This document shows positions 1 to 32,000 of a stretch of DNA of 32,000 nt, piece by piece; the first letter of the stretch is position 1; every line of letters begins with the position of its first letter. The DNA comes from Wallemia ichthyophaga EXF-994 (taxonomy: Eukaryota; Fungi; Basidiomycota), in NCBI RefSeq assembly GCF_000400465.1, contig NW_008806275.1, forward strand, positions 692,728 through 724,727, read 5' to 3'. Made by a program: the position numbers and the translations under genes. The notes under the pieces were generated by a model, which was not told where the DNA came from, did no database searches, and saw only the letters and a list, made by a program, of their open reading frames with translations.

Positions 1-1588
1 ATACAGGGACTCTGACCACAGCTTTGGGTACGCCGTCTGCGGCAAAGTGATCATATTCAAGGACGAGGCTGAAATTTTCAGAAATTGCATGCAGGTATTC
101 CCTTTCAGATTCGCCAAGTGGGAGTGGCAACTCCAAGAAGCCACCCTTCTGTGAGAGGGATCCAGAGGTGATACTTTGAGTGAGCATTTCATGCAATTTA
201 GCCTGCTTAGTGGTCATGGTGGTCTTGCCCTCTTCAAGGACTAGCGGAGTGTGTTGACTAACTGGACCATTAGCCATATCAGTGTCAACCATTTCATCCT
301 TGAACACGGTCTTTTCAAAGTCGTGAAGATGGTTCATGACGAGTTGCAAACGGTTGAAGTTGATGTTTCCAAGTACATTGATGTATCCACCGGCGTCTTT
401 CAATATCTTCTTGTAAGATGAGAACAAGAGCTCAAGTGCGCCGTCATTAATGTGAAAACCAGGCAAATGCGGAAGGAAATCATTACCGACGAGAATAGCG
501 AGGAGGATAAAGTCATCGATGATTCTCTCCAAATCATAGTCGAATGGGAGTGTGTGCCTAATTTCCTTAAACTCAAGGTCCAAGTATTCACGGAAGAGCG
601 AGAGGTGCATCAAGTAAAACTTCTGATGTTCAAGGCCTTCACTCTTCTTTTTTTTCTGTGGACCGAAAGTAACTTCCTCTCTAAGCAGACAGAAGTGAGG
701 CTCGTGGGAGAGAAGGCCGAGCATGATGAGATCAGCGTCTAAACCGTAAAGACAGTGTCTCATGTTAGGGTTGTAATGAGGCTGAGCCTTAGTAAGACGA
801 ATGAATTCCTGGATCTTGTGCTCTCCTTCACCAGGAACTTCGTGGCCAGATAAGATAACGTCAATGCCCTGCCATAAAGCATCCTCGGAGATTTTCTTGT
901 GAACGAAATATTTGAGTTGCTGGGAGAGCTTAGCCATGAAAGTGGTTCCTGGAGTGATACAGTTGCTGTTGAATGCGTCATCAATGTTTTCACCCAAACG
1001 TTCAGCTTTTGTAAGGTTTTCAGCGTGTTCTTGAGCAGTTCTAAATCGACGGCTACGTTGCTGGTTCATCTTGGCACGAGGAGCAACACCGTCAACGGCC
1101 ATGAAGAATGTCTTGCGAGGTCTAATTTTCGAGAAGAGAAATTCAATGTACTAATTGTTGTTGTTAAAACATCTACCATATCTAATATATCCAAACTAAC
1201 CTTGAATATATTCTGTACCATATCAGTCTCATTAACCTTGCGTACGGATCCTTGGCCTGTATTTGCAGCGCAAGTGTGGATGATACCATTCATATCCAAG
1301 TATAAGCAGTCTGTGTGGTTGGTTAGAATCCAATTCGATATCGAGTGGCACACCTACCAAACTCAGGAATACGATTATCTTCAACCAGTTGACTTGTAAG
1401 CGGGTATCTTTCACTGTGGATGCTGTCAGCGTCATATAAATCACGCATATTCCTCTACTCACGATACATATCTGAAGAACTGAGAGATATCAATAAGTAT
1501 TATACGTATTGGAGAGATGAACGTACTTTTGGAATACCTGAGATTTGCTTGTTAGTAATGCGAATTTAAATTATTTAGACTCACCCAT
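1..1588 (-). CDS. XRN1: 5'-3' exoribonuclease 1, N-terminal part (runs off the window start)
   Basis: The spliced translation is MGIPKFFRYVSERYP...DCLYLDMNGIIH...MAVDGVAPRAKMNQQRSRRF...PGEGEHKI...YGLDADLIMLGL...GNDFLPHLP, the XRN catalytic motifs. Introns are at 1538-1584, 1480-1526, 1414-1462, 1311-1357 and 1151-1200. The frame then stays open to position 1. Confidence 0.96.
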
Positions 1589-1794
1589 TTTAGATTTACT
1601 ATGTGATGATGGTTGTCGTCAAATGAATTGAGAAGATACGGTAATCAACGATATCAACAAAATGCATTAATCCTCCCAGAGGTTTGCGTTTACAAGAAAT
1701 AAAGTTAAGAATCGTGAAAACAAATTAGACCAAGTCAAAGATCCCTCTTTACTTGGACTGTTTCACTTAGCACTTGGCACTTTGCACCTTGCAA

Positions 1795-3070
1795 TTAGTG
1801 ATGGAATCTGCGTCTGTTGTGCTGATCCCTCTTAACTTTCATTCTCTTCATTTTGTCATCGTCTACGAGTCTTCTCTGTACTTGTCCACGGCAAGATACG
1901 AATTCATCTTGACACGAGTACGCAGTACCTGGAACCCAGTCGTTGTTACATTGCGTCCATTGTGATTCACAGTCTTGTTCGGCAGTTGCTTGTTGGCCAG
2001 AGTTGTTTTTCTGGTTTGCATTGTTATTCTGCTGCCCTGAGCCTTTGTCTTGTTGAGCAGAGCCATCATTTTCGTCGGCATCGTCATAATCATTTGAATT
2101 GTTGTTGGACCCATCATTAGAGCCATTGTCAGAGTTTCCGTTGCCTTGGTTACCCTGATCTACCTGTTGAGCATGAACATTTGCAGAAGATTGAGCAGGA
2201 GCGAACTTTTTGAAGTTAGATTGTGTGGCGCTTGATGTAGAGTTATCAGAGTTATCAGAACCATCTGAAGTACCATCACCACCACCACCGGAAGCAGCAC
2301 CCTGTCCAACAGTGATAAGCTCAGGACCTGGGAATTGGTATGCTGAATCAGACTGAACGTTATAGATATCACTACCACTCGAAGCTAAACCAGCATCAGA
2401 CCAGCTGTAAGTACCTGGGAAAGTAGCCGTTGCGTCGTCGCTGTAGGTGTTTGAACCATCACCTGTGATAGTCCATGACACGCAGCGAGGGTAGTACTGT
2501 GGCCTTGAAGCATGAAGTGAAATTATCTCAGTTCTCATGAGGTAGTCACCTGTTTTTAAATGCTGTGAGACAATCTTCTAGATGAAAAATCTTCTTTTGT
2601 CACTCACCAGCTGCGAGATCCTCTGGGATAGTCACTTGGTATCCGCCACCATTCATCAATGAAGCTTGCTTCCACTGTCCGTTTTCGAAACCAACTTGAT
2701 CGATCTTGAACCATTTAGCTGAATCAGCGTTCATGTTGGCACAGTCGGTGGTACATTGTGCCATATAAGTGATTATTGGACCTGTATTGTGTGGCCACTG
2801 CTGCTGAGCTGTCTCTTCCCACCAGAGAGTCATAGTGGACCCAGCACCAATCGTAGCAACACTATTTGGTGATGAGTTTGGACCACAAAACATATCCGAT
2901 GAGTATGGGTCCTTGATTGGGTTGATACCAGAGGTCCACTCTGGTGCATTTTGTGAGGACTGATTAGGGTCAGGACCGTTGAAGCCTTGACCATTCACGT
3001 CTATGTAAGAAACCACACCGTGTGCGAGTGCTGAGCTAGCTAAAGAGAGTGCGACGAATGCGTTAACCAT
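1795..3070 (-). CDS. AA9 (GH61) lytic polysaccharide monooxygenase, paralog A, 405 aa, with long disordered C-terminal region and Cys4 module
   Basis: Signal peptide MVNAFVALSLASSALA is followed by His1. It has WPHNTGP (second His), WFKIDQ, TIPEDLAAGDYLMRTEIISLH and QYYPRC (Gln-x-Tyr). There is one phase-1 intron at 2550-2607. Confidence 0.93.
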
Positions 3071-4057
3071 TTTTACAAGACCGGCTTGTTTGAACGACTT
3101 TTGAAGAACTTGGGTTGTTGAGATGACCTAAGAGAGAACAATGACATTTACGAATTTTTCTTATTACAGGGCAGGAACGGTAAAAAACCGATGACCAGGG
3201 TAATAGCGCATGTACATACGATCGGTCAAATTGATAACAGCAATTGGTAAATTCTCATATAATCCTGCACACTTCCTACTATGCTAGTTATCTAGTTGCC
3301 ATTCCCCACTTCAAATTTGGTTACAGGGCTTGCCCGCTATTCAAGACCGGCCAACCTCCACATCGAAGAGGCGGGAAACTGCTCACTGCCTCAATATATG
3401 TTTGTAAAAAGACCCATTCAAAGATCACACTTGGAAAAGTGAGACTATGCGGACAGAGAGACACACAGTGGTGATGTCACCGATAGAAACTTTCGTGTGC
3501 GTTTGACTTTTAATTTGTATCCAAACATAGATACTAAAAATAGTACAGTCAGCTTCACTGCGCGCGTCTCAAGACAGCGGATGTTGAGAAGACCCTGGTA
3601 TTTTGAAAAGTTCCGAGATTCGCTAAATGAGCGCGTTTAAAGGGTGAGTTTAAGAATGTGAGATAAGAGTACTACATTCAAGAGCGGATAACGTAATTGT
3701 ATCGATTGCTTATTCACGGCTTCCCTGTAAGCACGGCGCAGACCTTCTAGTCGCACGTTCCTGAAACAGTCTTAAACGAGACGGCATATACATGAATAAG
3801 ACAGTTATCCAATCAAACTTAAAATCCAAAAACATCTCACCAAGTCACAAATCAAACAATACTGAAATCCAAGACGCCATATTCATGAGAAGTAATAAAG
3901 ATATAGATGCCTTATCCTGAAGGTATCTAGAAACGAAGGAAATATCTACACGATATATAAAGCGGGTAAAAAACGAAAGGTTAAAGCAAAGCATCAGAAG
4001 AATTCCATTCTCCGATCCGTTTTGGGTGAATGAACATAACCGTCTCTAAAAAGCAAT

Positions 4058-5180
4058 CTAGTGGTGGCGACGAGCGTGTTGAGCGTGCTGGTTGTGCATG
4101 TCTCTCTTGACTCTCTTGGTCGTCATTTTGGCGTTAGAGTTCAATCTTCTTTGGACAGATTGGCCACGACATTGTGCCCATTGGTCTTTGCAGGTGAAGT
4201 CAGTGCCTGGGACGTAGTCCTTGTTGCATTGAGTCCACTTAGACTCGCACTCATCCTCATTTGCTTGAGTTGCACACGATGGGTTTGAGGACGCGGTGTT
4301 TGAGTCGTCGTTGCAAGTTGATGACTCGTCTTCCTCATCAGCACCGTCATCTTGCTTATCACTGTCTGTGGATTGGGAGTCGTCGTTGCTTCTATAGGAA
4401 GCTTGACCACCTTGACCGACGGTAACAAGTGGTGGACCAGGGAACTGGTATTGTTCGTCAGAGTGTACGTTGTAGATACCACCACCGCTAATAGATAAGC
4501 CAGGGTCAGACCAGCTGTAAGTACCAGGGAAGCTACCCCAAGCGTCGTTACTGTAAGTGTTGCTGCCACCGCTACCGTAGATATGGAATGAAACACAAGA
4601 TGGGTAGTATTGTGGCTTTTGTGCGTGAAGGGAGATAATCTCAGTTCTCATGAGGTAGTCGCCTGTAGTAATCAACTGTGAGTCAATGTACTTTGAAAAG
4701 AAAAACACACCCACCCTCTTCGAGATCCCATGGGATGGTGATGGTGTAACCAGCGCTGTTCATCAAAGAAGCTTGCTTCCATTGGCCATTCTCGAAACCT
4801 TTTTGATCAATCTTGAACCAGTTTGCCGAGTCAGCGTTCATGGTCGAACAGTCACCGCTCCAGCAGCGGGCCAAGTAGGTGATAATTGGACCCGTGTTAT
4901 GTGGCCATTGTGAGTATTGCGTCTCCTCCCAGTAGATGTTCATGGAAGAGCCAGCTCCGATGTAGCCTTTGCCATTGGCGTAAGCGTTTGGACCGCAGAA
5001 CATGTCTGGTGAGTATGGGTCCTTGATAGGGTTGATACCAGCGGTCCATTCGGCAGCGCCAGGAGACGCTTGGTTTGGCTCTGGACCATTGAAGCCTTGG
5101 CCTTCAACGTTAATGTACGACACGATACCGTGAGCGAGTGCAGAGCTAGCTAACGAGAGTGCGGCAACTGTCTTAAACAT
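4058..5180 (-). CDS. AA9 (GH61) lytic polysaccharide monooxygenase, paralog B, 356 aa
   Basis: Signal peptide MFKTVAALSLASSALA is followed by His1, then WPHNTGP, WFKIDQ, GDYLMRTEIISLH and QYYPSC. The phase-1 intron at 4663-4714 is at the same position as in paralog A. The true ATG is at 5180; the ORF track start at 5243 is an upstream non-ATG codon. Confidence 0.93.
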
Positions 5181-5248
5181 TTTCGTTCGTAAGTAAGGAC
5201 CGGCCTTGAATTTGGATCTAAAGTACAAGAAGAAAGAACGCACGTCCC

Positions 5249-5254
5249 TTTATA
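5249..5254 (-). promoter_or_regulatory. Candidate TATA box of AA9 paralog B
   Basis: TATAAA on the minus strand, about 70 nt upstream of the ATG at 5180. Confidence 0.35.
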
Positions 5255-6005
5255 CGTAAAATTTGTAGGGTTACACTGGCGGACGGCACTAAACGTCACT
5301 TAGTAGTTTTAAGCGTGTGAGGACAAGCACCGCTATAATAAACGCGTATATAAATAAGGTTGACTTACTTTTGGGATAATTCGTGGAGTGCCTATTGAAG
5401 GGGGCTAGCTTTACGTGACATGTTCGAGACCTGGCGATGACGAGGAGACGTTCTCTAACATCTATTTTTGTTTTCAAGGGCAGCTCAGAGCACAAACGAG
5501 TGCGTTATGGGAAATTTGTGCATTTCATACATGTCATCAGTTGAAGTGGTGTTTTGAGGCTGTGATTGGTATATACGCACGTGCTTAGAAGCCATGTAGC
5601 TAGAGCCACGAGTATATTTGCATTTAAGCGTGTTTTGAAACTATTCCACACAGCTTCATTGGTGGATGTAGACAGCTGTGCGCTGTACCAGAGACCTTAT
5701 TAAGCGGACGATAAGAGCTTCGAAAGGGAGCGACGAGTAGAGCGCGCAATTTATCGCCCCCACTGACACCCGCAAAGTCAAAATCACTTGCCCACAATTG
5801 ATGACTCAAGAAGGCTGCGCCGGAGACTGAAAACTTTAACAGTCGTCTAGCGTCAAAAGAGAAAAGAGAGCACAGACGAAGTTCTCAGTCTTTTTGTAGT
5901 ACCACTCACCTGAAATTGCAAAATTAATTTTAAAATCTCTGACCAGCAGTTACTCTGATCCAAGATTTTGGATTTTCCCGACCACGACCTTGGAAATTGG
6001 ATAAA

Positions 6006-7730
6006 ATGAGCATGAACAGTAAAGATATAGATAAATTAGAAGCGTCGTCTTCAGAAGAGGAGGAGGAGATAAAGGAGAAATATGATAGCCACAGTCGGCC
6101 GTCATCTTCCAACAGCACGACGCCGGCGAATCCAGCGAGTGCGAATCCTACAAAGTCGCACAATCACGGCAGCACATCGCCAACGACGCCACGCCTGCCG
6201 AGCAGCTTAGCAGCGAAAATGGCAGCGATGGTGAATAGAGGCAGAGTATCGAAAGAAAGAGACACTGGCAGCACGAGCAGCGGTGGTAATGTGAGCAACA
6301 TGCAATCGAAAGGTGGCCAGCCAGTGGGAGCTGGGCTTCGGAGCATGCGTCAAGCGCCCCTCCCGCCGAACCAGCTGCGTGAGAAGATGGAAGCCATGTC
6401 AATGAATGACAAGGTGGAAGTGGAGAGGTCATCTCCACAGCAGAAAACAGCAGCAACGCCCTCACCCCCTGGTGGACTCGCAGCGAGACGGGGTATGAAA
6501 CTTAGCATGAACAACAACCCCGCGCCACCAGCAGGCAACACACCCAAAAAGCGTGGCCCGCCTGGAAAGCTGAACCTCAGCAACGATGACGGCAAGCACG
6601 ATACCCCTTTCTCCAAATTCTCAGACATCGTTGACCCTTCTGGTAAACTCAATTTCGGAGAAGGGAAGGCAGTGCTGCATGCATCAGGAGTCAACTTTTC
6701 CACCGGGCACTCATTTAATATTAAAATCGAAGATCTAGAACTGCAGGAGGAGCTTGGCAGGGGAGCGTACGGAGGGGTGCGCAAAGCCAAGCACAGATCG
6801 ACAGGCGTGGTGATGGCAATTAAGGAGATACAATTAGAACTAGACAAGAGTAAACTCGCAGGTATTGCTATGGAATTGGATATCCTTCATCGCGCAGTCA
6901 AGCCCCAGATAGTTGAGTTTTACGGTGCATTCTTCGTCGAAGGCTGTATTTTTTACTGCATGGAGTTCATGGATGCGGGATCGCTCGATAAACTCTACTC
7001 GCCTACATTCGGTGTACCCGAGGATATCCTAGCGTTTGTGACGAAGAATCTGATCATTGGATTACAATTCCTCAAAGATGATCTGCAGATTATACACAGA
7101 GGTGGGTGTGTGTTGATTTGGTTGACTGGATTCTAACACTTCTTCCAGACGTCAAACCCACAAACGTGCTAATCAACAGACGCGGTAAAGTCAAGATATG
7201 TGATTTCGGTGTATCGGGACAACTCGAGAAGTCACTAGCCAAGACCAACATAGGATGTCAATCGTACATGGCAGTGAGTGGGAGATATACGCATGTTTAC
7301 ACCTTACTAACAGAATACATAGCCAGAAAGAATACAGTCACCAGAAAGTGGTGTGCACGCCTCGTTTTACACTGTAAGCTCCGACGTTTGGAGTCTAGGA
7401 TTAACAATGGTGGAGTGTTCGCGCGGTGAATACCCATACTCTTTCTCGAATGTCCTCGCGCAACTGCAGGAGATAGTCAAAGGACCAGCGCCCGAACTGC
7501 CAGCTACATACTCGGAAACGGCAAAGGACTTTATACACTCGACGCTGCGCAAGGACCCGAACGCGCGACCACAATACCAGGAATTACTGGAACATCCCTT
7601 CCTTGCATATGACAAAGAGCCAGATGTGTTTAGGTGGATTGAAGACGCACTGAGGGCTAAGAACGGCGGCAACTTGCCAGATTCGATACCAGAGTCTGAA
7701 CCTAGTCATCATTATGAGAGGTCGCATTAG
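6006..7730 (+). CDS. PBS2: HOG-pathway MAP kinase kinase (Pbs2/Wis1 type), 542 aa
   Basis: Kinase motifs GRGAYG, VMAIKEI, IIHRDVKPTN and [27 protein letters not shown]; the SLAKT activation loop is typical of Pbs2/Wis1. Introns are at 7102-7148 and 7274-7322. The N-terminus is disordered and carries basic docking-like motifs. Confidence 0.93.
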
Positions 7731-7786
7731 AGTGGTATTAATTGACATGTGTAATTTTGATTCTATTTCTTTTATGTTGTGGGTTG

Positions 7787-8632
7787 ATGAATGGCGTTGA
7801 TGGGGTGATCGACCGGTGGACCGAGTATCAGTGGAAAATAAGAGAAAGAGCTGTGTATGAGGATGAGGATGGGGATAATAATGAGGGCAATTATAATGCT
7901 ACAGATACAAACGAATTCAGTCCCGTCGTGCATCACCTACCACAGCGCGCACTCGATGTAAAAACAGAAATAGTTGGAGGAATAGACATAACACCCGCCT
8001 CGTCATCGCATGACGAATGCATAGTAACGATAGTTGTTCTATCCGTCCACGCCCAGCGCGTGCTCTACACGTATCACGAGGCGCACGCAATCAGCGAACC
8101 GTACGTTCCTTCGTATCTAGCGATGCGGGAGAGCGGGCCAATACGCAGGGCGTACACCAACTTCACAGCGCACACGCTCAATCCGATGCACACACCCGCC
8201 GTGTGGCTGATAGACGGCAATGGCAGGCTTCACGAGAGGGAAGCAGGACTAGCTACGCAGGTTGGCGTCGAGCTCGGTATAAGGACGGTGGGGGTGACTA
8301 AGAATTACTATCCAATGACCCATTTCCACGGTGCACTCAGCCATCCCAAGCTGTTTAAAGGGCTGGCTCAACAACTACTCAATAGGCGCGGCGATTGGAT
8401 TGGGTTGCCTGGCGCGTCTGAGAATGCTTCTGCTAACACCTACATCGGCGCTGCTCTCCTCACCGGACGCAATGCTACCAATCCAGTCTTCGTGTCAGCG
8501 GGTCATAGATGTTCATTGCAATTCGCCCTAAGTGTCACATACGCTCTCTCTAAACACCGCATTCCTTTGCCAATTGCCCTTGCTGATAAGGCGGGCAGGC
8601 AGTATATGCGAGAACACAGCTACCACTGCTAA
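7787..8632 (+). CDS. ENDOV: Endonuclease V (inosine-specific nuclease), intronless, 281 aa
   Basis: Motifs VGGIDIT, PYVPSYLAMRE (wedge plus catalytic Glu), WLIDGNGRLH, GLATQVG...TVGVTKN, PVFVSAGH and RIPLPIALAD. All four acidic catalytic positions are present. The first in-frame ATG is at 7787. Confidence 0.9.
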   Translation: MNGVDGVIDRWTEYQWKIRERAVYEDEDGDNNEGNYNATDTNEFSPVVHHLPQRALDVKTEIVGGIDITPASSSHDECIVTIVVLSVHAQRVLYTYHEAHAISEPYVPSYLAMRESGPIRRAYTNFTAHTLNPMHTPAVWLIDGNGRLHEREAGLATQVGVELGIRTVGVTKNYYPMTHFHGALSHPKLFKGLAQQLLNRRGDWIGLPGASENASANTYIGAALLTGRNATNPVFVSAGHRCSLQFALSVTYALSKHRIPLPIALADKAGRQYMREHSYHC

Positions 8633-8787
8633 TATTGATAAAAAATCATGCTATGAATTTGTATGTGAATGACATGTGTAATGATAATATGAAATATATA
8701 AGAAATTGAAAGTTGAGTTAGTTAGTTTCTCACTTTGAAAGTAGGTTCGATGAAATCCAGCTTGTTGCTATATCCACTGCGATGCTC

Positions 8788-10565
8788 TTACTTGGCAAGC
8801 TTGGGACCAGCGTTGATGACAGCCTGGGAAAGACCTTGGGCATACTTGTCGAAAGCACCGTTAAAGAGACCGCCAAGCTTGTTAATCTCCTTGTCAAGTG
8901 CAGCAGTGTCCTTCCATGCTTTCGATGGGTTGAGAAGCTCTGAAGGCACGCCTTCGATGCTCTTTGGAATCTGGAGGTTGAAGATGGAGAAAGGCTCGAA
9001 TTCACTCTTGCCCAAGCTGCCGTCGTGGATGGCGTTGATGATAGCACGAGTGTACTTCAATGGACACCTCTTGCCAACACCAAACTTACCACCAACCCAA
9101 CCAGTGTTGATCAACCAGCAGTTAGTGTTGGCTTTGTTCATCCTCTCTGCCAACATCTTGGCATATCTACCTGGATGCAATACGATGAATGGCTGACCGT
9201 AGCAAGTGGAGAATGTTGGTGATGGCTCCAAAATACCATCCTCAGTTCCAGGCGTCTTGGAGGTGTAACCTGCAATAAAGTGGTATTGGGCTTGCTCTTC
9301 GGTGAGTTTGCTGACTGGTGGTAAAACACCATAAGCATCACAAGTCAACATGATGATATTTGATGGTTGATTTCTACTCAGGCAAGGTATTTTGGCGTTC
9401 TCAATGTACTCGATTGGATAAGCGCATCTAGTGTTCTCGGTGATCATGACATCTTCATAGTTTGGTTCGCGTGTACGAGAATCATAGACGACGTTTTCTA
9501 AAACAGAGCCAAATTTGATAGCGTTGTAGATTTCAGGCTCCTTCTCTTTAGAGAGACCGATAGTCTTGGCGTAACAGCCACCTTCGATGTTGAAGACACC
9601 GTTATCAGCCCAAACGTGTTCATCGTCACCGATAAGTTTGCGTTGGGGGTCTGCAGAGAGAGTGGTCTTGCCTGTACCACTCAAACCGAAGAAGAGAGTG
9701 ACGTCACCTTTCTCACCCTCGTTGGCGGAAGAGTGCAAAGACAATTGACCAAATTTGACTGGTTGGAGATAGTGCATGACAGAGAAGATACCCTTCTTCA
9801 TTTCACCAGCGTATTCGGTACCTAGGATAACCATTTCCATACGCTTGAAGTTAATTTCAACCGAGGTGGCGGAAGTCATACCGGCAGTGAATCTGTTGGC
9901 TGGGAATTGACCAGCGTTGTAGATGGTAAAGTCAGGTTCGCCCCAATTGTCCAATTCCTCTTTGGATGGTCTGATAAGCATATTCTGCATGAAGAGAGCA
10001 TGGTATGCTCTAGCACAGATGACTCTAACTTTGATTCTGTACTTTGGATCCCAGCCAGCGAAAGCGTCAACGACGTAAACATCATCGCGTGTGTTGAGGT
10101 AATCGATGGCACTGAGTGGGAGTATGAGATCATAGAAGAATGATAAAGACGTCTACTCACCGTTCGCGATTAATTTCAAAAACATGCTCAGGCATTCTGA
10201 TATTCACAGGGCCCCACCAGATATCGTCCATAGAGGTCTCTTCAAAGACGATACGCTTGTCGCGGGGACTGCGGCCAGTCTTCTTACCAGAGAAGTTGAT
10301 GAGAGCGCCGTTGGAGGAAATAACAGCGCCTTCTTTCTGGACAGCGTCTTCGTAGAGCTGAGCGACGGCAGAGTTACGCTGAGGGTGGGGTAAGATGGGT
10401 GAAATGGACGGGTAGCCATCAACTCACCTTCACATGAATTCTATCCACTTCAAAACCAGCGTCTGAGAGAGAATGCAATTCATTTGGGAGAGCTGTGATT
10501 GGTTAGAATGGACTAGCCTGTATGAATCCCAACACACTAAGAAATTGCTGCTTATTTAAAGACAT
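8788..10565 (-). CDS. PCK1: Phosphoenolpyruvate carboxykinase (ATP), 544 aa
   Basis: Motifs [45 protein letters not shown] (P-loop), LIGDDEH and NTRCAYP. Introns are at 10493-10537, 10379-10427 and 10112-10160. Confidence 0.97.
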
Positions 10566-10625
10566 ATTGTAAAATCCAAGTTGGTTGTACAGGATAAAGA
10601 GTATTTTCCCCTTTTTTAAATATCT

Positions 10626-10638
10626 CGGCACTGCACGG
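10626..10638 (-). promoter_or_regulatory. CCG-N7-CCG element (AcuK/AcuM-type), proximal PCK1 promoter
   Basis: The plus strand reads CGG-CACTGCA-CGG, 60 nt upstream of the PCK1 ATG and just upstream of a TATTTAAA-like element. It matches the direct-repeat site known for the Aspergillus gluconeogenic Zn2Cys6 factors. Confidence 0.5.
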
Positions 10639-10720
10639 TTACCACGAGTAGCATATGACATTAGACGGAGTGACCGAATTATTTTCATTTTTAGTTTTAA
10701 ATGTGTGTGATTTGAGGGTA

Positions 10721-10770
10721 TATTAGGTTATTTACGGTGATATATGGTTATATTAGGTTATATTCACGTT
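10721..10770. repeat. Degenerate 10-bp tandem repeat (TATTAGGTTA x~5)
   Basis: Units: tattaggtta tttacggtga tatatggtta tattaggtta tattcacgtt. Confidence 0.7.
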
Positions 10771-11270
10771 ATCATATGCAGTTCCTGTCAGTATCCCGTG
10801 TTCAATCGAATTGAAACGCGTTCAAATGTGTTCATTGAGCTGATTTGATCAATAATCGAGATATATCTCAATTATTATTTAATTCATCATCTAGTTATAT
10901 CCAAATACACACAAAAACACACACTCTCTCTCAAATCTTCATTCTAATTCCTGCGGCTACAACATCTTTTCTAGTCGCTTAGCGAAGATGCGAGATTGAT
11001 AGGTACGAGGTGATCGTAGTTTGTTTAATTAATATATTCTTAGTCTGTATCTTCTGTGTATTCATTCTGTGTTCCTTGTCTTCGCCGCTTTGTTTATCCC
11101 TGTTGCTTGGCAGTGCGCTTGCAAATCATCTTGGCAGATAGATGCCAAGCTGGGGTAGTATTTCCGAGTTTAAATGGTGTAAGCGGGGTTATTCAGGGTG
11201 GCGTGCAGTTTAACTGGTCATATCACTAGTAAAATTGCGCTGTCTGATGACATGTATATTAGTAGATACA

Positions 11271-11320
11271 CTCGGATATACTCGGATATACTCAGATACC
11301 CTCAGATATTCTCGATTATA
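11271..11320. repeat. 10-bp tandem repeat (CTCRGATAYH x5) containing a CGG-N7-CGG
   Basis: Units: ctcggatata ctcggatata ctcagatacc ctcagatatt ctcgattata. Confidence 0.8.
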
Positions 11321-11397
11321 CCGTAATAAATAATTATCTATTAATAACGACTATAATATTAATGCGATTAAACATTTGGGTATAGACGATTCCCTCG

Positions 11398-14190
11398 TCA
11401 TTTAACCTGATTACTCTCCTCCCTCTTATTACGCTCCCTACGCATTTTCAAACTACGCAGCATCTCCTCCAACTCCTTCATGCTCGCCTTTGGTCTCATT
11501 CCGTTTTCTGACTGTGACGACAGTGGCGAAATATTGCTACCGGTGCTGCTCATTGATGGGTGAGCGTGGTATCTCTTTGAGTTTGTGGGTGTGTGCATCG
11601 GTGTATTTGTCTGTATTGGTTGCGGTTGCGTTCGCGGTTTATAAAACAAATCTTCTTTGTTGTTCTCCCCATCACCATCACCAATCTCGACCACCTCACC
11701 CCCCTCGTCTTCAGCCACTTGCCCAAGTCTACCACTGCACTGCCTCGATATTCCCATATTGAGGCTGTTCAAATACGCATCAGTGCTTAAGCGCTTAGAC
11801 AGTGAATCGCCGGGTGTGTTGAATGTCATATTAGCGTCACTATTTGCGAATGGGTGGGGTGTCTGCGAGGCATGCTGGGTGTTTTGGGTGTTTTGAGTGT
11901 GTTGGTGCTGGGGTTGCATGAGATGCTCATCATGCCCCGAATTTCGCAGTCGTTCAGCAGAACGCAGCTTATTATTCACCATTTCCACGTCAAGTGCTAA
12001 TCTCGATCCTGATTCTGGTGGGTGCACAAATCGCAGCAAATCAACAGACGGGTTTATCGCTCTATGACTCCTACTTGCAGTACTTATATTAGCCGATTCT
12101 GGTGCATTCCATCCACTTGCACTTGCACCTGGACTTGCTCCTGAATCAATCGCCTCTGGACTTTTGTCTTTTTCTTTACACATCTGCTCCACCCCCACTT
12201 CCACTCCTACTTCCTCAGGCCATCTACGTGGTATAGGGTGGGTGGTAAATGTAGTGTATGACTTCTTTTCTATCGACTCCTGCGCTCTTCTCCTCGGCGA
12301 CTTTCGTGGAATTGGCGGTGTAGGTAGTGGGTAACCAAGGAAGACAGGGTGATCTATATCTCTACTCGGCGGATTTGGTGAAGTATGCATATCAGTAAAA
12401 GTATTTTCCTGTGGTGGGAGCGTGATTGTAACCGCTGGTGCAACTTCTCTGCTGTGCGTCACAAGTAAGTAATACCATCCAATCCAACACAATGTACTCA
12501 CTCACCTTCTGCCTTCACCTTTGCGTCTGCGACTATCTTCTCCATTGAGAAAATCGCCTGGTGCATCATGTGCATCACTAGTATGCGACACATCTACCCC
12601 CATTGCTGGGCTAGGTCTAGTAAGTGACGCTTGAGATACACCTCTCGACGCTTGCATGATATCGCCAGTGCGGATAGGGGGTAAGGGAGCATCACGCAAC
12701 TCTTCCATTACGCTGCTCGTGCTGTTGGTGTTGCTACTATCACGTGTATCGTGTACGTGTGTGCCGTGTGCGCTGTGCACACCTGGCAACAGTGTTGCTG
12801 ATGGTGGTGGACGATGATCGAGTGTAGCGACATCAGAAGCAATGCTGCGATTGGCTAGGCTGTCATTCACTTCTGACTCCTCCCCATTCCCCTTTTCCAC
12901 GGCGTGGTAGGCGAGGTAGGTGTCGTATGCCATGCTTCGGCTGCTCGTTGCTGACATACTCCTCGATGAGGAATTAGGAGCACTCTCACGGCTACTCCCA
13001 CTCCCACTCCCACTCCCGCGACTATGACTGCTCCTTTTCCCACTCACTCCCCCACCTCGCCGCCGCAACTTGGTTTTGGTGTATTCGCTCCCAGTGATAA
13101 TCGACTTGGAGGGTGAGTATCTCTTCGAACTTCCGCGCTGCGGTATGACGATGCGACGATTTTGTGTATGTGATGAGTGTTCGTCGGTGGACGTAGCGAC
13201 GCTCCTCGCCGTGGGCGTGGCGGGCGTGGGCGTGGGAGTGGGAGTAGCAGGAATAGCAGATTGCATATGCGAGCTGCCGGGTGGTGCCGGGGAGGAGCTA
13301 GTAACAGCGAGGCCAACTTGGCTGGTAGATGGTGACGGATCAACTGTCTGTGCACCGTATGCATAACCATACCCATCGTCATCGCGCACCTGCCCATTAT
13401 CGATGCGTATCCTGTCGCGCTCTCTCAACACATTCACACTGTCTTTCCCCTGGTTGCTTATGTGCAAATTAAACCCACTCGTCTCGACGCGTAGGTGCAG
13501 ATCATTCGGGTGGGTGTTCTCCTTGTCCTTGTTGAATGTCCACGCTTGGCTTAGCACTCTCCCACACCCGAGTACTCCTTCCTCTTGGCTGCGCGCCAGG
13601 TGTATCTCGAGCGGCTTGCTAGGAACACTCAGGCTTTGTGAGTGCGCCAGTGACGATTTGGTGGAGGATGTAGAGCCTTTGCGGGAGTGCTGAGGGTGCT
13701 GAGATTGCCTTGGAGGCGATGAATACTTCTGAGCCGGCTGCTTCTTGGGCGATAACTGCCGCACCTGCCTATTCAATGGCTCTGTATTTGAAAAGTGCCT
13801 GCTGATAGAATTCGAAGATCGTGCAAGTGGGCTATTCCCCAGTCTCTGCCAGTAATTTCTCTCTAGATCGAGAAGATGGGCCTGGTGGAGAACATTGGAG
13901 ATATTCTGGTGATCGTCCCAGCCATTTTCAAGAATGGGTGATGGCTGTGGGGCAGACGCAGACCTGCGACGGTGATTGAGGGTGTCTTGTGGTATATGAG
14001 GATGAGGAGGAGGATTTGGATGGAATAAATGCTTTAAGCTATCGCCTCTGTTGTGCTGTTTTTGGTGTACGACGCTGGGAGATTCACCGATATGGGCGTC
14101 GTCGATAAGGCTCGGAGGAGGGAGATAAGAACGATTAGAAGGTTTATAGGCCGTGTATTTCTTTTCTTTTTTGTTGAATATCTTGTTCAT
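11398..14190 (-). CDS. Hypothetical S/P/H/Q-rich, largely disordered protein, 912 aa
   Basis: Two long ORFs (12502-14190 and 11398-12501) are joined in frame by a phase-2 GT-AG intron at 12452-12505. I recognised no domain. Confidence 0.8.
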
Positions 14191-14225
14191 TGCATCTTCC
14201 CCCTTAACGTTCCAGATAGAAAGTG

Positions 14226-14839
14226 ATGTTCTCTAAATTCGACAAAACTCAAATTGGTAACTCGACTGCCATCAAATCTTCGGTACAGAGAGCTATCAGA
14301 CAGAAATTGCTCGATCAGTTTGAAGGACTTAGAGTGAACGACGGCGCGTTACTCGAACAAATTTGGCCAAAGAAGGAATCTATCTCACTCATTAAATGCC
14401 ACAATCAGCTTCAGCTTCTCTCCTTCAACGGATTTCCCCTTTTCTTCCAATCCCACGATGACCCTTACGTACCTACGTTGAGACTTCTTCATTTGTGTGC
14501 GTTTTTACTGCTTTTCGAGGGGAAAATTCTTACTAACTGATCACAGACCCCCACCTTCTCCCTCCAGTCACCGTCGACAGAGGCGCTATCAGATTCCTAA
14601 TAGCAGGTGCAAACGTCATGTCTCCCGGTTTGACATCGAAAGGCGGTCAACTACCCCCACCTGAAAAATCCTACCCAGCTAACACTATCGTATCCATCTT
14701 TGCTGAAGGTAAGGTTCATCCTGTCGCTATAGGTATCTGCAAAACCTCCACCGAAGAAATCAAAAAAGTTAACAAAGGCATCGGCATTGATCTTCTCCAT
14801 TTCGTTGGTGATGGTCTCTATAAGTTTGAAAGAATCTGA
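14226..14839 (+). CDS. TMA20: Translation machinery-associated protein 20 / MCTS1 (PUA domain), 187 aa
   Basis: MFSKFDK...KSSVQRAIRQKLLDQF...PTLRLLHLYP...VDRGAIRFLIAGANVMSPGLTS...GIGIDLLHFVGDGLY. The intron is at 14497-14546. Confidence 0.94.
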
Positions 14840-15229
14840 TTTATTACATAGATGTATTTTAGCGTTGATTTGTGTGTGTTTTGTGTGGATTTTGTGTTAA
14901 AAGTGATTGTGAAGCTTGAGTTAGTAAATCACTGGTTTTTTAAATTAAGCGCTCATCTTTTTGCTCCAATTTTCGGTTCCGAGTAGTCTCTCAAAGTAAC
15001 TCCACGAACCGTTCTTAACCTCAAACAAGGTAGATAGCACCCAACATATACTCCAAAAACCACTTAATCAAGCTCATGCTAGTCAAATCACCTGTATAAT
15101 TAAATTTTACTACAACAGTTTTAAGAGTTTGCAGTTATTATATGAAAATTTGAATTTGATTGTTCAAATATATCAGTTATAAGCAGGGACGTTGTCAACA
15201 ATTCGAATAGTACAACGGTGCTTGCAATC

Positions 15230-15301
15230 AGCTTCGTGGCCAAGAGGAATGGCGTTGGGCTCATAACCCAAAGATCCCCGGATCGAAACCGGGCGAAGCT
15301 A
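15230..15301 (+). tRNA. Initiator tRNA-Met (CAT), intronless
   Basis: Cloverleaf: acceptor stem AGCTTCG/CGAAGCT with A1:U72, D stem GCCA/TGGC, anticodon arm TTGGG-CTCATAA-CCCAA (three consecutive G-C pairs), and T arm CCCGG-ATCGAAA-CCGGG with A54/A60. All are eukaryotic initiator hallmarks. A TTTT run follows at 15306-15309. The ORF track does not show this gene. Confidence 0.96.
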
Positions 15302-16214
15302 AAACTTTTGCGCTTCAAATCTTTGCCTAAACGAGTCCTGGTGAGAAAAGATAATTTAATATATTGTGCCACTCCTATATTTTTCTGAGACTATAGGCAA
15401 ATATTTGCCGTTCGAGATGCCTAACAACCAAGATTTTTTAATTTGTTTTTACGTCGCGATGCTCCAATTGCGCACAAATTCTCCATCTCAATAGCTAAAA
15501 CAAACATTGATTTGATCAAAAATTTATAAGTTTGCTCATTTCATTCTGGCAGTGATTTCAATCTTCTATTTCACGCTCCACACAAACGATTATAAAGAAT
15601 TTGTGCAATAGAATTTCCTTAGGATCTCACTCAGTAGTTATAGGGCTCATTTCGTTAACAATATAAATCCTACCGCAGAACTCGCAGACTTTGCGCCTTA
15701 TCTGTAGCGTGAAACATTGCAAATATGGTAGATATTCAATCTTAATTAAGTCATCTCACGGTGGCGATAGTGTTATGCCCTAGATTGACCATATCCAGCG
15801 CGAATCACTTCTAAAGTAGAAGAAAAAATAGTGACGTAGAATGTTTTTGCTTTTTAGGCCGCGTTTTATTGTGAGTCTGAGCGTATTCTATAGGTTTACT
15901 ATAAACGATAACCCTGTTTTGAATTCTTTTTCTGCTATAAGAGTTGGGTTGGAAGGGATAGCGTGTAAGAAAGAGCGCTTTGATTTGCTTTGTATACCAT
16001 AGTCATGCCATTACCTCACTTTTTCGCCCTTTTTTACCCAAGTCTTCAGCCCACTCCGGCACGCACTAAGGCACCCACCAGCCAGTCTCCACATACCGAG
16101 TCAAGGTGAGTAAAGTGTGATAACGTCATTAAGGGGGGGGGCTAGATAAAAGGTTGGCCAGCACGTGAACTGATTTACACCTAACCTAACACCGCAAACC
16201 TCTTTACACAAGAA

Positions 16215-17142
16215 ATGCCATCAGTATTCATTAGGGGGGCTACAGGGCTAGTAGGAAGAGCGTTAGTGCATGAGCTGCAAGAGCACGCATATCAGATAAG
16301 CGTGCTAGCTCTGAGTGAAGCGAATGTGCTCCAACTGCAATCTCAAGGAGACGGAGTGAGAGTGGTTCGCGGGAGTCTCGATGACTTGGCCACTCTCAAA
16401 GCAAAAGCAGCGTGGAAGGATATTGATGGGGTGATCCACCTTGCCTTCATCCACAAGTCAGACCAGTATGCGCAGTCGTCTGAGGTGGATGCGAAGGCCA
16501 TTGCAGCTTTGGGCGACGGACTTAGGGAGGTTGCTAGTGAGAGCGAGGGAAGGCGCAATGCGAAAGCGCTCGTGGCGAGCTCTGCTGTCGCGGTAGATGC
16601 CCAAGGTAGTGACGGCGTGGCGAGGGAGGCTGATGCTCCACTCGATGTTTTCCGCGTAGAAGCGAAGCAGCTGCTTTGGAGATGGCAGTAAGTGGCGTCA
16701 CACCAACTGTCATGCAGCTGGCACCAACTGTGCACTGCGACGACGACAAAGCGTTCGTTCGCATCCTCAACAATAGCACTCTCACTCACTGGAAGGCGGT
16801 GTATGTGTATCTAATCACTTGGTCAGCTGTGCACCCTAGAGATTTCGCGTCACTCTATCGACTCGCTTTCGAAGCCGCTCGGAAAGGTAAATCGATTGTT
16901 TATCACGGTGTGGATGAGTGTCGAGTGCCTTTCAAGAGCATCGCAGAAACTATTGCGCGTAAAACCGACAGCAATACTCAACTATTCTCGCCTCATCAAT
17001 GTCTTCCAGTACATCGGCTTGTTGACTCATTTCGCACTCCCTGTTTAAACCCACATACAGCGATCGGACTCGCAAAGAGCTCGGCTGGAACCCCACACAA
17101 GTAGACCTGTTGAGCGATATTGAGCACAACTATGCTGCTTAG
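16215..17142 (+). pseudogene. Frameshifted NAD-dependent epimerase/extended SDR (YLL056C-like)
   Basis: Homology is spread over three frames: VFIRGATGLVG...DGVIHLAFIH (from 16215), PTVH...WSAVHPRDFASLYRLA...YHGV (from about 16676), and TRKELGWNPTQVDLLSDIEHNY (ending at TAG 17140-17142). No intron-sized gap rescues the first shift, near 16672. Confidence 0.75.
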
Positions 17143-17332
17143 GTTTGTATTAAGTCTGGTTTGGGGTGATAATTAATCCGCCTCAGATCAATTCAGGAGT
17201 CCTTGTGAGAGTGTGCTTGCTATCGACGAATGTAACGATATAAAGATAATATTGCAAAATGAAATAATCAATCGAGGCTATAGCTTTGTTGCAGTCCTTG
17301 GAGTGTGTCAGTCATTGTATCAAGCTACTATC

Positions 17333-19014
17333 CTAGTCAATTACACACCAGAAACAAGCTTTGTACGTATACTGCAGCATGCTATTAGGGTTATTGGTGT
17401 AAGTCGTATCAATCATTCTCTCCTCCTGTTTAAAGGTGTTTAAACGTTGATTAGCCTATTCCCAAATCAAAACACCCCTCTCACATCTAATCTGAATCCG
17501 CATTTTGGTAGCAACGCCTTCAACTCTTCCAGTGTGAGTTCAATAGACGGCTCACCATCTTCGTTACTTTCAAAGTGGTATAAAAGGGGACCTGTTGTAG
17601 GTGAGTGGGTGATTGGCAGTTTATCTCGACACCTCGTCGCAACCCACCCAAATTGATAAACTGCCCTCCCGGTCTAAGTACGTGAGAGATTGTTTTGATG
17701 TAGTCGATAATATTCTTAGCCTGTGTTTGTTTTTGTGTGTTAGTATCAGAAAGAATTAATCCACACTGCAAAAACCACCCACCGTATCCAAGTAGAAGCA
17801 TGTCACAACAACATCCCACTGCTCCTTTTCATCATCACCGCCGTAGATTTCGAGGAACTCACCCGCTACGAGTGAGAAATCACTCTCTGGCCCACGGAGG
17901 TAATCTAAGGGGAGCACATCAGGTACGGTGATACAGCGTAATTGCGAAGCCGCTGATGGGTGGTTGGAGGATGAGTGAGCGAAAGGGAATAGAGTGTGTT
18001 CGTTGCGTTCAGTTGTACGATTGAGAATGAAGAAACTGGCGAGGAGCATAAAGTAGCTGAATTCGTTTCCTTGAAGAGGGTTTTTTTCGTTAGACTGAAG
18101 AGCTTTCATACATGCATACACACAAACCTTGACTAGAAAAACCCATTCTGGCAATATCGAATGCTAGTCGAGCTAAACCGGCACCAGGAACGAGAATTTT
18201 GGTTTGTAATCTTGTGTAAGTCGTGTTGTCTTAGCTGGATGCTTGAGTAGATTAACAGATATTTACCCACCTCTGCTCCTTTGAGAGGTTTCCGAACTTT
18301 TTCTCCAACGTGTCTAGGATTGGGCCGTACGAAGAGCTTCTCTCTTTTTCACCCTGCAATTATCAACGAGTGGAATAGAAGTACATGTCCACCACTCACA
18401 TCAGAAGACCAATCGCGCACGAATTGCTTCAGTGTCGATAGCAGCTTTTCCATTTGAGTTGGTGTTGGTTTCTCTGGGTGGATTGAAGAGGAAGCGGGGG
18501 AGAGTGGTACCTCATGGGAGTGTGAATGTGAGTGTGAGTGTTCGAAGTCTCCAGAGTGTCCTGAGTGCCCCGAATGATCGTGTTGTCCACCATCACACGT
18601 GCCAAGTTTTTCCATCTCTAATAACCGATTGAAACTCAACCAAAGCATTCCAAATAGCAAATTACCCACCTCTAGCCTGCTCCTCTTGCTCCATATCTTC
18701 AAGCAGTCCATCTCCTTGGCTTCTGATAGCGCTAACAACGAGTGAGTTTGCGTTAATTGCAGTCTCAATCTTCCCTAGACGAGATTTGAAGCCAATTTGA
18801 TTGAGCAATTCCTTGTGATCATCTGCTAGGCTATGGAAGACACTTAGTTTATTCTTAATTTGACCAAGTGAAGCGATTTGGTAGATATCCAGGACGTTGA
18901 GAATTGATTGGCTGATTTAAATGGATGAGATTATATGGTAATATGCACATGTTATACCCACAAATGAGCCTTCTCTTTTGCTGCATTGTGTGCCTTTTCT
19001 TGAGCGGAAGACAT
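17333..19014 (-). CDS. CARNMT1: Carnosine N-methyltransferase / N2227-like histidine methyltransferase
   Basis: The spliced translation includes HFQSILN, STLKQFVRDWSS, ILVPGAGL, QGNEFSYFML, FSLVAGEFLEIY, WDVVVTCFYLDT and NLGPLLYHFE, ending MLQYTYKACFWCVID. The gene has multiple short introns; the first is at 18912-18961. Confidence 0.88.
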
Positions 19015-19060
19015 GTTGAATGTTTAACGAGAAGAGAATAAAAATACAAATTACAAGAAA

Positions 19061-19914
19061 TTACAAAGCAGTACCCCTTTCGAATGACTCGCGTATTTCC
19101 CTGTAAAATGAGGTTGTTAGCATGGTGATATAGACGTCACTAATAAAACAAACTTTGTATACTGATTAAAGTACCTGTTGATCTTGTTATTGAAAACCTT
19201 ATTACGATCATTGATATAAGTCTTGTCTTCCTCCTTCTCTGGTCTCTTTCTTGAAAAGTTCTTACGACGATGAATGTCGTCATTGACTTTGTTTGTCAAT
19301 TTATCCAAATCTTCATCTGTTGGCTTGTGATCAGCATATATCAGGCTATCAGCCTCTCTATAAAGATCCACGGTTGATGATTTATCTGCATTAGATGAAT
19401 CATCTGTGATTGTACCAGGTGGCAAACCAAGTGCCTGCTCTTTCTGTTTATTGTAGGTTGCCATATTTGGTTTAATGTATGCAAGATCCTTCTTATAACG
19501 GCGCTGGCTGACTTGTTCAGCGTCTGAGTAGCTTTATAAGCCACAAATAACCTAGACAAGGAGAGAACGCACCATCAAATTCAAACCTCGCATTCCTTGC
19601 TTTCTGCTTGAGTTTCTTCTCCCAATTTTCATTATCCTCAATGGAATAATCCATATTCTTGGATCTTTCAACATCCTCACCTTCCTCAACGACTCTCTTC
19701 TTCTCCTGAATAGCATCTGCAAGCTTCTCCTTCTTTTCCAACTTGTGAGCCACTCTTACTTGATTTTTTGAAGTATTATGCTCATCGTGTACAGCAGCTC
19801 TGTTATCTGTTGATGACTTTTGCTGTGAAATGTGAATTTATGATAAAACGAATTGAATACACCAACCATACGCTGCCTCAATTCTTGTAATTTGTTTTCT
19901 CTATCGTTGCTCAT
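19061..19914 (-). CDS. SYF2: Pre-mRNA splicing factor Syf2, 235 aa
   Basis: YSIEDNENWEKK...RRYKKDL...KPNMATYNKQK...YINDRNKVFNNKINRYFNQYTKEIRESFERGTAL, with the family C-terminal signature. Introns are at 19823-19866, 19524-19572 and 19101-19153. Confidence 0.93.
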
Positions 19915-19962
19915 GGTGGTTATGGTAAACGGATTAAATGGGTTAAACTCAAACCACCATGA
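19911..19962. repeat. Perfect 11-bp inverted repeat containing both divergent start codons
   Basis: TCATGGTGGTT (19911-19921) and AACCACCATGA (19952-19962) are separated by a 30-nt spacer. Confidence 0.85.
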
Positions 19963-22900
19963 ATGGCTTAAATGGCTTGAATGGTTCCGAAGTGGACAAC
20001 AATCCAAACACAGCAGAATCTACAGATGCAAATAATTTAGACTTAAATAATGCAGATGCTAGCTCACCATCTCCACCACCACCCACAACCACTACCCACA
20101 AATCCCACCAATCAAATTTATCTATCACTAGCCTCGGTTCAAACCCTTCAACCATGCTTTTAAGCTCATCTCTCGATACCCTGGCTAACACGAAAGATGG
20201 AAAGAAGTCTCCACTACGTGAATCGATAGCTAAAGCCAAAGAAAGTTTAAACAGTGCAAATCCCAATTTGATAGAAATATTTGAACCACTTAGTCAAGGT
20301 TGCTACTCCAAATCAACTTTAGCGACTTCAATTGACGCAATTTCAAAGTTGGTCGGTAGCAGCTTATTTAGAAATGTTAGTAGCTTAGCAGATAAGATTA
20401 CAATGACTGTCTGTGATTGTTACTCGAACAACAACTCCCTCGATGATCACATTATCCTTCAAATTGTCAAGGCTCTTCTAGCAATTGTACTTTACAACAA
20501 CCCAACTGGTCTCATTCACCACTCCACTCTTCTCACTGCTATTAGAACTGTGCACGATATCTTCAAATTTAGTAAGGATCAGGGCAATCAGATGATTGCG
20601 CAGGCTGGTTTGACTCAGATGGTTAACGCTGTATTTTCACGTCTCAAAAACGCATTCCCTGCTGAATCTCCTCAATTCCATAAAACCTCAATTAGTTCAA
20701 ATCCAATTTCTACTAGCTTTTCACAAGAAGACCACTCCAAGCCTATCGATCAAAATTCTACAGAGGAAAACCTCGAAAACATCGAAAACTTCGAGCAACT
20801 TGAAAACTCGAATGACGACGAAAAACCTCAACTTCCTTCGGCAACTGAACAAATGACCCTCAGTACCTTTGAAGGAAGGAGATCCTTCGACGCAACCCCA
20901 GCCAATCAAATATCTGACCCTCTCAACCCTCCAGATGAGGATGTTTCAGACGAAGAGCTCCTCACAAAGGATGCTTTCTTAGTCTTCAGAGCTCTATGCA
21001 AGCTCAACATGAAATCTCTTCACAAGGATAGTGAAAAGGAGATTCGCTCACCGGATTTCAGATCCAGATTGCTCAGTTTACATCTCATCAAAACCATTCT
21101 CAACACCCATATTAATGTCCTCCTTGACAACAGGATTGTTTTACACAGTTCAAACTCAGATGAGCCTACTCAACTCTTCAACGCTGTCAAACAATACCTT
21201 TGTTTGAGTTTGTCGAGAAACGCTCCAAGCTCCATACCACAGCTTTTCGAGTTGTGTTGTCAGATCTTTTCTAGAATTCTAGAAAGCATGCGCATGAACA
21301 TGAAGCGTGAGATCGAGGTGATACTTCGCGAGATTTTCCTCCCAATCTTGGAACTCAAAGAGAGCTCATCCAATAAGCAAAAAACTATCCTCTGCTCAAC
21401 AATTCTCAAGAATCTTTGTCAAAACCCACAAGCCATTGTTGAGCTTTACTTGAATTACGATTGTGACAAACATAGTCTGGAAAATATCTACGAGCACTTG
21501 ATGAATGCTCTCTCCAAAGTCGCATCGGCACACCTTCCACCAGGTCCAAAGGAGGCTGTTGGTACGAGCACATCTGAGGCTCTATCTAGCTTTTTTAAAC
21601 CATCAAAAAGTGAACTCCCTCCAAGCTTAAACACTGATGCTCTCACACCCCCGCCCGACGCCAGTCCTATCACTGCTACTTTCTCAAATCAAGCCGCAGT
21701 ACAAGCACACATTTTAGATGTTGCCGTTAAGAGACAAGCGTTGGATTTGATTAGAGGTGTACTTAGCAGCCTCGTATCATGGGCTGAACGTGGTGCTCTA
21801 CCTGTTGCTGCCGTCTCCGAAGAGGCTCCACAGTCACAGGAAGGTGAGTTTTATTTACTTGAATCATTCAACTCGGTTTACACCCTAAGTAGCATCTCCA
21901 CCCGTGGGCGTTGCAGAGTTTTCCAATGCAATTCCAACACCGGACATCGCAAACACGTTTGATTTTACCAATGCAGACGATCCAACACAATTCGAGAGCG
22001 CAAAGGCACGCAAAAACGCTCTGGTCGAGGGTATAAAGGGTTTCAACTTTAAGCCTAAAAAAGGTGTATCATTTCTCCTCGAACACGGCTTTATCAACTC
22101 CAACAAACCGCAAGATATCGCTTACTTCCTCTTAACAACTGAAGGTCTCAACAAGGCTCAGATTGGTGAGTATCTTGGTGAGGGTGAAGAGGAGAATATT
22201 GCCATCATGCATGCATTCGTCGATGCAATGAACTTTAACGAGATGTCCTTTGTTACAGCTTTAAGAGCATTCCTGCAAGCATTCAGACTACCAGGAGAGA
22301 GTCAAAAAATTGACAGATATATGCTCAAATTTGCGGAAAGATACGTCCAGCACAACCCATCAACAGTCTTTGCCAATGCCGACACAGCCTATGTGATGGC
22401 ATATTCTGTCATTCTTCTCAATACTGATGCTTATAATCCACAAAATAAGCGTAGAATGACCAAAGAAGAGTTTATCAAGAACAACAGGGGTATCAACGAC
22501 GGCAGCGACCTTCCTGAAGACTATCTGATTCAAGTATACGATGATATACACTCGGACGAGATTAGAATGAAGGATGAAATGCATCTCCACAACGCCCCTC
22601 CACCACCCAACAGCAACATAGTCAATGTCCTAAGCGGTGCCGACAAGAGCTATCAAAGGGAGCAAAATTCAATGCGCTCCGAGGGTATGGCTAATAAGAC
22701 TGAAGCACTTTTTAAATCCATGTTAAGAGCCCAACGTCGCAGTGGTATCAAGAATAGCGAGACTTACTTTAGTGCATCGCACTATGAGCACGTCAAACCA
22801 ATGTTTGAAGTAGCTTGGATGGCTATTCTTTCAGCAATGTCTGGTCCCCTTCAAGATAGCGATGATAACGAGACTGTTGTGATTTGTTTGCAAGGTTTCG

Positions 22901-25500
22901 CGAGTGCAATTAAGATTTCTTGTCTCTTTGATTTGGAGTTGGAGCGCAACGCGTTCGTTACTATGTTGGCAAAATTCACTCACCTCAACAATCTTGCTGA
23001 AATGAAACCAAAACATGTAGACGCTGTGAAGGTGTTGCTTGAGGTGGCGATGCATGAAGGCAACTATTTGAAGGGCAGTTGGAAGGAAATTTTAGGTTGC
23101 GTTAGTCAGCTTGAGCGTTTCCATCTGATTAGCAATGGTGTTGATCTAAGTGCCGAAAATAATGACGTTGGTGGACGACCAAGATCTGGCAGCACTACGC
23201 GCAAGTCTTCAAACATCCCACGTCATCTAGTCCCCGCCGAATCTGTCGCTGCAGACGGTAGAGCTTTGCAGGTTACCGGTCGCGGTGATATGGTGTTTGC
23301 AGCAACTCAAATGCTTTCGGGTGATGCCATGGTCGACTTTTCACAAGCTCTGGCGGAGGTATCGTGGGCGGAGATTCAGCAATCTGGCAGTCAACAGCAT
23401 CCACGTCTCTTCAGTTTGCAAAAACTGGTTGATATTTGCTACTACAATATGAATCGTATACGTTTGGAGTGGAGCAAGATTTGGTTAATCTTGGGAGACC
23501 ACATGAATAAGGTAGGATTTCAGTGCAAATTGCGTACCTTCTAACAAATGTAACAGGTCTGTTGCCATCCCAATCCATCCGTTAGCTTCTTCGCTATCGA
23601 TGCATTGAGACAGCTTGCGATGCGCTTTCTTGAGAAGGAGGAGCTTGCCCACTTCAAGTTCCAGAAAGACTTTTTGAAGCCATTCGAACATACCATGATC
23701 CACAATCCGAACGTAGATGCAAAAGATATTGTGGGTTGAAACGGCATACTTGGACTATTATCAAGCTGACCCAATTCAGGTCCTACGTTGTCTTCAACAA
23801 ATGCTCCAGGCACGCTCAGTCAATATACGCTCCGGTTGGAGGACACTATTTGCCGTATTTGCAGCAGCTGCCAAATCCTCAAGCGAGAGAATATGCTTAC
23901 ACGCATTCGATATCGTTTCCAGTATAGAGAAGGAGCATCTCGGCTACTTGATCAAGTTTGGATCATTCAGTGACCTCTCAGTGTGTATTACGGATTTCTG
24001 CAAAGTTCCATTCCAGCGGGTCAGTCTGCAAGCCATGCAGCTGCTTCGCTCAACCATCAACTCAATGCTGACAGCGCCAGAGTGTCCCCTTAGCAGAGGC
24101 GACGTTGGATTCTCTCAATCAGGCGACCAGCACCAACCACCCGCAGACGACCCAATGGTGATATTTTGGTACCCTATGCTCTTCAGTTTCTACGATATCG
24201 TCATGAACGGTGAGGATCTTGAGGTGAGAAACATTGCACTTGACTCGCTCTTTTCTACATTGAAGATTCACGGTTCTTCATTCCGCGTCGACTTCTGGGA
24301 TACAGTCTGTCAGAAGATTTTATTTCCTATTTTCTCAGTCTTGAAATCGCCCGTTGATTTGAGTAGATTTAACACACACGAAGATATGACAGTTTGGTTG
24401 TCGACAACCATGGTACAAGCCTTGCGTGATATGATCGATCTTTACACTCATTACTTTTATATATTGGAGAGCAAGATGGAAGGTTTATTGGAGCTTCTGA
24501 GAGCATGCATTTGCCAAGGTGGGTGTGGTGTTTCGAGATGGGTAGTTCCTGCTGATATATTGCACCATTAGAAAACGACACGCTTGCTCGTATTGGTTCA
24601 TCTTGTTTACAGGCATTGATTGAAAGCAATGCTGACAAAATGAGCGAAGAGCGCTGGGAGACGCTTACTACAATGTTTACCACACTTTTCCAAAACACAC
24701 TCGCTAGCGAGCTGTTCAATGAGTCATTGAGACAAGGTTTGGATATAGCTGACCAGCCACCAGCTGAGCCAAGTACGTGAGACTGCTTTTGAGAAGGTTA
24801 TAACTGACGCATATTAGATCAAAGTGGATTCACTCTACCACTCCCACTAGCATCACCTTCAATTGAAGAAGGAACGGTATTGAAATCTACAGAAAGACGC
24901 ACACTCTTTAAGCAAATTATCACAAAATGCGTACTGCAATTGCTACTCATTGACACAATCAGAGAATTGCTTTTCAACGACAAGGTTTACATATCTATAC
25001 CACCAGCCCAACTGCTCCGATTTGTTCAACTTCTCGATGAAAGCTATAGATTTGCGAATGCTTTCAACAATAATCAGGATCTCAGAATGGGGTTATGGAA
25101 GGTAGGTTTTATGAAGCAGCTTCCAAATCTCCTTAAGCAGGAGAGCAGTAGCGCATCTACACTCATTACACTGCTCATCAAAATGTACAAAGATACCCGT
25201 CAACAACACGTTGACCGTAGACAAGACATATCAGAGGCTTTGATTCCATTCGGGTTGAGTGTTATTGATGGCTTCAATGAACTCGACTTTGAAACTAAGC
25301 AAAGAAACATCGCGGCGTGGACACCAGTGGTTGCCGAAATCATTTCTGGTGTTTGCTACTTTGAAGATGAAGACTTTGACAAATATCTGTCAAAGGTGTA
25401 CGCACCAATCACTGATATTTTGACAAAAGACATGGGCGCAGAAGTGAGGGAAAGTTTGCGCAAGTTCTTTACCAGAGTTGGTAGAGCAAAGGTCGTTTGA
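19959..25500 (+). CDS. SEC7: Large Arf guanine-nucleotide exchange factor Sec7/BIG, about 1766 aa
   Basis: DCB and HUS regions (IVELYLNYDC), a Sec7 domain with FRLPGESQKIDR (catalytic Glu finger) and ADTAYVMAYSVILLNTD, and HDS regions. Introns are at 21844-21892, 23512-23556, 23731-23779, 24519-24571 and 24773-24817. The start could alternatively be Met at 20154. Confidence 0.95.
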
Positions 25501-25644
25501 AGAGCTGTTTTGTATTTAGTGATTTATCTTTATTCCTATTATGTTTCCAATTTGCAGGTAATAATAGTGAAACAACATTCATCTATTAGGTATGCAAAGT
25601 GATATAGATAGTACAAATGACCGTGAAGAAAATGAAAGACATAT

Positions 25645-27168
25645 CTAGGTTTGCGTATCCACACATTCCTCTCTGAGGCTGTAAAACTCCTCTCTAAAAG
25701 CATCTATCTTGGCTTTTGCGTAGAGAAGGTACTCAAAGTCATCCCCTCCGCTCTCCTCCGGTGTCTCTTCGTCACTTGAACTCTCGTCATCGAGTACGAC
25801 AGCTGAAGTCTTTTCTTCGAGATTCACCGCCATATCAGCGCCGGCGGAGGTATTTAAACTAGGCACAGTTGTTCCAAACTTACTGCCCATCGCTTTCACC
25901 TGATCTCTGGACTGCACTATTGCCCAGATACCCCACATAGCTAAACTGGCAGGAGACCACGTCTTGCGCTCATCCTCTAGTCTCTCTATCCAACCGGGTT
26001 GCTTTTCAGATTCGCTCATGTACGCCTCGTAAAACGCTCGTCTGTCTTGATAAGATGGGTAGCTGAGGATAGGCTTCCATGAGAGCGTATCGTGGTGGTA
26101 GTCGTACCTATTGAGCGAGTTAGTTAGTTGTATAGTTTGGTAATCCTAAGCCCACCTCCACTCTGTAAAATGATTCGCTAAATCATATCCGCGGGCATTT
26201 GGGGCTGCATATTCAAAGTCTATAACACATATCTTATGATGACTTGGTTTGTCTACTGGCTTGCGATCTAAGAGGAGGATGTTACCAGGCTGAGTGTCAT
26301 TGTGACAAAACACCAAGGGTGATGGTTTCACTTCCTCCTCAAACTCCCTCAAGTAATCTTCGTAGGCATTGAATTCCTGGATTAGAAGTGGTAGATTGAT
26401 ATCTTCTACCAAGTTGTAGTAGGGGTGGTTTTGTGGGAACTTTACTCGGGACATTCTCTTTAAAACGACAGAAGCTGGCGTGAGCCATGATGAGATGTTA
26501 TCCCACACGCCATATCTTGTTGAGCGTTCGTTGTATCCGGGGGCGACTGGGCCAACTACATCCATCTTCCTGAGATCAACCTGATGAAGCTCTTTCATGC
26601 GCTTAGCAATGTCTATTTTCAGGTCAGAGCGTATATCATCCTTTGAGCAGGGACGACTGCTGAACCACTCTTCAACCCTGCCATTGGCAAAGGTACCGTA
26701 GATCTTTGGACCAAGGTTGTAGTGCCTGGAGAGAGTATTGAGGATGTGCATTTCTCGAGGGCGCGAAATGAGCAAAGTGGAAGAGGGGCCGTACACACGC
26801 AAGAGAACGGTCGGAGCATCATCGTAGCTGACAAAGAAGATGGAGTTTGTGAGTGCGCCTGTTATGCGCTGGATCTGAATATCGGATGGATCGATATCTT
26901 TATCGTGCCATCCCTCAACGGAGAGGTCGTCGCAGAGGAGTTGCTGTACTTTCCTCAAGAAAGAAAGCTTGTTATATTTTTTAGCGTTTAAATATACCTT
27001 TGGCGAGTGCCTGAGCTCGTGTAACTCAGAGAGTGCTGACTCCACCAGACCGCTGTCCTCTTCCTCGTAGACGGATTGCAGCGAGGATGAGAACAAGTTC
27101 AACGCCTGGCTGTAATTTGTGGATGGAATTTTAGCGGAACAGTCTGCGCTATTGTAAACCAAGAACAT
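25645..27168 (-). CDS. Choline/ethanolamine kinase, 491 aa
   Basis: ITGALTNSIF, VLLRVYG, GTFANGRVEEW, Brenner motif VFCHNDTQPGNIL and IDFEYAAPNARGYDLANHFTEW. The intron is at 26108-26155. Confidence 0.92.
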
Positions 27169-27378
27169 CGACGTGCCAGCTCTCTTCAGCGTTGAGGAAA
27201 AGATGCGATATTTGACTGATAAGAGTGGAGTGGTGGATGTAATGCAGCAATTCAGCGCTATAATACGCAGGTTTTTACAAACTATAGCTTAAATTTAAAT
27301 CTTGCGTAGAAATGATATTCATAACCTAATCAGAAGTATTGGCACTAATTGAGATTCGACTTCTAAGCACTCAATCAA

Positions 27379-29013
27379 ATGAGAATACGCGTAATCTTGT
27401 CTTTGATATCAATACTTTCACTGTTCAAATCGAACAACTCACTGGACGCACCCGACTTTTCGCTCGGGAATTCACCTGCAGAATGTTTGATATCATCCAA
27501 TACGACTGTTCTTACACCTGGACATGAGCTCTATGACACCGCAAGACAGACGTGGAACTCTCGAACTGTCTTCTCCCCTCAGTTCATTGTCCGACCAAGT
27601 AAGATTGAAGAAGTCCAACACAGCGTAATCTGTGGTACGCACTACGGCCTGCCTGTCACTACTAAATCTGGCGGGCATGGCTATTCAGGTGAGTGCCACT
27701 TAATTGGTCTAACGCCATTTACATTTAAAAAGGATACGCAATTGGCGATATAACCATAGACATGGCCAATATGAAATCTATTAGCATTGAAGACAACGGT
27801 TTGGTTCATGCTGAGACGGGTAACCATCTTTTTGATCTCTATCAAACGATCTATGAACAAAGACACCTATCTCTACCCGGTGGAATATGTCCGCAAGTAG
27901 GTGTGGGAGGTCACACTGCTTTCGGGGGCCATGGTCCATTGTCAAGAAAGCTGGGTTTGCTGGTCGATCGCGTAGTCGAAGCTGAGGTGGTATTCGCAAA
28001 TGGCACGGTGTCAAATGTCACTGAGGGGGAGGATATGTTTTTCGCAGTCACAGGCGCAGCTCCCTCGTTTGCTAGTGTGACTCGGTTCACCTACGATGCG
28101 GTAGAAGCGCCAACTAATACCGTTATATTCAGCTACAGCTTGAATAATCGCACAGCTGAAGAATCTGCTAATGCGTGAGTAATCGGTGCTTTTCTGGGCT
28201 TAATACTAATCTAAGAACAGCTTTAATTCATTTCAGACATTCATGAACCATTCGGAACTGACCAACGACTTCAACGCGCAGCTCACTCTTGGTCCTGGGT
28301 CTTTCGAGCTTTCAGGAACATTTTTTGGGGATGAAGAGATCTACCAAAACATTTCCAAACCCCTGCTTGACAGTTTGAAGCTTGAAGATGGCGATATAGA
28401 AGAAGTATTTTCCGTTACTGAGTTCATCGACATGTATAAACAAATATACGGTGACTTTTCACCCGTCGCCGAGCCGAAATCATTCTACAGCAAGTCTTTA
28501 ATGGAAGACCAGCCGCTTGCGTTGAACGATTTACAGTCATTCTTTGAATATCTTTTTAACAATGCTACAAAGGCAAATCAGGAAGGTGTGTGTGGGGTAT
28601 ATGGCGTGTATACAAGCAAACTAATGGAACTAAGGGATCGGGTGGTACATTATCGTTGAAGCTTACAATGGCGCCGTTCATGACATTTCCGCGAATACAA
28701 GAAGCTTTGCTCATCGTGATACCCTTCTCACCTTCCAATTCTTCGCTGAGATCGCCAACGATGAGGACGAGTTGTTTGAGCTCGTCGATGGTATGCTAGA
28801 CAGCATCACTTTGACTCCCAAAGCCGCGTATCCTAACTATGTCGATCCAAGGCTAGATAATTGGCAATATCTCTACTACGGGGATAACTATGCTCGATTG
28901 AGGAGAATCAAAGGTGAAATTGATCCAAAAAATACCTTCAGGTTCCCACAATCAGGTTTGTGAGGTTTTTAATACATAAAATATACTAATTGGTCGCAGT
29001 GGAATTGTCATAA
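27379..29013 (+). CDS. Secreted FAD-linked oxidase, berberine-bridge/AA7 (oligosaccharide oxidase-like), 483 aa
   Basis: Hydrophobic signal peptide, KSGGHGY (8-alpha His), GICPQVGVGGH (6-S Cys), and the BBE C-terminus YPNYVD...YYGDNYARLRRIK...DPKNTFRFPQS. Introns are at 27689-27732, 28175-28220, 28586-28634 and 28956-28999. Confidence 0.88.
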
Positions 29014-29312
29014 AGACGAATACTCGATTTTGTTTTTGGACAATATACCCGATGATCCACGAACAAGTTGTCAAGATTCTTGCCTTTAGTTCTTTATCTA
29101 AACTATTCCATCCATCTCTCAAAAGTCAGCCTGCTTGAAAACTTTACATCGTCAACACAATCAGTCAAAATCTAGTTGAATCTTCCGAATCAATCAATTT
29201 GTCGCTCTGGAATTTGCATTTCATTGTCTTATGTATTGTGCTTGCTGCGCGTTGTGTGAGTGGTTTGAACCTCCCATCTCAATTTCTTAGATTAAATAAT
29301 GAAAATCGTTAA

Positions 29313-31550
29313 TTAGTTATTTACACACTTTGAATTTGCTTCAACATCAACCAACGCGGTTTCTTTCGTACTCTTGAGCGCTTTCTTCTTGCTATTACGA
29401 AGCTGAACAGATTTATGGACATTAAATCCATCCGTCAGTAGACTTTGCACCTCTTCCAAGTGTAGTCCTGCTGTCTCTGGGTAGCAAAATGTCAAATACG
29501 CCCACCCACAGCAGACAAATCCCGCGAACAAACCGAATGTTCCCGACGGTGTAAGACCCTTTTGCATGGAAAGATAAGACTCTGAAATGATCAAGTTGCA
29601 TGCCTGTTAGGTTGAGTTGCGGCTGCTGTGTACATATGGAAAACTTACCCAGAGTGTGGCGGTGCCAATACCAGTTCCGAGACCTCTAGTTTCTAGAGGA
29701 AATAGTTCGCTCATTGTCCATGGTATGTGGCCCAGACTGGTGATGTGAGCTTGTTGCTTGTATCTAAAAAGGACCTACCCGATACCATAAGCCCCGACGT
29801 AGGCAACAAAACCAATGATTACAGCAACCTGTATTCCAGAATCGTACGGGATGACTGGATCTTCAACCAAATGGAATCCGGAGTCTTTGGTGAGGTAGTA
29901 AAGTGAAACAATCGCCCACACACAGCCTAGGATCACGCCTGGCGCGCTCAGGTAAACCAACTTAATCAGTGGTTAGAGTATAAATTGTACTAGGATTCGA
30001 AACTTACTAAGGGGCGACGGCCTGTCCTATTGACAACAAACATGCCTACAGCAGTGAAGGCGAAGTTAGCAGCGGCAATAACAAGTCCACCTAAGGGCGC
30101 GTTCTCAAATCCAAGCATCTGGAAAAGAGTAGGGCTATGAATGTGAGACATTGTTCAGGCAGAAGATTGCCGGTGAAAAATTTCAAAGAACTCTTTCACC
30201 GGTAGCTTTTCACTAGAAATGATCACTTACGCGAAATACATCAAGCCGTTGAAACCTGATAATCTAAGCTGAGTCAACTTATGCTATTAATTAAGCTAGA
30301 TCGCTCAACTGTTGTGTACTTGTTTTATAGTCAGAAAAAGCGAGAATGAAAAATTGCACTAACGCCTGTAAAGTCATGGCGAGAGATAGTGCCCTTAGAT
30401 TTTTTGGTACGATAAACAGCGACTTGAAGAGTTGCCATGTAGTGCTTTCTTTGCTGATCTGGACGCTCTCATCAACATTGGCGACAAGAATCTGCATGAT
30501 GTAGTAAGTACGTGCAACAGATATACAAGCTATTTACATCGAATTTGAGAGCTAGCTCCTCTTGTGTAGCTTGTTCATACACTTTAGCGAGGGCAGTATG
30601 CGCCTCTTCGTTGCGCTCCTTTGCGAGCAGGTAGCGAGGAGATTCCGGAAGAAAATGTACTGCGATAGCCTGGTATATCGCCGGAGCAGCACCTATCACC
30701 AGCATGATTCGCCAGTTTTCAGGGTTCTCGAAGTTGACGAGACCTGCACCAATGCCATACGCTATGCACTGACCCAAGGTAATGGTGACGGAGTTGATAG
30801 TGACGAGTGTGCCACGTAGTTGAGGTGGGGAAATCTCACTAATAAAAAGTGGCCCAATACAACTAGAAAATCCTACCCCGAATCCAAGAATGAGTCTGCC
30901 AATCGAAGCCTGGGTGACCGAGTACGACGCTCCGAAGATAATTGTGCCAATGCAGTAACATATGTCACTGATAACGAGGACCCATTTGCGACCAATCCTG
31001 TCACTCAGAGCTCCAGCGAAGAGGGAGGAGATGAAGGCTCCTGCTGTGGTCATCGCTGTGATTACCTCTGCGATATGCATTAGATGGAGCATACGGTGAA
31101 CGGTGAACACACCGAGCTCAAAATTCGCACCAACCTTTATGATTCGAAGAGAGGGGCACGTTGTTCAAACTCGTACCAATAGAGACTGTAATACTGCCAA
31201 TTATACCAGTTTCATAGCCTGCGTGGGGTTAGGGGGGTTGTCTCTAATGGAGAAGGCACGTACCGAACTGCAAGTCATTAAGATGAACCATCGGTAAATC
31301 TAATTACTTACCATAAATCCTGCGACTGCAGCTGTTATACAGACAAAGATAATGTAGAGGGTGATCTAAGCGTGTGAGCACAAACAGCCATGACGAACGC
31401 ACTCACTTTCTCCTCGCCCTCTGCCACGACCAACTTCTCGTCAATATCTACAAACTTTGCGCTGGTGTTGGGTTTCCTGCTTTGAACATCCTCAACATGC
31501 TCAATGGTGTTGTTAAATTGCTTTTTGTCATCATCTGTGAAATTTCGCAT
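29313..31550 (-). CDS. Sugar porter family MFS transporter, myo-inositol transporter-like
   Basis: FGYETG, SDRIGRK, FISEISPPQLRG, FLPESPRYL, DRTGRRPL, SELFPLETRGLG and YPETAGLHLEEV. The gene has many short introns, including a 4-nt exon at 31264-31267. The exact donor of the first intron is uncertain. Confidence 0.88.
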
Positions 31551-31587
31551 TATCGACACTGCGTCGATCCAATGAGGGATTAATGCG

Positions 31588-31596
31588 TTATATATA
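31588..31596 (-). promoter_or_regulatory. Candidate TATA box of the transporter gene
   Basis: TATATATAA on the minus strand, about 40 nt upstream of the ATG at 31550. Confidence 0.3.
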
Positions 31597-32000
31597 GCGG
31601 TGCTTGAATTAATTCAGATGATTGACACACGAGGACAATCAGGGTCACAATACTCAACGTCCGTTGCAACCGGCGAATTTCTTAATCAGTTGAAGCGAAG
31701 GGTGCTGCCTCAGAGTTAGGTTAGGAGTATAACCTTAATCGATGCTTAAGGCTTATATAATCTTATAGATTATATTCGATTTGCGTGCTGGCGCGATGAA
31801 AAATAAAACGCGGTCACGTGGGGTAGAGCACTAATATAGAGGTTGCAGAATTTGAATGTTGTAAGTGAGGCTTTAGCTGGAATAAAATATGTATGAAAAA
31901 AAATAACAAACGCTACCTTGAATTTAATCTTTCCCAATCCAAGTCCAGTTGATCTTAACATTAATCGACAAAAAGTCCGTACTAGTGATGCGCTACTACC

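What the first reader, a model, noticed from the sequence alone, without database searches (positions are those of the whole stretch)
1891..1971. Conserved C-x6-C-x11-C-x6-C mini-domain behind the LPMO linker
Seen: A has CESQWTQCNNDWVPGTAYSCQDEFVSCRGQVQRRL and B (4169-4249) has CESKWTQCNKDYVPGTDFTCKDQWAQCRGQSVQRRL. The Cys spacing is identical, four aromatic positions and VPGT are kept, and the flanking linkers differ about two-fold in length. Established: this is not the CBM1 or CBM18 Cys pattern. Inference: a disulfide-stapled helical hairpin under purifying selection that may act as a new carbohydrate- or wall-binding or dimerisation module. The downstream RR/KR sites would leave it as the C-terminus of the mature enzyme.
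Basis: partly seen in the sequence, partly recalled or inferred. Interest (0 to 1): 0.7.

Follow-up and report, generated by a model that had tools for sequence, protein, structure and literature searches.

The report
CBM104-like hairpin module on LPMOs
Two neighbouring cellulose-oxidising enzyme genes of the salt-loving fungus Wallemia ichthyophaga end in a small conserved four-cysteine helical hairpin plus a basic tail, built like the recently described cellulose-binding module CBM104, so it is most likely a divergent relative of a known kind of substrate anchor.

Summary
Window 1971..1891 and 4249..4169 encode C-x6-C-x11-C-x6-C at the C-terminal end of two tandem AA9 LPMO genes of Wallemia ichthyophaga. 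Gene A is 405/405 identical to EOR04231.1. Each protein reads signal peptide, AA9 domain, acidic low-complexity linker, four-Cys module, Arg/Lys/His-rich tail. Between the paralogues, the module and the tail are about as constrained as the catalytic domain (pN 0.23 and 0.26 against 0.17); the linker is not (0.50). AlphaFold2 predicts a helix-loop-helix with one Cys pair on each helix (pLDDT 72 and 79). The module also occurs in other Wallemia AA9s, in Agaricales AA9s (Lentinula, Collybiopsis, Flagelloscypha) and once behind a DPBB domain.

The closest known thing is CBM104 (Kojima et al. 2025). It has the same position, the same enzyme partner, C-x6-C-x12-C-x6-C, two disulfide-bridged helices and an Arg-rich tail, and it binds native crystalline cellulose. 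Sequence similarity to published CBM104s is weak: BLAST finds nothing, HMM scores stay at or below 9.6 bits, and hhalign gives at most 5% probability. Family membership is therefore not shown.

My verdict is a new variant of a known kind. The "new module" claim is overstated. The Kex2-trimming idea is untested, and tail conservation argues against a disposable tail.

The parts
1795..3070 (-). Gene A: AA9 LPMO, 405 aa. Exon 1 is 3070..2608, the intron is 2607..2550 (GTGAGT...CAG), exon 2 is 2549..1795 and the stop is 1797..1795.
   Evidence: Splice model. The protein is 405/405 identical to W. ichthyophaga EXF-994 EOR04231.1. Pfam AA9 PF03443 matches at E 3.7e-49, aa 17-218.
2293..3022 (-). Gene A catalytic AA9 domain (about aa 17-240, spanning the intron). 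His1 follows the signal peptide ...SSALA|HG. It also carries WPHNTGP and LHASRPQYYPRC.
1972..2292 (-). Gene A linker: acidic, Asn/Gln/Ser/Gly/Asp-rich, low complexity, about 107 aa.
   Evidence: 17 D+E against 4 K+R. pN against B is 0.50.
1891..1971 (-). Gene A four-Cys module CESQWTQCNNDWVPGTAYSCQDEFVSC (aa 348-374).
   Evidence: AF2 gives helix 2-17, loop and a helix from residue 26 in the 64-aa construct, pLDDT 72.
1798..1890 (-). Gene A basic tail RGQVQRRLVDDDKMKRMKVKRDQHNRRRFHH (aa 375-405).
   Evidence: 12 K+R and 3 H of 31. pN is 0.26.
4058..5180 (-). Gene B: AA9 LPMO, 356 aa. Exon 1 is 5180..4715, the intron is 4714..4663, exon 2 is 4662..4058 and the stop is 4060..4058.
   Evidence: The protein is 354/356 identical to W. 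ichthyophaga E3P91_00155 (P0003). Pfam AA9 matches at E 1.4e-45.
4418..5132 (-). Gene B catalytic AA9 domain (about aa 17-237, spanning the intron).
4250..4417 (-). Gene B linker: acidic, about 56 aa. It carries two extra Cys, at C1-22 and C1-9.
4169..4249 (-). Gene B four-Cys module CESKWTQCNKDYVPGTDFTCKDQWAQC (aa 294-320).
   Evidence: AF2 gives helix 2-16, loop 17-25 and helix 26-68 in the 69-aa construct, pLDDT 78.9.
4061..4168 (-). Gene B basic tail RGQSVQRRLNSNAKMTTKRVKRDMHNQHAQHARRHH (aa 321-356).
   Evidence: 10 K+R and 5 H of 36.

Best explanation
Each of the two tandem genes encodes a secreted copper-dependent AA9 lytic polysaccharide monooxygenase. Its C-terminal region has three parts. 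The first is a flexible acidic linker. The second is a roughly 27-residue helix-loop-helix in which each helix carries two Cys seven residues apart; these most likely pair C1-C4 and C2-C3 and staple the hairpin (inferred). The third is an Arg/Lys/His-rich tail that continues helix 2. I read the hairpin as a CBM104-type polysaccharide-binding module, either a distant relative of CBM104 or a sister family. It would keep the LPMO on its insoluble substrate, which raises productive oxidation and limits self-inactivation. The ligand is most likely crystalline cellulose, by analogy (inferred). The aromatics at C1+4 and C3+4 should face the inter-helix core (helix geometry, inferred). The loop W/Y-V-P-G-x-x-Y/F offers two exposed aromatics as a candidate contact surface (inferred). 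The basic tail is a separate, widespread AA9 end-motif, of the X283 / GtLPMO9D kind. It probably tunes adsorption electrostatically or binds metal. Shown here: the sequence, its conservation, the selection on it, the predicted helices, its distribution and its domain partners. Not shown: the disulfide pairing, the ligand and any processing.
For: Architecture: signal peptide, AA9, linker, four Cys, basic tail in both genes.
Selection: the module and tail have pN 0.23 and 0.26, the linker 0.50, with pS saturated.
Structure: two independent AF2 runs give helix(C1,C2)-loop-helix(C3,C4) at pLDDT 72 and 78.9.
Distribution: the four Cys are invariant across Wallemia ichthyophaga, W. hederae, W. mellicola, Lentinula spp., Collybiopsis luxurians and Flagelloscypha.
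Mobility: the same module sits behind a DPBB domain in P0025 (PF03330 at E 0.002; PDB 5ntb at 1.5e-9 and 9ce9 at 4.6e-5). A module that moves between catalytic domains is typical CBM behaviour.
Published CBM104: it lies at the C-terminus of AA9, AA8, AA16 or GH131 behind a linker, with four Cys (C304, 311, 324, 331), two helices bridged by two disulfides and an Arg-rich flexible tail. It binds cellulose I but not PASC, and binding is lost when the disulfides are missing (PMC12678898, PMC5086550 supplement).
Register: in a global profile alignment all four Cys, the aromatic at C1+4 and a Pro at C2+6 line up with CBM104. The score is 11.9 against 3.8 +/- 2.7 for column shuffles, with 2 of 200 shuffles reaching it. 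Cross-family HMM scores exceed composition shuffles for most members.
Against: Sequence similarity to CBM104 is not significant by the usual standards. BLASTP finds no alignment at E <= 100. The CBM104 HMM gives at most 9.6 bits, and the window's own two copies score no better than shuffles. hhalign probability is 0.8-4.8%. An exhaustive profile search of 1.84 billion representatives found no canonical CBM104 protein at E < 1e-3. The third conserved CBM104 aromatic (Y337) has no counterpart, and helix 2 has a different consensus (CQ[TD]E[FY]V.C against C.AT[KR]D.C). No model coordinates were available, so the Cys-Cys distances were not checked. W. ichthyophaga is an obligate halophile and not a wood decayer (my own knowledge), so cellulose may not be the ligand. 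Most members of gene B's orthogroup carry a fifth Cys just upstream, which would fit intermolecular bonding.
Confidence: 0.55

Rival explanations
1. The module binds the fungus's own cell wall (beta-glucan or chitin), or anchors the LPMO there for wall remodelling, rather than binding plant cellulose.
For: AA9s are reported as developmentally regulated and are proposed to remodel fungal walls (PMC10282164). A Cryptococcus LPMO is needed for wall integrity (PMC10166503, listed). Wallemia is a xerophile/halophile with a thick wall and little plant-biomass lifestyle (my own knowledge). The helix-2 consensus differs from CBM104, so the specificity may differ.
Against: The only assayed modules of this architecture bind cellulose I. 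The other carriers are wood or litter Agaricales AA9s and a DPBB (expansin/loosenin-like) protein, which points to plant walls.
Confidence: 0.2
2. [quoted passage not shown]
For: CoAA9A dimerises through one Cys that is preceded by acidic and followed by basic residues (PMC10990093). The same charge pattern holds here: EDE-C ... C-RGQSVQRRL. PcoAA14A dimerises via Cu and a Cys, with His in the tail (bioRxiv 10.1101/2025.11.04.686606). Gene B's orthogroup has an extra Cys at C1-9..-11. The tails are His-rich.
Against: The four invariant Cys form an even number. They sit at i and i+7 on two predicted antiparallel helices, which is the geometry of intramolecular stapling. Gene A and two other clades have no fifth Cys. 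The module is conserved well beyond the Cys: W/Y at C1+4, an aromatic at C3+4 and the VPG loop.
Confidence: 0.13
3. One reading: Kex2-type cleavage at RR/KR removes the tail. The hairpin becomes the mature C-terminus, and the released basic peptide may itself be active, for example antimicrobial.
For: Dibasic sites are conserved: QRR-L, and KR-D/S in all Wallemia copies. K/R-R-D also occurs in Schizophyllum and Cylindrobasidium CBM104 tails (AKRDKFGRLLL). A basic LPMO tail peptide was reported to be antifungal.
Against: Residues after the sites are conserved (pN 0.26). The H.RRHH-type end recurs in Agaricales, and a hairpin-less Wallemia AA9 keeps a basic RHA.RE tail. AF2 places the sites inside a continuous helix. 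Published work treats CBM104 tails as present and as affecting adsorption in proteins made in Komagataella. There are no proteomic data here.
Confidence: 0.1
4. The pattern is only residual similarity between recent paralogues and has no function of its own.
For: A and B are tandem duplicates.
Against: Synonymous sites are saturated, while the module stays at pN 0.23 and the adjacent linker has diverged to 0.50 and changed length two-fold. The module is kept across two subphyla and on a different N-terminal domain.
Confidence: 0.02

Closest known systems
CBM104 (C-terminal domain of Gloeophyllum trabeum GtLPMO9A-2; Kojima et al., Carbohydr Polym 2025; J Appl Glycosci 2025 PMC12678898; first noted in the PMC5086550 supplement)
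   Same: It lies at the C-terminal end behind a low-complexity linker, mostly on AA9. It has four conserved Cys as C-x6-C-loop-C-x6-C, and two predicted alpha-helices each carrying a Cys pair. It has an aromatic at C1+4, a Pro at C2+6 and an aromatic just before C3. It is followed by an Arg/Lys-rich tail that often contains K/R-R-D. It also occurs on non-AA9 partners.
   Different: There is no significant sequence similarity: BLAST finds nothing, HMM scores are at most 9.6 bits and hhalign gives at most 4.8%. The loop is 11-12 residues in Wallemia and 15-24 in the other members (19-24 in the Agaricales AA9s, 15 in the unassigned P0025), against 12 in GtCBM104. Helix 2 reads CQ[TD]E[FY]V.C, with an aromatic at C3+4, in place of C.AT[KR]D.C. 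The third conserved CBM104 aromatic is missing. The tails are His-rich. It occurs in Wallemiomycotina and in Omphalotaceae and Niaceae. CBM104 was reported from Agaricales (genera named: Armillaria, Guyanagaster, Schizophyllum, Auriculariopsis, Cylindrobasidium), Gloeophyllales and Russulales. Ligand binding is untested.
CAZy X283 motif with a preceding Cys (CoAA9A, Colletotrichum orbiculare; PMC10990093)
   Same: It is the end-piece of an AA9 C-terminal region. Acidic residues precede the Cys and a positively charged tail with an R.HAR-like motif follows. B ends ...HAQHARRHH, and the paralogue clade has ...RHAR...
   Different: X283 regions are disordered and have one Cys, which forms an intermolecular disulfide. 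Here four Cys sit in a predicted folded hairpin.
GtLPMO9D-type basic tail (P+H-phi-SR-phi-M++; PMC5086550 supplement)
   Same: It is a basic, probably helical terminal motif on basidiomycete AA9s. It is seen in many weaker hits to gene A (P0012, P0015-P0020, P0040). The Agaricales hairpin proteins end with the similar KHLRRHHAGVSRLEFH.
   Different: It has a single Cys and no hairpin.
CBM1 (fungal cellulose-binding domain)
   Same: It is a small, four-Cys, aromatic-bearing module at the end of a linker on fungal cellulose-active enzymes.
   Different: CBM1 is a beta-strand cystine wedge with a different Cys spacing. There is no Pfam CBM_1 match at E <= 10.
Disulfide-stapled helical hairpins in general (twin CX9C/CHCH proteins, plant alpha-hairpinins with CX3C...CX3C); from my own knowledge, not tested
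   Same: Two antiparallel helices are pinned by two disulfides formed from paired Cys motifs.
   Different: The spacing differs (CX6C), and so do the cellular compartment and the sequence families. Foldseek against the PDB found nothing better than E = 6.

Membership tests
CBM104 | Small (about 50-60 aa) module at the C-terminus, behind a low-complexity linker, on AA9 (also AA8, AA16, GH131) | tested here: met
.
CBM104 | Four conserved Cys in the arrangement C-x6-C-x12-C-x6-C | tested here: met
   Both C-x6-C pairs are invariant in 18 sequences. The central loop is 11 residues in A and B, 12 in one Wallemia paralogue clade, and 15-24 in the other members (19-24 in the Agaricales AA9s, 15 in the unassigned P0025). 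Published CBM104 relatives also vary in loop length.
CBM104 | Two alpha-helices, each carrying one Cys pair (predicted structure) | tested here: met
   AF2 for A gives H2-17 and H26-61 at pLDDT 72. AF2 for B gives H2-16 and H26-68 at pLDDT 78.9.
CBM104 | Two intramolecular disulfides bridging the helices | not testable with these tools
The pairing is inferred from the i/i+7 spacing on antiparallel helices.
CBM104 | Three conserved aromatics (Y308, W321, Y337 in GtLPMO9A-2) | tested here: inconclusive
   An aromatic at C1+4 is present (W/Y). An aromatic before C3 is present but one position closer to the Cys. There is no counterpart of Y337. Extra aromatics occur at C2+4 and C3+4.
CBM104 | Arg/Lys-rich flexible C-terminal tail | tested here: met
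   The tail has 10-12 K+R and 3-5 H in 31-36 residues. AF2 models it as a helix rather than as flexible.
CBM104 | Significant sequence similarity to GtCBM104 (BLAST E < 1e-3 was the criterion in PMC12678898) | tested here: not met
   BLASTP finds no alignment at E <= 100. The HMM gives at most 9.6 bits, and A and B score at shuffle level. hhalign probability is 0.8-4.8%. No canonical CBM104 was recovered.
CBM104 | Specific adsorption to native crystalline cellulose I, not to PASC | not testable with these tools
   This needs a binding assay.
CAZy X283 end-motif with dimerising Cys | Positively charged short motif R-X-H-A-R at the end of a disordered AA9 C-terminal region | tested here: inconclusive
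   B has QHARRHH. P0005, P0006 and P0023 have RHAR. A has HNRRRFHH. No X283 profile was available.
CAZy X283 end-motif with dimerising Cys | A single conserved Cys before the motif that forms an intermolecular disulfide | tested here: not met
   Four invariant Cys lie in a predicted hairpin. An extra upstream Cys occurs only in gene B's orthogroup.
AA9 LPMO (the carrier enzyme) | Pfam AA9 domain; N-terminal His after the signal peptide; second His (WPH); H...Q.Y motif | tested here: met
   PF03443 matches at E 3.7e-49 and 1.4e-45. The residues are read directly from the sequences.
CBM1 / CBM18 | Match to the family profile and Cys pattern | tested here: not met
   No such Pfam match at E <= 10.

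The most novel reading that the evidence does not exclude
The Wallemia/Omphalotaceae/Niaceae hairpin is a separate, so far undescribed CBM family, or a deep CBM104 subfamily. It would share only the twin-CX6C helical-hairpin design with CBM104 and have its own ligand, for example fungal-wall glucan or chitin, or a different cellulose face. It would work together with a conserved His/Arg end-motif that binds copper or mediates dimerisation. It would also date back to before the split of Wallemiomycotina and Agaricomycotina.
Probability: 0.3. Interest if true: 0.55.

Novelty: new variant of a known kind. Interest (0 to 1): 0.4.

Why it matters
LPMO C-terminal regions are only now being recognised as functional, as shown by CBM104, X283 dimerisation and the copper-binding AA14 tails. 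This module would extend the two-helix, two-disulfide anchor design beyond the three Agaricomycete orders where BLAST found it. It would add a second basidiomycete subphylum, a halophile with very few plant-biomass enzymes, and a DPBB/expansin-like partner. The module is diverged enough that comparing it with CBM104 could show which positions carry binding and which only build the scaffold. It is a small module that is easy to express, and it may serve as a tag specific for a cellulose or cell-wall surface. It is not a new principle.

Tried and rejected
1. Plus-strand reading of the given coordinates gave nonsense; the genes are on the minus strand.
2. A word-indexed homologue search with the two modules alone found no candidates, although an identical protein is in the database. 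This is a limit of that index for short queries.
3. Pfam scans of the module and tail gave only sub-threshold noise: Conotoxin, DUF7784 and others.
4. X282 was considered and rejected. It is a Ser/Thr-rich belt that directly follows the AA9 domain, with no Cys.
5. PDB searches by fold and by sequence profile found no relative.
6. Direct tests of CBM104 membership gave only weak signals. They were above shuffle controls but far below family-assignment level.
7. The third regex hit, at 19411-19482 (+), is a chance match in a non-coding frame.
8. Supplements of PMC12678898 with the 144 CBM104 sequences are not held, so only ten published sequences from PMC5086550 could be used.

Full report
**Observation.** The coordinates are right, but the coding strand is minus; the plus-strand translations are meaningless. 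Reading the minus strand gives two tandem genes, each with one intron at the same place. Gene A is 3070..2608 plus 2549..1795 and encodes 405 aa. Gene B is 5180..4715 plus 4662..4058 and encodes 356 aa. The spliced product of A is 405/405 identical to Wallemia ichthyophaga EXF-994 EOR04231.1. The product of B is 354/356 identical to W. ichthyophaga E3P91_00155. The window is therefore W. ichthyophaga (Basidiomycota, Wallemiomycotina), and the gene models are sound.

Positions 1971..1891 encode CESQWTQCNNDWVPGTAYSCQDEFVSC. Positions 4249..4169 encode CESKWTQCNKDYVPGTDFTCKDQWAQC. A six-frame scan for the Cys pattern finds only these two sites and one chance hit. Shuffled windows give 0.145 matches on average.

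**Anatomy.** Both proteins read: signal peptide, AA9 LPMO domain, linker, four-Cys segment, tail. The AA9 domain matches Pfam PF03443 at E 3.7e-49 and 1.4e-45 and carries His1, WPH and H...Q.Y. The linker is acidic and of low complexity: about 107-117 aa in A and 56-61 aa in B, with 16-17 D+E against 2-4 K+R. The tail has 31-36 residues, of which 10-12 are K or R and 3-5 are H, and it ends in HH. No Pfam family matches the module or tail, which rules out CBM_1 and the hevein/CBM18 model.

**Selection.** Between A and B, synonymous sites are saturated (pS 0.67-0.9). Non-synonymous divergence is 0.17 in the AA9 domain, 0.50 in the alignable part of the linker, 0.23 in the Cys module and 0.26 in the tail. 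The module and the tail are thus held almost as tightly as the enzyme, and the linker is free to drift.

**Structure.** Two AlphaFold2 runs gave the same picture. The first used A with 9 sequences and reached pLDDT 72. The second used B with 13 sequences and reached pLDDT 78.9. In both, helix 1 covers C1 and C2, a loop of about 8-9 residues follows (W/Y-V-P-G-T-x-Y/F), and helix 2 covers C3 and C4 and runs on into the tail.

Cys at i and i+7 lie on one helix face. An antiparallel hairpin would therefore be stapled C1-C4 and C2-C3. This is an inference, because no coordinates were available. By the same geometry the conserved aromatics at C1+4 and C3+4 point into the mini-core, while the two loop aromatics are exposed. 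Foldseek against the PDB and a sequence-profile search of the PDB found nothing.

**Distribution.** A full-length search and a profile search retrieved the module in four groups of proteins:
- W. hederae and W. mellicola AA9s.
- A third W. ichthyophaga AA9 clade (P0022; CNNQYEQCLQAYVPGSGDFDCQTQFVSC).
- Agaricales AA9s from six Lentinula species, Collybiopsis luxurians and Flagelloscypha.
- One transcript-like Logan contig (P0025) in which the module follows a double-psi beta-barrel domain (PDB 5ntb at 1.5e-9, 9ce9 at 4.6e-5) instead of AA9.

The exhaustive search of 1.84 billion representatives gave only eight hits at E < 1e-3, so this is a small family at that sensitivity. The best non-Wallemia matches to the catalytic domain of A are exactly the Agaricales proteins that carry the module: 45-47% identity, against 35-39% for AA9s without it. 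Enzyme and module therefore seem to have travelled together.

In the Agaricales members the C2-C3 loop is 19-24 residues. A Ser/Ala spacer of 10-50 residues separates the hairpin from a conserved end, RAFAKHLRRHHAGVSRLEFH. A fourth Wallemia AA9 (P0042/P0043) has no linker and no hairpin, yet ends in KRSARR..RHA.RE. The hairpin and the basic, His-containing end-motif are therefore separable elements.

**What is known.** Four published items bear on this.
- *X282* is a Ser/Thr belt and is unrelated.
- *X283* is a basic R-X-H-A-R motif at the end of disordered AA9 tails. It is preceded by one Cys, which makes a disulfide dimer in CoAA9A. That Cys is flanked by acidic residues before it and basic residues after it, as here.
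- *The PcoAA14A tail* binds copper through His, dimerises through a Cys, and its basic end is antifungal.
- *CBM104* is the closest match, and its description is almost the architecture seen here. Kojima et al. noted in 2016 that the roughly 55-residue C-terminal domain of GtLPMO9A-2 has four conserved Cys (304, 311, 324, 331, that is C-x6-C-x12-C-x6-C), three conserved aromatics and a basic end. In 2025 it became CBM104. Two helices are bridged by two disulfides and followed by an Arg-rich flexible tail. It is appended to AA9, AA8, AA16 or GH131. It binds native crystalline cellulose I but not PASC, and it is inactive when the disulfides are absent. It was reported from 39 Agaricomycete species of Agaricales, Gloeophyllales and Russulales.

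**Is it a CBM104?** I took ten published CBM104 sequences from the PMC5086550 supplement and compared them with the sequences found here.
- BLASTP of GtCBM104 against A or B gives no alignment at E <= 100.
- An HMM of the ten scores the modules at no more than 9.6 bits. A and B themselves score at shuffle level. The P0005/P0022/P0023 clade and the Agaricales members exceed nearly all composition shuffles.
- The reverse HMM behaves likewise.
- hhalign gives 0.8% probability with the first alignments. With core alignments it gives 4.8% and P = 0.008.
- In global mode all four Cys, the aromatic at C1+4 and Pro at C2+6 align in register. The score is 11.9 against 3.8 +/- 2.7 for column-shuffled controls, with 2 of 200 shuffles reaching it.

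There is therefore a weak, above-chance resemblance that rests mostly on the scaffold positions. It is not enough for family assignment. Helix 2 and the third aromatic differ. The design is the same and the position is the same. A distant common origin is plausible, but membership is not demonstrated.

**Mechanism.** I commit to the hairpin being a CBM104-type polysaccharide-binding module that tethers the LPMO to an insoluble substrate. I put about 0.55 on binding some polysaccharide, with cellulose the leading candidate, and the fungal wall as the main alternative. The basic, His-containing tail is a second element that modulates adsorption or binds metal.

KR-D/S is indeed conserved, even in Schizophyllum CBM104 tails. 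But conservation downstream of the sites argues that the tail matters.

**Verdict.** It is a new variant of a kind that has been described since 2016 and was named in 2025. It is not a new kind of module.

Noticed in passing
window 4250-4417 (-), gene B linker; also P0002, P0004, P0008, P0011: There is an extra Cys 9-11 residues upstream of C1 in gene B's orthogroup. B has two, at C1-22 and C1-9. Gene A and the other clades have none. An odd Cys next to the hairpin could form an intermolecular disulfide, like CoAA9A Cys266.
   Followed up: partly
P0009, P0024, P0035-P0039, P0026 (Agaricales relatives): The AA9 domains that carry the module in Lentinula, Collybiopsis and Flagelloscypha read L-A-S/L...E-N/M-F-P-A/S-C where Wallemia A and B have L-H...Q-Y-Y-P-x-C. 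The second-sphere His and Gln and the axial Tyr appear to be replaced, so these may be atypical LPMOs.
   Followed up: no
P0042 / P0043 (Wallemia mellicola, W. ichthyophaga; not in the window): A fourth Wallemia AA9 type lacks both the linker and the hairpin but ends in a basic KRSARR..RHA.RE tail. The basic end-motif is therefore independent of the hairpin.
   Followed up: partly
L001 130-1197 (Logan ERR13147926), protein P0025: An intronless, transcript-like contig encodes a DPBB (RlpA/expansin/papain-inhibitor-like) domain, a long Ser/Thr linker, the same four-Cys module and a basic tail. The organism is unknown.
   Followed up: partly
window 1795-5180 (-): A and B are head-to-tail tandem paralogues about 1 kb apart, with the intron in the same codon position. 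A's linker is twice as long and unusually Asn/Gln/Asp-rich rather than Ser/Thr-rich.
   Followed up: partly
PMC5086550 supplement Fig. S3 against window tails: A K/R-R-D dibasic site recurs in the tails of Schizophyllum and Cylindrobasidium CBM104s (AKRDKFGRLLL) and of Wallemia A and B (VKRD). This may be a shared processing or recognition site.
   Followed up: no
window 5997-7730 (+), 7742-8632 (+), 8788-9990 (-), 19959-24571 (+), 26146-27168 (-): The neighbouring genes are ordinary housekeeping genes: a split protein-kinase gene, endonuclease V, PEP carboxykinase, a large Sec7-family GEF (DCB, HUS, Sec7, HDS) and choline/ethanolamine kinase. There is no CAZyme cluster around the two LPMOs.
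   Followed up: partly
window 19411-19482 (+): A third match to the Cys-spacing regex (CTRWQTKCLLFLFIVGCHIWFNVC) lies in an unrelated frame. It is a chance match.
   Followed up: yes
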